Positions 1 through 64,000 of a stretch of DNA of 64,000 bases are shown here, piece by piece (within the stretch, counting starts at the first letter, position 1; each line of letters begins with the position of its first letter). The DNA is taken from positions 7,782 to 71,781 of the IMG/VR virus record IMGVR_UViG_3300038809_000021; one strand, written 5' to 3'. The stretch is from a virus. The notes beneath the pieces were generated by a model. It searched no databases. It was not told the DNA's origin and was given only the letters and a program-made list of their open reading frames with translations. The position numbers were made by a program, and so were the translations under genes.

Positions 1-1633
1 CGAAGCCCGGTGTCTCTTTGATGATCCGCATGCACTCGATGCTGTGACTGTTCGTGTGGTTGTTCCAGTTATCGACGAACAGCACAACGAAGCAGATGTT
101 CGGGCCTTTCTTCTTGGCCCGCAGACCACGACCGATACGCTGGCGCACAGCAACTTCTGCTTTGCCGCCCCCGGCGAGGATCACCTGACCAACAGAGGGC
201 ACGTCAACACCGACGTCCAGGATGGTGGTGCCGATCAGAACGTCCAGCTTGCCCGCGCCCAGTCGATCAAGTGCAGCCTGACGAACCTCCTGACTGTCCT
301 CGCCCCTGATGAATTCGACCCGCAAGCCTTTCATTTTGATCAGGTTTTTCAGGATGTCGCCGTGATCGGTGCGCTGAATCAGCACCATCGACGTCAGACC
401 GTGCTTCTTGCCTTCAACGCAGACGTCCACAATCTGCATGTTCCGCCCGGTACCCTTGACGATCCCACGCTCATAGGCAGCAGGGAAGGGCATGCCCCGG
501 TTCACACCTGGTGTCGGCTTGCTGGTGATGAAGTTGAAGATCGGCTTGGCCAGGATGCCCCGGTCGATCAAAGTCTTCTCGCTCACACGAATGCCGACCG
601 GGCCAGAAGCTGCGGTCAGACGCATGTTGGCCTCTTCCGAGTCCTTCATGTTCGGCGTGGCAGTCAGCGCCAGACGGTAGTGGGCGTTCTTCATCGCATT
701 GCACAGGTCGAAGAACCCGGTACCGGACACCTCGTGCGCTTCTTCCAGGGTCAGAAAACCGATCTGCTCCAGGAAGGCGATCGTCTCGGCGCGAGTCTTC
801 GCTTTGCGGTCGGCAATGGACTGCGCTTTGTTGCGCACTTCCCGATCATTCAGCTTGTGCTTCGCCGACACAGCCTTCTCAAGAGCCTCTTTCTGAGCCA
901 GCACCTCTTTCGATGCCTTGCGCAGCAGAGACGGGTTCGACGGGATGCCGGCCTTCTTGAGAACGCGCTCGGTCTCCTTCTCCAGCATGGTGCAGTGCTT
1001 CTCGATGATCTTGTCCAGCTCAATGTCGAAGCTCGACACTTCCATTCGCGACACCAGAGTATCGACGATTGCGAAGTTCACACCGTTGGGCTGCGGTTCC
1101 CACTTGCCGTCACCCAAGAAGCCGACAGGTCGTTTGGACCCGACAGACTTGTAACCCTTCGCCATCTGATACATCAGCGACTTGCGGGTGGTGATGAACA
1201 GGGTCGGCAACTGCAAGCGCTCGCAGCAGAGCTTGAAAATCTCGCTCTTACCGCCCCCTGTTGCGATCTGAGCGGTCATACGCTTCAACTGCACCAGTCG
1301 CTTCATTGTCTCGGGCTGATAGTCGTAGCGGGCGTCAGGAGGGAAGCTGCTGACTACGGGCAGTTCAGGGCCGCCAGGTTCTGGGACTTTCTTGCCCTGA
1401 ACGATGACCCGGTACCCGCGCTTCTCAAGCGTGACACGCACCAGACGGACGAAGCCGGCTGGGAAGAAGTTCTTGTTCATGTTGAACATCGAACCATGCG
1501 CCACGCCCATACCCTTGATCCCGCTCTCGATCTTGTACGAAAGCAGTTCGTTCACAATCAGCCGGGCCTCACGGTCGGGCTCGACCAGTGCTGCCTTCAC
1601 TGCGTTGTGGACAATTTTGATCGTCGTGGCCAT
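1..1633 (-). CDS. SF2 (DEAD/DEAH-like, UvsW-type) helicase, 3' end truncated by window edge
   Basis: Manual minus-strand translation from ATG at 1633 (MATTIKIVHNAV...): motif I AQIATGGGKS, motif II FLTLEEAH, motif III ALTATP, motif V TTILDVGVDVP, motif VI RQRIGRGLR. Absent from the ORF track because there is no stop codon in the window. Confidence 0.9.
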   Translation of the reverse strand, partial: MATTIKIVHNAVKAALVEPDREARLIVNELLSYKIESGIKGMGVAHGSMFNMNKNFFPAGFVRLVRVTLEKRGYRVIVQGKKVPEPGGPELPVVSSFPPDARYDYQPETMKRLVQLKRMTAQIATGGGKSEIFKLCCERLQLPTLFITTRKSLMYQMAKGYKSVGSKRPVGFLGDGKWEPQPNGVNFAIVDTLVSRMEVSSFDIELDKIIEKHCTMLEKETERVLKKAGIPSNPSLLRKASKEVLAQKEALEKAVSAKHKLNDREVRNKAQSIADRKAKTRAETIAFLEQIGFLTLEEAHEVSGTGFFDLCNAMKNAHYRLALTATPNMKDSEEANMRLTAASGPVGIRVSEKTLIDRGILAKPIFNFITSKPTPGVNRGMPFPAAYERGIVKGTGRNMQIVDVCVEGKKHGLTSMVLIQRTDHGDILKNLIKMKGLRVEFIRGEDSQEVRQAALDRLGAGKLDVLIGTTILDVGVDVPSVGQVILAGGGKAEVAVRQRIGRGLRAKKKGPNICFVVLFVDNWNNHTNSHSIECMRIIKETPGF

Positions 1634-1715
1634 GGATCACTTCCAGTTATTCGCGTCAACAGTTATTGTACACGCTTACTGTAAGGTTCTTTCCCCCACC
1701 GAACAAGGAATTGCA

Positions 1716-2501
1716 ATGACTGACACAGATTTTTCTGACCTCGACGACCTCGATATGGACCTGAGTTCCAGCGATGTCGCCGAAGTGGATGCAGCGCTAA
1801 AAAAACTCGAGCCTGCCAAGACAACAGAAATGGAAGTCGAGTACGCCAATCCGCAAGACCTGCGCCCGAACCCCTGGAACCCCAACGGTGTCGATCCGAT
1901 CAACCAGACCAAGCTGGAAAACAGCATTCGCAAAGACGGCATCAAGCGACCGATCGTGGTTCGCCAGCTCGACAACGGCGACTTCCAAATCATCGGCGGC
2001 CAGCACCGTACCGAAGCAGCAATCAGCCTGGGCCTGGATCAAGTGCCGATCATCAATCGCGGCAAGATCACCGACGCCGAAGCGAAGAAAGAAACCCTGC
2101 TGGACAACTACCGCTACGGCACCGACAACCTCGATCGCCTGAGCGAGCTGCTGAGTGACCCGGACATCGGTGACGCTCTCGACCTGATCAGCACCATGCC
2201 AATCGACGAGGAAGAGCTGGCCGAGTATTTCAGCCACATCAAATCGGTCGATGTGGACATGGACGTTGACGAACACCTCGACGAGAAGCCCGAGGAAGAA
2301 GACGAAGCCGACACCATTGACCTGGGCATCAAGCCGGCGCGCACTCACCAGATCATCCGCTTCCGCATCAGCGTGGAAGATCAGGCCAAGCTGGCCGAGT
2401 TGATCAAGCAGACCAAGATCGACGAGGGCTACACCGAGTCGGACGACCTGACCAACGATGGCGATGCTTTGGTGCACCTGCTGCGCGGACTGCTTTCATG
2501 A
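1716..2501 (+). CDS. ParB/Srx N-terminal-domain protein (IbrB-like), acidic N-terminus
   Basis: LRPNPWNPN ... SIRKDGIKRPIVVR ... IIGGQHRTEAA ParB-like box. Start moved to ATG 1716 behind an AAGGA RBS. Confidence 0.85.
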   Translation: MTDTDFSDLDDLDMDLSSSDVAEVDAALKKLEPAKTTEMEVEYANPQDLRPNPWNPNGVDPINQTKLENSIRKDGIKRPIVVRQLDNGDFQIIGGQHRTEAAISLGLDQVPIINRGKITDAEAKKETLLDNYRYGTDNLDRLSELLSDPDIGDALDLISTMPIDEEELAEYFSHIKSVDVDMDVDEHLDEKPEEEDEADTIDLGIKPARTHQIIRFRISVEDQAKLAELIKQTKIDEGYTESDDLTNDGDALVHLLRGLLS

Positions 2502-2686
2502 GTGATGCGCAGAAAACCTTCGATGGCAATCTTGCCTTTGAGCGCGAGCAAATCATCAAGCGAGCCGTGAACAAGTCGCGCATGGAATGCCACGACAACA
2601 TTCGCACCCTGAACCCCGACCGTGATCTACGGTGGGACAACGAAGAAGCCTTTGACAGAATGGACCGCGACTATGACCGCGATTAA
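2498..2686 (+). CDS. Small hypothetical protein (62 aa) coupled between the two ParB-like genes
   Basis: ATGA overlap with upstream stop; overlaps next start; phage-like codon usage. Confidence 0.6.
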   Translation: MSDAQKTFDGNLAFEREQIIKRAVNKSRMECHDNIRTLNPDRDLRWDNEEAFDRMDRDYDRD

Positions 2687-3371
2687 ACCGCCGTACATCA
2701 AGGTCGAAGAGGACTGGGCAATCGATCGCCTGGTTCCCTACGCCATGAACAGCAAGAAGCACGAGCCGAAGCAGATCAAGAAGATCGCCGCTTCCATCGC
2801 CAAACATGGCTGGACCAGCCGGATCGTCGTTGAGCCGGACGGTACCATCATCGCTGGTCACGGCCGCCGGCTGGCTGCCATCGAGCTGTTCCAGGAAGTC
2901 GTCCCCGTTCTGGTGTTGAAAGGCATCAGCAAGGAAGACGCCCGCGCCCTGCGACTGATCGACAACAAGGTGCAGGAAGGTGGCTATGACACCGGCATGC
3001 TGAGCCTGGAACTGAAAGAGTTGGTCATGGGCGGTACCGACCTGGGCGACTTCTTCGATGTCCGCGACCTGCAATTCGCCATCGACGACCTGGGTGACAT
3101 CGACCTGGGCAGCCTGTCGGAAGACATCAGCCCCGAAGTTGAAGCCCAGACCACTCGCACTGAGGAAGAAGTCGAGAAGGCTGAGGAAGACGAGGTGTCG
3201 CTGACCCGTGCGCTGGGCATCAGCAAGATCACAGGCAAGCAAGCCCGTGAACTGAAACGCTTCGTGGGAGCGGCCCAAGACGCGTATGGGGTCGATCCAG
3301 CAGAAGCCCTGATCTGTGCCCTCGAAGACTGGGCGGCGGTGCATCTGCGCGATCAGGATGACGGGAAATGA
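2673..3371 (+). CDS. Second ParB/Srx N-terminal-domain protein
   Basis: LVPYAMNSKKH ... IAASIAKHGW ... IVVEPDGTIIAGHGRRLAA, typical of terminase-associated phage ParB-like proteins; acidic C-terminal half; no clear HTH. Confidence 0.85.
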   Translation: MTAIKPPYIKVEEDWAIDRLVPYAMNSKKHEPKQIKKIAASIAKHGWTSRIVVEPDGTIIAGHGRRLAAIELFQEVVPVLVLKGISKEDARALRLIDNKVQEGGYDTGMLSLELKELVMGGTDLGDFFDVRDLQFAIDDLGDIDLGSLSEDISPEVEAQTTRTEEEVEKAEEDEVSLTRALGISKITGKQARELKRFVGAAQDAYGVDPAEALICALEDWAAVHLRDQDDGK

Positions 3372-4006
3372 GTACCTACCTGATCAACAAGTCGTTCAAC
3401 TCGACAGTCGTGCGCAGCCGCCGGGTTCTTGAGGTCGCCGAAGGGTTTGGCCTGGGCCTGGAAGACAAGGAATTCGTGGTCTACAAAGACCTCAAGCTGG
3501 AGGTGAATCAAGGTGACTCGGTGTACATCACTGGTCAGTCGGGCTCGGGCAAGAGCCTGCTGCTCAAAGAGCTGGCTCGTCAAATCGGTGAAGAGCAAGA
3601 GATTGCCGACATCGATAAGGTTGAGCTGCGAGAGGTGCCACTGGTTGATCAGATTGGCAGCTCTACTGATGATGCCGCACGCATCCTGAACATGGCCGGG
3701 CTGAGCGATGCTTACCTGATGATCCGCAAGCCGTCTGAACTGTCTGATGGCCAGCGGTACCGGTTCCGCATCGCCAAGCTGATGGAATCGAAAGCTCGGG
3801 TCTGGGTTGCAGATGAATTCGGCGCCGTGCTGGACCGAACCACTGCCAAGCTTGTAGCATTCAACCTTCGCAAGTTTGCCCTGAAAGTCGGCGCTACGAT
3901 CATCGTGGCAACCACTCACAAAGACCTGCGTGAAGAACTGGCGCCCACTCTCTACGTGGACAAGCGCTACAAAGAGAAGGTCTTAATCGAGGTGTCACCG
4001 CAATGA
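3368..4006 (+). CDS. Soluble ABC-type ATPase (COG2401-like N-terminal part)
   Basis: Walker A GQSGSGKS, signature ELSDGQ, Walker B VWVADE, H-loop ATTH. No permease nearby. Confidence 0.9.
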   Translation: MSTYLINKSFNSTVVRSRRVLEVAEGFGLGLEDKEFVVYKDLKLEVNQGDSVYITGQSGSGKSLLLKELARQIGEEQEIADIDKVELREVPLVDQIGSSTDDAARILNMAGLSDAYLMIRKPSELSDGQRYRFRIAKLMESKARVWVADEFGAVLDRTTAKLVAFNLRKFALKVGATIIVATTHKDLREELAPTLYVDKRYKEKVLIEVSPQ

Positions 4007-4362
4007 GCGCAGCAGAACTGATCCTGGTCGACTTCAAAAAGGGCAAAGTGAAAGAGCGCCGCCAACTGCCTGAGAAAGATGCAGTGCCGGCCGACGCCTG
4101 GAAAGCTTTGAAAGACCCGGACTTCAAAGAGTGGGTGAAGGGTGTTGCAGCGACAGCCGAAGCCTGCGCTCTGAACGGTGGCAACTGGAGACGCATGATC
4201 ATGATCATGTGCGACCAGCCGCCAGGCTCGGATGAGTTCTGCATGACGTTGTGGGACAACAGCACCATTCAGAGCGAGGACGTGATCGACATCCTGAGCG
4301 AATCGTTGGGCAAGGTGACTGACGCCATGATCAACGAAGACGAGGGGCCGGAACTCGCATGA
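4003..4362 (+). CDS. Hypothetical protein between ABC ATPase and GNAT
   Basis: 119 aa ORF with ATGA overlaps on both sides. Confidence 0.7.
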   Translation: MSAAELILVDFKKGKVKERRQLPEKDAVPADAWKALKDPDFKEWVKGVAATAEACALNGGNWRRMIMIMCDQPPGSDEFCMTLWDNSTIQSEDVIDILSESLGKVTDAMINEDEGPELA

Positions 4363-5234
4363 ACACCGAAGACATTCTGATCGAACGGGACGACAAGGCT
4401 CGTCCCCGCTTTTCGCTGATGGATGACATGCGCGTCGAGCGCGGCACGAAAGCTGACTGGGATGCACTCCATGACCTTCACTACAAGGCTGAAAATCTAC
4501 CTGCTGGGCCTCGTTTTTGGCGTTGCGTCACTGGCGACGGCGACCTGGTTGGTATCGTTGTGTTTAGCACCGTCAGCCTTCTTCTTGCTCCCCGACATCA
4601 GGTGTTCCCGAAGCTCAAGCCTGGCAACGACAGCCATTTTACGAACGTCCACCGTGCCACGTTTCTGAACAAGAACTTCAAGCGGGCGGCGCGCATCGTG
4701 ACGGACACGATGTACCGCGGCATTGGGGTCGCGTACAGGATGGTGAACCTGGCCATGCGAATGGAGGGGATGCGGTTCATCGAGATTCAGTCGTCGATGT
4801 CCAAGTTCAACCCGTTCGACGTGAAGGCCGGCTTCAAGCATGCACACCTCAAGCCGGCGGCCGCCTACGTCCAGGGCTTGAAGTTCATGCGCAGCCAGTT
4901 CAGCGGACACCCTGCTGACCACCAGGCGATCATGGACGAACTGAAAAGCTTCACGCCAGGGCACCGCGCTCGGGTGATGAAAGCCATGCAAGAGTTCTAC
5001 TACCGTCACAGCGCACGCGAGAAGACGGGCGGGAACCTGAACGTGGGCACGGGCAAAGTCGGGCTGATGGAGCCGGCACACCTGCTCAGAGAGCTTCAAC
5101 AGCTCGTGTTTGCCAGCCCAGTGTACGGAATCTGGACCAACCCGGACCTGGGTCGTGAAATTCCACAGAGCCTGCCGATCCGCGCATTCGATCTGCAAGG
5201 CCCAAATGAACCATTGAGGTTGGATTTGCTATGA
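4359..5234 (+). CDS. GNAT-fold acetyltransferase-like protein (COG2401-like C-terminal part)
   Basis: Acyl-CoA-binding motif RIVTDTMYRGIGVAYRMV; N-terminal DWDALHDLHY; C-terminal NPFDVKAGF; operonic with the ABC ATPase. Confidence 0.75.
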   Translation: MNTEDILIERDDKARPRFSLMDDMRVERGTKADWDALHDLHYKAENLPAGPRFWRCVTGDGDLVGIVVFSTVSLLLAPRHQVFPKLKPGNDSHFTNVHRATFLNKNFKRAARIVTDTMYRGIGVAYRMVNLAMRMEGMRFIEIQSSMSKFNPFDVKAGFKHAHLKPAAAYVQGLKFMRSQFSGHPADHQAIMDELKSFTPGHRARVMKAMQEFYYRHSAREKTGGNLNVGTGKVGLMEPAHLLRELQQLVFASPVYGIWTNPDLGREIPQSLPIRAFDLQGPNEPLRLDLL

Positions 5235-5569
5235 AGCCACTGACATTCAAACAGCGCCAGGTCATCAAGATCGTGATCATGGGCAACATCGACGTCAAGG
5301 GAACCCGGCTGTCGAACGTGGACGTGTACCAGTTGAAGAACAGGCTCGACTACGAGACATCCCGGGATTCGCTGATGTGTAGTCTCGCGATCCTGGAGAA
5401 GCAGGGTTGGATTGTGAAAGCGGGGAAAGAACTCCGGGATGGGAGACAGAAGCAAACTCTTGCTCCGACAGCTCAAGCGATCCGGGTTATGAATCCGACT
5501 CCAATCAGTGTCCCGGACTATGAAGAGATTGAACTGGATGATGACATCGTAGAGTTGGCGATGCTGTAG
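5231..5569 (+). CDS. Winged-helix DNA-binding protein, possible late regulator
   Basis: Pattern SLMCSLAILEKQGWIVKAG ... QTLAPT resembles a wHTH recognition helix plus wing; last gene before the late leader. Confidence 0.55.
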   Translation: MKPLTFKQRQVIKIVIMGNIDVKGTRLSNVDVYQLKNRLDYETSRDSLMCSLAILEKQGWIVKAGKELRDGRQKQTLAPTAQAIRVMNPTPISVPDYEEIELDDDIVELAML

Positions 5570-5651
5570 GTATCCGGTGCTGTCAGCGCCTGCTTTCCCC
5601 TATTTCTTCTTGTTCTTTTAGCAAGCTAGTAGTTAGAAGGGAGAGCAGCAG

Positions 5652-5657
5652 TATAAT
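5652..5657 (+). promoter_or_regulatory. Perfect -10 hexamer TATAAT of putative late promoter; no canonical -35
   Basis: TATAAT at 5652-5657 in the 290 bp intergenic gap before terS. Confidence 0.45.
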
Positions 5658-5813
5658 CATCGAACGCAAGGGTCTTTACAAGTGGCAGTGTTAAACTACC
5701 TCTTATTGGCTGTTAATGGACGTCGAATAGGCTCAAATTTGACAGCGGCCCGGCGTTCGGGTCAAATGGATGGCGCCTACCTCCTAATGGGCAAATCGCT
5801 GAGTGAGAGTCAA

Positions 5814-5847
5814 GGCTGATAGGGTGCAACCTGTCAGCCATTTTTTT
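5814..5847 (+). terminator. Intrinsic terminator immediately upstream of terS
   Basis: Stem GGCTGATAGG / CCTGTCAGCC (one G-U), loop GTGCAA, then A and T7. Confidence 0.75.
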
Positions 5848-5862
5848 GAGAACGAGAAACCC

Positions 5863-6567
5863 ATGACTGAGACGACTGAGCCAACCCCGGTACCCGATGA
5901 AGATGGTGAAGCCAGCAAGGCCAAGCGACTCACGCCCAGGGAATACGCTCGTGCGAAAACCATGTGGGAATCCGGCGAGTACAGCCTGAGCGAAATTTCC
6001 GAAACGGTGAAGGTCAGCGCAACAGCGTTGAGCCGCCGGTTCAAGCGCGACACCATTTCCAAAGGCAGCGCGGCCAAGAAAGTATCGGCCGCCGTCAAAC
6101 GTGCCATCGAGAAGACCAGTGCTGCGCAAGCGGAAGAACTGGCCTCGACTGCGCACGACATCAAGATGCTGGCGCTCAAGTCCATTGAGACCTTCAACAA
6201 GCTGAACATCCAGCAGGTGATGAAGCAGATCAAGGCCGGGAAACCCCTGGCTGAAATTCAGGGCGACTTGAAGACCCTGGAAATCGCCTCGAAGATTGTC
6301 ATGCTGAACTACGGTACCGGCGCCCGCATCCTGGGTCTCGATAAAGACCTGAGCATGGACGACACATTGCCAGAGCTGCAAATCCACATCATGACCGAGA
6401 ACGACGTGGCCGAACTCCGCGAGCAACAGCGCCGCGAAGAAGCAGAAGCCAACGGCGAGCTGATCGACGAAGACGAAATCATGGCCCACCTGAGCGACGA
6501 AGACATCAAAGCTCTGGATGAAGCCTTGGATGATGAAGACATCGTGATCGAAGGCGAAGATGACTGA
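5863..6567 (+). CDS. terS: Terminase small subunit
   Basis: N-terminal HTH (WESGEYSLSEISETVKVSATALSRRF), coiled middle, acidic tail; TGATG overlap with terL. Confidence 0.8.
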   Translation: MTETTEPTPVPDEDGEASKAKRLTPREYARAKTMWESGEYSLSEISETVKVSATALSRRFKRDTISKGSAAKKVSAAVKRAIEKTSAAQAEELASTAHDIKMLALKSIETFNKLNIQQVMKQIKAGKPLAEIQGDLKTLEIASKIVMLNYGTGARILGLDKDLSMDDTLPELQIHIMTENDVAELREQQRREEAEANGELIDEDEIMAHLSDEDIKALDEALDDEDIVIEGEDD

Positions 6568-7838
6568 TGAAAGTCACCTCAGCCAACCCATCCAGCCTAC
6601 GTCCCCTGGTCTCCAAGATCGGTCTGCACCCAAAGCAGGCCGAAGTGTTCCTGGACACAGCCCGATTCCGAGTCGTAGTTGCCGGCCGACGCTGGGGTAA
6701 GACTGCGCTCGCCAAAACGGAAATGATCCAGCGAGCCAAGATTCCTGGACAGAAGATTTGGTACATCGCCCCGACCTATCGGATGGCGAAGCAGATCATG
6801 TGGAACGACCTCAAGGCTTCGATTCCCCGCAAGTGGATTGCGCGGGAACACGAGACCGAAATGTCGATCACCCTGAAAAACGGATCCATCATCGAGTGCA
6901 AAGGCGCAGACAACCCGGATACGCTCCGGGGTGTGGGTCTGAACTTCGTGGTGATGGACGAATTCCAGGACATCCGCAGCGACACCTGGACCACGATCAT
7001 TCGACCTACCCTGGCGAAAGACCGCGGCGAAGCACTGTTCATTGGTACCCCGAAAGCCTACAACCAGCTCTACGAGGTGTATCAGTTCGGCCAAGACGAG
7101 GCTCGCAAAGCCTGGTCCAGCTATCAGTTCCCAACGATCACGTCGCCGTTCATTCCCGAGTCCGAGATTATCGAAGCTCGCCGAGACATGGACCCGCGCA
7201 CGTTCCGTCAGGAATTCGAGGCGTCGTTCGAAACCATGTCGGGCCGGGTTTACTATCCGTTCGACCGAAACGTTCACACCAGCCCGGACATCAAGTTCAA
7301 TCCGCAGCGCCCAATCTGGGTAGGGGTGGACTTCAACATCGACCCAATGTCCGCGGCGATCATTCAGCCTCAGACCAATGGGGAAATCTGGGTGGTCGAC
7401 GAAATCTTCCTGCACAACTCGAACACCGAGGAACTGTGCGAAGAGCTGGAGAAGCGTTACTGGCGTCACATGAGCAACATCACCATCTTCCCCGACCCGG
7501 CCGGTGCTGCACGTCAACACGCCCGCGGTGAATCTGACCTTGAGATTTTCAGGCAGAAGGGGTTCCGTCGAATCAAGTTCCGTCGCAAGCACCCGCCTAT
7601 TGCAGACCGGGTGAACAGCGTGAACCGAATGCTGAAAGACGCGGCCGGCTTCACACGCATGAAAGTGAACAGCGGTTGCACGAACGTGATCGAGTCGCTG
7701 GAGCAGACGCTCTACAAGGCGGGGTCGCGTGACATCGACAAAGGGCAGCGTATGGAACACATCACGGACGCCCTGGGTTATGCGGTGGAACTGGAGTTCC
7801 CGATCAAGAAAATCATCATCGCCGGTCATTCACTATAA
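6567..7838 (+). CDS. terL: Terminase large subunit
   Basis: Walker A AGRRWGKT, Walker B FVVMDE, IGTP coupling motif, RNase H-like GVDF ... DP ... HITDAL. Confidence 0.95.
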   Translation: MKVTSANPSSLRPLVSKIGLHPKQAEVFLDTARFRVVVAGRRWGKTALAKTEMIQRAKIPGQKIWYIAPTYRMAKQIMWNDLKASIPRKWIAREHETEMSITLKNGSIIECKGADNPDTLRGVGLNFVVMDEFQDIRSDTWTTIIRPTLAKDRGEALFIGTPKAYNQLYEVYQFGQDEARKAWSSYQFPTITSPFIPESEIIEARRDMDPRTFRQEFEASFETMSGRVYYPFDRNVHTSPDIKFNPQRPIWVGVDFNIDPMSAAIIQPQTNGEIWVVDEIFLHNSNTEELCEELEKRYWRHMSNITIFPDPAGAARQHARGESDLEIFRQKGFRRIKFRRKHPPIADRVNSVNRMLKDAAGFTRMKVNSGCTNVIESLEQTLYKAGSRDIDKGQRMEHITDALGYAVELEFPIKKIIIAGHSL

Positions 7839-7843
7839 ACGCT

Positions 7844-7875
7844 TGCACATTGGCGTTGATGTCCTTTACCATAGT
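7844..7875 (+). promoter_or_regulatory. Possible sigma70 promoter upstream of portal
   Basis: TTGCAC-18 nt-TACCAT in the terL-portal gap. Confidence 0.35.
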
Positions 7876-7898
7876 TGCACTCAAAAGTGGGAATTCCC

Positions 7899-9473
7899 GT
7901 GGATAGCAAGACAGCTAAAGCCATCGTTGATCGCAAGCACCCTCTGTACCTGGAGCTGGTGCCGCATTGGGATTTCCTCGAATCCAGCTATAAGGGTGGG
8001 CGCTCCTGGTTCAAGACGAACATCTTCCGCTACATCAAGGAAGGTGACATCGAGTACAAGGACCGTGTAGAGCGCGCATACCGCTTCAACCACACCCGCG
8101 AAACCGTTGACCTGGTGAACAAGTACCTGTTCCGCGCACCCATCGCTCGCAAGATCGACTCGGTGCCGGATGCAGTGAAGACTTTCTGGGACAAGGTGGA
8201 CGCGACTGGTCTGGACATCAACGAGTTCATGCGGATCGTCTCGCTCAAGTCCTCGATCTTCGGCCGCCCTTGGATTGTCATCGACAACCGTGTGACCGAA
8301 GCCGTTGCAAGCGAATCCGAAAACCCGCTCGACCTCTACGCCTATATCGTTCCGCCTCAACAAGTGCCTGACTATGCGTTCGACGACGCCGGTGAGCTGC
8401 TGTGGGTGCTGATCGAAGAACACGTTCGTGACGATCAAGACCCAGTGAATGGCAGCGGCGAGATTCGCAAGCGCTATCGTCTGTGGACTCGTATGCAGTG
8501 GGCTCTGATCGAATTCGTGAAAGGCCCAGGCAAGTCTGGCGGCAAGTGGGAAATGAGTCGTAGCGGCGATCACAACCTGGGCCTGGTCCCGGTGGTCCCT
8601 GCGAACAACAGCGTCGTGACCGACAAGTGGGATTGCCCAGCGTTGATCGCTGACGTGGCCTACCTCGACCGCGCTGTCTCGAACTATGCCTCGAACCTTG
8701 ACGCAATCATCCAGGACCAGTCGTTCTCGCAGTTGGCCATGCCAGCGCAGGGCGTTCTGCCAGGTGACGATGCGTACAACAAGGTTCTCGAAATGGGCAC
8801 CAAGCGTGTGTTCCTGTACGACGGTGAAGGTGGCGCAGCGCCCCAGTTCCTGAGTCCAGACCCAACACAGGCTTCGCTGATCCTCTCTGCCATTGGCCAG
8901 TTGATCAACGAGATTTATCACAGCGTCGGCTTGGCCGGCGAACGCACCAAGCAAGACAACAGCAAGGGCATCGACAACAGTTCCGGTGTAGCAAAAGCGG
9001 TAGACTTCGAGCGGGTGGTTGCATTACTGTCCTCGAAAGCTGACGCCCTGGAAGTGGTTGAGTACAAGATGCTGCAAATTGTCTGCGCCTGGGCAGAAGC
9101 AGAAATGCCGAAGATCGATGTGGTCACCTACCCTGTAGAGAGCCAGTTCGACGTTCGGACGCTGTACGACGAAATCGACGTCGGTATGAAGCTGCGGTTG
9201 ATGGGCTTGCCTCCACTGATCCTGGAAGAGCAAATCAACCGTCTCGTGCCGAAACTGTTCCCGGACTTGTCCGAGGACGTGTTGAAGGCGATCAAAGCCG
9301 AAGTGAAGAAGTGGGCAAACGAGCCGAGTGAGCAAGAGAAAGCTGACGCGGCAAACGGTGCAGGCTCCGAAGCTTCGAAAAAGGTCGTCGAAGAAGCCAA
9401 GCGCAATCGCGCTGACGCCTCTGCAAAGAAAACCGATACCCAAAGCCGAGAGACCGGCAAAACCAACGGCTAA
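7899..9473 (+). CDS. Portal protein
   Basis: About 525 aa directly after terL; N-terminal HW..LESSYKGG pattern; GTG start at 7899. Confidence 0.8.
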   Translation: MDSKTAKAIVDRKHPLYLELVPHWDFLESSYKGGRSWFKTNIFRYIKEGDIEYKDRVERAYRFNHTRETVDLVNKYLFRAPIARKIDSVPDAVKTFWDKVDATGLDINEFMRIVSLKSSIFGRPWIVIDNRVTEAVASESENPLDLYAYIVPPQQVPDYAFDDAGELLWVLIEEHVRDDQDPVNGSGEIRKRYRLWTRMQWALIEFVKGPGKSGGKWEMSRSGDHNLGLVPVVPANNSVVTDKWDCPALIADVAYLDRAVSNYASNLDAIIQDQSFSQLAMPAQGVLPGDDAYNKVLEMGTKRVFLYDGEGGAAPQFLSPDPTQASLILSAIGQLINEIYHSVGLAGERTKQDNSKGIDNSSGVAKAVDFERVVALLSSKADALEVVEYKMLQIVCAWAEAEMPKIDVVTYPVESQFDVRTLYDEIDVGMKLRLMGLPPLILEEQINRLVPKLFPDLSEDVLKAIKAEVKKWANEPSEQEKADAANGAGSEASKKVVEEAKRNRADASAKKTDTQSRETGKTNG

Positions 9474-9497
9474 GTGAACAGCCCGGAGAAATGAATT

Positions 9498-10412
9498 ATG
9501 AACCCCCAGTTGCTTAAACTCTTGATGCGTGCAGGTGTTTTCATGGCCCCTGCTGATGGCGAAGGCAATGATCTTGGCGGTGGCGCTGATGACAGCGAAC
9601 TGACCGAAGAGCAGAAGACCGAAGCCGCAGCTAAAGCTCAGAAGGAAGCGGACGATAAAGCCGCTGCCGACAAGCTGAAAGGTGAGCAGGAAAACGCTGA
9701 CGCTGACAAGAACAAACCAGGCAAGCCTTCCGACGCAGAAGCGAAACTGCTGAAAGAAGTCATGGCTCTGAAAACCAAGGCTGCTGCGGCTGCCGACGAA
9801 CTGAAAGCGTACAAAGACGCGGCCGGTGAATCGAAGCCCGACGAGCTGAAAGCGTTGATCGAAGCGAAGAAAGAGGCTGACCGTCTCGCGCTCGAAAAAC
9901 GTGGTGAGTACGACCGCATCCTGGAGCAAGTGAAGGGCGAGCATACCAAGGAAGTGACCACACTCAACGACAGAATCGCCGCTCTTGAGCTGCAACTGTC
10001 CGAGAAGGACAACTCCCTGGTAGAGCTGACAGTTGGCCGGGCATTCAGCGACAGTCCGTTCATTCGCGAGAAGAGCCTCATTCCTGCCAGTCTGGCTCGG
10101 AAAGAGTTCGGCGCGCATGTGGACATCGTTGATGGCGCTGCGGTTGTGTACGACAAGCCACGCGGTGCAAGTGATCGCACCCCTTTGGTAGACGGCGCCG
10201 GTAAACCGAAGTCGTTTGAAGAAGGCATCCAGGCGCTGTATAGTACGCATCCAGAAGCAGCCGCTTTGATTCGTGCCGCTGGTAAGCCGGGTTCTGGTTC
10301 CAACACGACCGATTTGGGCGGCAAGAAGCCAGATGACCAGAAAGAGATTTCTGCTGGTGCCGGTCGAATCGCTGCTGGACTGGCTGCTCGTGCTGCTGCC
10401 GCAAAGAAGTGA
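9498..10412 (+). CDS. Capsid scaffolding protein
   Basis: FMAPADGEGNDLGGG N-terminus, Lys/Glu/Ala coiled coil, GKPGSGS C-terminus; lies between portal and capsid genes. Confidence 0.75.
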   Translation: MNPQLLKLLMRAGVFMAPADGEGNDLGGGADDSELTEEQKTEAAAKAQKEADDKAAADKLKGEQENADADKNKPGKPSDAEAKLLKEVMALKTKAAAAADELKAYKDAAGESKPDELKALIEAKKEADRLALEKRGEYDRILEQVKGEHTKEVTTLNDRIAALELQLSEKDNSLVELTVGRAFSDSPFIREKSLIPASLARKEFGAHVDIVDGAAVVYDKPRGASDRTPLVDGAGKPKSFEEGIQALYSTHPEAAALIRAAGKPGSGSNTTDLGGKKPDDQKEISAGAGRIAAGLAARAAAAKK

Positions 10413-10494
10413 ATCAGTAAGGGTCTAAGTGACTGGGGCTTGCTGAGATATGAAAACCAAACCTTTTGTTTTAGCTAGCTAAGGAGTTAGTGAA

Positions 10495-11397
10495 ATGCCT
10501 CTGTTGCGCACCGTAGCGGAAACGCTGTCTCAAGAAGACATGCTTCGTGGTGTTATTGAAGAAATCATCCATCGCGATGACCTTCTGGCCCTGCTGCCTT
10601 TCAGCCGTGTTGACGGCAAGGCCCTGGTTTACATCCGTGAGCTGACCAACTCGGAAGGTACCTTCCTCGACGTGAACGAAATCGTGCCAGAAGGCGCGAG
10701 CGACGTTGAAGAAGTCGTCACCAAGCTGCGAATCATCGCTGGCGACGTTGACGTGGACAACTTCCTCAACGAAACCATGAGCGACACCAACAGCCAACTG
10801 GCGTTGCAGATCGCTCTGAAAGCCAAGGGTATGGCTACCACTTTCCGTCGCGCCCTGGTTGTCGGTGACTCCACCGTCAATCCGAAGCAATTCGACGGTC
10901 TGGAAAAACTCGTCACCGACACCGGCAACTTCATCGAAGCTGGCGTGAACGGCGGCGCAGTAAGCCTGGCAATCCTGGACGAACTGGTCGACAAGCTGAC
11001 TGGCAAGAAGCCTGATGCTTTCGTCATGCGTTCCGGTACCCTGCGTGCCCTGAAAGCGCTGTGGCGCGCTGCTGGTGGTAACACCGGTAACATGCTGCAA
11101 CTCGACAACTTCGGCCAAATCCCTGCGCATGATGGCGTTCCAATCATCATCAACGACTTCATCCCGGTGAAGGCTCAGGGCACCAACGCTGAAACCACTT
11201 CCATCTACGCCGTTCGCCTGAACGAAGTTGATGGTCTGCATGGCCTGTACGGCGGTGCTTCTGCTGGTGTTCGTGTCGAAGACATCGGCACCGTGCAGAA
11301 CAAGGACGCGACTCGTACTCGCTTGAAGTGGTACGTCGGCTTGGCGCTGAAATCCACTCACTCGCTGGCTGCCATCAAGGGCATCACCAACGTGTAA
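10495..11397 (+). CDS. Major capsid protein (HK97 fold)
   Basis: 300 aa, strong AAGGAG RBS, highly biased codons, follows scaffold, terminator after it. Confidence 0.85.
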   Translation: MPLLRTVAETLSQEDMLRGVIEEIIHRDDLLALLPFSRVDGKALVYIRELTNSEGTFLDVNEIVPEGASDVEEVVTKLRIIAGDVDVDNFLNETMSDTNSQLALQIALKAKGMATTFRRALVVGDSTVNPKQFDGLEKLVTDTGNFIEAGVNGGAVSLAILDELVDKLTGKKPDAFVMRSGTLRALKALWRAAGGNTGNMLQLDNFGQIPAHDGVPIIINDFIPVKAQGTNAETTSIYAVRLNEVDGLHGLYGGASAGVRVEDIGTVQNKDATRTRLKWYVGLALKSTHSLAAIKGITNV

Positions 11398-11427
11398 GTG
11401 GCGGGGGTGCCTCGGCAACCTGATATA

Positions 11428-11456
11428 AAGGGGCTCGGGAAACCAGCCCCTTTTTT
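11428..11456 (+). terminator. Intrinsic terminator after major capsid gene
   Basis: AAGGGGCT / AGCCCCTT stem followed by T tract. Confidence 0.8.
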
Positions 11457-11486
11457 AATACCCTGTTTTCAGAGGATTGAACGAAC

Positions 11487-12632
11487 ATGAAAGTCAAGAT
11501 CATCGACAAAGGCTTCGCCAACTTCACTGGTGCTTTCGGCACCGTGAGCTTCGTTGACGGCATTTCGGAAGACATTTCGAACGCCGAAGCAACCCAACTC
11601 GGCAACATCCTGGCAGTCCAGAACCTGGAGACCGGCGAGAACCCGTCCGTCACTCAGCAAATGGCCAACCTGCGGGACAAAAATATCTCCGAAATGGGAA
11701 AGCGCCAAACGGCGAGTGAACCAGCCGGCGTAGCCAAGCAAGTCTTCGGCGTGCCGAACGATGCTGGCGACAAGCTGCTGCCACTGGCCGACAAGACCCA
11801 AATGCGCAACATCGTGCAGGAAGGTCTGAGCTACGACTACACCGAAGCCGACCTGGACGCACTCGTGCAGAAAGAAGGCATCGCTGGTCTGCGCGCATTC
11901 GCTGAACCCTACGGTGTGAACGGCCGCTCGATCGCCGGCATGGTGAAAGAGCTGATGGAACAGAAAGGTCTGATCGGCGTGAAGCAGGTCGAACCGTTCA
12001 CCATCAGCGCCATCCAGATGACCAAGACCCAAGCTCACGAGCCAGGTCTGGGCCAGGTTCCACAGAACCACCCTGGTGACGCAGCCACTTCTCTGAGCAA
12101 CGACGGCGTGTACGCCCACGAAGCTCCGAATGGTGGTGTTCAGGCCGGCCGCACTCGTGCAGTTGACCGTGACGCAGCCGACATCAGCGACATCGAAGAG
12201 CTGAAACCACAGGTGGCATCTGCCAAGCTGTCGGCCGAAGCTGCTGACGAAATCGCTCGCGAAACTGCTGGTGCCGAGCAGACTCACGAAGCAGCCGTTG
12301 CCGAACAGGCTCGTGTTGCCGAAGAGAAAGTTTCGCTGGCCGAAACTGACGCTGCCTTGAAAGAAGCTGCCGGTGAGCCACAGACCGACAACGCTTCGGA
12401 CAAGTCCCAGATCGAGCATCTGGACAGCAAGTCGGTAGAAGACGATGCGTTTGCCAAAGCTCTGGTCGAAGGCCAGGCTGCTGCGGAAGACACTCGTCAG
12501 GAAGCCGGTGCCGAAGACAAGCCTGCGACCGAAGCTGTGAAGGAAGAAACCCCAAAGGTTGAAGCCGACGAGCAGCCGCAAGCGACCACCAAAAAAGCAG
12601 CAGCTAAAAAGGCCGCCGCTACCAAGGAGTAA
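11487..12632 (+). CDS. Virion-associated hypothetical protein with acidic Ala-rich C-terminal half and KKAAAKK tail
   Basis: 381 aa, GAGG RBS, follows the capsid gene; biased codons. Confidence 0.7.
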   Translation: MKVKIIDKGFANFTGAFGTVSFVDGISEDISNAEATQLGNILAVQNLETGENPSVTQQMANLRDKNISEMGKRQTASEPAGVAKQVFGVPNDAGDKLLPLADKTQMRNIVQEGLSYDYTEADLDALVQKEGIAGLRAFAEPYGVNGRSIAGMVKELMEQKGLIGVKQVEPFTISAIQMTKTQAHEPGLGQVPQNHPGDAATSLSNDGVYAHEAPNGGVQAGRTRAVDRDAADISDIEELKPQVASAKLSAEAADEIARETAGAEQTHEAAVAEQARVAEEKVSLAETDAALKEAAGEPQTDNASDKSQIEHLDSKSVEDDAFAKALVEGQAAAEDTRQEAGAEDKPATEAVKEETPKVEADEQPQATTKKAAAKKAAATKE

Positions 12633-12638
12633 GGCGTC

Positions 12639-13460
12639 ATGGCAAGTGTCCTGAAAAGCGGCACTGCCATCACCTTTCCTGTCGTTGCATCAGAAGGCGG
12701 ATTCCCAGAATCCGCTTTTTCTGTTTCTAAGGCAGTATCGATCGGTGGTGTGACAGTGTGGGAAGACCCTGCCAAGCAAGACTGGCAGGACGCAATCGAC
12801 AATCGTGTGCGGTTCCCAGGAGCAGCAAGCGTTGTCGTCGGCAGTCAACAGGCGTTCGCGCTGTTCCAGATCAGCGCATGGGACGAGGCCGGTGAACTGC
12901 TTGCTCGGGTAGACAACGAAGTCATCATCGAAGCCAGCGACCTGCTGCGCCCGCTGGTGAACAGCTTCGGTACCTGGGGTGAGCTGACACTGAAAGCGCA
13001 TCAACGAGTTGACCTGCGTGACTACGGCTGGGCACCGGACGACCAGAAGAAAGCTGCGCTGATCCAGGCGTATCACAACATCGGTGACGTGCATGTCGAT
13101 TTCTGTCCACCACGCCGTCGTGCGCGCTGGATGAACCAGAGTCGCATGTGGGATGACACCGGAATCTTCGAGAGTGACATCGAAAGAATCTGGTCGACAC
13201 GGATGCTGACTGATGTAACCTGGGGCCAATTGCAGTCGGATGTTCACGAGCGCCTGGTAACGGCGCAGTTGATCGAAGCGAACTTCCTCTTGAGCGGTCG
13301 CACGCCCGAGAAGCAGCGTCTCTCTGGTCTGCTGTCGCACAGCGCCGGTGAATCGACTCACTTCTACCGCACCACGAAACCGCTGGAGCTTCCGGTTTGC
13401 CGGGCTACAGCATTGGCCTTGAAAGGGATCATCAGTTATGTCGTCCGTATCTCAGGATAA
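12639..13460 (+). CDS. Putative head-tail adaptor/connector
   Basis: Position, and C-terminal ALIQAY ... AQLIEANFLL ... LSHSAGES pattern typical of adaptor proteins. Confidence 0.55.
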   Translation: MASVLKSGTAITFPVVASEGGFPESAFSVSKAVSIGGVTVWEDPAKQDWQDAIDNRVRFPGAASVVVGSQQAFALFQISAWDEAGELLARVDNEVIIEASDLLRPLVNSFGTWGELTLKAHQRVDLRDYGWAPDDQKKAALIQAYHNIGDVHVDFCPPRRRARWMNQSRMWDDTGIFESDIERIWSTRMLTDVTWGQLQSDVHERLVTAQLIEANFLLSGRTPEKQRLSGLLSHSAGESTHFYRTTKPLELPVCRATALALKGIISYVVRISG

Positions 13461-14139
13461 TCAGGCGCTGACTCGGAGGGTGGCTCACATCAGCGCCCTC
13501 TACAGCGGCTTTCAAAAGTCGCTGATCGGTCAGGTTGTCGAAGTGCTTGCTGGAATGGGTAGCGGGGTGTTCACGCTGCTGACCATGAACAACAAGCTGG
13601 AGCAGATGGGCCGCACTGCGAACGAGCAACTGCGCCTGACAATCTCAATGGACCTCGACGAGCTGTCTGAGAGAGCGCTAGTGACGTCCAAAGCTGAACC
13701 CGATGCGTCGATCAGTTCGACTGCACTGGCGGTCTCACAGACGCTCTCGCGTGGGTTTGAAGCTGAACTCATGAGCGCAGTTAACAGACTGACAGCGCGT
13801 GACGTTCGCACCGCGATCGAATTCGTCAGAATTCAGATGTCCCAGGGTCGTTTCACGGCATCGAGCGCCCAGCTCAACGAAGACATTCAGTTCACCATCC
13901 CGGACAAAGCCGGTCGCCAGATCAAGACTGACGACTACCTGAGCCGCGAAGTGAACTGGGCATACCGTCAGCACTACAACACCATCATGGTTCATGTGCT
14001 GCTGTCGGGTGACGCTGAGAAGGCCCGGGTCGATGGTGGCAGCAAGGACGGCGACGAGATTGACCTGATGCAGTACGACCAGGTGCAGGCGAAATATGTT
14101 CACCACAACTCGAAAAGTCTGCTCCAGCCTCTTGACTAA
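13438..14139 (+). CDS. Hypothetical head/neck morphogenesis protein
   Basis: 233 aa ORF within the structural operon. Confidence 0.55.
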   Translation: MSSVSQDNQALTRRVAHISALYSGFQKSLIGQVVEVLAGMGSGVFTLLTMNNKLEQMGRTANEQLRLTISMDLDELSERALVTSKAEPDASISSTALAVSQTLSRGFEAELMSAVNRLTARDVRTAIEFVRIQMSQGRFTASSAQLNEDIQFTIPDKAGRQIKTDDYLSREVNWAYRQHYNTIMVHVLLSGDAEKARVDGGSKDGDEIDLMQYDQVQAKYVHHNSKSLLQPLD

Positions 14140-14176
14140 CTGGTAAGCAGGCTTCCACTCGCATATAATGTGGCGC

Positions 14177-14527
14177 ATGACAGCATTCATGCCTACATCC
14201 GAAGGGTACCTGATGATTGCTGGTGACGATTTCACAGTCACCGGCGATCGTATCTACTCGGAAAAAGTGAAAATTGGTCTGAGCATCGTCCGAGTCCTGG
14301 ACCTTGTTCAGCAAACCTCCGTTCGTGCAGACCAATCAGGCACCAAGTCCTTTGCAGACGAAAACGTCGAGCAAGGCCGGGCGCTGATTCATCCTCGTGT
14401 GAAGCCTAAAGTGAATGACATCCTGATCATGGCGGAAGACCGCTATGAGATTAAGGGCGTGCGTCCGGTCTATGACATGTACGGCGAAGTCGATCACTAC
14501 CAGGCTGAGTTGGCGACATGGGTCTGA
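14177..14527 (+). CDS. Putative head closure (stopper) protein
   Basis: Beta-rich ~116 aa protein ending YEIKGVRPVYDMYGEVDHYQAEL; position in the neck cluster. Confidence 0.6.
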   Translation: MTAFMPTSEGYLMIAGDDFTVTGDRIYSEKVKIGLSIVRVLDLVQQTSVRADQSGTKSFADENVEQGRALIHPRVKPKVNDILIMAEDRYEIKGVRPVYDMYGEVDHYQAELATWV

Positions 14528-14973
14528 CGGTCAAAAATCTCGCAGCGGTCATGCTCAACTTTGCCCGCGCAGAAGAGAGGGTAGCCAAAGGCTCACTCGC
14601 TCAACTGCGCAAGTCGGCAGAGAAGGTCGTGAAGCGGGCGCGAGAGTACGCACCGGTGGACACAGAGGACTTGGAAGGCGCAATTGAGGCTCAGGAAGGG
14701 CGTGAGCGCACCGCTCTGGGTCGTTTCGGGGCAACGACTATCGACGTCGGGGTGAATGTCTCTAAGCTGAACCTGGAAGAGCATGGCGGGTATGACTACT
14801 CGATCCGCATGCACGAAGACCCAAATTACAACCTGGGGCCACTGTCCCAGGCAAAGCAGTCTGCTACAGGCAAGCAGATTGGCTACAAATACCTCCAGCG
14901 TGCGATGGAAGACCTCCGCGCTGAGATTACCCGAGACATGGCAGAAGCAGTACAGCGGAGCGTAGGGCGATGA
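14518..14973 (+). CDS. HK97 gp10-like neck/tail completion protein
   Basis: AREYAPVDTEDLEGAI and KYLQRAMED motifs. Confidence 0.75.
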   Translation: MGLTVKNLAAVMLNFARAEERVAKGSLAQLRKSAEKVVKRAREYAPVDTEDLEGAIEAQEGRERTALGRFGATTIDVGVNVSKLNLEEHGGYDYSIRMHEDPNYNLGPLSQAKQSATGKQIGYKYLQRAMEDLRAEITRDMAEAVQRSVGR

Positions 14974-15359
14974 AACTCGAAGACGCATTGGTGCTTCTGC
15001 TGCGAGAGGTCAGGACGACACCGGTGATGGTGCCGGGCAAGAACCTGTTTCACAGCTTCATGCCTTCCGAGGTTGAAGCTGGTACCCTGATCCTGACTCG
15101 CGTCCCAATCATGATCGACCCGTATCACGGGTTGAGAAAAGGAACCTTCCAGGTCATCTGTCGCAACAAGAATCTTGTGGCGGCGCATGATGCTGCAACC
15201 ACTATCCTGAACGGGATCGTGAACGAGGGTGTAACAAAGGGCGGCGTGAACTTTCGGTTCATCAAAGCTCTCAACGAACCACTGGTGTTTCCACGCACCG
15301 AAGGCGGCCAATTTGAGGCTTCCGTGAATTACAACTTTGCAGCTTCCTGGAGTAAATGA
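14970..15359 (+). CDS. Tail terminator-like protein
   Basis: Position just before tail tube; FQVICR ... ASVNYNF pattern. Confidence 0.6.
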   Translation: MKLEDALVLLLREVRTTPVMVPGKNLFHSFMPSEVEAGTLILTRVPIMIDPYHGLRKGTFQVICRNKNLVAAHDAATTILNGIVNEGVTKGGVNFRFIKALNEPLVFPRTEGGQFEASVNYNFAASWSK

Positions 15360-15360
15360 A

Positions 15361-15891
15361 ATGGCTTCTAGCACCGAAAACATCCGCATGGGCACTTGCA
15401 AGATCCTCTTCGACGGCGTTGACCTTGGTTTCACCATGGGCGGCGTTGAAGTGGCTGTTGCGACGACCACTCACGAAACCAAGATCGACCAGTTCGGCGA
15501 CACCGTTGCCGCTGAGACCGTCATGGGTCGTACCATCACCATCACTGCGCCACTGGTTGAGACCACTCTCGACAACATGGCTCTGTTGATGCCGGGCGCC
15601 ACCATGTCGATCGACAACACCGATCCACAGAAGCCGAAGAAAGTGGTTCGGGTAACTTCCGGTACCGGTCTGTCGCTGTTGGAACGCGCCAAGGAAATGG
15701 TCCTGCACCCGATCAGCAAGCCAGCCAACGACACGTCGGAAGACCTGATCATCCCGCTGTGCGCTACCGCTGGTGCGATGAACTTCGCATACAAGTACGA
15801 CGCCGAGCGTGTGTTCAACTGCGAGTTCAAAGGCTACCCGGACTCCGAAACCGGCGTCCTGTTCATGTACGGCGACAAGACTGTCGTCTAA
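15361..15891 (+). CDS. Major tail tube protein
   Basis: ENIRMGTCKILFDGVDLGFTMGG N-terminus; precedes the chaperone pair and tape measure. Confidence 0.8.
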   Translation: MASSTENIRMGTCKILFDGVDLGFTMGGVEVAVATTTHETKIDQFGDTVAAETVMGRTITITAPLVETTLDNMALLMPGATMSIDNTDPQKPKKVVRVTSGTGLSLLERAKEMVLHPISKPANDTSEDLIIPLCATAGAMNFAYKYDAERVFNCEFKGYPDSETGVLFMYGDKTVV

Positions 15892-15920
15892 CTGAAAATC
15901 TGGTATCTTTCCCTCTACCA

Positions 15921-15942
15921 AGCGCCCCACCTTCGGGGCGCT
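15921..15942 (+). terminator. GC-rich hairpin (weak terminator or RNA stabiliser) after tail tube gene
   Basis: AGCGCCCC-ACCTTC-GGGGCGCT with a poor U tract. Confidence 0.45.
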
Positions 15943-15959
15943 GCTTTGGAGCTTAAACA

Positions 15960-16340
15960 ATGGATCTTCTCAACCTCGACGAACTCACCGACATCGAACG
16001 TCAAGTCACCATTCGTGGCGTGAACTACCCGGTCGTCGAACGCAGTATTGGTGTGCTGCTGGACAGCATCAAGGTTGCAAAGGCCGCTGCGAAACGTCGC
16101 AACGGTAAGCAGGACGAAGAGGCGTTCCTGAACGACATGATCAAGACTCTGCGCACGATTCTGCCAGAGTGCCCGGAAGAAGTTGTCCGTGGCCTGTCGA
16201 TGCCCCAGATGGTTGCTGTTCTGGAGTTCTGTAACCAGGACCCGAACAAGATGGCAGAAGAAGCGGTAGCCGAAGCGAAAGCAAATGGCGAATCCGGTGA
16301 CGTTGCCAGCGAGAAGGAAGTAGAGCCGGGAAAAGCGTAA
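15960..16340 (+). CDS. Tail assembly chaperone (lambda gpG analogue)
   Basis: Between tail tube and TMP; ends at a slippery heptamer. Confidence 0.8.
   Translation: MDLLNLDELTDIERQVTIRGVNYPVVERSIGVLLDSIKVAKAAAKRRNGKQDEEAFLNDMIKTLRTILPECPEEVVRGLSMPQMVAVLEFCNQDPNKMAEEAVAEAKANGESGDVASEKEVEPGKA
16328..16334 (+). promoter_or_regulatory. -1 frameshift heptamer G GGA AAA giving a G-T fusion chaperone (~237 aa)
   Basis: In-frame X XXY YYZ just before TAA 16338; the -1 frame is open from 16334 to 16672. Confidence 0.85.
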
Positions 16341-16672
16341 CCGTCGAAGCAATCGACTTCTCCTACGTCTTCTCCCGATTCTGCTGGTTTTACAAATGGA
16401 CCGACGAGCATGTGCTGAAAATGCCTGCTCGTCGTTTTTGGATGATGGAACGGCAAATTGATCGGATCAGGGCAGAGAACGAAATCCGCCTGATCAGTCT
16501 CAACACCCTTTCCCACCCTCCAGAAACCAAAGAGCAGCTCCAGAATATTGAAGCCCACATTGGTCGATTGACTCTGGAAATTGGCGAGAAGTTGAAGGTT
16601 CGACGGAATGTAATTGTTGCACCTGAGCCTGGCGCTGCTGCAAAATTTTTGAAATTGACAGGGCAGGGTTAA
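16334..16672 (+). CDS. Tail assembly chaperone frameshift extension (gpT analogue)
   Basis: -1 frame reads SVTVEAIDFSYVFSRFCWFYKWTDEHVLKMPARRFW...; no independent RBS. Confidence 0.8.
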   Translation, partial: SVTVEAIDFSYVFSRFCWFYKWTDEHVLKMPARRFWMMERQIDRIRAENEIRLISLNTLSHPPETKEQLQNIEAHIGRLTLEIGEKLKVRRNVIVAPEPGAAAKFLKLTGQG

Positions 16673-16675
16673 GAA

Positions 16676-19600
16676 ATGGCATTGGGTCAACTGGTACTGG
16701 AGCTAAAGCTCAACGGCAATGAATTCACCGTGGGGCTGAAATCAGCTTCTGGCCAGTTGGGCCAATTCATTGCCGGCACTCAACGTGCCAACCAAAGTGT
16801 CACACGAGCCAGCGAATCGACGAAGAAGTGGGGCAACGTCCTGCGAGATACCGTCATTGGCCTGGCCCTTGTCCGTGACGCAGTACGAACCCTTGCAGAC
16901 GTGACCGTGGGTTGGCAAGCAGCCATCGTCAAGGTCAACGGCGACATGGAGCGAAGCATCGCTCTGATGAAGGGTTTCTCCAGTCAGCGCGATACCGTAT
17001 CGGCCGCAGCAGAAGCTGTAGGCGACGTGACCAAGCTGCTGCAACGTGCATCGACTTCCCCATTCAGCCTGACCGCGATCACTGACACGTTTGTGAAATT
17101 GCGCGTGGGCGGTGTAGACCCGGCTGCCAAATCGCTGAACACCCTCGTTGACTCGGTTGCTGCCTTTGGTGGTAGCGGCGAGAACTTGAAGCGGGCTGGT
17201 GTAGCGATCCAGCAGATGGCTGGTAAAGGTGTCGTCTCGATGGAAGAGCTGCGTCAGCAACTCGGTGAGGCGGTTCCAACAGCGATCAACGCAATGGCTG
17301 ACGGTCTGGGTACCACCTACGCCAAACTGGTGAAAGAGATTTCCCAGGGCAAGGTGTCCTCGAAGCCAGCCATTCAAGCAATGATGGAACAGCTTGAGCT
17401 GTCCTTCAAAGGCTCCGCATCCAACCTCATGAACACCTGGGGCGGTGCTGTCGCGGGCTTCGAAACTGGCGTGAAGAAAATTGCAGTCGCTTTCGGTGGC
17501 CTGGGTGAAACCGGGTACGAAGATGGCGGCTACCTCAAGACTGTGACCAACGAGCTGAAAGGCTTGACTGCGGTCATGAACAGCCCGGAAATCCTGAACA
17601 GCGCTCGTGAAGTCGGCAAGGCAATCGCTGAGCTGGTGAAGACTGCTGCTGACGGCGCCAAGTGGATCATCGCCAACCGTGACGCGATCTACGGCTGGGG
17701 CAAGGCCCTGCTGTATCTCTGGCTGGCGTTCAAGGGCGCGAGCATCATCGGTTCTGTCATGGGTACCGCGGGCGCTGCAATCAGCAAGCTCTCGATGGCC
17801 ATGATTCAGATGCGTATGCAGGGGCTGAGCGCAACTGCTGCACTGCGAGCGCAAGCGGTTGCGATGTCTGGGTTCAACAGCAGCGCAGCAATCGCAGCCG
17901 GTGGGTTCGCACGTATCGCAACTGGGTCTGCTGCTGCCGGCATTGCTGTGCGCGGTCTGGGCGCTGCACTGGGTGTCATCGCCGGCCCAATCGGCTTGGT
18001 GATCACTCTGGCCGCTTCCCTGGGCCTGGCCTGGTATGAGTCGGCCAAAGGCGCGAAGGCTGCCGAAGATGCAGTGCTTGCCCTCAACGGTGCCTTGACT
18101 GACAACAACCAGCTCAAGATTCTGTCGGACAAGCGCGCCAGCGTGAAAGAGGAATACGACAACGAGTTCGGCAAGAACAAGGGCGTCGTCACCATCGGTC
18201 AATACGGCAGCTACAACACCATCGCTGAGTACCAAGCAGCGAAGGCGAAGAAAGAAGCCGAAATGAAGTCGCTGGACGACACATTCTTCAAGGCCCGGGT
18301 CAAGGTTGCAGAGAACTACGCCAGCCAGGAAGCAGACGCTGCCATTCAAGCGAACGACGCGGCAGTGGGCGAGGTCAGCCGGAACTACACGCTGAACCAG
18401 CGCGACCTGATGAAGCAGTTCACCGAAGAGGCCAAGAAGTCGGGCAAAGCGTTCGACGACGAGGGCTACCGGAAAGCGTTGAAGCAGATCGGCATCGTCA
18501 AGCTGGAAGACGAAATCGACCTGTACAAAGGCGCCAAGAAAGCTGCTGAGGATGCAATCGAGAAGATCGCACCACAGGGCAAGAAGTCGCAGATCGACCA
18601 GACCCAGCTCGTGCAGCTCAAAGCCGCGCAGAAGCAGGTCGAAGCGTACACGACCAAAATTGCCGAAGCCGAAACCCAGATGATGGAGCTGGGCAAGATC
18701 AGCCTGGCTGACACAATAGTCAATGGCAAAGGCAAGGACGACGGCAAGCCGAAGTTCGACGCTCTGTCTATCTGGGTAGACAAGCTCGCTGTGAAGTACG
18801 GCAACCTGACTGCGAAGGCTGAGGAAGCGAACCCGTACCTGGGCGAGCTGGCAGCCGTTGTGGAGTCGTTGGACGGCAAGAAGCTGCCCAACTTCGATGC
18901 TGAGTACGCAAAGGCGCAGAAGCTCGCTGAGGGCTACTGGGCGGCCGAAAAAGCCATGAAGGCGATCACGACTGCGCAGACTGAGTACAAAAACGGCGCA
19001 AGTCGTCTGGACGCGATCCAGGACCTGGTGAACGCGAAGCTGAACAAGGTCGAGAACCTCAACCCATGGGAGAAAGCTTCGGCTGACTCGCAACGGTATG
19101 AGGACGAGCTGCAAGACCTGACCGCTGAGCTGGAGAAGACCAAGAAGGCTGCATACGACGCGCAGGTTGACGGCCGGGGTGAGAGCTTCCTCAAGAAGCT
19201 GGAAGAGGAAGGCGTAGCGACCGCAGCGAAGATGGAAGAGGTTCGTGCGACCATCGAGAAGCTGAAAGTCGCTGACACCGGCAAGAAGATGCGTGAAGAC
19301 GCCGACAGCATCAGCGAAGGTCTGCTGGAGCCGGATGAAAAGGCGCGTGTTCAGTACGATCGGCAAACTGCCTGGGCGGAAGAGTTCTATCGCAACCACC
19401 AGGACCAGTTGAATCAGGACAGCGTTGCGCTGGCAGCCTACTACGACTACCGCGGTAGCCTGGATGCGCAGTTCCAGCGCGACACTGAATCCGGTCTGGA
19501 CGCATGGATTCGCCAGAACAAAGATGCGACTGAGGAATACAAGTCGCTCTGGGGTTCTGCGATGGACAAATTCAACGACACCCTGGTTGACGGGTTGACC

Positions 19601-20218
19601 AGCGGCAAGTTCGAACTGTCCGAGTTCGTGGAATACGTGCTGAAAGAGTTCATCAAGATTCAACTGGCCAAGCAGATGGCGGCCGCAGCAGAAGCCATCG
19701 GTGGTTCGGGTGGCGGTGGTGGGTTGTTGGGCGGTCTGTTCAGCATGGCCGGCAGCTACTTCGGTGGCGGTGGTGGCGGCAATGGGATGGCAGCAGGTTC
19801 TGCTGGCGCAACTTCCTCGAATCTGGGTGCATCGCAAGCCGGCTACAGCAGCAAGTATTTCGCCAACGGCGGCATCATGACCGAGTACGGCGAACTGGCT
19901 TTGAAGAAGTACGCCAATGGTGGTGTTGCTCGCACGCCGCAGGTTGCAATCTACGGTGAGGGGTCGGGTGCAGAAGCCTACGTCCCTCTGCCAGACGGTC
20001 GCACCATCCCGGTTACAATGTCGGGCAGCGGTGGCGGGGAAAGCTCGCAGAAAACGGGGTCGGTACCGGTTGAGGTCAACGTCTACAACCAGGGCGGTGA
20101 ACAAATGGCCGCGACCAGCAACAGTCAGTTCGACGGCGAGAAGATGGTGGTCGACATCATGCTCAAGAAGCTGCAAACGCCTGGTCCGGTTCGTGATGCA
20201 GTTAAAGGAGTCAAGTAA
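16676..20218 (+). CDS. Tail tape measure protein
   Basis: 1180 aa; N-terminal tape-measure domain (SPFSLTAITDTFVKL ... GVVSMEELRQQLGE); C-terminal FANGG ... GEGSGAEAYVPL. Confidence 0.95.
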   Translation: MALGQLVLELKLNGNEFTVGLKSASGQLGQFIAGTQRANQSVTRASESTKKWGNVLRDTVIGLALVRDAVRTLADVTVGWQAAIVKVNGDMERSIALMKGFSSQRDTVSAAAEAVGDVTKLLQRASTSPFSLTAITDTFVKLRVGGVDPAAKSLNTLVDSVAAFGGSGENLKRAGVAIQQMAGKGVVSMEELRQQLGEAVPTAINAMADGLGTTYAKLVKEISQGKVSSKPAIQAMMEQLELSFKGSASNLMNTWGGAVAGFETGVKKIAVAFGGLGETGYEDGGYLKTVTNELKGLTAVMNSPEILNSAREVGKAIAELVKTAADGAKWIIANRDAIYGWGKALLYLWLAFKGASIIGSVMGTAGAAISKLSMAMIQMRMQGLSATAALRAQAVAMSGFNSSAAIAAGGFARIATGSAAAGIAVRGLGAALGVIAGPIGLVITLAASLGLAWYESAKGAKAAEDAVLALNGALTDNNQLKILSDKRASVKEEYDNEFGKNKGVVTIGQYGSYNTIAEYQAAKAKKEAEMKSLDDTFFKARVKVAENYASQEADAAIQANDAAVGEVSRNYTLNQRDLMKQFTEEAKKSGKAFDDEGYRKALKQIGIVKLEDEIDLYKGAKKAAEDAIEKIAPQGKKSQIDQTQLVQLKAAQKQVEAYTTKIAEAETQMMELGKISLADTIVNGKGKDDGKPKFDALSIWVDKLAVKYGNLTAKAEEANPYLGELAAVVESLDGKKLPNFDAEYAKAQKLAEGYWAAEKAMKAITTAQTEYKNGASRLDAIQDLVNAKLNKVENLNPWEKASADSQRYEDELQDLTAELEKTKKAAYDAQVDGRGESFLKKLEEEGVATAAKMEEVRATIEKLKVADTGKKMREDADSISEGLLEPDEKARVQYDRQTAWAEEFYRNHQDQLNQDSVALAAYYDYRGSLDAQFQRDTESGLDAWIRQNKDATEEYKSLWGSAMDKFNDTLVDGLTSGKFELSEFVEYVLKEFIKIQLAKQMAAAAEAIGGSGGGGGLLGGLFSMAGSYFGGGGGGNGMAAGSAGATSSNLGASQAGYSSKYFANGGIMTEYGELALKKYANGGVARTPQVAIYGEGSGAEAYVPLPDGRTIPVTMSGSGGGESSQKTGSVPVEVNVYNQGGEQMAATSNSQFDGEKMVVDIMLKKLQTPGPVRDAVKGVK

Positions 20219-20583
20219 TGGCAGACGCAGTGTTTCCAGCGAACCTGACGAAGATTCAGGACAGCCAGTATTTCTCGGTTGAGCAGGAAGACAACGCGAT
20301 CAAAGGTGAAACAGATGGTGGGTACGTCAGTGCCCGCCCTCGTCACACCCGCAGGCCGCGCCGAACCTTCACAACGGGGTATACGGACATCAGTCACGCT
20401 GACTATCTGTCAGCGCTGGCCTTCTACGAACTCGTGGGCACCTACAAGGTGTTCACGTACACGGATCGAACCACCGGGGTTGTCTACAGGGTTCGATTCG
20501 ACAAGCCGCCGAAGTGGGCCTACAAGGGCATGGGCGTTGCCAAGATGTGGAGCTGCACAGCGATCACATTGAAGGAGGCTTGA
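20218..20583 (+). CDS. Distal tail protein (lambda gpM-like)
   Basis: 121 aa after TMP; DGGYVSARPR ... YRVRF pattern. Confidence 0.75.
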   Translation: MADAVFPANLTKIQDSQYFSVEQEDNAIKGETDGGYVSARPRHTRRPRRTFTTGYTDISHADYLSALAFYELVGTYKVFTYTDRTTGVVYRVRFDKPPKWAYKGMGVAKMWSCTAITLKEA

Positions 20584-20596
20584 CACACGCGCTATA

Positions 20597-20626
20597 CTGG
20601 CGATCCAAAATCCCATGGATCGCCAG
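20597..20626 (+). promoter_or_regulatory. Perfect 10-bp hairpin ending 2 nt before the GTG start of the gpL-like gene
   Basis: CTGGCGATCC / GGATCGCCAG. Confidence 0.6.
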
Positions 20627-20628
20627 CC

Positions 20629-21279
20629 GTGAAAAACCTCTCCCTCTCTTCGATTGTCGAAGCGAACAGCTTCTCCAGTTCGGACACGGCCTGGCTGATT
20701 GCCCTCAAAGTACACGTTCGCAATCACCAGACCGGCGCCGAAGTCGCACAAATCCGCGTCATCAATAACTCCGAAATCACCATCATCGAAGGCGAACCCT
20801 ACGAGCCGATGTCTTTCAGCATCGACTTCAAGGAAGAGACCAACACCCTGCCGAGCGTGACGATCACGATCCAGGACCAGGCTGAGTTGGTCGGCCCGTA
20901 CATGCAGCGCTATGCGGGCGGCGTTGGCTTCGATGTGGAAGTGATGATCGTGCAGGGCAAGCACGACGACCATCCGCTTGATCAGGCGCTGGCCAGCGTT
21001 GAACCCGAGCTGGTCGAGTTCTTCACCATCACCAACGGCGGCTACAAGGACTACGTGGCGTCGTGGACCCTGGGCGCGGAGAACCCGCTAAAGCGCATGT
21101 TCCCGCTGCGCAAGCAAGAAGACAACCAGTGCAGCTTCCGCTACAAAGACCCGGCCACCTGCGGGTACAACGGGCCGAAGCCTACCTGTGACCTGACCCT
21201 GGACGGGGTGAACGGCTGCCGAGCGCATCAGAACACCAAGAACTACGGGGCGTACCCCGGCATCATCGTGCGAGGCTGA
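20629..21279 (+). CDS. Tail tip protein (lambda gpL-like)
   Basis: C-terminal Cys cluster CSFRYKDPATCGY ... CDLTLDGVNGC ... NYGAYPGI. Confidence 0.85.
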   Translation: MKNLSLSSIVEANSFSSSDTAWLIALKVHVRNHQTGAEVAQIRVINNSEITIIEGEPYEPMSFSIDFKEETNTLPSVTITIQDQAELVGPYMQRYAGGVGFDVEVMIVQGKHDDHPLDQALASVEPELVEFFTITNGGYKDYVASWTLGAENPLKRMFPLRKQEDNQCSFRYKDPATCGYNGPKPTCDLTLDGVNGCRAHQNTKNYGAYPGIIVRG

Positions 21280-21280
21280 C

Positions 21281-21658
21281 ATGGATACCACTGGAGTTGT
21301 TGGGACGCCCTTCAAGTACGGTGGCCGAAGCCTCGCAGATGGGGCTCTCGACTGCTACGGGGTTGTGCGTGTGATGTCTGAGCGAGCAGGGAAGCAGCTT
21401 CCCGAGCGCAGCGTAAGTGAAGATCACAGACTGATTCATGCGATGATGGCGGGTCAGATGAATACCTGGAAGAAGCTCGACCGACCTGTACCGGGTTGCG
21501 TCGTGCTTTTTCGCATCAAGAAGATGCCCTGTCACATCGGCTACATGCTGGACGAGTTCGAGTTTATCCACGCCTGGGAGGGTTCCAATGGGGCCGTCGT
21601 TGAGCAGCTAAGCACCTGGGAAAAGAGAATTGAGGGCTTCTATGAATACGTTGGTTGA
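21281..21658 (+). CDS. NlpC/P60 tail-associated peptidase (lambda gpK-like)
   Basis: GTPFKYGGR ... LDCYG ... HIG ... FIHA catalytic pattern. Confidence 0.9.
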   Translation: MDTTGVVGTPFKYGGRSLADGALDCYGVVRVMSERAGKQLPERSVSEDHRLIHAMMAGQMNTWKKLDRPVPGCVVLFRIKKMPCHIGYMLDEFEFIHAWEGSNGAVVEQLSTWEKRIEGFYEYVG

Positions 21659-24600
21659 GACTGAGGTTGCAAAGCCACAAGTCCTCTTTATCTACATCGA
21701 AAACCCGATGCAGCCGGCAGAGTCGCGTGTTCTGGTAAGCCAGGACTATGACGCTGCGCGCACGCTCTCCGATTGCCTGGGTCCGCTCGAAGGCGACTGG
21801 GCAGTTTCTGTCTCTGGTCTGGTGATCCCTCGTGATCAGTGGCCAGAAGTTTTCCTGCGCGAGAACGACTGCATCGTGGTTGCCCCGCTGATTCTGGGCG
21901 GTGGTCAAGGCGGTGGCGGTAAGCAGATCATGCGACTGGTGGCCCTGGCCGCCCTGACCTACTTCACAGCAGGTGCTGCGGCCGGTGTTGCAGGTGCAAT
22001 CGGTGTGACCTCTGCCGGTGGTATCGCTCTGGTGGGCGCGGGCATGATCATGGCCGGTACGATGGCGATCAACGCCCTCTTGCCGCCTGCACAGCCGAAA
22101 GTCCCAACCAGCGGCAACGACTACGACTCCAGCCCAACCTACGGCATCGACGGCCCGAAGAACATGAGTACCCGGAGCATCCCGGTACCGGTGATCTACG
22201 GTGAGTGCTGGTTCGCGGGCAACTTCATCCAGTCCTACATCGACAACGTGGGCGACGACCAGTATCTGAACCTGCTGATCAACGTCGGTGAAGGGCCAAT
22301 CGAAGGCATTCAGGAAATCCAAGTCAACGATCAGCCGATGAACAACTTCGTCGGCGTCGAGACCTGGTTCCGTGACGGCTCCGAAAACCAGCAGATGATC
22401 CCGTACTTCGACGACATCATTGTGCCGGTCAACCGCAGTGTGAACCTGACCAACGCTGTGTACACCGTTCACACTGTAGAGTCGCCGGTCGATCGCCTGC
22501 GCCTGGACTTCGTGCTGCCAGCCGGTTTCAACCACCTGGACGACGAAGACGGCATGGTTGCGACAACCGTGCAATGGACTGCTGAGATTCGTGAAGTCGG
22601 TACCGGCGCATGGCAGCCGTTCACCGGTGGCGATCGTGTGCTGACTGTCAGCGGTAAGCAGATGTCGGCCGCACGCCGCAGCTATTACAGCCAGACCCTG
22701 GATCGGAACAAGCGCTACGAGATTCGCTGCATCCACAACCAGGCGACTGACGACAGCAACACCAGCAACAAGGTGACGCTCTCGGACGTCAACTACATCA
22801 CCTTCGACGACATGACCTACAAGCACACCGCGCTGCTGGGCATGCGTATCAAGCTGTCCGATCAACTGAACGGTCTGCCAACGGTCAAGTATCGCGTCAA
22901 GGGTCGCAAGGTTCCGGTCTACAACGTGCTGACCGGCAACTACGTCGAGACCTGGACCGATAACCCGGCCTGGATCACCCTCGACGTTCTGATGAACAAG
23001 CGCTACGGCGGCCAGTTGTCTGCCAACCGCATGAAGATGGACTACTTCCGCAAGTGGGCGACCTTCTGCACTCAGAACAACCTCAAGTTCAACGGCGCCA
23101 TCGACCAGCGCACCAACTTGTGGGACGCCTGCGCACCAATCTGCAAAGTGGGCCGGGCGCAGCTCGTTCGCTCGGGTACCAAGTTCCAGGTGTCGCTTGT
23201 TCGCAAGACCACACCGGTTCAGTTGTTCTCGATGGCCAGCGTCAAGAAGGGTTCGCTCTCCATCGACTGGATGGCCAGCGACGAGCGCGCCAACGAAGTG
23301 CATGTGAGCTACTTCGACAAGGGCGACCAGGGCAAACAGAAGACCGTCATCGTCGCCAACGAAGCAGCACGCGAGCGCGGTGAAGAAGCCCGGCCGACCG
23401 AAGTGACTCTGTACGGTGTGGACAACATCGATCAGGCCACTCGTGAAGGCACGCTGGCCATGAACATGCAGCAGCTCTTGCAGACCATCAGCTTCGAAGC
23501 ACCAGTCGAAGCGATTGCCTGCACCCTGGGCGATGTCATTGCGATCCAGCACGACATGCCTGACTGGGGTCAAGGCGGCTTCACAGAAGTGGGCAGCACG
23601 AAGACCAAGCTTGTCATTGATCACCCTGTCTCCATGCCTCTGGGCGGCAGCTACGTGGTGCAGGTTCGCCACGACAGTCTGTTGCAGGGCACCTGGGAAG
23701 CAGAAGCGGTCGTGGGCAACATCGTCGTGCCGACTGGCCCGTTCAACGTCCAGATGTTTGATCGGTACCGTCGTCTCGTGACACCTGGCACCGGCAAGGA
23801 CTACGAAATCGAAGAGCCTGTGATTGACCAGTTCGGTCGTCACGGTCTGCGGTTGTCTTCGACTGCCGGTATCAAAGTGGGCGACACGATTCAGTTGTGG
23901 GACACCAACGTCATTGAGACGCGCAACGTCGCAGCCTTTGACGGGGAGACTATGACGATCACCCCGACTGTCCCATTCAGCGCTGTCCCGCGTGCAGAGA
24001 GCCCGTGGGCATTCGGTCTGTATGAGTCTGTCACCCAAATGCTGACTGTGATGAACATCAGCGGCAAGGATGACATGTGGAAGCAGATCAGCGGCATCGA
24101 GTACAAGGACGACGCCTACGATGACACGGTGATCGACTACCGCCCTGACCCAACCAACACCAGCCCTGACATGCCGGTGGTGAACTTCAACGGGTTCAAG
24201 GAACGTCGCTACCTGATCGGCGCCAGCTACACGTCCGACATCGAAATGACCTGGGCTTCCGCGGACATCAATTACAGCTACTGCGAAGTCCACATCAAGA
24301 TCGACGACGAGTCCTGGAAGTTCATGGACGCGAACGCCACCTTGTACACCCTGATCAACATCAGCTCGGGCAAGATTCAGCTCAAGCTGGTACCGGTGAC
24401 CATCGAAGGCTTCAAACCGAACTTTGGATCCGTGCCGACCTACACCTACGAAATCGTGGGTGGGGTTCCTCGTGTCCCACCAGTGCCGCTCAACTTCCGC
24501 CCAGGCGTGATCACCGGCGACATCATCGAGCTGCTGTGGGGCGACCTGGATGCCTGGTCTGCCGCGCAGAACGTCTACAAGTACGAGGTGTTTCACGCCG

Positions 24601-25565
24601 GGTACAAGGACGCCCGCATCGAAGATGCTCAACTGATCGCAGTGACCGGGAACAACCACTACCCGCACATCGGTCTTGAGCGCCTGAGCTGGCACACATA
24701 CTGGTTGCGTGCGACAAACACCCAGGCCAAGGACAGCAAGTCGCAGTTCGCCGGCCCGTTGAGCTTGCAGGTGATCGACAACGACCCATACGGTCTGGTC
24801 GACCTCACCAACATCGCCAACGACCTGCGCGAAGCAATCGACTATCCGAAGATTCTCGACGACCTGTCGGTGATCGTGGCCAACGCTACGACCAAGCTGG
24901 AAGAAGCGACCGACGAACAGAAGCAGGAAGTGTTCAACCGTGAGCAGGCGGTCGGTGATGTCCGGGCCTACGTGAACGAGACAGTCGGTGCAATCGCAGA
25001 CGAGAACGAAGCCCAGGCAATCCGCCTGACTACCCTCGAAGCGACCACCAACGCCGCGACACAGGCCAAGATCGACGAGCTGACCCAAGTGGTCGTGAAC
25101 GGCGACAGCAGCCTCGCGCAGCGTATCTCGCTGATGCAGGTGAAGTTCGCTGACGACCTCGCTGCCGGCTTGCTGGTAGAGCAGACAGCTCGTGCTGACG
25201 CAATCAGCGCCATCGCATCGCAAGTGACCACGCTGAACAGCACGGTCGGTGAGAACAACGCCAGCCTGCAACAGACCATGAAAGTGGTTGACGGCATCAG
25301 CGCCCAGTACACGCTGCGGGTGGACATCAACGGCATCGTCTCGGGCTTCGGTCTGGCAACGGGCGCCGGTGGTACTTCTGAGTTTGCGATCATGGCAACC
25401 CGGTTCAAGATTTACGGACCAGGCCCAGGCGGTACCGTCGTGAAGACTCCAGTCTTCTCGGTGAACACTGAAACCGGTGTTGCGTACCTGCGAAACGCGG
25501 TGGTTGGTGACTTGTCGAGCGACAACTACATTTCTGGTGTGTCGGGGTGGTGCCTAAAAAAGTAG
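21642..25565 (+). CDS. Central tail fibre / host specificity protein J (gpI-J fusion), short form 1307 aa
   Basis: Ubiquitin-like gpI N-terminus, PVPVIYGE, FN3-like region, coiled coil and DUF1983-like C-terminus (YTLRVDINGIVSGFGL); stops abruptly at GWCLKK. Confidence 0.92.
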   Translation: MNTLVETEVAKPQVLFIYIENPMQPAESRVLVSQDYDAARTLSDCLGPLEGDWAVSVSGLVIPRDQWPEVFLRENDCIVVAPLILGGGQGGGGKQIMRLVALAALTYFTAGAAAGVAGAIGVTSAGGIALVGAGMIMAGTMAINALLPPAQPKVPTSGNDYDSSPTYGIDGPKNMSTRSIPVPVIYGECWFAGNFIQSYIDNVGDDQYLNLLINVGEGPIEGIQEIQVNDQPMNNFVGVETWFRDGSENQQMIPYFDDIIVPVNRSVNLTNAVYTVHTVESPVDRLRLDFVLPAGFNHLDDEDGMVATTVQWTAEIREVGTGAWQPFTGGDRVLTVSGKQMSAARRSYYSQTLDRNKRYEIRCIHNQATDDSNTSNKVTLSDVNYITFDDMTYKHTALLGMRIKLSDQLNGLPTVKYRVKGRKVPVYNVLTGNYVETWTDNPAWITLDVLMNKRYGGQLSANRMKMDYFRKWATFCTQNNLKFNGAIDQRTNLWDACAPICKVGRAQLVRSGTKFQVSLVRKTTPVQLFSMASVKKGSLSIDWMASDERANEVHVSYFDKGDQGKQKTVIVANEAARERGEEARPTEVTLYGVDNIDQATREGTLAMNMQQLLQTISFEAPVEAIACTLGDVIAIQHDMPDWGQGGFTEVGSTKTKLVIDHPVSMPLGGSYVVQVRHDSLLQGTWEAEAVVGNIVVPTGPFNVQMFDRYRRLVTPGTGKDYEIEEPVIDQFGRHGLRLSSTAGIKVGDTIQLWDTNVIETRNVAAFDGETMTITPTVPFSAVPRAESPWAFGLYESVTQMLTVMNISGKDDMWKQISGIEYKDDAYDDTVIDYRPDPTNTSPDMPVVNFNGFKERRYLIGASYTSDIEMTWASADINYSYCEVHIKIDDESWKFMDANATLYTLINISSGKIQLKLVPVTIEGFKPNFGSVPTYTYEIVGGVPRVPPVPLNFRPGVITGDIIELLWGDLDAWSAAQNVYKYEVFHAGYKDARIEDAQLIAVTGNNHYPHIGLERLSWHTYWLRATNTQAKDSKSQFAGPLSLQVIDNDPYGLVDLTNIANDLREAIDYPKILDDLSVIVANATTKLEEATDEQKQEVFNREQAVGDVRAYVNETVGAIADENEAQAIRLTTLEATTNAATQAKIDELTQVVVNGDSSLAQRISLMQVKFADDLAAGLLVEQTARADAISAIASQVTTLNSTVGENNASLQQTMKVVDGISAQYTLRVDINGIVSGFGLATGAGGTSEFAIMATRFKIYGPGPGGTVVKTPVFSVNTETGVAYLRNAVVGDLSSDNYISGVSGWCLKK

Positions 25566-25600
25566 GGTCCATCACCCTGGAATATGACCCGGGTGATGGG
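25556..25600 (+). promoter_or_regulatory. Putative programmed -1 frameshift signal: A AAA AAG plus downstream stem-loop
   Basis: Heptamer 25556-25562 in frame just before TAG; 9-bp stem CCATCACCC (25569-25577) / GGGTGATGG (25591-25599); the -1 frame is open to 26173. Confidence 0.75.
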
Positions 25601-26173
25601 AACCTGATTTCTGAGGCTTTCGATGCAGAGTTCCACAACGCTCTGATCACCGGAGACATCAGCGCCCTGGAGGGAACATTCCAGGGCAGGCTGGACGTGA
25701 ACGCAATCGACGCAGTGAGCCGGCTGAACATCGCCGGCCGGGCAGTAGCAGTGACCCAGGTGTTTGAGTCGGCCGGGATCGTGGGTCAGACAGAGGGCTT
25801 CAACGATGATGGCGTCTATCGAACCTTGATGGCCATCGTCATCGAAGTCCCCTACGGGAATGGGAGTGGTTGCTGGGCTGACGTGATGATGCAGTACCAT
25901 GTGGTCGACTATAAGGGCGACGAGAACGCCGGTTTCCCTTGTCAGTACCGCATCTTGCTGGATGGTGTGCCCTACTTCACGAGCATCGCGGTGCCGTTTG
26001 GTAGCTTCTTCAACCGAAGCTGGGATCCAAACTTCATCCACCACATGCTGCTGTACCTCAGTGCCGGTCAGAACCATACCGTCGCGATTCAGTTCAGGTG
26101 GTTTGACCGAGACACAAACGTGTATCCTCGGTTCAGCGACCGGCGAATCCGAGTAGACATCATCAGGAAGTGA
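25562..26173 (+). CDS. J C-terminal tip module 1 (frameshift extension; fusion ~1510 aa)
   Basis: DAEFHNALITGDISALEGTFQGRLDVNAIDAVSRLNIAGRAV is the segment that normally follows the DUF1983-like region of J proteins. Confidence 0.75.
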   Translation, partial: VGSITLEYDPGDGNLISEAFDAEFHNALITGDISALEGTFQGRLDVNAIDAVSRLNIAGRAVAVTQVFESAGIVGQTEGFNDDGVYRTLMAIVIEVPYGNGSGCWADVMMQYHVVDYKGDENAGFPCQYRILLDGVPYFTSIAVPFGSFFNRSWDPNFIHHMLLYLSAGQNHTVAIQFRWFDRDTNVYPRFSDRRIRVDIIRK

Positions 26174-26174
26174 C

Positions 26175-26711
26175 ATGGCATTTGACACAACGAAAAACTA
26201 TGCCGAGTTCGGGAACGCCTTCTTTCGAGGGCGTTTGAAGGGCGCCACTGGCACAGCAAGATTCAAGCTCACAGCAGGGTCGGTGAATGCGGTCGATACG
26301 ATCAACATCGCCGGCAAGGCCGTGACCTATGACTGGCTGATTCAGTTTGGTGCGGCATCAGGGAGCGCAGGAGCTGTTCTCTATCAGACCGTGATCGACG
26401 TGATCGACGACGGCGTGTACATCGAATTCCTGGTCTACTGCGACACCAGAACCATTCTGCTGGACGGATCGTATCAGCCACTTGGCTACAACCGAAGCTT
26501 CTGGATCGACGGGGTGATGCAGCCGAACTATGTTGGCCACGATCCTGGGTTCAAGATTTGCCCGTACAACGCAGTTGTCCCGCTCGCCCGCGGTCAGCAC
26601 GTTCTGCAAATTCGAGCCAACCAGCGAAGCAACGGTCAACTGCCGTCCCCAAACTCGACAGACGCCTACATCTTCTGCCGATACATTCGACGCACAGGGA
26701 GCGACATCTGA
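26175..26711 (+). CDS. Stand-alone J-tip-like module 2
   Basis: YAEFGNAFFRGRLKGATGT ... VNAVDTINIAGKAV, paralogous to module 1. Confidence 0.75.
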   Translation: MAFDTTKNYAEFGNAFFRGRLKGATGTARFKLTAGSVNAVDTINIAGKAVTYDWLIQFGAASGSAGAVLYQTVIDVIDDGVYIEFLVYCDTRTILLDGSYQPLGYNRSFWIDGVMQPNYVGHDPGFKICPYNAVVPLARGQHVLQIRANQRSNGQLPSPNSTDAYIFCRYIRRTGSDI

Positions 26712-27286
26712 TGGCTGGTGAAGCCGAAGCGCAATTCAACACCAACTGCTGGATTCGAGGACGCATGGTCGGGATGACCGGCACCTTCTCGGGCACCTTC
26801 AAAGCGGAAGAGGTGGACATCATCCAGTACGCCAACATCCGCAATGGCGCGGTGTCGTCGTATTCGCAGTTCAGCCGCAAGAAGTTCCCAGGCGAAACAG
26901 CGATCCAAGACATGACCTGGGTGGTCGCACCGGTACCCAATGCGCCAGAGGGGACTCTCGTGGCGTTCACCATCCCAGTGAGCGTTCGAATCCAGGGTAC
27001 CGGCGCGATCATTCGGTTTCGACCGCCAAGGGTCACGCTGTGGCGAAATGGCGTGGTCATTCATGACGAAGTGTGGCGACTGCCCCTGAGCTATGACAGC
27101 CTGTTCTTTGCCCTGCGCTATATCGACCTCGACGTTTCACGGACAGAGCCGGTGACGTACCGAATCCTCATGCAGAACGGGGAGTGCGATAAGCGCTATC
27201 AGAACTCAGGCTCGGAGTTCTACACCGTGGACAGCCACAAGATTTCTAGCAAGGGCAAGGTGCTTACTAGCATCCGTAAAAAGTGA
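26711..27286 (+). CDS. Stand-alone J-tip-like module 3
   Basis: TGATG coupling; EAQFNTNCWIRGRMVGMTGTFSGTFKAEEVDIIQYANIRNGAV, paralogous to modules 1 and 2. Confidence 0.75.
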   Translation: MAGEAEAQFNTNCWIRGRMVGMTGTFSGTFKAEEVDIIQYANIRNGAVSSYSQFSRKKFPGETAIQDMTWVVAPVPNAPEGTLVAFTIPVSVRIQGTGAIIRFRPPRVTLWRNGVVIHDEVWRLPLSYDSLFFALRYIDLDVSRTEPVTYRILMQNGECDKRYQNSGSEFYTVDSHKISSKGKVLTSIRKK

Positions 27287-27326
27287 TGTGTAAGATAAAT
27301 CCATCTTCATTCAACCGAGAACTCAC

Positions 27327-27755
27327 ATGGTAAAGGGAACGATCTACAAAAAGTCTAATGGCCAGGTTGTCATGACCTGCCAGGGTCCAGACGAAAAGAA
27401 CGTCGAGCTGCAATGTATTCTGGATCCAGATTACGCCGCATACGTCGGCGAAGAGATTGACGGTGATAAGTTCTACTTCAAGGACGGCAAACCTGTTCCT
27501 CGCACCCCGCTGCCGATCACGATTGAGCCGCGCCGCCCTGACTCCGTTGAAAGCGAAATGAAACTGGGCAAGGGCGAGCTGCTGCGCGTGACCGGTATCC
27601 CAGATGGCACCCGTCTGATCGCACCCGGTCAGATCGACTTCATCGTGGACGACGGCTTCTTTGAATGGGAGACCGACATTCAGGGCACCTACAACTTCAC
27701 CCTCTACAAAGACCAGTCGTACACAGGAGTGACATTCAATGCCATCGTTGGGTAA
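27327..27755 (+). CDS. Putative tail fibre assembly protein
   Basis: 142 aa, IYKKSNGQVV ... FYFKDGKPVPR pattern; position after tip modules. Confidence 0.55.
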   Translation: MVKGTIYKKSNGQVVMTCQGPDEKNVELQCILDPDYAAYVGEEIDGDKFYFKDGKPVPRTPLPITIEPRRPDSVESEMKLGKGELLRVTGIPDGTRLIAPGQIDFIVDDGFFEWETDIQGTYNFTLYKDQSYTGVTFNAIVG

Positions 27756-28116
27756 GCACGACGCGCTGGCCTGGCGTGAGATTCGAGAAATCGACGACAT
27801 CGAAATCGCCAGGAAGGTGCATGAGTACCGGGTCGATACCAGCAAGGGCGTGTTGCAGTTCGACCCAACCAGCAAAGACCGTATGTACATGATCTTGCAG
27901 ACGATTAATGGCGGCGGGACCGTAGACTGGCAGATGGCCGATAACTCGACTGTGACGCTCGACTATGAATCGATGTCAGCCCTGATCGCTGAGGCTGAGT
28001 CTCTGGTCGGCCCTAAGCTAATCAGAGCGCACGACTACGCACAAACGCTCAAGACCCGCTTCAAGATCGGCGGACGCGTCACACAGCGCGAGGTCTCTGC
28101 CGAGAACTGGGTCTAG
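27739..28116 (+). CDS. DUF4376-like tail fibre chaperone
   Basis: LQFDPTSKDRM ... VDWQMADNSTVTLD motif. Confidence 0.7.
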   Translation: MPSLGKHDALAWREIREIDDIEIARKVHEYRVDTSKGVLQFDPTSKDRMYMILQTINGGGTVDWQMADNSTVTLDYESMSALIAEAESLVGPKLIRAHDYAQTLKTRFKIGGRVTQREVSAENWV

Positions 28117-28162
28117 CACAAAGTCCTGGTGTACACTATCCCCCTATTTAGGGGGATTTTTC

Positions 28163-30238
28163 ATGGCGTGGTATACCGAAGGGACGATCAGTCTCGTTCA
28201 GAATTCGAAGGTCGCTACCGGCACCGGGACCAAGTTCCTGGCCAACACTCGCTATGGCGACATCCTGTTTGTCAACGGCGAAGTCTACGAAATCATGGGC
28301 GCAGTCAATGACTTGCAGCTCAATCTGGTCAAGCAGTACACCGGCCCGACACAGCTCGAACAGCCGTACTCGCTGATCCGCAACATGACCAACGCCAGCA
28401 ACTATGACCTGATGCGGGCCATCGACGAAATGCTAGGCGAGCGCAACACGCAGCTCAACCAGTTCACAGTCTGGTCCAGCGGTACCGTCAATGGCGGCCC
28501 AGAAGGCGACGGTCGGTACCCTCTGACCAACCGCTTCGGTGTGACGCAGCTCGTGTACTGCCCGGCCAAGATGGCGCAGTTGTCCGGTACCCAAAATCAA
28601 ATCGACCTGACCCAGATTCAAACCGACATCACCAATATCCAGGACCTGCTCTCTGACTACGGCACTCTTGAGGCCAAGCTCAATGCTCTGGTGGGCGTGG
28701 ACCTGGCCAAGCTGGGCGGTCAGCCGAAGAACGCGAAGCTCACTCAGATCAGCGCCATTGAAATGAAGCTGAACCAGGTGCTGGTTGCCAGCGGTGAAGA
28801 GACCTTCACTGTGATGGACATCAGTGACCGGGGCAAAGCTCTGATCGCTGCACAGACAGCGGCTGAAATGCGCTCTGTGATGGGCGTAGCAACGGGCGGG
28901 ACCGGTTCGGGTAACTCGGGTAGCGGTGGTGTACCAGGACGTCGTGTAGCGATTCTGGGGACGTCTCTGTGCCAGTTGTGCAACTACGGTACCGCGACCG
29001 AAATCTCGATGACCAACCGTTCCTGGATTGGCTGGGCCGCAGTGCTGACCAACAACAAGATCATGACGCCAGTCTGGTATGACCGCGGTCTGTACCCAGG
29101 CTGGGAAGTGTCCGATCACGTTGGCGATCCACGAGGCTTCCGCGGACTGAACGCCGGTGTATCGAGTGACCACGCCGACAACATCTTCGACCGGGCCAGC
29201 TACCTGGTGGCGAACGTGGACTGCGAGTTCGTGGTCATGGACAGCGGCATCAACGACATCGGTGACAACAGCCTGACCAGCGATGCGATCAGCGCCCTTC
29301 GTGAGAAGACGGTCGACTACCTGCTCGCCAATGGGAAGACGGTGATCATGCTGACGCTGCTGAGCCCGGCTGCCACGTATTACCCAATCGGTTCGACACA
29401 GCGCCGCAAGATGGAGCGTGTGAACAACCGTGCCCGCGAGTTCGCCTTGCAGCGGAAGAACATGTACCTGTTCGACTGGACCGAGTACATGATGGACTTC
29501 AACGATCCGAACGGTCAGCCAAAGCCGCTGCACTCGGTCGACGGTCTCCACTTTGCGCCCCGCGGTGCCTTCGCTGTAGGTAAAGGTCTGGCCAAGCTGT
29601 TCAGCACCTTCTTGCCGGACGCACCGCGTGTAGTCTGGTCGCCAGAGGACATCTACGACTCGGTGTTGGCGCCCCAGGGCAACCTGATGACCAACAGCTT
29701 CTGCTACGGGCAGAGCGGTACGCTCGATGCCGGGGCAACGGGCAACGTCGCAAACGGTATGCGTGGCGGGATCAACAGCGGTGACGGCAGCGCGTTCTAC
29801 GAGAAGCTGGCCCGCGCAGACGGTCGTGGTCAGTGGCAGCAGATCACGATCACACCTGGCACCACCGATACGCAAGCGCTGTTCCGTGTGACGGACATCA
29901 CCCACGGTCTTCCAGAAGGAACCTGGGTCCAAGGTAGCGTCGAGCTGGAATGTGACGCCTGGGAATACTGGGCTGGCATCAACCTGCAAATGCGTGACCT
30001 CGCGGCCGGCGGCCTGACTTCGCACGCACTGAAATCCTACTCAGGGTTCCCGATGCCGGCCGAAGCCTGGTCTGGTACCATCATGACCCCAGCTTTTCAG
30101 GTGAAAGCTGGCGGACAATTGCGGTGGCGCTTCGAAGCGACCGCCCTGGGTAACGCAGTCGGCAAAGGCGTTGTACGAGTGGGCGCTGTTGGTCTTCGCG
30201 TAACAATCGATCCGAAAATCATCGTCAACGCGAGGTAA
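28163..30238 (+). CDS. Tail spike/fibre 1 with SGNH/GDSL esterase domain
   Basis: Virion-anchor N-terminus MAWYTEGTISL...; SGNH blocks ILGTSL, NAGVSSD, DSGIND, DGLHF. Confidence 0.8.
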   Translation: MAWYTEGTISLVQNSKVATGTGTKFLANTRYGDILFVNGEVYEIMGAVNDLQLNLVKQYTGPTQLEQPYSLIRNMTNASNYDLMRAIDEMLGERNTQLNQFTVWSSGTVNGGPEGDGRYPLTNRFGVTQLVYCPAKMAQLSGTQNQIDLTQIQTDITNIQDLLSDYGTLEAKLNALVGVDLAKLGGQPKNAKLTQISAIEMKLNQVLVASGEETFTVMDISDRGKALIAAQTAAEMRSVMGVATGGTGSGNSGSGGVPGRRVAILGTSLCQLCNYGTATEISMTNRSWIGWAAVLTNNKIMTPVWYDRGLYPGWEVSDHVGDPRGFRGLNAGVSSDHADNIFDRASYLVANVDCEFVVMDSGINDIGDNSLTSDAISALREKTVDYLLANGKTVIMLTLLSPAATYYPIGSTQRRKMERVNNRAREFALQRKNMYLFDWTEYMMDFNDPNGQPKPLHSVDGLHFAPRGAFAVGKGLAKLFSTFLPDAPRVVWSPEDIYDSVLAPQGNLMTNSFCYGQSGTLDAGATGNVANGMRGGINSGDGSAFYEKLARADGRGQWQQITITPGTTDTQALFRVTDITHGLPEGTWVQGSVELECDAWEYWAGINLQMRDLAAGGLTSHALKSYSGFPMPAEAWSGTIMTPAFQVKAGGQLRWRFEATALGNAVGKGVVRVGAVGLRVTIDPKIIVNAR

Positions 30239-30240
30239 GC

Positions 30241-33108
30241 ATGGCCTGGTATAACGCAGGAACAATCGCAGTCGTTGCGGGCAGCAAGAAAGTGACAGGG
30301 ACTGACACCAAGTTCCTGAGCAACGTCAACCGCGGCGGCATCCTGGTGATCGGCACTGAGCTGTGGATCATCAATGACGTGAAGAGCGACTTTGAGCTGG
30401 AGCTGCGCGAGGCGTACACCGGCGCGACTGCTTCGGGTATGACCTACGAAATCATCCTGGACTGGGTAAACCCCGATCCAGATGGCCTCGCACGCCGCAT
30501 CGACGACTTCTTGACCGATCGCCAGCGCACGATGGATGAATTCGTCCGCTGGGTGAACGGCAAGTACAACGACGGCCCAGCGAAAGACGGCAAGTACCCG
30601 CTCACAGACCGCTACGGCGTCGTCACGCTCGTGAAGAGCCCGGAGCGGATGCAGTACGAGGCTGGAGGCGGAACGGGCGGTGGTGGAGGCGGTGCAGACC
30701 TTGCTGGCGCCGGTATCATTCTGGCCAGCGACTTCGGAGTGCTGGGCGGCGGTACCATCGACGAAACCGACAACATCAACGCAGCGCTGGTGGCCGCACA
30801 GAACGCGGGCGGTGGCGAAGTCATCGTGCGCAGCAAGAACGGCACCGACAAAATCTACATCAACGGCCTGATCGCCATTGAGTCGAACAACACCAAGCTG
30901 ACCTTCGTGAGCGACATCAACTACGGCAGCCAGGGCTGGATGCGTATCAGCGGTGGGCTGGCCGAGATTCGCCGCCCAGGTCAGATCGAACTGCTCAAGC
31001 TACGCCTGCCCAGCTACGCGAATGCAGACGGCTACATGGTCTTGCCAATGCGTGAGGGCAACGGTGGGTTCCTGAAAGTAGGCGATCGGATCACCATTCG
31101 TGGTGAGAACGACAAGAACGGCCGAGTCATCGACAAGCAGATCACCATCGTGACAGCGATCAATGGTGACGACGCCATCTGTTCTGACGAGCCGGACTAC
31201 ACGTTCCAGCCTGTGTACCCTGACTCCGAGTTTGAGGACGACCACACTACCGGTACCACAATCTCGATCAGCGTCTACTCGGCAATGACCGCTGACTGCA
31301 AGAACACCGACGTGATTCCTGTGGTCGACAGCACCGGCTTCTTCGCCGGCGACCTCGTGTACATCAGCGACAGCCGTACCGAGAAAGACATGATGGCGCC
31401 GGTCGTGACGAACCTGCTGTCTGCCGCGAACATGGAAATCATGCGTATCGCCGCAGTCGAGGGCAACAACCTGCGCATGGAGCGAGCGATTCGTCGTGAG
31501 TATCTGACTGTCTGGGCGGGCGGTGTCGTGAAGATGGACGCCGTTCAGAACAGTCACATCAAGCTGCGCAACGTCTACTGGACTGGTGTTCAGCCAAATC
31601 GTAAAGCACACGGCATGGCCATCAACTACGGCGCCAACTGCACCACGAAGGTCGACAACATGTACGGTCGTGGCGGCCGGAAGGGTATCGGTATCCGCAT
31701 CGCCTACAGCTACGACTGCCACGCCATCGAGTCGAAGGTCTATGACGCCTACAGCTTCGCATCGGCTGAGGGGTACGGGATTTCCCTGTATTACTCGACC
31801 CTGTGTTCTGTGCGCAACTGTCACGCCGCCGGCAACCGTCACAACATCCTGTTGCAGACCGTGACAAGCTGCGACGTGTTCGACAACGTGTCCAATGACG
31901 ACTACATCAGCGGGATCGACTTGCACGGCGCCGGGTCTGTGGATTGCCGGGTCATGCGTAACCGTCTCTCTCGTTCCAAGTCCTACGCTGACGGTGTAAC
32001 CAACGGCGGCGCGATTCGTAACGGCAACACTGCGCACACCATCGGCGACCACAACACGCTGATCGCGGACAACTACATCGAAGGCTATCTGGACACCAAG
32101 TGCGCAGCCATCGACGTGTCGCCGTCTTCGAACGGTGTGATCGTGCGGAACAACGACATCGTGGATTGCCAGGTCGGCTTCCGTCACTATCGGATCGGCA
32201 GCTCGATCAGCCCGAGCCAGTTCAGCGACCGTGTAATCCTCGACGGCAACACCTACACCCGCGTTGCCCAGATTTATGACGTGGACAACTACGCCAACTC
32301 GTTCATCAACGAGCTGGTGTGCATCAACGAAAAGTCGGTCGACAACATCCAGCACTTCGTGATCAAGAAAATCCCGAAAGTCCTGATGATGAACTGCAAG
32401 ATCATCGCACCACGCATCACCCCAGGCGCCCACGCATTCGACATCACCGGTGTGGCCAACCTGAAAATGTACGACAACTATGCCGGTGAAGCTGCACGAG
32501 GCATTCGAGTCACGAGCTGCGCGGTTGCAAAACTCGTTCGCAACATGCTGGGCGATACCAACGAGAACATCGGCGTGGTCGATGGCGGGGGTAACGGTCA
32601 ACTGATCAACCTCCAGAACACCGATGAAGTCGTGGGCGGTGGTTCGGGTGGCGGTGGTACCGCTGTGAAGTGTCAGCGTGTTCTGGGTACTCTGCCGGCC
32701 GACACCAACAGCACCGAGACTGTATCGCTGAACAACAGCACGCCGGTGATCACCGCTGGTCTGACTGCGATGCAAGCGAGCCTGCCGGTGACAGTGGGTA
32801 GCTTCGTTGAAGTGACCGCAGTCATCCCGTATGTGAGCATGGGCGGGTCTTCGGGCGCGTGTGTCGCGCATTTGTGGGCAGACGGGGTTCGTATCGCGAC
32901 AGCAGTGAAACGTCTCACAGCGAGCGGTGGGGGTGTCAACAGCGGGGGTGAAGACTTCGTGCTGATCGGCAGCGTCACTGCGAGCGAGCCGATTCTGGAC
33001 CTGGTTTTGAAAATCGGCGCCTCTGATGCCGCGAACAACGTGATGCTGAACAACAAGCTGAACGGCAGCACGCAGCCATACATGATCATCAAGGAATATC
33101 AGAACTGA
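30241..33108 (+). CDS. Tail spike 2 with right-handed beta-helix (pectate-lyase-like) depolymerase domain
   Basis: N-terminus MAWYNAGTIAV... paralogous to spike 1; DFGVLGGGTIDETDNINAAL spike neck; Asn/Ile/Cys beta-helix repeats (VRNCHAAGNRHNILL, IDLHG). Confidence 0.8.
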   Translation: MAWYNAGTIAVVAGSKKVTGTDTKFLSNVNRGGILVIGTELWIINDVKSDFELELREAYTGATASGMTYEIILDWVNPDPDGLARRIDDFLTDRQRTMDEFVRWVNGKYNDGPAKDGKYPLTDRYGVVTLVKSPERMQYEAGGGTGGGGGGADLAGAGIILASDFGVLGGGTIDETDNINAALVAAQNAGGGEVIVRSKNGTDKIYINGLIAIESNNTKLTFVSDINYGSQGWMRISGGLAEIRRPGQIELLKLRLPSYANADGYMVLPMREGNGGFLKVGDRITIRGENDKNGRVIDKQITIVTAINGDDAICSDEPDYTFQPVYPDSEFEDDHTTGTTISISVYSAMTADCKNTDVIPVVDSTGFFAGDLVYISDSRTEKDMMAPVVTNLLSAANMEIMRIAAVEGNNLRMERAIRREYLTVWAGGVVKMDAVQNSHIKLRNVYWTGVQPNRKAHGMAINYGANCTTKVDNMYGRGGRKGIGIRIAYSYDCHAIESKVYDAYSFASAEGYGISLYYSTLCSVRNCHAAGNRHNILLQTVTSCDVFDNVSNDDYISGIDLHGAGSVDCRVMRNRLSRSKSYADGVTNGGAIRNGNTAHTIGDHNTLIADNYIEGYLDTKCAAIDVSPSSNGVIVRNNDIVDCQVGFRHYRIGSSISPSQFSDRVILDGNTYTRVAQIYDVDNYANSFINELVCINEKSVDNIQHFVIKKIPKVLMMNCKIIAPRITPGAHAFDITGVANLKMYDNYAGEAARGIRVTSCAVAKLVRNMLGDTNENIGVVDGGGNGQLINLQNTDEVVGGGSGGGGTAVKCQRVLGTLPADTNSTETVSLNNSTPVITAGLTAMQASLPVTVGSFVEVTAVIPYVSMGGSSGACVAHLWADGVRIATAVKRLTASGGGVNSGGEDFVLIGSVTASEPILDLVLKIGASDAANNVMLNNKLNGSTQPYMIIKEYQN

Positions 33109-33114
33109 TCTAAT

Positions 33115-33132
33115 GCCCACCAAATGGTGGGC
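33115..33132 (+). other. Hairpin separating spike operon from fibre 3 unit
   Basis: GCCCACCA-AA-TGGTGGGC with no U tract. Confidence 0.45.
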
Positions 33133-33194
33133 TAAGTCAAGCCTGAGCTGTATCATAAGCCACCACCACAACACACACGCTTTGGAGTCCAGAA

Positions 33195-33458
33195 ATGGCT
33201 GACATGATTGACGACACCGCGATCCAGACTACTTGGGTGAGCGCCCATGCAGCCGCTGGACTCGTCGGCGGTGCTGCACTGACCATCCAGAACAAGGGCG
33301 CATACCCCGTGCTGGCCATGATTCGCAACGAACAGCCGGCCGCCGGCACTGTCTCTGGCTTCCGCATTCGTCCGAACGAAGTGTGGTCCAGTGACCTGGG
33401 TGACACTGTTTGGCTGCGCGCCGAAGGTGGCACTTCTTACATGAGCATTCAGGGGTAA
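33195..33458 (+). CDS. Small beta-rich protein, possible adaptor for fibre 3
   Basis: 87 aa, GGAG RBS, directly upstream of fibre 3. Confidence 0.65.
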   Translation: MADMIDDTAIQTTWVSAHAAAGLVGGAALTIQNKGAYPVLAMIRNEQPAAGTVSGFRIRPNEVWSSDLGDTVWLRAEGGTSYMSIQG

Positions 33459-33464
33459 GTACAG

Positions 33465-35954
33465 ATGGCACTCAAGCAAATCTATCCAGGTGCAGGTAGC
33501 GGCGGAGGTGGTGGCGAAGGTCCAACCGACGAGCAGCTTGCCCAAATTGGCGGCGTAGCGAACGACGCCAAGAACATTGCCAACGGCGCCAAGACTGTCG
33601 CCGCGGACGCTGCTGTCAAAGCCGATGCCGCCAAGACTGCTGCTGACGGCTACTCGGGCCAAATCACCGGCGCTGTGAGCAAGGCTGACGCAGCAAAGGC
33701 CGCCGCAGACGCCGCTGCTGCTGCTGCATCGACTGCCTCTGGCAAAGCTGATGCCGTAACTGCGACCGCAGCCGATGCCAAATCCAAAGCAGAAGCGGCA
33801 CAAAGCGCTGCAACGACTGCATCCGGTAAGGCTGATGCTGCAAAGGCGACCGCTGACGGTCTGGATCAGCGCGTAACCGTAGCAGAAGGTAAAGCGACTG
33901 CTGCCAAGACTGCTGCTGACAACGCGACCGCTTTGGTTGGCGCTGCATCGAGCAAAGCAGATGCTGCCAAGACTGCTGCGGACGATGCTGCTGCGCTGGC
34001 CGGCAGTCACGAATCCCGAATCGATGCAGTTGAAAGCACCGCGAACGGCTTCGGTACCGCAATCAGCGAAGCGAACGCCAACTCTGCTGCCGCTCGACTG
34101 ACCGCAGACAACGCCTACAGCCTGGCTGACGGTCTGTCTGACGCTGTAGAAGATGCAACTGCTGCGACCAACGCCGCTGCTCAGGTAGCCGCGACCGCAA
34201 AAGCAACTGCTGACACCACGAAGACTGCCGTTGACACGTTGAAGATCACCGTCGATGCCAATGGTGTGGCCATCAATGCCAACGCCAACAAGATCGAGCT
34301 GGTCGAAGACAAGGCTGACGCTGCATCTGCTGCTGCATCCGCGGCTACCCAGGCTGCAAACGACGCAACCACTCTGATCAGCGATACCGCTGACCGGATC
34401 GACCTGACTGACGATGCAGTTGATGCTCTGACCACTCGCGTTGCTACCCTGGAAACCAACGGTGGCGGTGGCGGTACTGGTCCAGCGTATGACGACACCG
34501 CGATCAAGGGTCGTGTAACCAGCCTGGAGGCCGCTGACGTTGATATGGATGGCCGCGTGGACGCTCTCGAAGCGGACAACACCGTCAACAAGTCGGACAT
34601 TGGTGTTCTGAAAGCAGCATCGGCCGCAGCCGGCGCCGCAGTGCCAATGGAATACCTGTCTGTCTGGGGCGACAGCCGCACAGCACAGAACTGGAACAGC
34701 TCGGGCAGTGCAATCCTGGCCCGCGGCTATGCCTTCTGGGCAGAAGCGTTGTCTGGTCGTGTGCGCGCTCACCAGAAGTACAACTTCGGTGTATCGGGCG
34801 ACTCGATCCAGCAACTGCTCGACCGTATCAACAACGACACCGCGAACGCGGCCGGCATCAAACCTTCTCAGGTTCCGCCAAGTCACGCAGTTCTTCACAT
34901 CGGTACCAACAGCATCAACTCCGGTGTGAGCGTCACCAACTGCATGGCTCAGCTCAACCAGATCATCAACTGGCTGATGGGTAAAGGCCACACGGTCTAC
35001 GTCGTCAGCGAATGGCCTCGTGGTCTGACCGCAACCGGCAACGCAATGCTGACTGCCGACAATCAGAAGATCATGTACGGCTACGCTCGTGAAATTCGCA
35101 AGCTGACCCGCACCAAGAAGATCAAGGTGATCGACGCCTGGCCGGCAATGGCTGATCCGACTCTTTCGACTGCACAGCCTCGTCTGGGCTACCTGAACGG
35201 CGATGGTCTACATCCGTCGATCGGCGCCGGCTTCATCACTGGCAAACTGATCGCAAAGGCTTTGGAAGAGAACAACGCTCACAAGATCGCATTCCCACCA
35301 GGCTCTCAAGACCTGTACGATGCGGTAAGCAATAAGGAAGGTTCGCTATCGCCCAACCCAATGCTGCGCGGCACTGGCGGTGTTCTGGGTACCGGTGCTG
35401 CAACCGGTGTTGCTCCAGACGGCTGGACAATCACCCCAGGTGGCGGTCTCTCTGCTGTTGGTAGCCAGGTTACTGTCACGATGCCTGACGGCACCAAGCG
35501 TGAAGCCTTCCGTATCGTGATCAGCGGCACGGCAAGCTCCGCTAACGCCAACGTCTACGTTCGCATCCCGAACACCTCTCGGGTTGCAGTAGGCGGCCCT
35601 TGGACCGGCAAGATCGCTGATGGCGACATCATCGAAGGCTGGGCGGAAATCATCGTTGCAGACGGCTTCCAGAACCTGAGCAACGTAACCTGCAACATCG
35701 CTTCGAACACCACGCCTTTGGGTGTACAGGGCGGTCTATACACCGGGGGCGGTTCGACTGGTGACTTGCAGTGGCCTGAGAACTTGAAGCAGGGTTTCTC
35801 GGCCATCTTCCGTTCGCCAGAGCTGCTTGTAACTTCGGCTCACACCACGTTCCAGTTCGAAGTTCGCCCTTACTTTCTGGAGACCGGTCTGCCTTGCAGT
35901 CTGACTCTGGACATCCTGTCGGCCGGCGTTCGCAAGAAAACTGCCCTCGCGTAA
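33465..35954 (+). CDS. Fibre 3: Ala-rich coiled-coil stalk plus SGNH/GDSL esterase head
   Basis: Repeated KADAAK(T/A)AAD units over ~390 aa, then WGDSRT, NFGVSGD, HIGTNS, DGLHP. Confidence 0.8.
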   Translation: MALKQIYPGAGSGGGGGEGPTDEQLAQIGGVANDAKNIANGAKTVAADAAVKADAAKTAADGYSGQITGAVSKADAAKAAADAAAAAASTASGKADAVTATAADAKSKAEAAQSAATTASGKADAAKATADGLDQRVTVAEGKATAAKTAADNATALVGAASSKADAAKTAADDAAALAGSHESRIDAVESTANGFGTAISEANANSAAARLTADNAYSLADGLSDAVEDATAATNAAAQVAATAKATADTTKTAVDTLKITVDANGVAINANANKIELVEDKADAASAAASAATQAANDATTLISDTADRIDLTDDAVDALTTRVATLETNGGGGGTGPAYDDTAIKGRVTSLEAADVDMDGRVDALEADNTVNKSDIGVLKAASAAAGAAVPMEYLSVWGDSRTAQNWNSSGSAILARGYAFWAEALSGRVRAHQKYNFGVSGDSIQQLLDRINNDTANAAGIKPSQVPPSHAVLHIGTNSINSGVSVTNCMAQLNQIINWLMGKGHTVYVVSEWPRGLTATGNAMLTADNQKIMYGYAREIRKLTRTKKIKVIDAWPAMADPTLSTAQPRLGYLNGDGLHPSIGAGFITGKLIAKALEENNAHKIAFPPGSQDLYDAVSNKEGSLSPNPMLRGTGGVLGTGAATGVAPDGWTITPGGGLSAVGSQVTVTMPDGTKREAFRIVISGTASSANANVYVRIPNTSRVAVGGPWTGKIADGDIIEGWAEIIVADGFQNLSNVTCNIASNTTPLGVQGGLYTGGGSTGDLQWPENLKQGFSAIFRSPELLVTSAHTTFQFEVRPYFLETGLPCSLTLDILSAGVRKKTALA

Positions 35955-35969
35955 CACAACCGCAATGCG

Positions 35970-35996
35970 AAAAGGGAGCCACTTGGCTCCTTTTTT
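35970..35996 (+). terminator. Intrinsic terminator after fibre 3
   Basis: GGAGCC-ACTT-GGCTCC followed by T6, with an A tract upstream. Confidence 0.8.
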
Positions 35997-36100
35997 GTTG
36001 TCCATTAAAAAGACCTGATAGACTATCTCCATCAAACATACCTCTCGTGGGAAGCCAGCATGACTTCTGTCCAATTCACACACCCAAAAGGTGCCGAATT

Positions 36101-36364
36101 TTGAGCACATCTACAGACATCACACTTGAGGGGTTGAGCTTGAAGATCGCGCCACCCGCAGCCGTAAGCGGGGCAGTCATGTTGGGCATGACTCCGGCAC
36201 AATGGATCACAGCGTTGACACTCCTGTACCTGGTCATGTCGATTGGCCTGTTGATCCCCAAGTATTGGGCACAGTTCAGAGATTGGCGTAACGCCTGGGC
36301 TGAATCCCGCAAAATCAAAAAGGCTGCCAGGGAAGCGGTCAAAGAAGCCGACAAAGAGGTCTGA
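36101..36364 (+). CDS. Holin
   Basis: TTG start after AAGG RBS; hydrophobic segments and basic C-terminus; directly before endolysin. Confidence 0.75.
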   Translation: MSTSTDITLEGLSLKIAPPAAVSGAVMLGMTPAQWITALTLLYLVMSIGLLIPKYWAQFRDWRNAWAESRKIKKAAREAVKEADKEV

Positions 36365-36366
36365 GC

Positions 36367-36864
36367 ATGGAACTCAAGAAGAAGATTATCGCGTCGGCAT
36401 TCGCAGGCGTTATCGGCGCCGCTGCAACCTTCATTCAGCCGGAAGAAGGTATCAAATTTCAAGCTTACCAGGACAGTGTGAAGGTCTGGACCGTTTGCGT
36501 TGGCCATACTGGCAAGGATGTAGTCAAAGGTAAACGCTACTCCCAGGCTGAGTGTGACGCTCTGTTCAAGTCTGACATCTGGATCGCCATGGAAGGCGTT
36601 CTCAAAGCCACTCCCAACGTCAAGCTGCCGGAGCCGGTTCTGGTCAGCTTCACCAGCTTCGCGTTCAACGTAGGTGTAGACAAGTTCCGAACGTCCACGA
36701 TGGCCAAGCTCGCGAACTCCGGTGACTTCGTTGCTGCATGTCACCAGCTCCCGAGGTGGAAGTTTGCAGGCGGCTACGACTGCTCTGTGCGCTCGAATCA
36801 ATGCTACGGCGTGTGGACACGTCGCCTCCGTGAAGAGACAAACTGCATGAGTGCCTTCAAATGA
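36367..36864 (+). CDS. SAR endolysin, GH24 lysozyme
   Basis: N-terminal KKK plus Ala/Gly-rich SAR segment; EEGIKFQAYQDSVKVWTVCVGHT catalytic E-D-T. Confidence 0.92.
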   Translation: MELKKKIIASAFAGVIGAAATFIQPEEGIKFQAYQDSVKVWTVCVGHTGKDVVKGKRYSQAECDALFKSDIWIAMEGVLKATPNVKLPEPVLVSFTSFAFNVGVDKFRTSTMAKLANSGDFVAACHQLPRWKFAGGYDCSVRSNQCYGVWTRRLREETNCMSAFK

Positions 36865-37313
36865 TGAGAGTAATCGTTGTCCTGCTGATCGCCATCATCG
36901 GTGTCAGCGCTGCATGGCGGGTAGACAATTACAAGGCCAGGGTGAAGACCCAGGACCAGGTAATTGAAAACCTGCAAGACTCAATCAAGCGCGACCAGCA
37001 AACGCTTACCGAAGAACGTGCGTGGGCCAAGAACCGGGAAGAGGTGATTGGCGCCCTGCTCCAGATCGGCAAAGACATGCAGGTCATGAGAGAAGAGGTT
37101 GATCTACAGAATCGGGAGCAGCAGAAGACGCTCCAGGAGTTGGTGAGAAATGACAAGGCTATCCAGAAGTACATGGCTGCTGCTGTGCCTCCTAAGCTCG
37201 GCGTGCAGTACGAACGCCCCGCCACAACCGACCCTACGCAATACAGGCCAGGTGGAGGCGTGCGCGCTGACCCCGTGCCCGCTGCCGGGAAGAAAGCCGC
37301 CCCTGTCAAATGA
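36861..37313 (+). CDS. Rz: Inner-membrane spanin
   Basis: N-terminal TM followed by coiled coil; follows endolysin. Confidence 0.85.
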   Translation: MMRVIVVLLIAIIGVSAAWRVDNYKARVKTQDQVIENLQDSIKRDQQTLTEERAWAKNREEVIGALLQIGKDMQVMREEVDLQNREQQKTLQELVRNDKAIQKYMAAAVPPKLGVQYERPATTDPTQYRPGGGVRADPVPAAGKKAAPVK

Positions 37314-37500
37314 AGACTGGACGCGAGCGGTTGATGATCTGGAAGGCGCATTAAAGGCTTGCTCGATCCAGGTGCTTGAGTGCATAAAGGTTCAGAGCAT
37401 CGGCAGCCAGGGCGACAGTTCGAAACTGCTGATCATGCCGGTAGAGGTCAAGACACCTACACCGGCATTGAAGAAAACGAAGTCCCCGCCAATGAAGTAA
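37150..37500 (+). CDS. Rz1: Outer-membrane lipoprotein spanin, overlapping Rz
   Basis: Lipobox LLSSAC, Pro-rich, shifted frame starting inside Rz. Confidence 0.85.
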   Translation: MTRLSRSTWLLLCLLSSACSTNAPPQPTLRNTGQVEACALTPCPLPGRKPPLSNEDWTRAVDDLEGALKACSIQVLECIKVQSIGSQGDSSKLLIMPVEVKTPTPALKKTKSPPMK

Positions 37501-37509
37501 GGAATTACC

Positions 37510-38364
37510 ATGTCCGGTAACCAGAGTCGCCTCAATCGTCAAGCGCGCCGCGCACAAGCTCGGAAAGAAGCGGACAAGAAACAGGGCAAGCAATTCCCTG
37601 ATCTTGTCCAACGTCAGAACGAGCTGGACGGAAAACTGGAAGCAGCAATGAACCGAGTTCGGTTCGGACCTCTGGAAGCGCGTAATCAGGCGCAAGGCCA
37701 ACTGATCAGCACCTTGGAACGCAGTCGTCTCACCTTCATTGGCGGGCCGGCCGGTACCGGCAAGACCTTCATCAGCGCCAGCATGGCCTGCGAAGCGCTT
37801 GAAGCCGGTGAAGTCGAGAAGATCATCATCACTCGTCCGATGGTGGGCTGCGACGAAGAAATGGGCTTCCTGCCAGGCACAGAGTGGGAGAAATTCCAAG
37901 CCTGGGTAGGGCCGATCCTGGAAGTTCTCGAAGGCAAGCTGGGCAAGAAGAAGGTCCAGACCTACGTCGAGTACGGCAAGATCGTCGGCAAGCCTCTGAT
38001 GATGATGCGTGGGTCGACCTTCCGTGACGCCTACGTGATCCTCGACGAAGCGCAGAACACAACCCCGGGCCAGATGAAGATGTTCCTGACTCGAATCGGT
38101 AGCGGTAGCCGGGTGATCGTCGATGGTGACGTTGACCAGTCTGACCTCAAGCTGCGCAATGGCGAAGTGAATGGCCTGGCAGATGCTCTGCACAAGCTGC
38201 GCAACAGTCACAGCGCCTCCATGTTCAACTTCGAGGAAGCCGACATCGAGCGCGACGAACTGGTCCGCGAAATCGTGATGGCGTATCGGACGAATGGCGA
38301 TCGACTGACCATCGAAGATGAATCGGTCGAAAGAGAGGTTCCGGCCATCCTTGAGGCAGCCTAA
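37510..38364 (+). CDS. phoH: PhoH-family ATPase
   Basis: GPAGTGKT, IIITRP, RGSTF ... ILDEAQN, GDVDQSD. Confidence 0.95.
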   Translation: MSGNQSRLNRQARRAQARKEADKKQGKQFPDLVQRQNELDGKLEAAMNRVRFGPLEARNQAQGQLISTLERSRLTFIGGPAGTGKTFISASMACEALEAGEVEKIIITRPMVGCDEEMGFLPGTEWEKFQAWVGPILEVLEGKLGKKKVQTYVEYGKIVGKPLMMMRGSTFRDAYVILDEAQNTTPGQMKMFLTRIGSGSRVIVDGDVDQSDLKLRNGEVNGLADALHKLRNSHSASMFNFEEADIERDELVREIVMAYRTNGDRLTIEDESVEREVPAILEAA

Positions 38365-38372
38365 ATTGGGCG

Positions 38373-38436
38373 CCAACCCACCCCTTTTATATAACTCTTA
38401 TTCTTGTATCTGAGTTATTAAATAGGGGTGGGTTGG
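38373..38436. repeat. 64-bp imperfect palindrome with AT-rich core
   Basis: CCAACCCACCCCT (38373-38385) / AGGGGTGGGTTGG (38424-38436), plus inner TTTA and ATAACTC / GAGTTAT-TAAA pairing. Confidence 0.85.
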
Positions 38437-38474
38437 TCTTGGAAATCCAGGCTCCGGTATCAGCTTTCGCCTCA

Positions 38475-38503
38475 TAGACAACCCTTACGCTCGCTTCTAT
38501 CAT
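38475..38503 (+). promoter_or_regulatory. Putative promoter of replication module
   Basis: TAGACA-17 nt-TATCAT. Confidence 0.6.
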
Positions 38504-38534
38504 TGCAGCTCGACACACGCAGAGCGCTCCCGCA

Positions 38535-39260
38535 ATGAACTCTCAAATCCCAGGTTACGATTGGTCCGGTACCGACTGTGACGGACTAGCTCTTCGATTC
38601 ATCCCTCTGAACCTCCTGCAAGAAGAACCCGAGCTGGCCACGACCAAGCATTGGGACTATCGCTTCATGCACCCCACGCAAGCCACGCAGACCTACGCCC
38701 ACGCATACGCCGCCGCCCTCAAGCGAGCTGTCAGTCGTCGCACTGACATCTGGAAGGGACTGAACATGAAAGGCTTGAAGAGCCCGGTGATCTTCGAGCT
38801 GGCCCCAAACGCAATCACCGGGTTCTGGAAAGGCCGTCAGATGGCAGACCGCATCGGGTGCCCTTACGACTTCTATTGTGAACACGCGATGCTGTTCGCA
38901 GACAAAGCCCGGATGCACTACTTGCCCCAGTCGAGCGGCATGTACACCAGGACGGTCCCTGAGCGTCTTGAGGGGCTTCCGAGCATGGTCGAGTACATCG
39001 TTGAGCGTTGGGTAGCGCGGACGTCCCACAGCAACTTCTACGCGACCCACGAAGCGTATCTGGCCGACAACTACGTGGGTGGGCCAGATCAGATCGACTA
39101 CCTCAACTGGCTGTTCGACAGGATCAAGGGCAGCAACATGCCAGAAGGCGTGCTATGCACCATCATCGAAAAGGGTCAGATCAGTCGCGAGCAAGTGATG
39201 ACCGCGTTCCCGCAGACAGGCAATGACCTGTACTCACGGGCGATGCGACTCTGCCAATAG
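38535..39260 (+). CDS. Hypothetical protein heading the replication module
   Basis: 241 aa ORF with phage-like codon usage; no motif recognised. Confidence 0.75.
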   Translation: MNSQIPGYDWSGTDCDGLALRFIPLNLLQEEPELATTKHWDYRFMHPTQATQTYAHAYAAALKRAVSRRTDIWKGLNMKGLKSPVIFELAPNAITGFWKGRQMADRIGCPYDFYCEHAMLFADKARMHYLPQSSGMYTRTVPERLEGLPSMVEYIVERWVARTSHSNFYATHEAYLADNYVGGPDQIDYLNWLFDRIKGSNMPEGVLCTIIEKGQISREQVMTAFPQTGNDLYSRAMRLCQ

Positions 39261-39326
39261 CTTCTGATTCGGGCAGCGCGTATGCTGCGCACTCTTTTAC
39301 GCATCACTCAAACGGAAAATTCAACC

Positions 39327-39593
39327 ATGCAAGACCAAGACAATAAAGTTGTCCCATTTGATCGGGACAAGAAGAACAAGAAGCCTCTCGACACCCGCAA
39401 CGGGCACGAGACGATCCTCAAAGGCTTCATTGTTCGTCGCGAAACCATCGCACTGAACCTCATGAACGGCAAGATTCACACAGGCAGGGTCACGCAGTTC
39501 GACAACTACACAATCACCATTCAGCTTGAAACGGGTCGGCTCAAGACCTTTTACAAGCACTGCATCGAATCCTTCAACACCGCTCAAGTCTGA
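39327..39593 (+). CDS. hfq: Hfq-like Sm-fold RNA-binding protein
   Basis: Sm1-like LNLMNGKIHTGRVTQFDNYTITI and Sm2-like FYKHCIESF (cf. Hfq YKHAI). Confidence 0.75.
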   Translation: MQDQDNKVVPFDRDKKNKKPLDTRNGHETILKGFIVRRETIALNLMNGKIHTGRVTQFDNYTITIQLETGRLKTFYKHCIESFNTAQV

Positions 39594-39601
39594 GGTCAAC
39601 C

Positions 39602-41086
39602 ATGTCCACCGAACACGAAGAGATTCAAACCTCTTTGGCGGACCAATTGGCTCGTCAAATGGGTATGACGTCAGAGATTGACGCCGATGACATGGAAGAA
39701 ATGGAAGAGCAGTTCGAAAGCGTCATGCAGATGGCGTCGAAGATCAAGCCTCTGCCCAAGCTGAGCGAAGATGAAATCCCGTTCGAGTTCGACGCCGACT
39801 TCCAGACGAAGATCGCAATCCTCTGCTGCCGGGATGAAGTGTTCTACCGTCGCTGCGAAGGTCTGGTGAAGGCTGAATACTTCGAAGACAGGGCGCAGGC
39901 TGCCCTGGTTCACATCGCCGCTTCTTATCACGAGCGCTACAAGCGTTTGCCAGAGCGCAGCGAATGGACAGAGCTGATCAAGGACGCCAAAGCCGAGAAG
40001 GTCATTCGTGACGATGACATCCCAGGCATGGTCGCATCGCTCAAGCACATCCGATCGGCACCGCTGCCGGCTCGTGATTACGCTGTAGACAAGGTGGCCG
40101 GGTTCGCAAAGAAGCAAGCGATCCAGATGGCCTATCTCCAGACAATCCCAATGGTGGAAAAGGGTGAACATGAGAAAGCACAAAAAATCATGCAGCTTGC
40201 GTTTAACACAGGCGCGCAGGCTGTCGTTCAAGACAACGACTACTGGAACGACCTCGAAACCCGAACCCAATATCGACGAGACGTTGAAGCCGGCCTGATC
40301 AAGAAAGACGGCATCACCACGGGTCTTCCCAAACTCGACAAGATGCTCTACCACAACGGGTGGGGTCGCAAAGAACTGTCCGTGATCATGGGCGGTGCCA
40401 AGAAGGGCAAGTCAACGGGTCTGCTGCACTGGGCACTGGCTGCATCACAGAAGGGCTACAACACCCTGTATGTGACGCTCGAAGTAGCCGCGAAGATCAT
40501 CATGGAGCGGATGGACGCCAACGTCAGCGGCATCGACATGAGCGACCTGACTGTCAAGCTGAACGAAGTCGAGAAGGGCGTGAAAGACCGCGCTGGCATT
40601 CGCAAGCCAGGCGTCTTGAAGGTCACAGAGTTCGCATCCGGCACCATGACTTGCGCCGACCTGCGCAAAGTGATCGAGTTCTACCGTGCCCAGGGCATCA
40701 TCTTCGATTGCATCGTGGTCGACTACGCCGACATTATGGCTGCCGAAATCAAGTCGGGTAACGACATCAACGAATCGAAGCAGGTGTGGTTGGGTCTGCG
40801 AGCGATTGCCCACGAAGAGAACGTGGCCATGCTCACAGCGACACAGACGAACCGAGCAGGCTTCACAGCAGACGTGGCCAAAGCAGAACACGCCGCAGAA
40901 GACTTCAACAAAATCCGTATTGCCGACTTGGTGTTGACCATCAACCGCACGGACGAAGAGAAGACGAAGGGCGAGGCCCGGCTGTACTTCGCAGCGTCAC
41001 GTAACCAAGCAGGCGAGTTCACCCTGAAAATCAGCCAGGACCTGGGCAAGATGCGCTTCATGACCGGCATCCTCGAAATCTCCTGA
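39602..41086 (+). CDS. dnaB: Replicative DnaB/gp41-like helicase
   Basis: Walker A GGAKKGKST, YVTLE, IVVDYAD, TATQTNR, LYFAASRN. Confidence 0.9.
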   Translation: MSTEHEEIQTSLADQLARQMGMTSEIDADDMEEMEEQFESVMQMASKIKPLPKLSEDEIPFEFDADFQTKIAILCCRDEVFYRRCEGLVKAEYFEDRAQAALVHIAASYHERYKRLPERSEWTELIKDAKAEKVIRDDDIPGMVASLKHIRSAPLPARDYAVDKVAGFAKKQAIQMAYLQTIPMVEKGEHEKAQKIMQLAFNTGAQAVVQDNDYWNDLETRTQYRRDVEAGLIKKDGITTGLPKLDKMLYHNGWGRKELSVIMGGAKKGKSTGLLHWALAASQKGYNTLYVTLEVAAKIIMERMDANVSGIDMSDLTVKLNEVEKGVKDRAGIRKPGVLKVTEFASGTMTCADLRKVIEFYRAQGIIFDCIVVDYADIMAAEIKSGNDINESKQVWLGLRAIAHEENVAMLTATQTNRAGFTADVAKAEHAAEDFNKIRIADLVLTINRTDEEKTKGEARLYFAASRNQAGEFTLKISQDLGKMRFMTGILEIS

Positions 41087-41105
41087 CACTCCCCGCGATA
41101 GACCA

Positions 41106-41135
41106 GACTCAAGCGTGCATACTCGCGCTTGAGTC
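41106..41135. repeat. Perfect 10-bp inverted repeat with a -10-like CATACT in the loop
   Basis: GACTCAAGCG / CGCTTGAGTC. Confidence 0.7.
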
Positions 41136-41165
41136 ATTCAAACATAAGCACGCAGCGAGATTCCC

Positions 41166-41468
41166 ATGAACCAGTTCGCTCACCTCTTCGAGTTCACGGA
41201 CCTGGGCCAGATTCTGGTCGTCAGGGACACGAACGACGGCGACGATGACGAAGGCACAGTGCCTTGCATCAAGATCAGCTTCACCACTCCCGACACCGGC
41301 TTGAACGTCATGAAACTCCTTTTCAGCGATGACAAGGAAGACGAGCGAGACGAAGCCTTCAACAAGCTGGCCGACCCGGCCGCCATCTACGCAATGATGA
41401 AAGAGCAGATCGCCAAGCTGTCTGGCATGTTCGTCTCTGATGTAGAGGTGGATGACGATGACGACTAA
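41166..41468 (+). CDS. Small highly acidic hypothetical protein
   Basis: 100 aa, roughly a quarter Asp/Glu. Confidence 0.7.
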   Translation: MNQFAHLFEFTDLGQILVVRDTNDGDDDEGTVPCIKISFTTPDTGLNVMKLLFSDDKEDERDEAFNKLADPAAIYAMMKEQIAKLSGMFVSDVEVDDDDD

Positions 41469-41877
41469 GTGCGATCCGAAAGTGCCGTGCAAGCAGTGTG
41501 CGTTCCGTCGAGACATCGAACCCGGTGCCCTGGGCGGCAGCGAGCCAGAGGTCTACATCGGTCAAACCAACGGCCCGTTCTATATCCCCTGCCACTGTCA
41601 CTACACCAGCGACACGCCCAACTGGAAGGCTCAAGCGATGCAGGCACCGCAGTGCGCCGGTAGCCGGGTGTTCAGAGCCAACATCGAGAACACCAATCAC
41701 CCTTCACTCCTGGGCCTGGAAGCGAATCACGAGCTGGTGTTCAGCAGCGCGGCAGAGTTCATCGCGCACCATCGGCAGATCAGCATCGAACAGGCGAACG
41801 ATCAGCTCGCCAAATACCCACCTGACCTGCTCACGCAGATCGAACTGAGCAAGGCAGAAGTAAGGAGAAAGACGTGA
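41458..41877 (+). CDS. Cys-rich hypothetical protein (DUF6283-like)
   Basis: PCKQCAFRRD ... PCHCH ... QCAG; GAGG RBS. Confidence 0.7.
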   Translation: MTTKCDPKVPCKQCAFRRDIEPGALGGSEPEVYIGQTNGPFYIPCHCHYTSDTPNWKAQAMQAPQCAGSRVFRANIENTNHPSLLGLEANHELVFSSAAEFIAHHRQISIEQANDQLAKYPPDLLTQIELSKAEVRRKT

Positions 41878-42218
41878 AGACCAAGACCAATGGCAAAGAG
41901 CTGAAACAGTTCTGGAACGAGGGCGAACCCTGGTGGCCGAAAGACGGCTTTGTCGAGGGCGACTGCTACGTGGTCAACGACGAAGAGAAGGACGACTCTT
42001 GGGAGCCGCTGTCGGCCGCAGACACTGATCAGATCACCATCATTGCTGGCTGCATCTGTGACGGCACCGGTACCGATGAAGGACGTGACTTGCAGACCGT
42101 GTTCCGTAAGTGGCGCAAGTCGCTGACAACCCGGATTCTGCTCGTTGAAGTGGCCGCAGAGAACTTGGACGAAGTGATCTACGGCATCAAGCGTGGGAAG
42201 GGCAAGATCATTTCTTGA
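41874..42218 (+). CDS. Hypothetical protein
   Basis: AAGGAG RBS, GTGA overlap. Confidence 0.7.
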   Translation: MKTKTNGKELKQFWNEGEPWWPKDGFVEGDCYVVNDEEKDDSWEPLSAADTDQITIIAGCICDGTGTDEGRDLQTVFRKWRKSLTTRILLVEVAAENLDEVIYGIKRGKGKIIS

Positions 42219-42280
42219 TCCCAGGTCTTCCCAGACCCACGATGTTATCGTTACAACTCAAGCACTTAGCGAGGTGATGT

Positions 42281-42589
42281 ATGTTGAAAGTAGGAGAACG
42301 TGCAGGGTTTGTTATCTCTGCAACTGGCGCAGGCGGTGAGAACGGCGGTACCGTCAAACTCGTCGGCTACGGTGTGTACGAGGGCGAGTTCATCCCGCCA
42401 GTTGAAATCAGCCCAAGCATGAACGCTCTGTGTATCCCGAACCCGCGTATCAAGCTCGACAGCGGGCAGGTTGCATACGGCTTCGAGGGCTACTGGGGCT
42501 CCGAAGAGAAGTTCAAGGAGTTCGTCGGCAAGCACGCGAACGTGGTCAACGTTGACATCGACCAATATCGCAAGGAGAACCCACAGTGA
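42281..42589 (+). CDS. Hypothetical protein
   Basis: GAGG RBS; own putative promoter at ~42223-42251. Confidence 0.7.
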   Translation: MLKVGERAGFVISATGAGGENGGTVKLVGYGVYEGEFIPPVEISPSMNALCIPNPRIKLDSGQVAYGFEGYWGSEEKFKEFVGKHANVVNVDIDQYRKENPQ

Positions 42590-42840
42590 GCGACGTACCT
42601 CTGCTCAGCACCGGCGCCCCAGCAACCCTGGGCACGCTGCTGGAAATGTGTCAGATCACTTTCGGTGAAGACTCCGGCTCGGTCGACTACCTCAAGGAGA
42701 AGATCGCGGAGTCTCCGAACGGTGCCGACGAAGTGGTCATTGCTGACGAGCGCCAGACGATTCTGCTTCTGGCCAAGTTGCACGACATGAAGCTTCACCT
42801 GACTGGTGAAGGCAACGTTGTGCCAAAAGTGATCGACTGA
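42586..42840 (+). CDS. Hypothetical protein
   Basis: AAGGAG RBS, GTGA overlap. Confidence 0.7.
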   Translation: MSDVPLLSTGAPATLGTLLEMCQITFGEDSGSVDYLKEKIAESPNGADEVVIADERQTILLLAKLHDMKLHLTGEGNVVPKVID

Positions 42841-43949
42841 TGGCCGGCTCAGGCAGTGACGAAATCGAAGACCTGATTGATATGGTCGACATGGAAGACT
42901 TCCTGGGCTTTGAGAGCATTGATTATCGGGTCACTCGCGGGCGATCCGGTACTCAATTGAACCTTCGTGAGTGCCCACGCTGTGGGGGCCGCGACTGGAA
43001 AGTCTACCTGAACGCCGAAACGGGTTTGGGTAGCTGCTTTCAAGGCTCATGTGCAGGCGAGCCAGGGTTCAACAAGTACAGCTTCATCTGGCACCTGAAC
43101 GATCGCAACCACAAGGATACGATTCAGGTTCTCAAGCGCTACGCGGGTAGCCTGGGCTGGCGGCCGAAGAGTGCGAAAGCTCCGCGCCCACCAGACGAAA
43201 ACCCCGAAGAAATCACAATGCCTGACAGCATCGAGCTGCCGATCAAAGGTCGCACGCTCAAGTACCTGTCAGATCGCGGCTTCGATGCAGCGATGGCCGA
43301 GTATTTCGGCTGGCGATTCAGCAAGTCAGGTGTGTATCGCTACACCCTGCACGGCGAAGAGAAGGAACAGAACTGGTCGAACCGTGTTGTGATCCCGGTG
43401 TTCGGGGTTGACGGCAAGCTCGTGACGTTTCAGGGGCGCAGCACAGAGACAGACCCGTTCCAGAAGTACCTGTTCCCACCAGGGCTCGCAGGCGCCGGTC
43501 GCTTCATCTACAACGCGCACAGAGCTGTGGGCTTGAAGGAAGTGGTTCTGTCAGAGGGCGTGTTCGACGTTGCAGCGGTCAAGAAGGCGTTCGACGAAGA
43601 CATCACGTTCAAGGACGTGGGCATCTGCGGGACGTTCGGTAAGCATCTGTCGATGGCAGAGAGCGGCGCCGAGAACGATCAGCTCAGTGACCTCAAGTAT
43701 CTCAAGAGCCAGGGGCTGGAAGAAATCACGATGATGTGGGACGGCTCAGCGGACGCTGTGCTTGCAGCGGTGAAGACCGGGCTGAATCTGCGCAGCTACG
43801 GTTTCAAGGTGAAGCTCGCGATCCTGCCGCTGGACAAAGACCCCAACGAAGTAGACACGGAAGTTGTGCGACAGGCATTCGTCAAGGCGAAGGTGCTAAC
43901 GCCGCTCACCGCCGCTTCGATCATGTCAAAATTCACTTTCTCGCAGTAA
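42840..43949 (+). CDS. dnaG: DNA primase (zinc finger plus TOPRIM)
   Basis: CPRC ... CFQGSC zinc finger, FQGR, LSEGVFD, MWDG TOPRIM motifs. Confidence 0.88.
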   Translation: MAGSGSDEIEDLIDMVDMEDFLGFESIDYRVTRGRSGTQLNLRECPRCGGRDWKVYLNAETGLGSCFQGSCAGEPGFNKYSFIWHLNDRNHKDTIQVLKRYAGSLGWRPKSAKAPRPPDENPEEITMPDSIELPIKGRTLKYLSDRGFDAAMAEYFGWRFSKSGVYRYTLHGEEKEQNWSNRVVIPVFGVDGKLVTFQGRSTETDPFQKYLFPPGLAGAGRFIYNAHRAVGLKEVVLSEGVFDVAAVKKAFDEDITFKDVGICGTFGKHLSMAESGAENDQLSDLKYLKSQGLEEITMMWDGSADAVLAAVKTGLNLRSYGFKVKLAILPLDKDPNEVDTEVVRQAFVKAKVLTPLTAASIMSKFTFSQ

Positions 43950-43967
43950 TACACAGGACAGAAGAAC

Positions 43968-44759
43968 ATGGCATCAATCACCCCATATACGCTCGATAAC
44001 CTCGACTCAACGAAGGTGATTGACGTTACGTGGAACATCATTCGACCATTCTCGCCAGACGACACGCGCCCGGCGCGCATGACCGTTTCTGACCTGCACT
44101 CTCAGCATGGTGAGTTCGTTTCATCCATGATCACTTGTGTTCACCCTGATGGCGGCAAGTTCTGGGAATCTATGTTCATCCCAACCAACATGACGGGCGG
44201 CACAGGTATCTCGATCACTCGCTGGGGCAAGCAAGCGACACGCGGGCAGATGCAAGCGAAGGCTGTGTCAGAGCATGAGTGGTACAAGACAGTCAAATCG
44301 AAAGCAGTCTCAGGCGGATACGAGGTCAAGAACTTCGTCGGCCGGCAGACGCCTCTTTCGAGTGATCACCAGTTCGTGAAGCTGCTGCATGAAGACGCGG
44401 CGGTACCGACTCTTCCAGCGTTCGCTTTCTCGCCATTGCAGAAGAGCGTTGTCGGCAAAGCAGCCGGGCCAGAAGGGTTGGGCTACGTGATGGGCAAAGC
44501 CCTGGCCAATATCATTCCAACCGAACAGTTCATGCGCAACATGGCAACGAGTGGTCATGATTGGCTGAACGCCGTAGCAGCCGCAGCAAACGGTCTGGCC
44601 GTTGAATCAGCCGATGTGGTTGCAGGCTTTCTGAGAGGCGTAGGCGAGCATGGCAATCCCACCGTTGCCCAGGTCAGCAAGAAAGGCGTTGTGACGCCAC
44701 CAGAGCCGCAGATAGATCGCGAAGAGGTCTACGGTGGTGGATGGGGCGCGTTCGGCTGA
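43968..44759 (+). CDS. WGR-domain protein
   Basis: GKFWES ... TRWGKQATRGQ ... KSKAVSGGY; ends in GGWGAFG. Confidence 0.65.
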   Translation: MASITPYTLDNLDSTKVIDVTWNIIRPFSPDDTRPARMTVSDLHSQHGEFVSSMITCVHPDGGKFWESMFIPTNMTGGTGISITRWGKQATRGQMQAKAVSEHEWYKTVKSKAVSGGYEVKNFVGRQTPLSSDHQFVKLLHEDAAVPTLPAFAFSPLQKSVVGKAAGPEGLGYVMGKALANIIPTEQFMRNMATSGHDWLNAVAAAANGLAVESADVVAGFLRGVGEHGNPTVAQVSKKGVVTPPEPQIDREEVYGGGWGAFG

Positions 44760-44833
44760 TACAGGCCACCAGAAGCTCCCAGCGCACAGCTTTTATAATG
44801 TGCGCTGCAACACTCAAACACGAGAATCAAACA

Positions 44834-45475
44834 ATGACCGAAGTCGTCGAAGCGGAACTGATCCCCATTTACCCGATTGAGCAATCAATGAACGGGCGTA
44901 ATGGCATGTACATGTTCTGCGAACAGCGCGGGCAGTCTGTGAGTTACGCGGTCTGTCTGCACACGCTGCGCCGGATCGAAGCGAACTCGCTGCCCGCTGA
45001 AATCGCAGTCGAGTGTCAGCGCGGGTATTGCCACAACAATTGCCCTGCGAAAGTGATGAAGGCGGAAGAAGTCGCAGCCGGTCACGCGCTGTACTGGAAG
45101 CCTATGCGTCGTCACATCACCGACCCAACCCCAGTCGAAGAGCGCAAGTCTGGTGCAACCAGCAGCGGCAAGTACGACATGAGCAGCGCCAGCTACGCAC
45201 GAGGCTGGGCAATCGGTGGCGGGGCCGGCGAGCAACGTGATCGTCCAGCGCCCAAGAAGCGCACCCCACCGCCAGCACCGAAGCCGAAGTCTGGCTTCAT
45301 CGAAGCAACCAACGCCGATCTGGTCAACGCTGTGATGGCTGACGACAAGAAGGCAAAGGCTGCGCCGAAAGTAGAAGCAGCACCCGTCAAACCCTCAACT
45401 CAACCAATGCGCCCGGAACCAGGTGAGTCGATGCCCGACTTCATCAAACGCCGCGCAGCAGCACTCAGGGCTTAA
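44834..45475 (+). CDS. Hypothetical protein with N-terminal Cys cluster and basic Pro-rich tail
   Basis: FCEQRG ... YAVCLH ... ECQRGYCHNNCPA; own putative promoter. Confidence 0.7.
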   Translation: MTEVVEAELIPIYPIEQSMNGRNGMYMFCEQRGQSVSYAVCLHTLRRIEANSLPAEIAVECQRGYCHNNCPAKVMKAEEVAAGHALYWKPMRRHITDPTPVEERKSGATSSGKYDMSSASYARGWAIGGGAGEQRDRPAPKKRTPPPAPKPKSGFIEATNADLVNAVMADDKKAKAAPKVEAAPVKPSTQPMRPEPGESMPDFIKRRAAALRA

Positions 45476-45478
45476 CCG

Positions 45479-46861
45479 ATGAATTCGACACAAATCTATA
45501 GCGCGATTGAACAGATCGCGGCCGAACCTTCGAAGAACGAGAAGGAGAAACTGGTCAAGCAGTTCATGGAGGACGACGAGTTCCGTGACGTGCTGCGCCA
45601 GGCTCTGGATCCATTCATCACTTTCGGCATTCGTCCGAAGCGTCATGAAGGTGTTGCTGGTACCGGCACCACCGACATCGACACCTACGCAATGCTGAAC
45701 AAGCTGGCAAGTCGCTCGCTGACTGGTGCAGCAGCAGCGCTGGCCGTCTCTACCGAACTTGCACGTCTGGACGCCGGTAGCAGCGAGCTTCTGTGGCGCA
45801 TCATCAACAAAGACCTCAAGGCCGGCTTCGGTGAAAGCACTGTCAACAAGGCGCACAAGGGCTTCTTCAAGTCGTTCCCGTACATGCGCTGCTCGCTGCC
45901 GAAAGACACTGACCTGACCAAGTGGCCCTGGGAACAGGGCGTGCTGTCGCAGCTCAAAGCCGATGGCATGTATGTGAACGTCAACGTCGAGCAAGACTCG
46001 GTGCAGCTCTCGACACGCCAGGGCAACCCGCTGCCGCTGAAAGGCTTCGAAGCGCTGGTCGCTGAACTGTCTGTTTCTATCAAGAGCGACACGCAGTCAC
46101 ACGGTGAGCTGTTGGTGTTCAACGCGAAGCTGGGTCGTCATGAAGCGCGTGAGATTGGCAACGGCCAGTTGAACCGTGTGATCCAGGGCGGCGAGTTCGA
46201 CGAAGGCTGCTACCCGGTGCTGGAACTGTGGGATCAAATCCCGCTGAGCGCTGTAGTGCCGAAGGGTTCGTACACCGTTCCCTACGTCAGCCGCCTGCGT
46301 GCGCTGAACGCACAGCTCCGCACCGGCAACGCCAAGCTGATCAGCGTGATCGAGACACGGGTCGTCAAGTCCCTGAAAGAAGCCTATCAGCACTACGCCG
46401 AGAAGCTGAAAGAGGGCAAAGAAGGCACGGTGATCAAGCACCCGGAAGCGATCTGGCGTGACTACACCAGCAAGGAGCAGATCAAGCTCAAGCTGGAAGC
46501 CGAAGTCGAGCTGATGGTTGTGGGCTTTGAAGAAGGCAAAGAAGGCGCCAAGACGGCCAAGACGTTCGGCTCGCTGCAACTGGCAAGCTCTGACGGCATA
46601 CTGCAAGTCAACTGCTCCGGCTTCACTGACGCACTGCGCCAGGAAATTCACGACGACCGTGAAGGCTGGATGTTCTCCATCGTGACTGTGCGCTCGAACG
46701 GGATCATGCGCAGCCTGGGCACCAAAGAAGACCCGCACAGCCTGTTCCTGCCGCGCTTCGTTGAGCGCCGCTATGACAAGGATGTTGCCGACAGCTTCGT
46801 TCGCATCGAAGAGCAATTCGAAGCGGCCATCGATCTGGTAGTGGCGCAAGCATCTGCGTAA
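45479..46861 (+). CDS. ATP-dependent DNA ligase
   Basis: QLKADG adenylation motif, EGTVIK, KLK, OB-fold ending SLFLPRF. Confidence 0.92.
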   Translation: MNSTQIYSAIEQIAAEPSKNEKEKLVKQFMEDDEFRDVLRQALDPFITFGIRPKRHEGVAGTGTTDIDTYAMLNKLASRSLTGAAAALAVSTELARLDAGSSELLWRIINKDLKAGFGESTVNKAHKGFFKSFPYMRCSLPKDTDLTKWPWEQGVLSQLKADGMYVNVNVEQDSVQLSTRQGNPLPLKGFEALVAELSVSIKSDTQSHGELLVFNAKLGRHEAREIGNGQLNRVIQGGEFDEGCYPVLELWDQIPLSAVVPKGSYTVPYVSRLRALNAQLRTGNAKLISVIETRVVKSLKEAYQHYAEKLKEGKEGTVIKHPEAIWRDYTSKEQIKLKLEAEVELMVVGFEEGKEGAKTAKTFGSLQLASSDGILQVNCSGFTDALRQEIHDDREGWMFSIVTVRSNGIMRSLGTKEDPHSLFLPRFVERRYDKDVADSFVRIEEQFEAAIDLVVAQASA

Positions 46862-46981
46862 CTGGCAATCACAGCAGCACGCACACGGGGCTATAGATGC
46901 CCCGTTTGCATTCGCTCATAATCAACGCTCATTCAGCAGCTATTCAAACGCTAATCAAACATCAATCAGGTGGAGTCCAGA

Positions 46982-49048
46982 ATGGATCGTACCAAACGCA
47001 TCGCGATAGTCCGGGAGTCGATTGTAAAAATCGCCCAGATTCTGTCGGACAACAAGGTTCTCGTGACGCAAGCGGGCGTGAAAGCCTTCGTGAAATACGA
47101 CGAGCGCACCCACAAAGCCACTCGCGTCAACTTGCCGATGATCCCGGACGACGCCAGCGAAGAGCTGATCGATTCGATTCAAGGCTTCCTTGATAGCGAA
47201 ATCTCCAAAGTCCTGTATGCAGACGGCAAGTCCAACCTGCGTGCGAACCACGAAAACATGAGCGGCCTGTACAACCCGCTCGAATCCTTCTTCTGCGAAA
47301 AGAAGATGGTCGAGAACTTCGCAGGCTCGCGTCACAACCTCGCGAACATGCACCAAACGTTCGTGGACAAGTTCATCGAACCCAAGCTTAAAGAAGCGCT
47401 TGCAAATGGCGCCGACGAGCAAGAGCTGTTCCAGACCCTGGCGATTCCAGCACTGCGCGCCTGGGGCGGTCAGAAGTTCTTCCAGGACTACATGTCCGAT
47501 AAGTGGTCGCTGATTGCGGGCATTCAGAAGCAGCTCGACCCAATCGCAAGCAAGATGGCCGGCATGACCAAGCCGGAAGACTGCTACGAAATGGCGAAAG
47601 AAATTCGCAACGTCGTGATGGGTGAGCCGCCAGAGGGTGACGGTGATAACCCCTTCGGTGATCCTGATCCGTCCAAAGGTGGCGGTGGTGGAGGCGGTGG
47701 CGGTAAGGGTTCGGGTAAAGGCAAAGGTGGCGCTGGTGCCAAGTCTGGCAAAGGCGATGCTGGTTCGCTCGACGATGACGACGAGAAAGAAGACCCGAGT
47801 GCCGGTGGTCCGCCAGAAGATGGTGAAGAGGAAGAAGAGGGCGAGGAAGACGGCGAAGACGGCGAAGACGAAGTAGAAGAGGAAGAAGAGGGCGAGGAAG
47901 AAGACGAATCGCCGAAGCCTGAGCCAGAAGATGAAGGCGCAGGTGGTTCGAGCGCTGACTCTCGCACCAAGCAGGGCGAAACCCCGCCAGCAACCGAAGA
48001 CACAGCGTCCGGCCAGCAAGACTACGGCGGCGCCAGCTACATGAAAGACTTCGACTGGGACAAGATTCAGGACATTGGCGACGAGTTCGGCCAGTACGTC
48101 ACTGACCTCTGCTCCAGCGAAATGGAAGCAGAGGACTACACCATCTTCACTCGCGAATGGGATCAGCTCGATCCGCCTCAGATTCCGAAGGGTTTCAAGG
48201 TCGAGTGGGTCGATCGCATGGAAGAGCAGATTCAAGGCATGGTCGGCCCGGTGTCACGCAACCTGGAGCGTGCGTTCGCTGCGCGTAACAAGAGCTTGAC
48301 GCAACAGGGGCTCAAGAAAGGCAAGCTGTCTTCGAACAACCTGTATCGTCTGGTCGCAGGTGATGACCACATCTACAAAGGCAAGATCGAACACAAGACC
48401 CGAGACATCGCAGTGTCGCTGGTGATCGACTGCTCCGGCTCGATGGGTGGCAGCAAGATCAACACCGCAATGTGCAGCGCCTGGGTAATGGCTGATGTGT
48501 TGCAGCGCCTGGGTGTTGATTGCGAAATCATGGGCTTCACCACCGGCGACCTGAGTTCTGCCCACAGTCGTGAGCTGTACGACGAACTGCGGGACGAGTA
48601 CAGCAAGGGTCGTAGCTGGGACCGGACAGAGCCGATCCGCATGCCTTTGTTCAAGAGCTTCCGGGAGAAGTTCAGCAACACCATCAAGGCTCGCATGGCC
48701 AGCTATGCACACGTCCAGGGTGGTATGTCGGGCAACATCGACGGCGAGTCCGTGCAGTATGCCTACGAGTCCCTGAATCGACACGCTCGCAAGGGCAAGC
48801 CGAAGGGTCGGATGATGATCGTGTTCAGCGATGGTCAGCCAGCAGCAGGTGTTGACGGTCGCAAGCTGAACGCTCACCTGAAAAGCACTGTGAAGCGGAT
48901 CGAAGCTGACGGCGTGAACATCGTGGGCGTCGGCATCATGTCGAACGCAGTGCAGCACTTCTACCGCAAGAACGTGAAACTGGACAACGTGGAAGAGTTG
49001 CCGGGCATCGTTCTCAAAGAGCTTCGGGACGCGCTGCTTGCCAGCTAA
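46982..49048 (+). CDS. cobT: CobT-like vWA-domain protein
   Basis: Gly/Glu-rich linker, MIDAS DCSGSMG, GNIDGE, VFSDGQP. Confidence 0.85.
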   Translation: MDRTKRIAIVRESIVKIAQILSDNKVLVTQAGVKAFVKYDERTHKATRVNLPMIPDDASEELIDSIQGFLDSEISKVLYADGKSNLRANHENMSGLYNPLESFFCEKKMVENFAGSRHNLANMHQTFVDKFIEPKLKEALANGADEQELFQTLAIPALRAWGGQKFFQDYMSDKWSLIAGIQKQLDPIASKMAGMTKPEDCYEMAKEIRNVVMGEPPEGDGDNPFGDPDPSKGGGGGGGGGKGSGKGKGGAGAKSGKGDAGSLDDDDEKEDPSAGGPPEDGEEEEEGEEDGEDGEDEVEEEEEGEEEDESPKPEPEDEGAGGSSADSRTKQGETPPATEDTASGQQDYGGASYMKDFDWDKIQDIGDEFGQYVTDLCSSEMEAEDYTIFTREWDQLDPPQIPKGFKVEWVDRMEEQIQGMVGPVSRNLERAFAARNKSLTQQGLKKGKLSSNNLYRLVAGDDHIYKGKIEHKTRDIAVSLVIDCSGSMGGSKINTAMCSAWVMADVLQRLGVDCEIMGFTTGDLSSAHSRELYDELRDEYSKGRSWDRTEPIRMPLFKSFREKFSNTIKARMASYAHVQGGMSGNIDGESVQYAYESLNRHARKGKPKGRMMIVFSDGQPAAGVDGRKLNAHLKSTVKRIEADGVNIVGVGIMSNAVQHFYRKNVKLDNVEELPGIVLKELRDALLAS

Positions 49049-49141
49049 ACCCCGTATCTTCCCCATTCGTGCGCTCATATAATGAGCGCACACAATGAAA
49101 CACAAGCTTCAAACTTAAATTCAAACAGCGAGGATGTACCA

Positions 49142-50389
49142 GTGAGCGAAGTAGTCAGCGACAAAATGATCAAGTGCGAAATCTGCGGCGAAGAAACCCA
49201 TGCGATCGCCAAGCACTTGAAGGATGCACACGGCGAAGACAGCAAGACCCCAAAAACCCTCGCTGAATATCGTGCCGAATATCCGGGTTCGCCTCTGCTG
49301 TCCGATAAAGCCAAAGCTCACGTCGCCAAGCAGCAGAAAGCTCGCGAAGACGCCGAAGCAGAAGCAGCAGCCGCCAATCCAGGTGAAGGCGAGAAGCCGG
49401 CCGCGAAACCAGGCGCCAGCCCTGACGTGACCAGCGTGTTCTTCCACGAAGCGTTCCGCTTCCCGAAAAGCACCAAGTCTGCATACACCAAAGCGGGCAA
49501 GGGTATCCCATGCACTGCTGACGCCCGAACTGGCGACGGCTACGAACACATGGTCCCGGCCTGGAACGACAACTACATCCTGAACCCGGAACTGACGAAG
49601 ACCGTGATGATGGGTCTTGAGCTGCGCACTCCGATCTTCTTGTACGGCCACTCCGGTGTTGGTAAGTCGTCGATCTTCAAGCAGATGTCCGCCGCTCTGA
49701 ATCGTCGTCTGTTCCGCTTCCAGCACACAGTCGATACCGAAGAGTCGCACATCGTTGGTCAGTGGGTCGTGAAGCCTCACATCAACCCTGACGGCAACGC
49801 TGTATCTGTGACCGAGTTCGAGCTGGGTCCATTGCCTCTCGCGATGATCAACGGTTGGCTGTACCTCGCTGACGAAATCGACCGCTCTTCGCCGACCGTG
49901 CTGTCTGCGTATCAAGCGATTCTCGAAGGCGAACCGCTGATCATCAAGAACGCCCCAGCCCACATGCGTATCGTGAAGCCGCACCCACTGTTCGCATTCG
50001 CTGCGACGGGTAACACGAACGGTACCGGTGACCAGTCTGGTCTGTATCAAGCAACGATCACCCAAGATGCCGCGACCATCGAGCGTTTCGGTGTTGTAGC
50101 TCAAGTGGACTACCCACCTGAGAAGCAAGAAATCGCCATGATCGCTGCTGCAACCGGCTTGAACGAAGCTGACGCGGGCAAAATCCGCCGCTTCGCTGAC
50201 GAGATTCGCAACAAGGCGTTCCCGAACACTGTGTCGCTGACCATCGGGCCTCGTGTTGCCATCAACATCGCGAAAATCGGCATGATGAAAGCTGACTTCG
50301 TGGAAGGCGCAATGTACGCTTACGCGAATCGTCTGCCAGAAGCAGAGCGTGAAGCTGCCATCGGTGTTGCGAAGCGTATTCTCGCGTAA
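49142..50389 (+). CDS. cobS: CobS/MoxR-like AAA+ ATPase with N-terminal zinc finger
   Basis: CEIC ... HLKDAH zinc finger; GHSGVGKS, YLADEIDR, ATGNT, AATIERF. GTG start after GAGG; the ORF-track ATG overlaps the -10 box. Confidence 0.88.
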   Translation: MSEVVSDKMIKCEICGEETHAIAKHLKDAHGEDSKTPKTLAEYRAEYPGSPLLSDKAKAHVAKQQKAREDAEAEAAAANPGEGEKPAAKPGASPDVTSVFFHEAFRFPKSTKSAYTKAGKGIPCTADARTGDGYEHMVPAWNDNYILNPELTKTVMMGLELRTPIFLYGHSGVGKSSIFKQMSAALNRRLFRFQHTVDTEESHIVGQWVVKPHINPDGNAVSVTEFELGPLPLAMINGWLYLADEIDRSSPTVLSAYQAILEGEPLIIKNAPAHMRIVKPHPLFAFAATGNTNGTGDQSGLYQATITQDAATIERFGVVAQVDYPPEKQEIAMIAAATGLNEADAGKIRRFADEIRNKAFPNTVSLTIGPRVAINIAKIGMMKADFVEGAMYAYANRLPEAEREAAIGVAKRILA

Positions 50390-50405
50390 CACGGCAGTAC
50401 CCTAG

Positions 50406-50434
50406 AAAAGCAGGTCTTCGTGACCTGCTTTTTT
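50406..50434 (+). terminator. Intrinsic (possibly bidirectional) terminator
   Basis: AAAAGCAGGTC / GACCTGCTTTTTT. Confidence 0.85.
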
Positions 50435-50458
50435 GTCTTCAACGACAGGAGCTGGTGG

Positions 50459-51004
50459 ATGCAATACGACAAGCCCGGTTGCTTCGGGCACGCCACGACC
50501 TACAGCGAAAAGTCCAAGACGTGCCTTGAGTGTGACGACCGAACAGAGTGCGCCCTGATTGCCAGGCAGCGCATCACCGAACTCAGCGCCATCATCAGCG
50601 TGGATGCAATCCTAAAAATGTCCCACAAATCGACTTTCGATCCCACGAAACCGCAACTGCGGTTCGACTCAGATTTACCCGCAACAGCCCAGAAGCTTAT
50701 TGCTATGATTCCTCACAATGCACAGCGCACAGCAGCGGGGCTGATCAGAACCAAGATCAACTTCCGCAAGGCTCTCCTGGGCAACGTGAACCCGATCAAA
50801 GATCAGAAGCCGCTCGCGGTATCTGTTCTGTTCGACCTGCTGCTACAGGGGCCGGTGGACCGCTTCACGTACATGCTGACCTTGAAAGAGAAGCTGGGTC
50901 ACTCACCAGCTACAGCAGCTTCACAAGCTTCAATTGGATTCGCGGTCGTGACCGGGCTCGGTATTGCCAAGATCGACGGCGAGAAACTAATCATCAGAGG
51001 TTGA
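50459..51004 (+). CDS. Hypothetical protein with N-terminal Cys motif
   Basis: PGCFG ... CLECDDRTEC; AGGAG RBS. Confidence 0.7.
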   Translation: MQYDKPGCFGHATTYSEKSKTCLECDDRTECALIARQRITELSAIISVDAILKMSHKSTFDPTKPQLRFDSDLPATAQKLIAMIPHNAQRTAAGLIRTKINFRKALLGNVNPIKDQKPLAVSVLFDLLLQGPVDRFTYMLTLKEKLGHSPATAASQASIGFAVVTGLGIAKIDGEKLIIRG

Positions 51005-51007
51005 CCT

Positions 51008-54000
51008 ATGCACGTTCTCGTAGGAGCCAAGACCCACTTTAGTCTGGGCGAGTCCATTCTCCACCCGGAGAAGCTCGTCAAGGCTGCATCAGGGGCCGGG
51101 TTCGAAGGGGTGGTCGTAACGGACGTTGCCTCGATAGACGCAATGCCGATCATGATGGCCAAGAAGGGCGATCTGAAAATTGGGCTCGGTACCCAAGTCG
51201 CTGTGGTCGAGGACTTGTCCTGGGCGCCAGCAAAACGGGGCCAGCCAAAGGTCAAGCCCAATCCGATGTTCATGCCGACGCTGTTCGTCCGCAATGACGA
51301 AGGCTTCGGTGACTTGACAGAGCTGCTGACCCTGGCCCAAGACGAGGCCCACTACTGCGTCAAGCCAGCGCGTTCGCAGCTCACGCTGGATGAACTGCTG
51401 TCGTTCGTAGAGCGGGGCAACCTCACGATGACGCTGGGCAGCGCTTACAGCGCGCTACAGCTCAAGAACAGCGCAGACGTGCTGTCACGTATCGCGAGCG
51501 CAACAGACGTCACACAAGCGCTTATAGAGCTTTGCCCAGTCAACAGCGCTTTCTATGATCAGCACAACGCGCGCGCACTCAAAGCAGCGCACGAGTATGG
51601 CTTCGACGTCATGCTGACCCGGCCCACGCTGAATCAGAAAGACGAGGTGGGGTTCCGCAATACGATGGACTGCATCTTGAGCCATGCGAAGGTCACAGAA
51701 ATGTGGCGTCGTGAACCACCGGCCGACTTGCATGTGATGGGCACAGCCGAGTTCGAAGACGAATGGCGGTCAGCATCAGCACGCGCAGCACGTCTCAACG
51801 GCATGAACCCGCACCGGGCACTGGATTATTTCCAGAAGGCTTCGCTGCACAGCGACCAATACTTCGACAACCACCCGTATGAGTGGAAGAAGATGTCGCC
51901 AAGTCTGCCAGCGATGTCGAAGAACCCGATTGCCGACGTGATCGCCATCTGCAAGCAGGGCTGGAAGAATCGCCTGAGTCGCGAAGTGTTCGGCTACAAG
52001 CCAGACGCATCGAAGCTGCCCGAGTACCAGGCTCGCCTCAAGTATGAGCTGTCGATCCTCCAGAAGATGGAGTTCGAAGACTACTTCCTGCTGGTTCACT
52101 ACATCACCAACTGGTCGAAAGAAAACGGCATCATGGTTGGACCGGGCCGGGGTTCTGTCGGGGGTTCACTCGTTGCATACCTGATGAACATCACCGACGT
52201 GGACCCAATTCGCTTCGGCTTGATCTTCGAACGTTTCATCAACCCGGAACGTATCGACTTGCCCGACATCGACCTCGACTTCATGCAGAGTCGGCGTCAG
52301 GACATCGTTGACCACCTGGTGAGCAAGTTCGGTGAGGACCATGTGGTTCAGATCGCCAACTACAACACCATCGCGGGCAGCGGAGCCATCCAGGCAGCAG
52401 CGAAAGCATTCAACCTGTTCCCTGATCAGTACGATTGCAGCAAGCTGGTGCCGAAAGAGTCGGGTGTGCCGGTGAAGCTTGAGACGGCCGTGACCTACGT
52501 GCCCGAGCTGGAGAATATGGCTCTGAACCACCCGGAGGTCTGGGCGCACGCAGTGGGTCTACAGGGCACGTTCAAGAACTTCGCGAAGCACGCCGCAGGT
52601 GTCGTCGTTGCAGGCTGTAAAGTGCAGGACAGGGGCGTTATCAACCGGCGCAGCGGTGTAGGCATCGTCAACTGGGACAAGCGCGTCGTCGAAGACTTCG
52701 GCTTGATCAAACTCGACGTGCTGGGTCTCGCCAACTTGGACATCGTTCGTCTGAGCCGGGACTACATTCGCGAAGCACACGGGATCGAGGTCGATTACAC
52801 CTCGCTCAAACTCGACGACAGGAAGGTGCTGGACAACTTCGCAGCGGGCAAGACCTATGGTGTCTTCCAGTTCGAAGGCGGCGGCATGAAGAAGCTGCTC
52901 AAGGACTTGGGCATCGACGGGAACCTGAGCTTCGAAGACTGCGTTGCGGCGACAGCACTGTTCCGACCCGGTCCGATTCAAGCTGGTCTGATGGACATGT
53001 ACGTCGCGATCAAGAAGGGCTTCCAAGAGCCGGAGTATCTGCACCCGAACATGAAGGCTGCACTTGAGCCAACGATGTCTGTGATGGTGTACCAGGAACA
53101 GGTCATGCAGATCAGTCGTGACCTCGCCGGGTACACGTTCCCAGAGGCTGACGGGCTTCGAAAAATCATGGGTAAGAAAGACCCCGTGAAAATGGCCGAA
53201 CAGCGCGACAAGTTCGTTGACGGCTGCATTGCCACGTCGGGTATCGATCACACCACAGCCACGTTCATCTTCAACCAGATCGACAAGTTCGCCGGCTATG
53301 GCTTCAACAAGTCCCACTCCGTTGCGTACACCCTGATCAGCTACATGACCATGTGGACGAAGACCTACTACCCAGAGGCTTTCTTTGCCGCTTGTCTGTC
53401 GATTCTCGACGAGCAGAAGCTGGCCGGGCTGGCAAAGGATGCGCTGACGCACGACATCTACATTGTGCCGCCTGACATCAACCACAGCTCTGATCGGTAT
53501 GAGGTGGGGTTCGATGCAGCGCGGGGTCAGAAGATCCTCTACGCGCCGTTCCAGTCGATCAAGGGTCTGTCTGAGAAAGGGGCCAATGCGATCATCGAAG
53601 CCCGCAAGAAGCTGGGTCGCCCGTTCAAGAACAAGGCTGAAATGATCCTGAACGTTGACCGCAGGGCGTGCAACAAGCGTCAGCAGGAGAACCTGGAGCT
53701 GGTCGGGGCGTTCGCTTCGATTGAGCCAGGCAGTCTCGACGCAAGACACCCGGATCGATTGCGTGACCAGAAGGTTCTGCTACCGGGTATCGTGGTGGGC
53801 AACGTCAAGGCAACGCGGGGTATCGAAGTCGATGGCGTCGTGACAGCCGAGCTGATCAAGATCGTTGACGAGGCTGCATCTTGCACGGCTTGCCCGTTCG
53901 CAGGGCGACCACACCCTCAACCTGGGCTGGGCAAGAAGCCGAAGATGATGATCGTCTGTGACTCGCCAAGCTGGAAGGAGGAAGAGAAGGGTCAGATGGG

Positions 54001-54391
54001 CGTGGGCGACACAGGGAAGTTTATCAAAGAAGCCATCGCAGCAGCAGGCTTGAAGATGTCTGAGGTGTACATCACCAGCTTCATCAAGGCTCGCAAGACC
54101 AAAGAGGAAGAGCTGGAGAACTCGACCATCAACGGGTGCAGCAAATTCCTGGAGCGAGAGATTGCCCTGATGAAGCCGCCGGTGATCGTCGCTCTCGGCA
54201 GCAAGGTCGCACGACACCTGATCCCTGACGTCAAGGGCGGGTGGGAAGAGAACTGCGGGAAGTCGCATTTCAGCCCGACCACAGACTGCACGGTCGTGAT
54301 GGGATTCAACCCGGCGATGATCTGCTTCGATGCCACGAAACAGGCCACGCTGAACGCGGTATTTGCACAGGTAGCTGAGATTTTCGCTTGA
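51008..54391 (+). CDS. dnaE: DNA polymerase III alpha (family C) with C-terminal family-4 UDG-like domain
   Basis: PHP-like N-terminus, GPGRGSVGGSL, LPDIDLDF, KLDVLGL, YGFNKSHS; C-terminal CTAC ... IVCDSP ... EREIALMKPPVIVALG. Confidence 0.93.
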   Translation: MHVLVGAKTHFSLGESILHPEKLVKAASGAGFEGVVVTDVASIDAMPIMMAKKGDLKIGLGTQVAVVEDLSWAPAKRGQPKVKPNPMFMPTLFVRNDEGFGDLTELLTLAQDEAHYCVKPARSQLTLDELLSFVERGNLTMTLGSAYSALQLKNSADVLSRIASATDVTQALIELCPVNSAFYDQHNARALKAAHEYGFDVMLTRPTLNQKDEVGFRNTMDCILSHAKVTEMWRREPPADLHVMGTAEFEDEWRSASARAARLNGMNPHRALDYFQKASLHSDQYFDNHPYEWKKMSPSLPAMSKNPIADVIAICKQGWKNRLSREVFGYKPDASKLPEYQARLKYELSILQKMEFEDYFLLVHYITNWSKENGIMVGPGRGSVGGSLVAYLMNITDVDPIRFGLIFERFINPERIDLPDIDLDFMQSRRQDIVDHLVSKFGEDHVVQIANYNTIAGSGAIQAAAKAFNLFPDQYDCSKLVPKESGVPVKLETAVTYVPELENMALNHPEVWAHAVGLQGTFKNFAKHAAGVVVAGCKVQDRGVINRRSGVGIVNWDKRVVEDFGLIKLDVLGLANLDIVRLSRDYIREAHGIEVDYTSLKLDDRKVLDNFAAGKTYGVFQFEGGGMKKLLKDLGIDGNLSFEDCVAATALFRPGPIQAGLMDMYVAIKKGFQEPEYLHPNMKAALEPTMSVMVYQEQVMQISRDLAGYTFPEADGLRKIMGKKDPVKMAEQRDKFVDGCIATSGIDHTTATFIFNQIDKFAGYGFNKSHSVAYTLISYMTMWTKTYYPEAFFAACLSILDEQKLAGLAKDALTHDIYIVPPDINHSSDRYEVGFDAARGQKILYAPFQSIKGLSEKGANAIIEARKKLGRPFKNKAEMILNVDRRACNKRQQENLELVGAFASIEPGSLDARHPDRLRDQKVLLPGIVVGNVKATRGIEVDGVVTAELIKIVDEAASCTACPFAGRPHPQPGLGKKPKMMIVCDSPSWKEEEKGQMGVGDTGKFIKEAIAAAGLKMSEVYITSFIKARKTKEEELENSTINGCSKFLEREIALMKPPVIVALGSKVARHLIPDVKGGWEENCGKSHFSPTTDCTVVMGFNPAMICFDATKQATLNAVFAQVAEIFA

Positions 54392-54456
54392 TTGCCCAGC
54401 GTCAAAATCAGTTAATGACACACGTTTTTCATTCACACACAGCGAGACGTCAAAAC

Positions 54457-55728
54457 ATGACCACAGAAGTAGATAACGTCGATGATCTTGAGGCATTGCT
54501 TGCCGGCCTTGAAGACGATGACGGGCTGAGCGACCTCGAAGGTCTTGAAGACGAACCGGCACCGGCTCCAGTAGCTGAGAAGCCAGCTCGCAAGCCTCGT
54601 GCCCCATCGAAGCCCAAAGCTGCGCCTGCTCCAGAAGCAGACGATGATCTGAGCGACCTCGAAGGTCTCGACGACGAGCCAGCGAAACCGGTGCCTGTCA
54701 CTGACGAAGACGTTGAAGACGCCGACCTGGTTGGCATCGAAGACGACCTGACCGAAGTAGCAGCGCCAGCAGTCAAGCCGACTCGCAACGTGGGTCCGAT
54801 CACCGAAGCAGTTGTCGATGCCCAGGAAGACCCGCTCGAACTGGCTGACAAGATCATCGCTCTGACCCAGGAGCTGACGGTCGCCGCAGTCAAGCACAGC
54901 GATCTGACCGAAGAGCAAGTCTCCGACCGTCTGAACGCAGTCATTTCCACGATCGGCGCCGGTGACAAGTTCGTTGACATCGCCAAGCAGATGCGTGACG
55001 CGGTGATCAAGCCCGACGACGAACCGTTCGAAGTTGACGAGCTGACTGAAACCGTATCGGTCAAGGGTGCAGAAGTTGTCGAGCCTGAACCAGAAGTGCC
55101 GGCCCCGGTCGCTCTCGAAGGCGATGACGACGCTGAAATGGAAGCCCTGCTCGCTGCATCGGTTGACGAAAGCGCAGACCTGGCGACCGCTACAGCAGCT
55201 CCTGCGGGCACTGCCAAGTCGATCACGCCGAAGACTATCCGCCCGACGTTCAACCCAAGCGGCGACTTGAAGACGTTCATCGACCCGGATCGCCTCCAGG
55301 ACGACCTGAACTTCTCGACCAACAACATCAGCTTGGCCATGACCCGGCAAGCTGCGCTGTTCGCTCACTACTCGAACCTGTCCGCACAGGCCGCGTATCA
55401 GCATGACCGAGCGAAGCAGCAAGTGGAGCTTCTGGAAGCCAATCTGGACCAGAAATTCCGTGATTCGCTGACGATGGCCGGGACGAAGTTCACCGAGACT
55501 TCCCTCAAGTCGTTGATTACAAAGGACAGCAGCTATCAAGCCGCAGTCACCCGCGCTCACGAAGCCCGGGCGATTGCGAAGATGGTCGATACTGCTGCCG
55601 ATAGCTTCCGTCACCGCAAAGACATGCTGATCCAAGTCGGCGCCGATCTGCGGGAAGAGAAGAAGGGGAACCTGGTGATGAAAGAGCATCCAGGCCAAGC
55701 AGCCACTCGTGCAATGAAGGGTGAATAA
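54457..55728 (+). CDS. UvsY-like recombination mediator with long acidic N-terminal extension
   Basis: C-terminal helical ~140 aa (FAHYS ... FTETSLKSLITKD ... DSFRHRKDMLIQ) resembles T4 UvsY; N-terminal Asp/Glu/Pro/Ala-rich region. Confidence 0.6.
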   Translation: MTTEVDNVDDLEALLAGLEDDDGLSDLEGLEDEPAPAPVAEKPARKPRAPSKPKAAPAPEADDDLSDLEGLDDEPAKPVPVTDEDVEDADLVGIEDDLTEVAAPAVKPTRNVGPITEAVVDAQEDPLELADKIIALTQELTVAAVKHSDLTEEQVSDRLNAVISTIGAGDKFVDIAKQMRDAVIKPDDEPFEVDELTETVSVKGAEVVEPEPEVPAPVALEGDDDAEMEALLAASVDESADLATATAAPAGTAKSITPKTIRPTFNPSGDLKTFIDPDRLQDDLNFSTNNISLAMTRQAALFAHYSNLSAQAAYQHDRAKQQVELLEANLDQKFRDSLTMAGTKFTETSLKSLITKDSSYQAAVTRAHEARAIAKMVDTAADSFRHRKDMLIQVGADLREEKKGNLVMKEHPGQAATRAMKGE

Positions 55729-56229
55729 ATGATCGTAACTCCTACGGAGTTGCAACTGATCGGCGGTGGGGCTGTATTGCTCACCGCTCTCGGGAGCTAC
55801 TGGTTCTTCAAACGTCGCAGTGATCGTGCTGCGGCCAACATCAACAAGACCGAACAGCACAGCGACCAGTTCGACAAGATCATGCAGACGCTGGAAGAAG
55901 ACAACGGCAACAAGCGTCAAGGCGGTGATCGTCGCAAGAACCCTGAGCAGCGCCGGGTTCAGCAGCGCCCAATGCCAGGCAGCAGTCATGAGCCAGCGCG
56001 TTCGCGAGACGCAGCAATTCGTGAAGCCATGACTCGTGACGCTGCCAAGCCGCGGGTTTCGCCAGAACAGTCGTCTGCAAATCGGTTGCGTGATCAGCAG
56101 GAAGAAGAGCTGCGCCGTCAGAACGACGAAGACGCGAATCTGCTGACCACCCTGGCCGTGATTCAAGCGACTGGCAGCGACCCGGCTCCAGCTTCCAGCG
56201 ACCCCGGTAGCTGCTCTTCGAGCGACTGA
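55729..56229 (+). CDS. Single-pass membrane protein with low-complexity tail
   Basis: N-terminal TM followed by FFKRR; ends SSDPGSCSSSD. Confidence 0.7.
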   Translation: MIVTPTELQLIGGGAVLLTALGSYWFFKRRSDRAAANINKTEQHSDQFDKIMQTLEEDNGNKRQGGDRRKNPEQRRVQQRPMPGSSHEPARSRDAAIREAMTRDAAKPRVSPEQSSANRLRDQQEEELRRQNDEDANLLTTLAVIQATGSDPAPASSDPGSCSSSD

Positions 56230-56310
56230 TACCACTAGCAGAGCTACAAGCAACACAGTAGAATCATCACATCAGACAGGGCGTCGAAGCTGACGCCCGA
56301 CTTGGTACTT

Positions 56311-56342
56311 TTCGACACTTCGACACTTCGACATATCGACAT
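56311..56342 (+). repeat. Four tandem 8-mers (TTCGACAC x2, TTCGACAT, ATCGACAT) in the SSB leader
   Basis: Read directly; ends 4 nt before the GGAG RBS. Confidence 0.9.
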
Positions 56343-56358
56343 TATTGGAGCAACACAA

Positions 56359-57195
56359 ATGGCCGTATCCATTCAAGACCTGATCGCTAGCAAAACCAAA
56401 GAAATGAGCGCAAAGAAAATGCGTTCCGCTACTTTGAAGCCAGCAGCAGGCAAGCATTCTTACCGTGTTCTCCCTTCGTGGCGTGGCGGTGAAGAAATGC
56501 AGTTCTGGCATGACTTCTCCATGCACTTCATCAAGACAGCCGAAAGCGGTACCAAGCCAGCAGCCGTCTACATCTGCGCCGAGAAAACCTACGGCAAAGA
56601 ATGCGAAGTGTGCGCGAACATCAAGAAAGCGATGGCCGTTTCGGTCGACGACGACATGACCAAGCGCTTGAAAGAAGCTCTGTCTGCCCAGCGTTACCTG
56701 CTGAACGTGCTGCACCTGACCGGCCCAGAGCCAGAAAAAGTGCAAGTGCTTGAAGTTGGCCAGGGTGTGTTCGAATCGATCTGCGGTTTGATCGGCGAAT
56801 ACGGCGACATCACCGACCCGAGCGATGCTGGTACCAACATCATCATCAATCGTGAAGGCACCGGTCTCGACACGAAGTACACCGTGTTGCCGGCCGCGAA
56901 GAAAACCAGCGTACCCAAGAAGTGCCTGGGTGACGCGCTGATCAACCTGGACGAGTTCGTTGCACAAGAGAACCCGGCTGGCGAGACCAAAGCGCTGACC
57001 GCTGTTGCAAGCATCATCGGCATCACCCTCGACCCTTCTGCAAAGGCGATCGGCGGCAAGAAGGGTTCGCACCCTGCTCTCGCTGACCTGACTGACGCGG
57101 AAGACGCAGACTTCGAGCCTGTCGGTTCGAAACCTGCTGTCGATGATGGTCTCGACGACCTGGATGATCTGGACTCCCTGCTCGAAGCTGAGTAA
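56359..57195 (+). CDS. Single-stranded DNA-binding protein (T4 gp32-like)
   Basis: YRVLPSW ... WHDFSMHF ... ICAEKTYGKECEVC; acidic tail DDGLDDLDDLDSLLEAE. Confidence 0.75.
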   Translation: MAVSIQDLIASKTKEMSAKKMRSATLKPAAGKHSYRVLPSWRGGEEMQFWHDFSMHFIKTAESGTKPAAVYICAEKTYGKECEVCANIKKAMAVSVDDDMTKRLKEALSAQRYLLNVLHLTGPEPEKVQVLEVGQGVFESICGLIGEYGDITDPSDAGTNIIINREGTGLDTKYTVLPAAKKTSVPKKCLGDALINLDEFVAQENPAGETKALTAVASIIGITLDPSAKAIGGKKGSHPALADLTDAEDADFEPVGSKPAVDDGLDDLDDLDSLLEAE

Positions 57196-57215
57196 GCAGT
57201 CAATCCTGGTCTAGC

Positions 57216-57237
57216 AAAGGGCGCTTCGGCGTCCTTT
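57216..57237 (+). terminator. Intrinsic terminator after SSB
   Basis: AAAGGGCGC-TTCG-GCGTCCTTT. Confidence 0.75.
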
Positions 57238-57259
57238 GTTCCCTTCGAGGCACAGTCTC

Positions 57260-58219
57260 ATGAAAAAGCATTACGATAAAATCCTGTTCGATATGAACAG
57301 CTTGGGCTATGCAGCGCACAGCGCACGCGAACTCAAGATGGCTGACGGTAGCCAGATTCAAGCAGTCTTCTTTTCCCTCAAGATGGTCAAGCGCGCAATC
57401 GACGAGTATGCCGGCCCAGAAACCAAGTGCATCGGTTTGTGGGACAGCAAGGCTCAGTGGCGCTATGACATTCATCCTGAATACAAAGGCAAGCGCGACG
57501 ATGACCCGGTGAAGAAAGCTTCACGCGGTGAGTACAAGCGTCAGGTGCCGATCATTCGCAAGATGTTCGCGCTCGTTGGTCTGGAGCAGCGCTTCGCACA
57601 AGGCGAAGAAGCAGATGACCTGGGTGCAGCACTCGTTCACAACCGTGTACCGGGCGAGAAGATTCTCGTTGTCACCGGCGACCATGACTGGTTGCAGCTC
57701 GTCAGCGATGACGTTGACTGGTACGACCCTCGTGAGCTGGGCAAGCACGTCAACGCCGGCAACTTCGCAGAAGTGACCAAGTGCGCCAACGTCGTGGTGT
57801 TCGCACAGACGAAAGCGATCCTGGGTGACAGCAGCGACAACGTGAAAGGCGTGGCCGGTATCGGTGAGAAGTCTTGCCCGCTGATGTTCGAACAGTGGGG
57901 CAGCGTGGCCAACTTCTTCAAGTGGACCGCGACCAAGACTGAAATCGTCAAGGGCGACGTAGACAGTCGGCTGAACCGCTACATGAAAGCCCTGAACCAG
58001 TTTGCATACGGTCCAGGCAAAGCACAGTTCATCCGCAACATGAACCTGATGAACCTGCTGAGCAAGCGGCATCGCGGTACCGAAATCCTGGATAAGCAGG
58101 TGATCCTTCCAGCGAAGCAAGACATGGAAGCATTCAATCTGATGTGCCACGAATTCGCATTCATGACCATCATCAAAACTCTGCCAGCTTGGCAGAAGAC
58201 TTTCGCACAAGGGGTTTGA
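57260..58219 (+). CDS. 5'-3' exonuclease / FEN (T4 RNase H, PolI N-terminal-like)
   Basis: LFDMNS, WDS ... YKGKR, EEADD, TGDHDW, GDSSDNVKGVAGIGEK. Confidence 0.92.
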   Translation: MKKHYDKILFDMNSLGYAAHSARELKMADGSQIQAVFFSLKMVKRAIDEYAGPETKCIGLWDSKAQWRYDIHPEYKGKRDDDPVKKASRGEYKRQVPIIRKMFALVGLEQRFAQGEEADDLGAALVHNRVPGEKILVVTGDHDWLQLVSDDVDWYDPRELGKHVNAGNFAEVTKCANVVVFAQTKAILGDSSDNVKGVAGIGEKSCPLMFEQWGSVANFFKWTATKTEIVKGDVDSRLNRYMKALNQFAYGPGKAQFIRNMNLMNLLSKRHRGTEILDKQVILPAKQDMEAFNLMCHEFAFMTIIKTLPAWQKTFAQGV

Positions 58220-58221
58220 AC

Positions 58222-59367
58222 ATGGCTAAGGCAGCTAAAGCATCACCATCGTCTACGCTGGCAGCTTCGCTCGCAGCGTTGATCGGCGCGAACGCAGAGC
58301 AGATCGGCATCAAGAACTGGATGTCTACTGGCATCCCTGAGCTTGACGCTGCGCTGTCCGGTGTCTTCGAGAACGGCGGTATCCCTGGTGGTCGAATGGT
58401 TGAAATCTTCGGACCACCTTCGTCGGGCAAAACCTTCCTGGCAACGATGATCATGAAAGCTGCCCAGGAAATGGGCGGCATCGCCGGCTTCTCTGACCAC
58501 GAACGCTCGTTCGAACCGAAGCTCGCAGAGAGCCTGGGCATGGACGTGAGCAACACCAGCGGCCGCTTCGTGTACAAGCGCCCTGAGACGTTCGAAGAAA
58601 GCATCCGTATCGCCATGAACTTCTGTGAAGGCGTGCGCAAAGCGAAGCTGATCCCGGATGACGCCCCGCTGGTTTGGGTGTTCGACTCCGTAGCGTCGAT
58701 GGTCCCGCATGACAAGCTGTACGACGACAAAGGCAAGCGTCGGACTGACCGCTTCAACATGAAGGACAAGTTGGCGCTGGCCACTGCAACGTCGCAGAAC
58801 TATCCGCAGCTCGCACAGTTCGCGGAAGACTACAACATGACCGTGATCCTGCTGAACCAGATTCGCATCAAGCCGGGTGTGATGTATGGCGACCCAACCA
58901 CCACCCCAGGTGGCGCAGCAGCCGAATACTACGCTTCGATCCGTATCAGCCTGGGTCGCAAGATGATCACCAACGGCGAGAAAGACGCAGACAAGAAGGA
59001 AACTCTGGGTCAGGAAATCACCGCCAACGTGGTCAAGAACAAAGTCACCCGTCCATTCCAGCGTGCGAAATGGCGTGTGATGTACAACATGAGCGGCTTC
59101 GGTGCTAACGTAGACGTGATCGGCTCGACTCTCGACTTCCTGGTCCGCAAAGACCTGATCCCGAAAGACGGCAACTATCTCGTGTGGGAAGGCAAGAAGC
59201 TGTATCAGGCGGCCGTTGAGAAACGACTGCAAGCAGACCCGGATGCAATGACCAAGCTGCGCGCATTGCTGCCGGACAAAGTAGAAGACCTGACGTCAAC
59301 CGACGCTGAGTCTGAAAGCCTGCCAACAGAAGGCGGGGAAACCGAAGTAGGAGCGGTAGAAGAATGA
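58222..59367 (+). CDS. recA: RecA/UvsX recombinase
   Basis: STGIPELDAAL, GRMVEIFGPPSSGKT, VFDSVA, NQIR ... PGG, KNKV. Confidence 0.93.
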   Translation: MAKAAKASPSSTLAASLAALIGANAEQIGIKNWMSTGIPELDAALSGVFENGGIPGGRMVEIFGPPSSGKTFLATMIMKAAQEMGGIAGFSDHERSFEPKLAESLGMDVSNTSGRFVYKRPETFEESIRIAMNFCEGVRKAKLIPDDAPLVWVFDSVASMVPHDKLYDDKGKRRTDRFNMKDKLALATATSQNYPQLAQFAEDYNMTVILLNQIRIKPGVMYGDPTTTPGGAAAEYYASIRISLGRKMITNGEKDADKKETLGQEITANVVKNKVTRPFQRAKWRVMYNMSGFGANVDVIGSTLDFLVRKDLIPKDGNYLVWEGKKLYQAAVEKRLQADPDAMTKLRALLPDKVEDLTSTDAESESLPTEGGETEVGAVEE

Positions 59368-59792
59368 ACAAGCCTAAGTGGGTGAGCAAGCTTGAGCAGA
59401 TGGAAGTACCGGGTTGGGCGGGCACAGTGCTGGGCTGGCTGGTAGCCGGCTTGCTGATCTTGCTGGGCGCACTCGCTATCGTCGGGGGTGTGATCTTCAC
59501 CCTGACTGTCGCAGTGTTTCTGCCGTCGCTTGTCGTCGCGCTCGTGACCTGGTTCTGCTGGACGTACCTGGAAATCGGGGTCACGTACTTCGACCATCTT
59601 CCGAAGGTCTGGCAGTCGATTCCGTTCTTGCATTTTTGGGCAGTGTGGGCAGCAGTATTGTGGGTGATCAGGCTGATTGCGAAAGCGACACGACCTTCCA
59701 CGAAAGAGCATGGCTTCAAAGACGAGCTGCGTGAAGGCTGCGGTCTTTCAGATAACATGCAGTGCCGCCTTCACATGAAGCACAGGAAGTAA
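59364..59792 (+). CDS. Membrane protein
   Basis: Several hydrophobic segments; ATGA overlap with recA. Confidence 0.65.
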   Translation: MNKPKWVSKLEQMEVPGWAGTVLGWLVAGLLILLGALAIVGGVIFTLTVAVFLPSLVVALVTWFCWTYLEIGVTYFDHLPKVWQSIPFLHFWAVWAAVLWVIRLIAKATRPSTKEHGFKDELREGCGLSDNMQCRLHMKHRK

Positions 59793-59806
59793 CTCAAGCG
59801 GTAGAC

Positions 59807-59834
59807 AAAGGGCGGGCTGATACCCCGCCCTTTT
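59807..59834 (+). terminator. Intrinsic terminator
   Basis: AAAGGGCGGG / CCCGCCCTTTT. Confidence 0.8.
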
Positions 59835-59850
59835 CTATGGGAGAAGATAA

Positions 59851-60321
59851 ATGATTGACACCAACCTGCGCACGCTTCGGTTCACTAACGAAGGCTACCG
59901 CATGAAGACTGGACTTTGCGCACACTGCGGCCACAACGAGCTGTGCAGCGTTCAGAGCGACGTTCGCCAGCAGTGCTATGCGTTTCAGCCCTCACTGATG
60001 TTCCAGTCTCTGGCGGGCACTGAGCTGTCGTTCAACACGTTCCGTCTGGGAGGTGCATGGGCAAAGCGCGTGCTACCCGGTCGCATCGTTGGTCTGGTCG
60101 ACAAGCACGGCAAGAAGCTCGACGAGGCAGTGATCGAGGGTATCAGGGTCGGCCCGCGTGACCTGATGATCGAGGAACACGCACGCATGAACCACCTGAT
60201 GATCGCAAGCGGCAGCACCCAGCCGATCCGTGACTTGAGACGCAAGCTGACCAACCTGTACGGCCCGAATTACCTGGCCCGGGCGACTCTCATGAGCGTC
60301 ATATACCTCCGTCGAATTTAA
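59851..60321 (+). CDS. ASCH/PUA-like protein with N-terminal Cys cluster
   Basis: CAHC ... C ... C followed by FNTFRLG ... LPGRIVGLV pattern. Confidence 0.5.
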   Translation: MIDTNLRTLRFTNEGYRMKTGLCAHCGHNELCSVQSDVRQQCYAFQPSLMFQSLAGTELSFNTFRLGGAWAKRVLPGRIVGLVDKHGKKLDEAVIEGIRVGPRDLMIEEHARMNHLMIASGSTQPIRDLRRKLTNLYGPNYLARATLMSVIYLRRI

Positions 60322-60400
60322 GCATAATGCCACTGGGGACAATAAGACTTCCCAGTGCGCAGTCGATATAATCAGCACTCTCAAACGAGCGAGTTCAAAC

Positions 60401-61474
60401 ATGAAACCGTATGGCATTATCAGCGACACGCACGCACACACCTGGGGCACTTTCAGCAAGCCCCTTGCGACCGGCATCAACAGCCGGCTGCAACACATTC
60501 TCGACGGCATCCTGGGCGCGGGTAAGTGGGTAGCAGATGAAGGCGGTCAGCGCCTGTACATCACGGGCGACCTGTTTCATAAGCGGGGCGAAATCTCCCC
60601 GATGGTTCTGAACCCGTTGATCGACGTGTTCAAAGAGTTGCACGGCATGGGCATTGAAACCCGCGTGCTGACCGGCAACCACGACCTTGAGTCGCGCAAC
60701 AGCGAAGCCCTCAGCAACTCGTGTGAGAGCCTGCGCACTGTCGAAGGCATCAAGATCATCAGCAAGCCCACCTTGTTCTCTGACGACAACGTGGCGATGG
60801 TTCCCTGGTACGACTCTATCGATGATGTCCGCAAGCACATCAAGCTGCTGGTCAGCGAAATCGAATCGATCGATGACGTGGCTGAATGGACCCTGATGCT
60901 GCACGCACCGGTCAACGGCGTGCTGATCGGCATCCCTGATCATGGCTTCTACGCCAAAGAGCTTGAAGTCCTGGGCTTCCACCGCGTGTTCAGTGGTCAC
61001 TATCACAACCACAAAGAGTTCGCCGGTGAAGTGTTCAGCGTTGGTGCGTTGACGCATCAAACCTGGAACGACGTGAACACGAAAGCCGGCATGCTGCTGG
61101 TCAACGAGTTCGTGACGCATCGCGAAACTGACGCGCCCAAGTTCAAAGACTTCGACCTCAAGTGGGACGATGACACTGCGGCGGAAGAGTGCGAAGGCAA
61201 CTACATGCGCTTGAAGCTGGGCGAAGCGACCGAAGACGAAATCACCATGCTGCGTGACCACATCATTGGTCTGGGCGGCGCCGGTGTTCTCGTGCAAGCG
61301 ATCCCGATCCCCAAAGGCACCGTGAAGTCGCGCACGTCTGCAACTGTAAAGGCCCCGACTGTTCGGGAATCAATCAACGAATGGATCAGCGCACACAGCC
61401 CCTCGAAAGGTCGTACTGAAATCGAGAAGCTGTGTATGGCGATCATGGACGAATCGGAAGCGGTGGACGCATGA
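60401..61474 (+). CDS. sbcD: Mre11/SbcD-like metallophosphoesterase nuclease (gp47-like)
   Basis: SDTH, GDLFH, GNHD, LHA, SGHYH motifs. Confidence 0.92.
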   Translation: MKPYGIISDTHAHTWGTFSKPLATGINSRLQHILDGILGAGKWVADEGGQRLYITGDLFHKRGEISPMVLNPLIDVFKELHGMGIETRVLTGNHDLESRNSEALSNSCESLRTVEGIKIISKPTLFSDDNVAMVPWYDSIDDVRKHIKLLVSEIESIDDVAEWTLMLHAPVNGVLIGIPDHGFYAKELEVLGFHRVFSGHYHNHKEFAGEVFSVGALTHQTWNDVNTKAGMLLVNEFVTHRETDAPKFKDFDLKWDDDTAAEECEGNYMRLKLGEATEDEITMLRDHIIGLGGAGVLVQAIPIPKGTVKSRTSATVKAPTVRESINEWISAHSPSKGRTEIEKLCMAIMDESEAVDA

Positions 61475-63414
61475 AAATTCTGAGCGCAACAGTCAACAAC
61501 TTCGGCGCCATTGGCGAAGCAACCATCGAGCTGGACGACAAGGGTCTGATCCTGGTTCAAGGCGTCAACGAAGACGACACCAGTCAGATCAGCAACGGCT
61601 CGGGCAAGTCAACGCTGCCGGATGCTCTGTGCTGGTGCTTCTACGGTGAGACAGCGAAGGGCGAGTCGGGCGATGCCATCGTCAACCGCAAAGCCAAGAA
61701 AGATTGCTCTGTCGAAGCCGTCCTGGTTGACGAAGACGACGAGCAGGTCTACCGCATCACCCGGCACCGCAAGCACAAGGTCTACAAGAACATGCTGCGC
61801 CTGGAAATGGAGCAGGGCAGTTCTTGGAAAGACCTGACCAAAGGCACAGACAAGCTGACGCAAGAGCTGGTCAATCGTGTGATCGGTTGCGGTCTTGAAG
61901 TGTTCGCCAGCGCAATCTACGCCGGGCAAGAAGCGATGCCCGACCTGCCAGCCATGACTGACAAGCAGTTGAAGGTGCTGATCGAAGAGAGCGCCGGTAT
62001 CAGTCAGCTCCAGACCGCCAACGACATCGCCCGTCGCATCGTCGGTGAGCGCAAAGTCGTGACGCAGGCAGTGCAGTCGAAGATCGACGGCAAGAAAAGC
62101 GTCGTCGAGAACCTTGACCAGCAGGTTGAACAAGCGAAGGAAGACTGGAAGACCTTCGAGACGAACGCCAAGCAGCGCATCGTCGATCAGAAAAAGGTTG
62201 TCGAAGAAGCCGAAGCAGCGTTCGACCCGGCCCTGGGTGACAAGATCGTCAAGAAGGTGCAGAGCCTGAAAGACGAAGAGGTCAAAGTTCGAGCCAAGAT
62301 TGCGTCTGTAGATGCAGAGCGCATCGAAGAGCGCCGGCTGGCTGACATCAGCAGCGACCTGGGTATGCAGGCGAGTCATGCGAAGGGTCAGTTCGACGCC
62401 GCACTCAAGAAAGCCCAGGACGCGAAGCATCGTCTCGACCACATCGGTGACACGGTTGGTACCGACTGCGCGAGCTGCGGTCACACAATCGAAGCCGACG
62501 ACATCGCCGGTAACGAAGCAGTGGCCAAGAAAGCTGCGCTCGACGCTGCGCAGAAAGCAAAGCTTGCGAAAGCAGATGCAGAGTCGAAGCGGGAAGCTGC
62601 TGAGAGCGCGCTACAGACGCTTGCCGACTACAGAGCATCAATGACTGACGTGAGCGCTCAAAGCGAGACCTTGAGCGTCATAGCAGACAAGAAGCGCATC
62701 CTGGATCAGCACCTGGACAAGTGGAACACTGCGAAGAACGAAGTCACGAAGGCAGAGGCTCGTTTGAAAGAGCTGACCGACTACGTGAACCCGTACAAGC
62801 AGATCGAAACCGACCTGGTGAATCGTCTGGCCGGTGTGCATGCTGAAATCGTCGCGATGGAAGGCGAGCGCGAAGCAGCGTTCGACGCCCTCGAAGTGGC
62901 AGAAGCTGCGCTCAAGGTGTTCGGGCCAGCCGGTGTACGCGCTCACATTCTCGACACAGTGACCCCGCACCTGAATGCACGCACGTCGCACTACCTGTCC
63001 ACGCTGACCGATGGCAACATCACAGCAGTGTGGTCGACCGTCAGTGCGACCGCGAAGGGTGAGCTGCGCGAGAAGTTCGTGATCGATGTCCAGAGCGCCA
63101 CTGGTGGTGAGTCATTCAAGTCGCTGTCGGGCGGCGAGAAGCGTAAAGTGCGACTGGCTTGCGCAATGGCTCTGCAAGACCTGGTTGCAGCGCGAGCCAG
63201 CAAACCGATCAAGCTGTTCATCGCGGACGAAATCGACCACGCACTCGACCCAGCCGGGTTGGAGCGTCTGATGACGCTGCTGGAAGACAAGTCGCGAGAC
63301 AAAGGGACCGTGCTGGTTATCTCTCACAGCGACCTCAAGGATTCCATCAGACAGGCGATCACGTTCACTAAAAAGGACGGTCGCTCTTCACTCGACGCAA
63401 CAGGGATGCTCTGA
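61471..63414 (+). CDS. sbcC: Rad50/SbcC-like SMC ATPase (gp46-like)
   Basis: NGSGKST, coiled coils, CASC hook, LSGGEKRK, FIADE. Confidence 0.93.
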   Translation: MKILSATVNNFGAIGEATIELDDKGLILVQGVNEDDTSQISNGSGKSTLPDALCWCFYGETAKGESGDAIVNRKAKKDCSVEAVLVDEDDEQVYRITRHRKHKVYKNMLRLEMEQGSSWKDLTKGTDKLTQELVNRVIGCGLEVFASAIYAGQEAMPDLPAMTDKQLKVLIEESAGISQLQTANDIARRIVGERKVVTQAVQSKIDGKKSVVENLDQQVEQAKEDWKTFETNAKQRIVDQKKVVEEAEAAFDPALGDKIVKKVQSLKDEEVKVRAKIASVDAERIEERRLADISSDLGMQASHAKGQFDAALKKAQDAKHRLDHIGDTVGTDCASCGHTIEADDIAGNEAVAKKAALDAAQKAKLAKADAESKREAAESALQTLADYRASMTDVSAQSETLSVIADKKRILDQHLDKWNTAKNEVTKAEARLKELTDYVNPYKQIETDLVNRLAGVHAEIVAMEGEREAAFDALEVAEAALKVFGPAGVRAHILDTVTPHLNARTSHYLSTLTDGNITAVWSTVSATAKGELREKFVIDVQSATGGESFKSLSGGEKRKVRLACAMALQDLVAARASKPIKLFIADEIDHALDPAGLERLMTLLEDKSRDKGTVLVISHSDLKDSIRQAITFTKKDGRSSLDATGML

Positions 63415-63894
63415 ATGTATCTTCCAATGGGACACAGCAACGGCAAGGATATGACCGGGCAGAAATTCGGCAAGCTAACTGTTCTCGGCTTGGTGAAGAG
63501 AAGCAAGCAGGGTCTCCATTGGGAGTGTCGGTGCGAATGCGGCGAAGTGAAAGTGGTCAAGGCTACCGATCTTCGTAGCGGGAACACCTCGTCATGCGGT
63601 CACAAGCACGGCATGACCGGAAGTCCTGAGTATCTCACCTGGAAAGGGATGATCGCCCGCTGCACCAATCCCAAGAGTGTTGGCTATGAGAACTACATGG
63701 CGAGAGGCATAACATTCGACCCGGATTGGGCAGTCTTTGAGAATTTTTATCGCGATATGGGTGATCGACCAGAAGGCATGACTTTGGATCGGGAGAACAA
63801 TGATCTGGGCTACAACAAAGCCAACTGTCGCTGGGCTACGCCCCAACAACAGGCGATTAATCGACGCCCAAGAAGGAGCAAGAAATGCCCCTAG
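63415..63894 (+). CDS. HNH-family homing endonuclease-like protein
   Basis: GQKFGKLTV, CRCECG, TWKGMIARC, TLDRENNDLGYNKANCRWAT; more AT-rich than its neighbours. Confidence 0.85.
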   Translation: MYLPMGHSNGKDMTGQKFGKLTVLGLVKRSKQGLHWECRCECGEVKVVKATDLRSGNTSSCGHKHGMTGSPEYLTWKGMIARCTNPKSVGYENYMARGITFDPDWAVFENFYRDMGDRPEGMTLDRENNDLGYNKANCRWATPQQQAINRRPRRSKKCP

Positions 63895-64000
63895 TTAAAA
63901 ATCTGAATGTCGGCAGCGATTTGTGTGGCGACACTTTCAGAAGGAAAGAATTTATAGTTCAGAAAGATTTTGTTCGCCGCTACGAACTGGATCGAGAGGT
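63885..64000 (+). CDS. Hypothetical protein, 3' truncated by window edge
   Basis: AAGGAG RBS, ATG 63885, MPLVKNLNVGSDLCGD..., open to the edge. Confidence 0.55.
   Translation, partial: MPLVKNLNVGSDLCGDTFRRKEFIVQKDFVRRYELDRE

Follow-up and report, generated by a model that had tools for sequence, protein, structure and literature searches.

The window analysed here, a 64,000-nt stretch of viral DNA, comes from a Nickievirus-like P. syringae phage with 93.5% identity to phage hairong. Near its start, seven overlapping genes on the plus strand form an operon (ORF coordinates 1716–5569), which is followed by a 293-nt spacer and then by the terS, terL and portal genes. A gene for an SF2 helicase, incomplete at the window start, lies divergent to the operon, and this position is kept in 55 of 61 distant related contigs. 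The region contains the following features:

2–1633, minus strand: SF2 helicase (UvsW-type); Helicase_C 1e-12, DEAD, ResIII; PHROG 16
1716–2501, plus strand: ParB1; ParB_N 7.9e-14 (Pfam); PHROG 723, 5.5e-57
2498–2686, plus strand: 62-aa ORF between both ParB genes; no family match
2673–3371, plus strand: ParB2; PHROG 930, 9e-78; alternative GTG start at 2622
3368–4006, plus strand: soluble ABC-type ATPase, 212 aa; ABC_tran 2e-14; PHROG 293
4003–4362, plus strand: acidic ORF, 119 aa; no family match; variable slot between the ABC and GNAT genes
4359–5234, plus strand: GNAT-fold protein, 291 aa, predicted acyl-CoA transferase; PHROG 886, 7e-126; AF2 model
5231–5569, plus strand: small winged-helix (wHTH) protein, 112 aa, predicted to bind DNA; PHROG 900; family profile
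5814–5849, plus strand: intrinsic terminator; 10-bp stem with 6 GC pairs, then a T run
5863–6567, plus strand: small-terminase-like DNA-binding protein (terS); PHROG 867, 4e-54
6567–7838, plus strand: terminase large subunit (terL); Terminase_6N; PHROG 2, 7e-54
7875–9473, plus strand: portal protein; the homologous position is annotated as portal in hairong and nickie

Five of the six gene junctions in the operon are 4-nt overlaps of the ATGA type, while the sixth (2686/2673) measures 14 nt, provided that the ATG at 2673 is the start codon of ParB2. ORF coordinates, profiles and the AF2 model bear out the original prediction of a coupled seven-gene operon with two ParB proteins, an ABC ATPase, a GNAT and a wHTH protein. 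The same prediction placed the operon immediately before terS, which proved wrong, as the spacer and the intrinsic terminator, whose end lies about 15 nt upstream of terS, stand in between. Because the terminator separates the operon from terS, the timing of the operon may differ from that of packaging. The stop codon of terS, in turn, overlaps the start of terL. Both small ORFs of the operon were found in close relatives only; at the position of the 62-aa ORF, an ORF of similar size is annotated in nickie and in a Rhizobium phage.

In ParB1, a ParB N-terminal domain of the CTPase fold, which bears a GGQHR motif, is joined by an acidic linker and by a C-terminal segment that is conserved. Compared with solved structures, its family profile matches the N domain of Noc/ParB only (E 1.3e-13), and no canonical HTH was detected in this comparison with ParB/Noc. 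The match of ParB2 to Pfam ParB_N is weak (4.9e-3); its family profile matches ParB in the PDB at E 1.4e-9, over the N-terminal CTPase domain only, with the HTH part unmatched. ParB2 carries a GHGRR motif, and its domain is of the type located at the N-terminus of ParB-methyltransferase fusions. It matches PHROG 498 (3.8e-29) only at positions 36–173 of a 633-position profile and PADLOC MTase_II (8.6e-22) only at positions 10–162 of a 436-position profile; with the N-terminal part of these profiles alone matched, the methyltransferase catalytic domain is absent from ParB2. Judged by sequence profiles, both proteins appear to be HTH-less ParB proteins, as had been proposed, since their matches stop before the HTH of solved ParB/Noc.

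In the ABC ATPase, the Walker A, LSDGQ, Walker B, D-loop and H-loop motifs are conserved among 77 homologues. The 291-aa protein has no Pfam match; its AF2 model (pLDDT 85) has the GNAT fold (Foldseek probability 1.0; VIA Z 10–12), and the RGxG acyl-CoA pyrophosphate loop (R120, G121, G123; general GNAT pattern R/Q-x-x-G-x-G/A) is invariant in the family alignment. This protein is basic (pI 9.65) and carries a family-specific helical insertion of about 90 aa (residues 163–254), for which neither a PDB match nor a DNA-binding signal was found. By its family profile, the 112-aa protein resembles winged helices of the MarR/PadR/LexA type, with MarR-type 2eb7 matched at E 1e-4, and members of its family match Pfam wHTH families. 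Against PADLOC defence models, the operon gave generic P-loop or ParB-domain matches only, and the GNAT protein gave none.

Two known nucleic acid-modifying enzymes had been suggested as structural references for the GNAT protein, namely Mom of phage Mu and the RNA cytidine N4-acetyltransferase TmcA/NAT10. The GNAT fold itself was confirmed by the structure comparison; a specific similarity to either enzyme was not. Mom shares the GNAT-like fold and modifies DNA adenine late in infection, but it acts without an ATPase or ParB partner. The model aligns with Mom at Z 10.5 (rmsd 3.6 over 141 residues), no better than with dozens of other GNATs, and the hhalign probability between the GNAT family profile and Mu Mom is 0.1%; with no Pfam match and a generic fold match only, membership in the Mom family was rejected. 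TmcA/NAT10 also couples an NTPase to a GNAT and acetylates a nucleic acid base with acetyl-CoA and ATP; however, its ATPase is of the helicase type and its substrate is RNA, whereas the ATPase of the operon is ABC-type. The hhalign probability with E. coli TmcA is 0.2%, and membership in this family was likewise rejected. NAT10 is among the Foldseek matches of the model, and TmcA/NAT10 is not among its top 50 VIA matches, the highest of which are protein and small-molecule acetyltransferases.

COG2401-type proteins are described as an 'ABC-type ATPase fused to a predicted acetyltransferase domain' and have no known function. JGI and the Cyrano record already give this name to homologues of the 291-aa protein. 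The operon encodes the same two domains as these proteins (MK0520-like; PHROGs 293/11143 and 886), with sequence homology to both halves. Specifically, the ABC protein (gp4) is 44% identical to the N-half of the fused protein P0166 (E 7e-54), and the GNAT protein (gp6) matches the C-half of fused ABC-GNAT proteins, in which the region aligned with gp6 is matched by Pfam GNAT models. The idea of a split COG2401 module is therefore supported, as the two proteins show specific homology, each to its own half of the fused form. The operon differs in that its enzyme consists of two genes rather than one polypeptide, with the variable ORF between them, and in the addition of two ParB-N proteins and a wHTH protein.

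Other viruses carry single-chain ParB-N+ABC+GNAT fusions, and DnaA-like+ABC+GNAT and ABC+GNAT+TFIIB fusions were found as well. With ParB-N, DnaA-like and TFIIB domains as partners, all fusion partners are DNA-engaging, and the existence of ParB-ABC-GNAT single chains argues that the ParB proteins are part of the same machine as the ABC and GNAT proteins. The ParB domain of the triple fusions shows 33–37% identity to the N-terminus of annotated haloarchaeal-virus adenine DNA methyltransferases, and ParB2 matches the same kind of domain.

These fusions bear directly on the current annotation. GenBank/RefSeq product names treat the ParB genes as plasmid partition genes and the ABC gene as a transporter subunit, and the two ParB genes of related phage-plasmids were listed under partition by Pfeifer et al. 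2021 (PMC7969092). We regard this reading as very improbable. The N-terminal domain is what the operon's ParB proteins share with those of ParABS; neither an HTH nor a C-terminal dimerisation domain was detected by profile comparison with solved ParB/Noc, the 94-kb record and the complete genomes of nickie and hairong gave no match to ParA (PF13614, PF01656), and no repeated inverted repeat resembling parS occurs within positions 1–9000. Moreover, the module is present in ParA-free Nickievirus genomes and in phages of 30–60 kb. A transporter was rejected on similar grounds, as none of the seven operon proteins matches a permease family in Pfam or PHROGs, and in fused forms the partner of the ABC domain is a GNAT.

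Within the ~110-kb SSU5/Nickievirus/RHEph10 lineage, the module belongs to the strict core and is colinear in all 80 contigs compared. The ABC protein equals terL in conservation, with a median identity of 59% and 58%, respectively, followed by the GNAT protein (51%) and the portal (49%). The distance from the ABC gene to the GNAT gene ranges between 8 and 2166 nt across 80 loci. Furthermore, the phage records whose terL is at least 55% identical (n = 31) are exactly the 31 that carry the GNAT gene. Conservation this strict, on a par with that of terL, is no less in keeping with an integral step in the phage cycle than with an accessory gene against host defence.

Beyond this lineage, the module is widespread in many unrelated bacterial and archaeal viruses, sometimes as one fused protein, and the proposed terminase linkage recurs across several unrelated virus groups in the synteny survey. 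The enzyme adjoins terL in 46 of 80 viral contigs, and the fused enzyme does so in 45 of 80 loci of Bathyarchaeia (proviruses), where the examined loci had no ParB_N among the scanned neighbour families. ParB and ABC(-GNAT) genes lie upstream of terL in a 32-kb viral contig, and the order ParB, ABC(-GNAT), terL, portal is found in S. pyogenes prophage 315.4, Gordonia phage Mariokart and Leptospira phage LE4. In one contig (L169), terL and portal come after the triple fusion; in another (L234), the fused enzyme has a DNA polymerase gene as its neighbour instead of a terminase gene.

This gene linkage could be explained in several ways. The operon might regulate the late (packaging) genes, with ParB-fold clamps and the wHTH protein steering transcription or the packaging start site and the ABC-GNAT pair serving as an acyl-CoA/ATP sensor or as a modifier of the regulator or terminase. 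We consider this improbable: the catalytic motifs are strictly conserved, which argues for a true enzyme, the wHTH gene occurs in fewer relatives than the enzyme genes (family 7, in 44 loci), and the fused forms in archaeal proviruses often lie downstream of terL rather than upstream. On the other hand, the operon, which includes a wHTH protein, runs directly into the promoter-like/terminator leader of terS, and the ParB-ABC pair adjoins an ArpU-type late regulator in prophage 315.4. Slightly more improbable still is that the acyl acceptor of the GNAT protein is a protein of the virion or of packaging (terminase, portal, capsid, scaffold), or else a small molecule required in the capsid, such as a polyamine. 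The position next to terS, terL and portal in many lineages would agree with such a target, as would SpeG-type and N-terminal acetyltransferases among the structural matches; nevertheless, the ParB-N, DnaA-like and TFIIB-like fusions and the polymerase-adjacent case point to DNA, not to the capsid.

We propose that ParB1, ParB2, the ABC ATPase and the GNAT protein, probably together with the wHTH protein, form one DNA-directed complex that acylates viral DNA, a reading to which we assign a probability of roughly 40%. The complex is suggested by the homology of split and fused forms, the DNA-engaging fusion partners, the terminase adjacency and the strict conservation. By analogy with the ParB-fold NTPases of other DNA-modification systems, the HTH-less ParB-N proteins would be nucleotide-gated DNA-engaging modules. 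They would bring the dimeric ABC ATPase to replicated viral DNA, where the wHTH protein may provide site recognition. The ATP cycle of the dimer would then gate the basic GNAT subunit, which would move an acyl group from acyl-CoA to viral DNA before or during packaging by the neighbouring terminase. The acceptor might be the exocyclic amine of a base, our leading guess, and restriction evasion may be among the benefits. Several observations count against this proposal: the GNAT fold match is generic, the helical insertion shows no DNA-binding signal, no repeated parS-like site occurs within positions 1–9000, the terminator sets the operon apart from terS, and the neighbour families scanned in the examined Bathyarchaeia loci include no ParB_N.

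A ParB-N domain alongside a DNA-changing enzyme is also found in DpdB/DpdA, DndB, SspE and ParB-N/methyltransferase fusions. The ParB-fold ATPase DpdB is required for DNA-base exchange by DpdA, and its DGQQR motif corresponds to the GxxR-type motifs GGQHR and GHGRR of ParB1 and ParB2 (PMC10164549). In those systems the partner is a transglycosylase, a sulfur-transfer enzyme or a methyltransferase, whereas here it is the ABC-GNAT pair; no DndB/DGQHR family was listed in NCBIfam at E up to 0.01.

The same genomic context would suit the acetylation of a protein bound to DNA equally well. In this case, the complex would acetylate lysines or N-termini of host HU or H-NS/MvaT, of archaeal Alba or histones, or of a phage DNA-binding protein, which would be stripped or remodelled to allow replication and packaging of the viral DNA. 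In the structure comparison, the GNAT model lies nearest to protein N-terminal and lysine acetyltransferases, namely NatA/Naa10, RimI, Ard1 and HP0935 (Z 10.8–11.3), although Z-scores do not tell GNAT subfamilies apart. Linkage to terminase or polymerase genes fits the clearing of bound proteins off DNA, and the fusion partners fit an enzyme working at DNA, not necessarily on DNA. However, the module has no linked gene for a candidate substrate, and it occurs in both bacteria and archaea, whose chromatin proteins differ. We regard a protein acceptor as a rather unlikely alternative.

In its broadest form, acylation of DNA by this complex would make the module a widespread ATP-driven DNA acyltransferase that places an N-acyl mark (e.g., one like N4-acetylcytosine) on viral genomes at replication or packaging and is kept to viral DNA by the ParB-fold proteins; we put this forward tentatively, as possible but somewhat doubtful. 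To our knowledge, such DNA-modification chemistry and targeting logic have not been described for any virus, and we found no paper on the function of the ABC-GNAT family.

The module is among the most conserved blocks of the SSU5/Nickievirus/RHEph10 lineage, which includes clinically common phage-plasmids of Salmonella, Klebsiella and E. coli, and its relatives precede the terminase in streptococcal prophages, actinophages and a Leptospira phage and also occur in archaeal proviruses. In annotations, its genes routinely go by the names "ABC transporter", "partition protein" and sometimes even "DNA methyltransferase". If the module modifies DNA or DNA-bound proteins, it would represent a new enzymatic step in virus DNA maturation, and the two "ParB" genes of phage-plasmids would have to be read differently. 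If it is a DNA acyltransferase, this chemistry would span viruses from Gram-positive prophages to archaeal tailed viruses.

The operon ahead of the packaging genes consists, as originally predicted, of seven translationally coupled genes on the + strand. Six of their junctions overlap, by 4 nt at five and by 14 nt at one (ORF listing and translation of the window), and a 293-nt spacer with a terminator separates them from terS.

Genes and features of the operon and its surroundings in the window
2-1633, - strand, SF2 helicase, divergent from the operon
1716-2501, + strand, ParB1 (ORF listing, translation; ParB_N match)
2498-2686, + strand, 62-aa ORF without family match
2673-3371, + strand, ParB2 (PHROG 930 match)
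3368-4006, + strand, ABC ATPase, 212 aa (ABC_tran match)
4003-4362, + strand, acidic 119-aa ORF without family match
4359-5234, + strand, GNAT, 291 aa (PHROG 886, AlphaFold model)
5231-5569, + strand, winged-helix protein, 112 aa (family profile)
5570-5862, spacer of 293 nt between operon and terS
5814-5849, intrinsic terminator inside the spacer
5863-6567, terS-like gene, after the spacer
6567-7838, terL, after the terS-like gene
7875-9473, portal, after terL

Because of the terminator, one common transcript for the operon and the packaging genes is not necessary. At about 5652 the spacer also has a TATAAT-like box, and the strong terminator ends about 15 nt 5' of the terS start; this arrangement suggests regulated, perhaps antiterminated, entry into the late operon. 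The window is part of a 94-kb viral record. It shares 93.5% DNA identity with Pseudomonas phage hairong and about 77% with nickie, a 112-kb Nickievirus of P. syringae.

The ABC ATPase (212 aa) is a nucleotide-binding domain of ABC type (ABC_tran 2e-14), and conservation of its Walker A, LSDGQ, Walker B, D-loop and H-loop extends over 77 homologues. For the GNAT (291 aa), Pfam and NCBIfam gave no match; it matches PHROG 886 (7e-126), and its AlphaFold model (pLDDT 85) adopts the GNAT fold that had been proposed for it (Foldseek probability 1.0; VIA Z 10-12, residues 20-262). The acyl-CoA loop R-G-x-G is invariant, and the protein has a pI of 9.65. A sequence search of the family profile against the PDB gave chance matches only (E >= 0.4). 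Residues 163-254 form a helical insertion of 92 residues, which, folded separately (pLDDT 84), matched nothing in the PDB beyond Foldseek E > 1 and a best VIA Z of 4.5, so that no HTH or other known domain is assignable to it.

Homologues of the 291-aa protein turned up within longer proteins in an exhaustive search without profiles; in these, Pfam places ABC_tran ahead of the GNAT domain. The N-half of one such fused protein shares 44% identity (E 7e-54) with the phage ABC protein. With both halves matched, the phage gene pair is a split form of the COG2401-type fused ABC-GNAT enzyme, in agreement with the original prediction. The COG2401-type name has already been given to homologues by JGI and in the Cyrano record. 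In four proteins (P0194, P0199, P0243 and P0262), a ParB-N domain precedes ABC-GNAT; other fusions begin with a DnaA-like domain (P0174) or end with a TFIIB repeat (P0170). In the triple fusion, the ParB domain shares 33-37% identity with the N-terminus of haloarchaeal virus proteins annotated as adenine methyltransferases.

No HTH was detected in either ParB protein, in keeping with what had been noted from the sequence: their family profiles match solved ParB/Noc structures over the N-terminal CTPase domain only (E 1.3e-13 for ParB1 and 1.4e-9 for ParB2) and end before the HTH. ParB1 matches Pfam ParB_N (7.9e-14) and PHROG 723. ParB2 matches PHROG 930 (9e-78) as well as the ParB portion at the N-terminus of methyltransferase families (PHROG 498, PADLOC MTase_II). 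The GERR position reads GGQHR in ParB1 and GHGRR in ParB2, and the box III Asn is kept in both. No parS-like repeats above chance were found in window positions 1-9000; the sole repeat there beyond chance (50 nt, 70% match, 2282-2331 / 3173-3222) reflects ParB1/ParB2 paralogy. The two have in common an acidic linker and, at the C-terminus, a conserved segment (2300-2498 and 3190-3368). The ParB1 C-terminus, THQIIRFRIS...ALVHLL, resembles a strand-helix-helix element and may be a DNA-binding motif of ribbon-helix-helix type.

As for the smaller genes, the 112-aa protein matches winged helices of MarR/PadR/LexA type by family profile, in line with its earlier description as a wHTH protein. The 62-aa and 119-aa ORFs are found in close relatives only. 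Since the ParB2-ABC and ABC-GNAT gaps differ in size by up to 1-2 kb among loci, they are insertion slots. In Rhizobium phages (e.g. RHph_Y2_11, L005, 4183-5907) the slots contain genes for DUF2829 and hypothetical proteins, and in the window (4003-4362) the acidic 119-aa ORF.

Several more familiar identities were considered and rejected. A transporter is ruled out, as the permease is absent, just as had been remarked, and the partner is a GNAT. The phage-plasmid literature places both ParB genes under partition (PMC7969092). The module is nevertheless not read as a partition system: no ParA was found in the 94-kb record or in either complete genome (nickie, hairong), the ParB matches are without HTH, and ParB is fused to the enzyme in other viruses. 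PADLOC gives no membership in a known defence system. In the proposed comparison with Mom and TmcA, the GNAT fold match is generic, and hhalign of the family profile against each shows no sequence relationship to either. Foldseek matches to NAT10 looked suggestive, but neither the all-against-all VIA list nor hhalign with TmcA bore them out.

In GenBank, the module genes bear misleading names. RefSeq (NC_042091.1, positions 4322-5014 and 5968-6849) calls nickie gp158, a ParB-N protein without a methyltransferase domain, 'DNA methyltransferase', and gp155, the GNAT, 'ABC transporter ATP-binding subunit'. Each of these names goes back to a PHROG family label derived from fusion proteins.

In the suggested synteny survey, the order helicase (-), ParB1, ParB2, ABC, GNAT, terS, terL, portal is colinear in all 80 IMG/VR loci of the lineage; the long contigs among them reach about 95-120 kb.

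Median identity to the window over 61 distant loci
ABC, 59%
terL, 58%
GNAT, 51%
portal, 49%
helicase, 42%
ParB1, 41%
ParB2, 39%
terS, 29%

In cultured phages, a terL of at least 55% identity coincides exactly with presence of the GNAT gene, both being found in the same 31 records: Nickievirus, Rhizobium RHEph10-like phages, SSU5-like phage-plasmids (Salmonella, Klebsiella, E. coli) and Stenotrophomonas/Xanthomonas phages. The window module is an ordinary member of a recurring module.

Outside the lineage, the genomic contexts of the fused forms come from a search for related loci. Bathyarchaeia MAGs are rich in fused ABC-GNAT genes, frequently with several in one genome, which lie within the structural modules of tailed proviruses; a Terminase_6N-type terL adjoins them in 45 of 80 loci, usually directly upstream. 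The scanned neighbour families of these loci gave no ParB_N match, but their small ORFs matched nothing whatever, so ParB_N may have escaped detection there. The provirus block, present in several copies per genome (L006-L085; e.g. L013:675-9446), comprises tail completion, tube, tape measure and tail proteins, small ORFs, terL and the fused gene. A BLAST-detectable terL lies within 3.5 kb of the fused form in 46 of 80 viral contigs, and in IMG/VR contigs ABC-GNAT is often the last gene ahead of the contig or provirus end. In one 32-kb viral contig, a 168-aa ORF, terL and portal come after the triple fusion. ParB-N, ABC(-GNAT), small genes, terL and portal also follow one another in S. pyogenes prophage 315.4, Gordonia phage Mariokart (genes 1-4) and Leptospira phage LE4 (gp14-gp19); in prophage 315.4 (L252:2962-6784), an ASCH-domain gene lies between the ParB-N/ABC genes and terL, with an ArpU-type late regulator upstream. 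A 97.6-kb viral contig (L234, 8001-13659) places ABC-GNAT in a replication module, between DnaB/primase/RecJ and a Pol III alpha-like polymerase, with no terminase beside the fused gene.

The fusions indicate that ParB-N, ABC and GNAT work together. All additional domains in the fusions are of a kind that engages DNA, and the genes nearby serve DNA packaging or DNA replication. It is established that ParB-fold NTPases assist enzymes that modify DNA, as DpdB does with DpdA (PMC10164549). Taken together, these features argue for a module that would act as a DNA-directed, ATP-gated acyl-CoA transferase. Our leading guess for the acceptor is a DNA base, with a probability of about 0.3-0.4. The best structural neighbours of the GNAT, within its generic fold match, are protein acetyltransferases, which would fit a DNA-bound protein as the acceptor instead, a possibility we regard as only somewhat less likely; an acceptor of some other kind is conceivable too. 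Our literature search on COG2401 and the fusion name found no paper on function, and the Nickievirus papers do not discuss the module. An integral step of the infection cycle fits the strict core status and terL-like conservation of the module at least as well as evasion of host defences.

Follow-up and report, generated by a model that had tools for sequence, protein, structure and literature searches.

The central tail fibre gene J of this Pseudomonas phage probably specifies two proteins from a common start, a short form of 1307 aa (J-short) that ends at the zero-frame stop codon and a long form of 1510 aa (J-long) that is reached by a programmed -1 frameshift of the dnaX/IS911 type. Two J forms of 1307 and about 1510 aa had already been proposed in a sequence-only reading of this DNA; the predicted sizes are now confirmed from the sequence and comparative tests come out in favour of the proposal, while the slipping itself, its efficiency and the resulting ratio, the role of an SD-like run upstream, and the building of both isoforms into the tail tip are all inferred. 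A search of the literature found no proteomic data for Nickievirus phages, and there are no protein, ribosome-profiling or reporter data. The elements on which the proposal rests are listed here by position in the window, that is, the whole stretch of 64,000 nucleotides that was analysed.

21642 to 25565, plus strand: J zero frame (J-short, 1307 aa), central tail fibre or tip attachment protein, ATG at 21642
25544 to 25550, plus strand: G-rich SD-like run GGGGTGG, a possible upstream frameshift stimulator recognized from sequence, its role not separable from coding
25556 to 25562, plus strand: slippery heptamer A AAA AAG, in the zero-frame register X XXY YYZ
25563 to 25565, plus strand: zero-frame stop TAG, directly 3' of the heptamer, which ends J-short and is invariant in all relatives
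25562 to 26173, plus strand: -1 frame extension (ORF1), 203 codons and a TGA, with a stalk motif and a predicted TNF/C1q-like jelly-roll head
25568 to 25600, plus strand: putative stimulatory hairpin, from folding and comparative pairing

Judged by domain content and gene order, J meets the criteria for a lambda J-like central tail fibre. The reading frame, which is already open from a TTG at 21630 in the list of open reading frames, matches the Pfam families FNIII-A_GpJ (2.5e-17), Phage-tail_3 (4.9e-9) and Phage_Tail_Tip (8e-5) in an order that fits a lambda J-like tip attachment protein, and among PHROGs it matches phrog_31, 'central tail fiber J' (2e-172). The TMP gene lies upstream of J, at 16676-20218, and in relatives an NlpC/P60 K-like gene is found immediately 5' of J.

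The zero-frame codons at 25542-25565 read TCG GGG TGG TGC CTA AAA AAG TAG, giving J the C-terminus ...SGWCLKK, and every detail of this ending that the sequence-only reading had given (codons, heptamer and stop) is correct. After a slip of one base backwards the next codon would be GTA (25562-25564), in a frame that runs on, as had also been claimed, for 203 codons to an AAG at 26168-26170 and the TGA at 26171-26173, so that J-long counted from the ATG at 21642 would have 1510 residues. The predicted junction sequence of J-long can be written ...GWCLKKVGSITLE or ...SGVSGWCLKKVGSITLE, without protein evidence for either. Because AAAAAAG is not enriched in the window (5 occurrences against 7 expected by chance), the significance of the heptamer comes from its register, position and conservation, and not from its mere occurrence.

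Conservation was assessed in six isolates of Nickievirus and some 15 contigs from metagenomes, which together represent about 20 independent genomes. Without exception, 19 unique junctions carry the sequence AAAAAAGTAG, with a run of six A residues, and so do 4 more contigs retrieved from IMG/VR and JGI contigs by a pattern permitting A5-A8; A5, A7 or A8 never occurs. This invariance holds although the downstream protein falls to as little as 47% identity, with dS from 0.8 to more than 3, and the -1 frame is open in all relatives (196-216 codons). Synonymous differences per same-residue pair, elsewhere about 0.45, are down to 0.09 around the junction (codons -7 to +5), a dip that is the minimum of a 366-codon scan. 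Beyond the junction the pattern of substitution is that of a protein: dN/dS for the -1 ORF has a median of about 0.28, and is 0.067 against phage hairong, values indicating that the ORF is under purifying selection.

It could be argued that the break in J is nothing more than a homopolymer assembly error, a recent frameshift mutation or A6/A7 phase variation, the downstream frame being a dying remnant, and homopolymer length errors are indeed common in some sequencing chemistries. Relatives with A7 had been named beforehand as the observation that would refute the frameshift, but among about 20 independent isolate and metagenome assemblies only A6 is found, and purifying selection on the -1 ORF at saturated dS is not what decay would leave. 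Artefact or decay is for these reasons scarcely credible, and assembly error or the existence of A7 relatives was specifically ruled out by the A5-A8 pattern, which returned A6 only from IMG/VR and JGI contigs.

The stem-loop of 9 bp that had been described 6 nt downstream of the heptamer is present, with a 5' arm CCATCACCC at 25569-25577, a loop of 13 nt at 25578-25590 and a 3' arm GGGTGATGG at 25591-25599. It may be lengthened by a U25568-G25600 wobble, to a 5' arm (U)CCAUCACCC (25568-25577) and a 3' arm GGGUGAUGG(G) (25591-25600), in which case the spacer between heptamer and hairpin is 5 rather than 6 nt; the length of the hairpin is about 9-13 bp. Its predicted minimum free energy is -24 kcal/mol in this phage (z -2.3) and -18 to -28 kcal/mol in relatives (z down to -6.1), and pairing is retained in 95.8% of cells across relatives, versus 35-55% in slid controls. 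Where the arms do change, the potential to pair is kept. One relative (L011) carries a compensatory double change from C-G to U-A, the 3' change costing a Gly to Ser replacement and the 5' change being synonymous; in two others (L010 and L024) synonymous changes have destroyed the usual 3' arm, and the unchanged 5' arm pairs instead with a new partner that lies three codons further on. Covariation is sparse, with two pairs showing double changes, a number reached in 12 of 500 shuffles, and an Rfam search of the junction returned noise only, with no frameshift element matched.

Heptamer, stop and stem, whose conservation in homologues had been proposed as a check, are in sum either unchanged or compensated across some 20 independent genomes, and the junction satisfies what is looked for in a bacterial -1 frameshift signal, namely a heptamer in the proper register, a long -1 frame under selection and a conserved downstream structure, insofar as genomes alone can establish this. 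The resemblance to the complete three-part layout of dnaX, which had also been claimed, holds for the heptamer and the stem and is less certain for the third part: only 5-8 nt separate the SD-like run from the heptamer, a shorter distance than that of dnaX, and the run is nearly conserved but partly variable in relatives (GGGGTGG, GGGTGG, GGGTTGG, TCTGGGTGG). It overlaps the Gly-Trp codons, with which its role is confounded, and also the -1 frame GTG codons at 25547 and 25550.

A fusion of the two frames could also be produced by transcriptional slippage, whereby RNA polymerase adds one A within A6 and some of the mRNAs encode the fusion, with the same protein outcome; the A6 homopolymer is present and invariant, and a genome sequence by itself cannot distinguish this outcome from that of a ribosomal shift. 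Efficient slippage by bacterial RNA polymerase needs runs of about 8-9 or more, as in Thermus dnaX and IS elements, and by this general rule A6 would be too short. Moreover, a conserved G follows A6, the register is exactly X XXY YYZ and a hairpin lies 5-6 nt downstream, all of them features of a ribosomal and not of a transcriptional signal, and slippage of the polymerase is accordingly held to be very improbable.

Homology across the junction also speaks for a frameshift. J proteins had been said normally to run on into an AEF.N...G..GTF segment, and those of Rogue1, HBM00, P0060 and PDB 9ze4, each in a single frame, do align across the junction; no gap is required to match GWAIDKAGSAELNNA of Rogue1, GWSINKDGG of HBM00 and GWAFRPNGIMEINGT of PDB 9ze4 with GWCLKK followed directly by VGSITLEYD here. 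In the fused sequence the Pfam match to Phage_Tail_Tip reaches residue 1317 and that to phrog_31 residue 1332, both beyond the junction at 1311. When long homologues with the extension in frame were sought by a word-based search, none came up, a negative result that reflects limited sensitivity, since an exhaustive HMM search later located the homologous domain, in frame, at the C-terminus of the bona fide J proteins P0060, P0085 and P0088. A protein-pattern search of IMG/VR with the extension gave no match, and in related genomes the extension is annotated as a separate 'hypothetical protein'.

The extension opens with a stalk motif, AEFHNALITGD...GTFQGRL...LNIAGRAV, and structural modelling adds a head. 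In the AF2 model residues 170-314 form this head (pLDDT 71-96), while the fibre part including the junction, modelled as a monomer, is uninformative (pLDDT 27-46). The best Foldseek matches of the C-terminus of the fusion are the lambda gpJ fibre chains 8xcj_F and 8xck_F (E 1.5e-8), and VIA relates the head, at Z 8-9, to TNF-like lectins (PLTL lectin), the Pgp3 C-terminal domain, a cyanophage fibre CBD, C1q and TNF ligands, scores only moderately above the noise level stated for the tool. On the strength of these models the extension meets the description of a putatively trimeric stalk with a TNF/C1q-like jelly-roll head of about 130-145 residues. The predicted head is placed where lambda gpJ has its receptor-binding domain and is by analogy of receptor-binding type, a function that stays putative.

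Two further genes follow the extension and resemble it.

26175 to 26711, plus strand: ORF2, free-standing paralogue of the extension, 178 aa, with its own ATG and an AGGAAG SD, starting 9 aa before the AEF.N motif
26711 to 27286, plus strand: ORF3, second free-standing paralogue, 191 aa, with its own ATG and a GGGAG SD, starting at the A.F.N motif

Relationship to the extension is supported for ORF2 by BLASTP (E 4e-9) and hhalign (97.9%, E 5e-13), and for ORF3 by the same two methods (E 2e-5; 97.4%, E 1e-11); the AF2 model of ORF2 has the lambda gpJ fibre as its best Foldseek match (E 2e-4). Searched alone against Pfam and PHROGs, the extension, ORF2 and ORF3 belong to no family. ORF2 has an ATG start in all relatives, ORF3 is conserved with an ATG start and an SD pairing energy of -3 to -8 kcal/mol, and both always begin at a normal stop-start junction. 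Distal hypervariability is common to all three ORFs, which makes it likely that their heads are exchangeable modules.

The presence of two free-standing paralogues gives weight to an explanation that the sequence-only reading had not considered, in which ORF1 is a separate gene translated, by reinitiation or a de novo start at GTG 25547 or 25550, into a free 22-kDa tip protein that attaches to the J trimer without a covalent link, conservation of the A6G run and the hairpin having other causes such as dual coding or mRNA stability. ORF2 and ORF3 stand alone and start at the same AEF.N motif, making a free ORF1 product biologically conceivable; every relative has a -1 frame GTG, 6-9 nt 5' of the heptamer; public annotations without exception show two genes; and an SD is likewise missing from some ORF2 starts, which depend on coupling, termination-reinitiation being a process that needs none. 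Yet the only start candidates for ORF1 are GTG codons, by-products forced by the Gly-Trp-Cys codons of J, with anti-SD pairing at background (-1.5 to -3.0 kcal/mol, where the background averages -2.0), and no lineage has gained the ATG that ORF2 and ORF3 invariably have. No promoter or terminator was found on the plus strand between the ORFs. If ORF1 were separate, conservation in the region would be highest in a C-terminal tail and an N-terminal tail, and the change from AAA to AAG, synonymous in the -1 frame and costing J only Lys to Arg, might be expected somewhere but is never seen; the compensatory and arm-switch changes keep the hairpin at a distance typical of frameshifting, and homologues are covalently continuous at this very point. 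A separate gene is on this evidence unlikely, without being negligible.

According to the favoured model of -1 frameshifting, ribosomes reading CUA AAA AAG would meet the hairpin at the mRNA entrance, 5-6 nt downstream, and the G-rich SD-like run upstream may act as well. Some ribosomes would slip back by one base (AAA AAG to AAA AAA) and read on through GUA GGG UCC; the remainder would terminate at once on UAG. J-short would end inside the conserved fibre motif GW.[IL].K.G, while J-long would complete this motif and gain a short stalk and the jelly-roll head. A search of the 94-kb genome for a phage tRNA-Lys able to tune slipping revealed none (tRNA-Met, tRNA-Asn and one odd tRNA are present).

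The closest parallel in layout is the E. coli dnaX gene for tau and gamma, reportedly worked out by Tsuchihashi and Kornberg in 1990 and by Larsen and colleagues in 1994 and 1997. In common with J, dnaX has the heptamer A AAA AAG, followed some 6 nt later by a stem-loop and preceded by an anti-SD element rich in purines, and the same tandem tRNA-Lys slip would be expected. The SD-like element of dnaX is said to lie about 10-14 nt from the heptamer (10 nt is the distance attributed to Larsen and colleagues in 1994), as opposed to 5-8 nt here. The consequences also differ, in that the shifted ribosome on dnaX stops almost at once to give the shorter product, whereas on J it is the unshifted ribosome that stops and the shifted one that adds 203 residues; nor is there any sequence similarity between dnaX and the J junction, or a match in Rfam. 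In IS911 and other IS3-family elements (orfA-orfAB), A AAA AAG stands close to the 3' end of the first ORF and joins it to a second, overlapping ORF in the -1 frame. An SD on the 5' side and a structure on the 3' side assist, and the second frame may have an independent start near the site, but the role there is the regulation of transposase and not the making of a virion protein, and the proteins are unrelated.

Among phage tail genes, lambda G/G-T likewise uses a -1 frameshift to make, in a set proportion, a pair of proteins that share their N-terminus, and this phage has its own canonical signal of that type (G GGA AAA at 16328-16334, the -1 frame staying open as far as 16672). The G/G-T products, unlike the tip fibre considered here, are chaperones absent from virions, and their heptamer (G GGA AAG/A) has no conserved strong hairpin. 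A fraction of the subunits of some structural proteins does gain a C-terminal domain past a stop, as in SPP1 gp17.1*, Listeria PSA Cps/Tsh, Q54 and lactococcal 936 TpeX, and T7 10A/10B and Lactobacillus A2 are also among the virion proteins extended by recoding; such proteins are major capsid or tail-tube subunits of high copy number, in contrast to the three-copy J with its putative receptor-binding head. In Q54, recoding is reportedly found in a receptor-binding protein too. Lambda gpJ (PDB 8XCJ, 8XCK) has the same order of FNIII-A_GpJ, Phage-tail_3, Phage_Tail_Tip, stalk and C-terminal head, but the J proteins of lambda, Rogue1, HBM00, P0060, P0085 and P0088 are each encoded as a whole chain in one frame. 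The earlier statement that frameshifting was not known in J genes still stands, literature searches having found no report of it in J or another central fibre.

The two downstream free-standing paralogues suggest a mixed tip. It is possible, though at present speculative and rather doubtful, that the frameshift sets the stoichiometry of a heterotrimeric C1q-like tip in which one J-long chain is accompanied by two J-short chains completed in trans by ORF2 and ORF3. The J-short chains would break off at the very point of the motif (GW..KK followed by AEF.N) from which ORF2 and ORF3 continue it, and such a tip would carry one covalent and two non-covalent heads with three specificities, or else alternative tips might be borne by different virions. 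If true, this would be a new route by which a three-fold fibre could acquire a receptor-binding tip that is asymmetric or polyvalent.

Should the frameshift itself be confirmed, the central tail fibre, which is the host-recognition organelle of lambda-like siphophages, would join the few phage proteins that recoding supplies in two forms, and would do so through a textbook three-part signal that is readily manipulated. The annotation of all Nickievirus genomes, where the head is now listed as a separate 'hypothetical protein', would be corrected. Because Nickievirus phages are candidates for the biocontrol of Pseudomonas syringae in kiwifruit and stone-fruit canker, knowing which polypeptides make up the tip matters for the interpretation of host range. 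J and its two free paralogous heads would then also offer a tractable system in which to study stoichiometry and asymmetry at a three-fold tail tip.

The window contains the greater part of a Nickievirus-like siphophage of Pseudomonas syringae. Among public genomes the closest to it is phage hairong, with 86% nucleotide identity across the region; nickie, phiK7B1, Nican01 and ZY21 are also related. At 94,093 bp the phage genome is shorter than those of its relatives (~112 kb) and may therefore be incomplete; its tRNAs (tRNA-Met, tRNA-Asn and one with an odd anticodon loop) all lie outside the window. On the + strand a tail assembly chaperone gene is followed by the tape measure gene, small tail genes, a K-like NlpC/P60 gene and J, the central tail fibre gene, and three small ORFs separate J from the downstream esterase and fibre genes, also on the + strand. 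The protein encoded at 28163-30238 (691 aa) matches GDSL/SGNH esterases weakly (Pfam E 5e-7, under the gathering score); in relatives its annotation is GDSL hydrolase or lipase. A 955-aa tail fibre gene comes after it. J appears to be an I-J fusion; its N-terminus (21855-22241, residues 76-204 counted from 21630) matches phrog_32 'tail assembly protein' (lambda I-like, E 2.4e-12), and the stretch from the K-like gene to J showed no I gene of its own.

The 3' end of J reads GGG TGG TGC CTA AAA AAG TAG. The -1 frame continues past this stop as GTA GGG TCC and remains open for 203 codons (ORF1, the extension) to a TGA at 26171-26173, so that, counted from the ATG at 21642, the zero-frame product (J-short) has 1307 aa and the -1 product (J-long) 1510 aa. 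The stop, heptamer, -1 frame, stem and G-rich run are as the sequence-only reading had described them.

Features of the tail region
16676-20218, +, tape measure gene
21642-25565, +, J
25544-25550, +, G-rich run GGGGTGG
25556-25562, +, slippery heptamer A AAA AAG, in the correct register, with TAG immediately after it
25569-25577 and 25591-25599, +, hairpin with 5' arm CCATCACCC, 3' arm GGGTGATGG and a 13-nt loop, 6 nt past the heptamer

The -1 ORF is genuinely coding and constitutes the remainder of J. Its dN/dS has a median of 0.28 (0.067 against hairong). J proteins had been said normally to continue into an AEF.N segment, and the motif does run uninterrupted through the single-frame J proteins of Rogue1 (SNNYVQGSQGWAIDKAGSAELNNATVRG), HBM00 and PDB chain 9ze4_N; in the window it is divided in exact register between SDNYISGVSGWCLKK in frame 0 and VGSITLEYD...AEFHNALITGD in frame -1. 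When the two frames are translated with an X at the break, the Pfam Phage_Tail_Tip and phrog_31 matches extend beyond the junction, and P0060, P0085 and P0088, which Pfam confirms as J family, proved in an exhaustive profile search to carry the same domain in frame at their C-terminal ends. The alignment of P0060 with the window fusion runs from 107 residues ahead of the junction to 67 residues beyond it (E 2e-15). AlphaFold2 confidently modelled the last ~145 residues as a jelly-roll; the head so predicted is similar to trimeric lectins of the TNF/C1q-like type and to phage fibre heads, and Foldseek places structures of the lambda gpJ central fibre first among matches to the whole segment.

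The identical split, annotated as a tail protein and an overlapping 'hypothetical protein', is found in all five annotated relatives, which share a 43-nt block around the site. The downstream ORF search matched 23 protein clusters, with identity down to 47%, and all 23 cluster proteins are ~200-210 aa long with the N-terminus M..KKVGSITLEY. Twelve contigs from these clusters were retrieved; each carries a J gene of 1302-1381 aa that overlaps the ORF by 16-19 nt, with AAAAAAGTAG unaltered over all its ten bases. A DNA pattern tolerant of A5 to A8, run on IMG/VR and JGI contigs, added four contigs, every one with A6 and none with the A7 that would have fused the frames. An assembly error or a recent mutation is effectively ruled out by the same split in relatives and by A6 throughout; an artefact of any kind retains only a very small probability.

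Constraint at the nucleotide level was gauged in a codon alignment of 17 sequences as the fraction of same-residue pairs with differing codons. This fraction is ~0.45 along J and the extension and reaches its minimum in a 366-codon scan, 0.09, at codons -7 to +5. Because dS between lineages is 0.8 to >3, ten invariant bases are far from the neutral expectation. A change of AAA to AAG, synonymous in the -1 frame and costing only Lys to Arg at the end of J-short, was never found, while residues adjoining the heptamer do vary (Cys/Ala/Ser and Leu/Ile in J, Pro/His/Ser in the other frame).

The stem proved conserved as well: 95.8% of hairpin cells are paired, versus 35-55% when the 3' partner is slid by 1-3 columns, and in most relatives it has 12-13 bp, -22 to -28 kcal/mol and z down to -6. 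It is kept in three ways: by the usual arm; in relative L011 (4507-4568) by a compensatory C-G to U-A change, synonymous on the 5' side and Gly to Ser on the 3' side; and in L010 (35-96) and L024 (reverse strand, near 6723) by a relocated 3' arm with different amino acids. In the latter two, Arg-Gly-Asp is retained but recoded, destroying the usual 3' arm, and GGGGUGGUGG or GGGGUGAUGG three codons downstream pairs with the same 5' arm, so that the distance from heptamer to stem start is unchanged. Since such events are few, covariation lends support without settling the matter. In nickie-type sequences (L002:5301-5314, most relatives) a further small hairpin, GUGAUCGAAUCAC, lies directly 3' of the main stem and could belong to an extended structure or pseudoknot; it is absent from the window and hairong.

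Two paralogues of the extension follow it.

26175-26711, +, ORF2
26711-27286, +, ORF3

Both are tandem, free-standing ORFs kept in all relatives, with an ATG start just before the AEF.N stalk motif; the best match of the ORF2 model is the lambda gpJ fibre tip. Because a free-standing version of the module thus exists, ORF1 could in principle start independently, at GTG 25547 or 25550, which is the main rival to a frameshift. These GTGs, however, are by-products of the Gly-Trp-Cys codons, anti-SD pairing upstream of them is at background level, unlike that of ORF3 and most ORF2 copies, an ATG for ORF1 has arisen in no lineage, and a separate GTG start leaves the invariant A6G and the maintained hairpin unexplained. 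Independent initiation is judged unlikely, and transcriptional slippage very improbable.

In the proposed -1 frameshift, tandem tRNA-Lys would slip on A AAA AAG, the hairpin and possibly also the G-rich run acting as stimulators, and unshifted ribosomes would stop immediately on UAG. The mechanism is classical. Searches of the literature gave no report of a frameshift in a J or central-fibre gene, and no mention of one in the Nickievirus papers. Capsid and tail-tube proteins are known to gain C-terminal extensions by recoding. A case of the same sort is known for the receptor-binding protein of lactococcal phage Q54. Upstream of the tape measure, 15960-16672 is an ordinary tail assembly chaperone G/G-T frameshift.

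15960-16340, +, G-like ORF (tail assembly chaperone)
16328-16334, +, chaperone slippery site G GGA AAA

Its -1 frame stays open over 114 codons and ends at TAA 16670-16672, immediately ahead of the tape measure ATG (16676). The J site would thus add to this tail operon a second recoding event, different in type. The point in the motif at which J-short stops is precisely that at which ORF2 and ORF3 start, and C1q and TNF, whose fold the modelled head resembles, form heterotrimers. On this ground, speculatively, the frameshift could determine what a mixed tip is made of, one head being covalent and two added in trans.

Follow-up and report, generated by a model that had tools for sequence, protein, structure and literature searches.

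The window analysed here, a stretch of 64,000 nucleotides (positions 7,782 to 71,781 of IMG/VR record IMGVR_UViG_3300038809_000021), comes from a Nickievirus-like phage of Pseudomonas syringae. At the locus of interest, the gene for a J-type central tail fibre is followed closely by three related modules, M1, M2, and M3 (Table 1). The longest ORF of J opens with a TTG at 21630, and the ATG at 21642 is the start annotated in phage hairong. The product matches PHROG 31, "central tail fiber J" (1e-171, profile positions 69-1269 of 1565), and the Pfam families FNIII-A_GpJ (2.5e-17), Phage-tail_3, and Phage_Tail_Tip.

Table 1. Features of the J locus, in coordinates of the window.
Feature	Position	Strand	Description
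J, zero-frame product (J-short)	21642..25565	+	Central tail fibre / tip attachment protein
Slippery heptamer A_AAA_AAG, -1	25556..25562	+	dnaX-type, read from the sequence
Stimulatory hairpin (predicted)	25569..25599	+	6 nt past the heptamer; 9-bp core CCAUCACCC/GGGUGAUGG plus inner pairs
Module 1 (M1)	25562..26173	+	-1-frame C-terminal extension of J, 203 aa
M1 neck segment	25625-25762		Between linker hairpin and jelly-roll domain
Module 2 (M2)	26175..26711	+	Free paralogue, 178 aa
M2 neck segment	26202-26336
Module 3 (M3)	26711..27286	+	Free paralogue, 191 aa
M3 neck segment	26729-26863

The zero-frame product, J-short, ends with ...GVSGWCLKK*, and translation that moves to the -1 frame would yield J-long (J plus M1), of approximately 1514 aa from the TTG or 1510 aa from the ATG. 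The start codon of M2 lies 1 nt past the stop of M1 and is preceded by the Shine–Dalgarno (SD) sequence AGGAAG; that of M3 overlaps the M2 stop (TGATG), with AGGGAG ahead of it. Both free modules begin just 6-9 residues ahead of their necks and possess no anchor domain. In five Nickievirus records, the annotated J terminates at the slip site, and the extension and both free modules carry the label "hypothetical protein."

The end of J reads C.CUA.AAA.AAG.UAG (CUA.AAA.AAG.UAG being 25554-25565), which places an X_XXY_YYZ heptamer in the zero frame with the TAG stop (25563-25565) directly after it. The heptamer is identical in the five Nickievirus genomes and in all of the divergent lineages examined. 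Homologues down to 23% identity start with ..KKV, that is, AAA AAA GUN, and the peptide after KKV is conserved across lineages. The 151 nt folded around the predicted hairpin give -59.9 kcal/mol (z=-3.4), and a hairpin is predicted at the slip site in every lineage (z -2.1 to -6.0), with the strongest stem in some lineages lying nearer to or farther from the heptamer than 5-9 nt. The stems of L080/L267, L217/L252, L242, and L254 are unrelated in sequence, and the hairpins of L217 and L252 differ by one mismatch-to-pair change.

Independent initiation of M1 is disfavoured because three lineages (L010, L012, and L013) have no ATG, GTG, or TTG in the -1 frame upstream of the heptamer; their sole in-frame starts lie 60-66 nt downstream of it, and the peptide ahead of those starts is still conserved. 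In the other lineages, the only candidate upstream starts are NTG codons forced by Gly-Trp codons. Fibre homologues with an in-frame tip have ...GWKLDKAGNAEF... in an unbroken frame that leads to the same neck and C-terminal domain, and the stop of J-short falls within the GWxLxK motif of these homologues. We do not claim the SD-like sequence GGGGUGG upstream of the slip site as a stimulator, since the other lineages do not conserve it. The -1 frameshift in J, first proposed in the first-pass annotation, is almost certainly real, judging from the heptamer, the 6-nt spacer, and the hairpin retained across lineages. The trans-frame tryptic peptide of J-long is predicted to begin VGSITLEYDPGDG; no report of a trans-frame J protein was found in the Nickievirus literature searched.

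The three modules have a 45-aa neck segment in common, and pairwise BLASTP detects the shared N-terminal segment in every combination (M1/M2, E=4e-9, 29% identity over 129 aa; M1/M3, 2e-5; M2/M3, 2e-4). Profile comparison among the modules, using 13-lineage alignments, gives 98-99% probability over 149-172 columns (hhalign of M2 against the M1 family, 99% over 162 columns), and the homology therefore extends beyond the N-terminus to nearly the full length. The first-pass annotation had also pointed to similar basic C-terminal strands, and these are present: M1 ends in IIRK and M3 in SIRKK, while YIRR lies six residues from the end of M2. In-frame fibre homologues close with the same ..KR/RK ending. 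The positions and peptides that it gave for the modules were likewise correct. Charge complementarity between the necks, with Asp of M1 opposed to Arg of M2 and M3, does not persist across lineages and was set aside.

None of the modules has a match in Pfam at E<=0.1, including PF12421 (Ig_GpJ_C), or in PHROGs, and tblastn of each against cultured phages gave no matches outside Nickievirus. A word-based search returned no longer relatives of M1 fused in frame; an exhaustive phmmer search with M1 found mostly stand-alone ORF calls of about 200 aa starting with ..KKV, plus a few long fibres. The N-terminal parts of the in-frame homologues align to J, and the module lies at their C-terminus, the position that M1 would occupy on the J-type hub/fibre protein through the frameshift; M2 and M3 are free-standing.

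AF2 monomer models cover M1 and M3 (mean pLDDT 78 for each), with a predicted beta-sandwich at residues 62-203 of M1 and a jelly roll at residues 48-190 of M3. The best Foldseek match of both models is the receptor-binding domain of lambda gpJ (8xcj_F; E=3.9e-6 for M1 and 3.6e-6 for M3), followed by TNF/C1q-like domains, classes that are largely trimeric. By VIA, M3 aligns with gpJ residues 992-1125 (Z 8.2, rmsd 3.8, 127 residues aligned), a score that other jelly rolls equal or better. M1 scores Z 9.5-7.6 against TNF/C1q-like trimeric jelly rolls (Pgp3 C-terminal domain 9.5, PLTL lectin 9.4, BclA 8.8, EDA 8.2, and C1q head 7.7), and M3 scores 8.1 with Pgp3 and 6.9 with TNF-alpha. Both models superpose on the TNF/C1q-like jelly-roll beta-sandwich with moderate Z values; even 8-9.5 counts as only moderate for so common a fold. 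The nearest ESM Atlas clusters of M2 carry PF12421 Ig_GpJ_C (score 0.93). The neck is modelled with low confidence in M1 and M3, as expected for a segment that would depend on oligomerization. Alignments and models together support true paralogy of the three modules and a predicted jelly-roll fold like that of the gpJ receptor-binding domain.

The genomic context of relatives was taken from scans of IMG/VR, metagenomes, and GTDB, using a pattern conditioned on the A_AAA_AAG slip site, so that variants with other layouts could be missed. Every slip-site locus with enough downstream DNA holds exactly three modules, in at least 12 lineages (the 5 Nickieviruses, L005, L006, L008, L009, L010, L012, L013, L080/L267, L217, and L254), which include Oceanospirillales-type hosts. 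Approximately 45 contigs with in-frame tips, in contrast, have a single module and zero free copies. The survey that the first-pass annotation had called for thus agreed with the prediction: a slip-site J with enough downstream DNA is accompanied by exactly two free modules, and an in-frame fibre by none.

M1, M2, and M3 are three old clades, each monophyletic (support 99/97, 100/99, and 99/94, respectively) and congruent in their inner branching; in all complete loci, they keep a fixed order and are inherited together, with none lost or swapped. Purifying selection acts on each of them, with dN/dS in close pairs of 0.07-0.15 (M1 0.07, M2 0.10, and M3 0.09), and evolution in the middle regions of M2 and M3 is at least as rapid as in M1. 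The stop/start junctions between modules overlap or are 1-4 nt apart in nearly all lineages examined, with a gap of about 10 nt between M2 and M3 of L008. Repeats in the module region are 14-20 nt at most, including a 20-nt stretch common to M1 and M2, and no long repeats or inversion sites were found there.

Given the frameshift, the paralogy, the fold, and the one-plus-two survey, the best explanation, in our view, is a heterotrimeric tip of M1, M2, and M3 that a single frameshifted J chain tethers, and we somewhat favour its being correct. Most ribosomes on J would terminate at 25565 and produce J-short, while some would slip -1 at A_AAA_AAG, aided by the hairpin, and produce J-long, whose 203 extra residues would comprise a linker, the neck, and a gpJ-type jelly-roll receptor-binding domain. 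M2 and M3 would be free units of neck plus jelly roll with no other means of attachment. The three unlike necks could then zip into the final layers of the trimeric fibre prism, and the three jelly rolls could pack together as a single pseudo-threefold head, in the manner of the C1q A, B, and C chains.

J-long would be the sole covalent link between head and J trimer, with one J-long and two J-short chains per tip and the ratio of the two forms set by frameshift efficiency. Ribosomes that have frameshifted may reinitiate at the conserved stop/start overlaps from M1 to M2 to M3, which would make the three modules roughly equimolar; since M2 and M3 carry SD sequences of their own, however, equimolar synthesis is not guaranteed. 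What comparison shows is the frameshift signal, the paralogy, the predicted class of fold, the one-plus-two layout and its age, and purifying selection; a physical heterotrimer, a 1:2 chain ratio, and a stoichiometry based on coupling are inferences. On the stricter form of the proposal, an obligate heterotrimer in which each J trimer receives exactly one tethering chain through the frameshift and the coupling keeps the other two subunits equal, our judgement is evenly divided. We know of no J-type fibre in which one extended and two truncated chains share a trimer. The asymmetric head would suit a receptor that is monomeric or otherwise not threefold. A tip of three specificities, as the first-pass annotation envisaged, found no support, and one composite asymmetric binding face is just as likely.

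The same frameshift could serve three alternative homotrimeric tips, with M1 displayed on (J-long)3 and with (J-short)3 capped non-covalently by homotrimers of either M2 or M3, so that a burst would be a mixture of virions differing in specificity. Such an arrangement would account for both forms of J, it agrees with the in-frame relatives, whose chains each bear one module and presumably form homotrimers, and it fits modules that all have the receptor-binding-domain fold with fast-evolving middles. We nevertheless think it unlikely: M2 and M3 have no docking domain apart from the neck, which would leave a free homotrimer without anything to keep it on J-short. Nor does it require exactly two free modules per lineage, which is what is found, and the tight coupling from M1 to M3 is a better fit to equimolar subunits. 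Slightly less likely again is an origin of M2 and M3 as duplicated tips that have become assembly factors; they would template or chaperone an M1 homotrimer on J-long and then leave or remain as accessories, much like Tfa and gp38 with side fibres. Their place directly downstream of the fibre gene is the usual one for a fibre chaperone, and they are conserved under purifying selection. Their lack of any Pfam or PHROG match, however, includes a lack of any to a tail fibre assembly family, and profile comparison makes them homologues of the tip itself; we know of no fibre chaperone that is a paralogue of the tip it folds, and count this against the idea. The rate at which their variable, tip-like middles evolve, at least that of M1, is also typical of receptor contact rather than of a chaperone.

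As an alternative, the first-pass annotation had offered a reservoir for swapping tips by recombination; spare cassettes would then take the place of M1. Recombination between tandem paralogues whose 5' ends are conserved is conceivable in principle, but each position keeps its own orthologue in all lineages, shared DNA does not exceed 14-20 nt, no inversion sites are present, and M2 and M3 are maintained with good SD sequences, ATG starts, and dN/dS of about 0.1. With three old, congruent clades that show no swapping, and with no long repeats in the region, we reject both cassette recombination and inversion, and regard the reservoir as very improbable. Hardly credible at all is an artefact, whether a homopolymer sequencing error or a decaying J with chance ORFs downstream. 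The break does fall in a run of six A, yet the same site recurs in 5 independently sequenced phages and in many metagenomic and genomic contigs, the hairpins are conserved, and all parts are under purifying selection.

The J-type central fibres are a model for receptor recognition and for the triggering of DNA ejection in siphophages, and they are assumed to be homotrimers. A heterotrimeric tip, if confirmed, would give threefold tail fibres a novel means of offering one asymmetric binding face to the receptor; it would also give recoding a new role, that of setting subunit stoichiometry within one oligomer, and make a clear example of a single oligomer whose composition a frameshift controls. 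Prediction or engineering of host range would then have to weigh three genes, not one, in phages that include biocontrol candidates against Pseudomonas syringae. We recommend that the J frameshift and the modules be annotated as tail tip components. The literature searches returned no description of a J-gene frameshift or a heterotrimeric central fibre for this system, nor any virion proteomics or structure for these phages, which points to the three-piece arrangement being undescribed.

The slip site has the same heptamer and the same hairpin spacing as dnaX, where -1 frameshifting takes place at A_AAA_AAG with a hairpin 6 nt downstream, and, as with lambda G/GT, the frameshift would set the ratio of a short to a long tail protein. 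In contrast to both, the site in J lies at the very end of a fibre gene and adds a receptor-binding domain, and the product is neither an assembly chaperone nor a polymerase subunit. The C1q head likewise has its A, B, and C chains encoded by three paralogous genes in tandem, and their jelly rolls follow triple-stranded stalk segments; its resemblance to the M1 model (Z 7.6-7.7) is no more than an analogy, no sequence relationship is detectable, and all C1q chains are free-standing, whereas here one module would be fused to a 1300-aa hub protein by recoding. T5 pb5 and the gp38-type adhesins of T2 and S16 also put a non-threefold binding face on a threefold fibre. Each of these is one unrelated monomeric adhesin, whereas we propose three diverged copies of the fibre's own tip.

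Three adjacent genes are reported to build one heterotrimeric fibre-like unit in the tail proteins of virophage DSLV2 (PMC12724248) and in gp35/36/37 of mycobacteriophage Mysterious (PMC13252515, preprint). These are gp37-like fibres or baseplate accessory proteins with folds other than those of M1-M3; no frameshift link to a hub protein is reported for them, and they do not replace a central fibre tip. A further comparison is lambda gpJ (PDB 8XCJ/8XCK; PMC11101478), which has the same layout of hub, FNIII, and fibre as J, provides the best Foldseek match of the M1 and M3 models through its receptor-binding domain, and carries its tip below a trimeric beta-prism, as we infer for the present fibre. 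In lambda, the three receptor-binding domains are identical, are encoded in frame, and bind the LamB trimer (PMC11101478), and PF12421 does not detect the modules described here. In the proposed arrangement, by contrast, two chains would stop before the neck, one would be extended by frameshifting, and two receptor-binding-domain paralogues would be supplied by separate genes.

The region falls within the tail module of a siphophage of Pseudomonas syringae that resembles Nickievirus: over 21630-27400, nucleotide comparison with relatives gave 87% identity across 92% of the interval for hairong, and matches of ~76-77% for Nickie, phiK7B1, ZY21, and Nican01. All four annotated relatives examined have the same layout, in which J, the central tail fibre gene, is followed by a short overlapping ORF and two further ORFs, all annotated as hypothetical. 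Here these correspond to M1, the extension of J in the -1 frame, and to the free ORFs M2 and M3. The N-terminal part of J (residues ~75-204; 21630-22250) matches PHROG 32, the gpI-like "tail assembly protein" (E=1.8e-12), and the stretch from the K-like gene (21281-21658) to J shows no I gene of its own; in these phages I and J therefore look like a single fused gene.

Coordinates of the tip locus and neighbouring tail genes
Feature	Coordinates	Details
J, central tail fibre/tip attachment protein	21630-25565	1311-aa ORF; Pfam FNIII-A_GpJ, Phage-tail_3, Phage_Tail_Tip; PHROG 31 at 1e-171
Slippery heptamer A_AAA_AAG	25556-25562	directly 5' of J stop
M1	25562-26173	-1-frame extension of J
Hairpin	25569-25599	starts six nucleotides past heptamer
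M2	26175-26711	free ORF
M3	26711-27286	free ORF
Two small overlapping ORFs	27327-27755; 27739-28116	directly after M3; kept in all Nickieviruses
Two large tail proteins	28163-30238; 30241-33108	tail-fibre PHROGs 1980, 2712 over first ~70-105 residues of both

The two large tail proteins look like paired tail spikes, one with an SGNH/GDSL esterase domain (PHROG 6102, 1.8e-84) and the other with a weak NosD-type beta-helix match. The second small ORF carries DUF4376 and matches tail-fibre PHROGs weakly; both small ORFs may help to assemble the tip or the spikes.

J ends in C.CUA.AAA.AAG.UAG, and the 151-nt context of heptamer and hairpin folds at -59.9 kcal/mol (z=-3.4). Five Nickievirus genomes share the same heptamer and the same sequence in each stem arm, even though adjacent wobble positions vary. 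M1 has 35 relatives in an exhaustive protein search. The best 16 and most others are ORF calls of ~200 aa; the great majority of those examined start with two or three arbitrary residues and then KKV, that is, AAA AAA GUN, so the heptamer is kept down to 23% identity. In the IMG/VR, metagenome, and GTDB genome contigs, the long fibre ORF always ends in TGG NNN NTA AAA AAG TA(G/A), and a stable hairpin follows closely on the heptamer in all lineages (z between -2.1 and -6.0). The stem sequences are unrelated in L080/L267, L217/L252, L242, and L254; the L217 and L252 stems differ by a mismatch-to-pair change, and the L013 stem has a U-A pair at the position of A-U in the window. Three lineages (L010, L012, and L013) lack any start codon in the -1 frame upstream of the heptamer, and the peptide encoded directly after it is nevertheless conserved; in the others, the sole candidate starts are NTG codons forced by conserved Gly-Trp codons. 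As far as sequence analysis goes, a -1 programmed frameshift at the end of J is established, with J-short as the zero-frame product and J-long as J plus M1.

The first-pass annotation had proposed that M1, M2, and M3 are paralogous tip modules with a common N-terminal segment. The peptides it quoted lie in the window where it placed them, and the segment aligns pairwise by BLASTP (E 4e-9, 2e-5, and 2e-4). Profile-profile comparison of 13-lineage alignments gave 98-99% probability across 149-172 columns, so that homology reaches almost from end to end of the module and takes in the DG/NG turn and the closing basic strand; M2 matches the M1 family at 99%. Sequences within a family are almost unchanged over their first ~50 residues and vary in the middle; their last strand is conserved. 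AlphaFold2 with natural alignments models M1 (residues 62-203) and M3 (48-190) as jelly-roll beta-sandwiches (mean pLDDT 78 each), and the top Foldseek match of both is the lambda gpJ C-terminal fibre/receptor-binding domain (8xcj_F, E about 4e-6). VIA-align Z values are moderate, and the jelly roll is a common fold: M1 scores 9.5 with Pgp3, 9.4 with PLTL, 8.8 with BclA, and 7.7 with the C1q head, all TNF/C1q-like trimeric jelly rolls, and M3 scores 8.2 with gpJ residues 992-1125. The neck, the 45-aa segment ahead of this domain, is modelled with low confidence in M1 and M3, as expected of a part needing partner chains. The ESM Atlas clusters nearest M2 carry PF12421 Ig_GpJ_C. Clusters near protein P0002 include many stand-alone 157-228-aa Pseudomonadota proteins with this domain, which may be gene fragments or more free J-tip modules of other phage groups.

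Searched with an HMM of the neck, about 45 further IMG/VR contigs have it in frame, 100-170 residues from the C-terminal end of fibre proteins that are 450-2065 aa long, several of them homologous to J across hub regions; no free modules lie near these genes. Aligned to J-long, the in-frame fibres read continuously (...S.GW.L.K.G.AEF...GTF.G.LTA.AVNAV.TINI.GNAVT..., ending ..KR), and J-short terminates within the GWxLxK motif, just ahead of the neck. The ordinary state is thus one module per chain, presumably giving three identical modules per fibre. The neck looks like the specialised final unit of a fibre repeat, since its first half recurs 19 times in the metagenomic protein P0023 (1495 aa) and weaker copies, offset by about 11 residues, precede it in many in-frame fibres.

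Whether a frameshifted J always co-occurs with two free modules had been raised as a check, and the survey bore this out: all slip-site loci that lie in a fibre context and extend far enough downstream carry exactly three modules (the frameshift extension and two free ORFs), each opening with the neck. These loci are the five Nickieviruses, L005, L006, L008, L009, L010, L012, L013, L080/L267 (inside a 703-kb contig of a Parendozoicomonas genome), L217 (an Oceanospirillales MAG), and L254 (a Cellvibrionaceae MAG). Two more matches, in Endozoicomonas and Kistimonas, are truncated by contig ends, and other pattern matches had no fibre context and were set aside as chance. The scan is conditioned on this slip site, so other layouts may exist elsewhere.

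The maximum-likelihood tree gathers M1, M2, and M3 into one group each, with strong support (99/97, 100/99, and 99/94) and a matching branching order inside the groups; the in-frame tips are placed next to M1. The triplication is therefore old, with no exchange between the three positions since. Each module has a dN/dS of 0.07-0.15 in close pairs, the modules have only 14-20 nt of DNA in common, and there are no inversion sites in the module region. This rules out the first-pass alternative of a spare-cassette reservoir for recombination, as well as pseudogenes and artefact. Synonymous divergence from hairong climbs along the locus (J 0.56, M1 0.71, M2 1.24, M3 2.17), and the megablast match stops near 26922, inside M3, a hint that a recombination boundary lies within or close to this module. 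A 17-nt inverted repeat within M3 (26922-26938/26995-27011; 88% complementary, 56 nt apart) sits near the end of this similarity.

In M2 and M3, a mere 6-9 residues precede the neck, and there is no domain besides neck and head; these themselves are the only plausible route into the virion. The simplest reading, which we hold to be somewhat better than even, is that M1:M2:M3 form a heterotrimer seated on three J chains, one long and two short, given the typically trimeric fold class, the fixed count of three, the one tethered module, and the two truncated J chains. Alternative homotrimeric caps are unlikely, and a chaperone role for the free modules is slightly less likely still. Almost every lineage examined has M1/M2 and M2/M3 stop/start junctions that overlap or are separated by 1-4 nt (the L008 M2/M3 gap is about 10 nt), which makes reinitiation possible. 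Frameshifted ribosomes might thus supply similar amounts of the three modules, which we infer at most, since M2 and M3 each have their own SD. Speculatively, an asymmetric head might suit a monomeric receptor.

The literature searched held no description of a J-gene frameshift or a split central-fibre tip, and the Nickievirus papers mention neither. The parts are of known kinds: a J fibre, a gpJ-like receptor-binding domain, and a dnaX-type frameshift. The lambda receptor-binding domain is a trimer suspended beneath a trimeric beta-prism (PMC11101478). Three adjacent genes are reported to encode a heterotrimer in a virophage tail (PMC12724248) and in a mycobacteriophage baseplate accessory (PMC13252515), and C1q offers a close architectural analogy to the proposed three-module tip.
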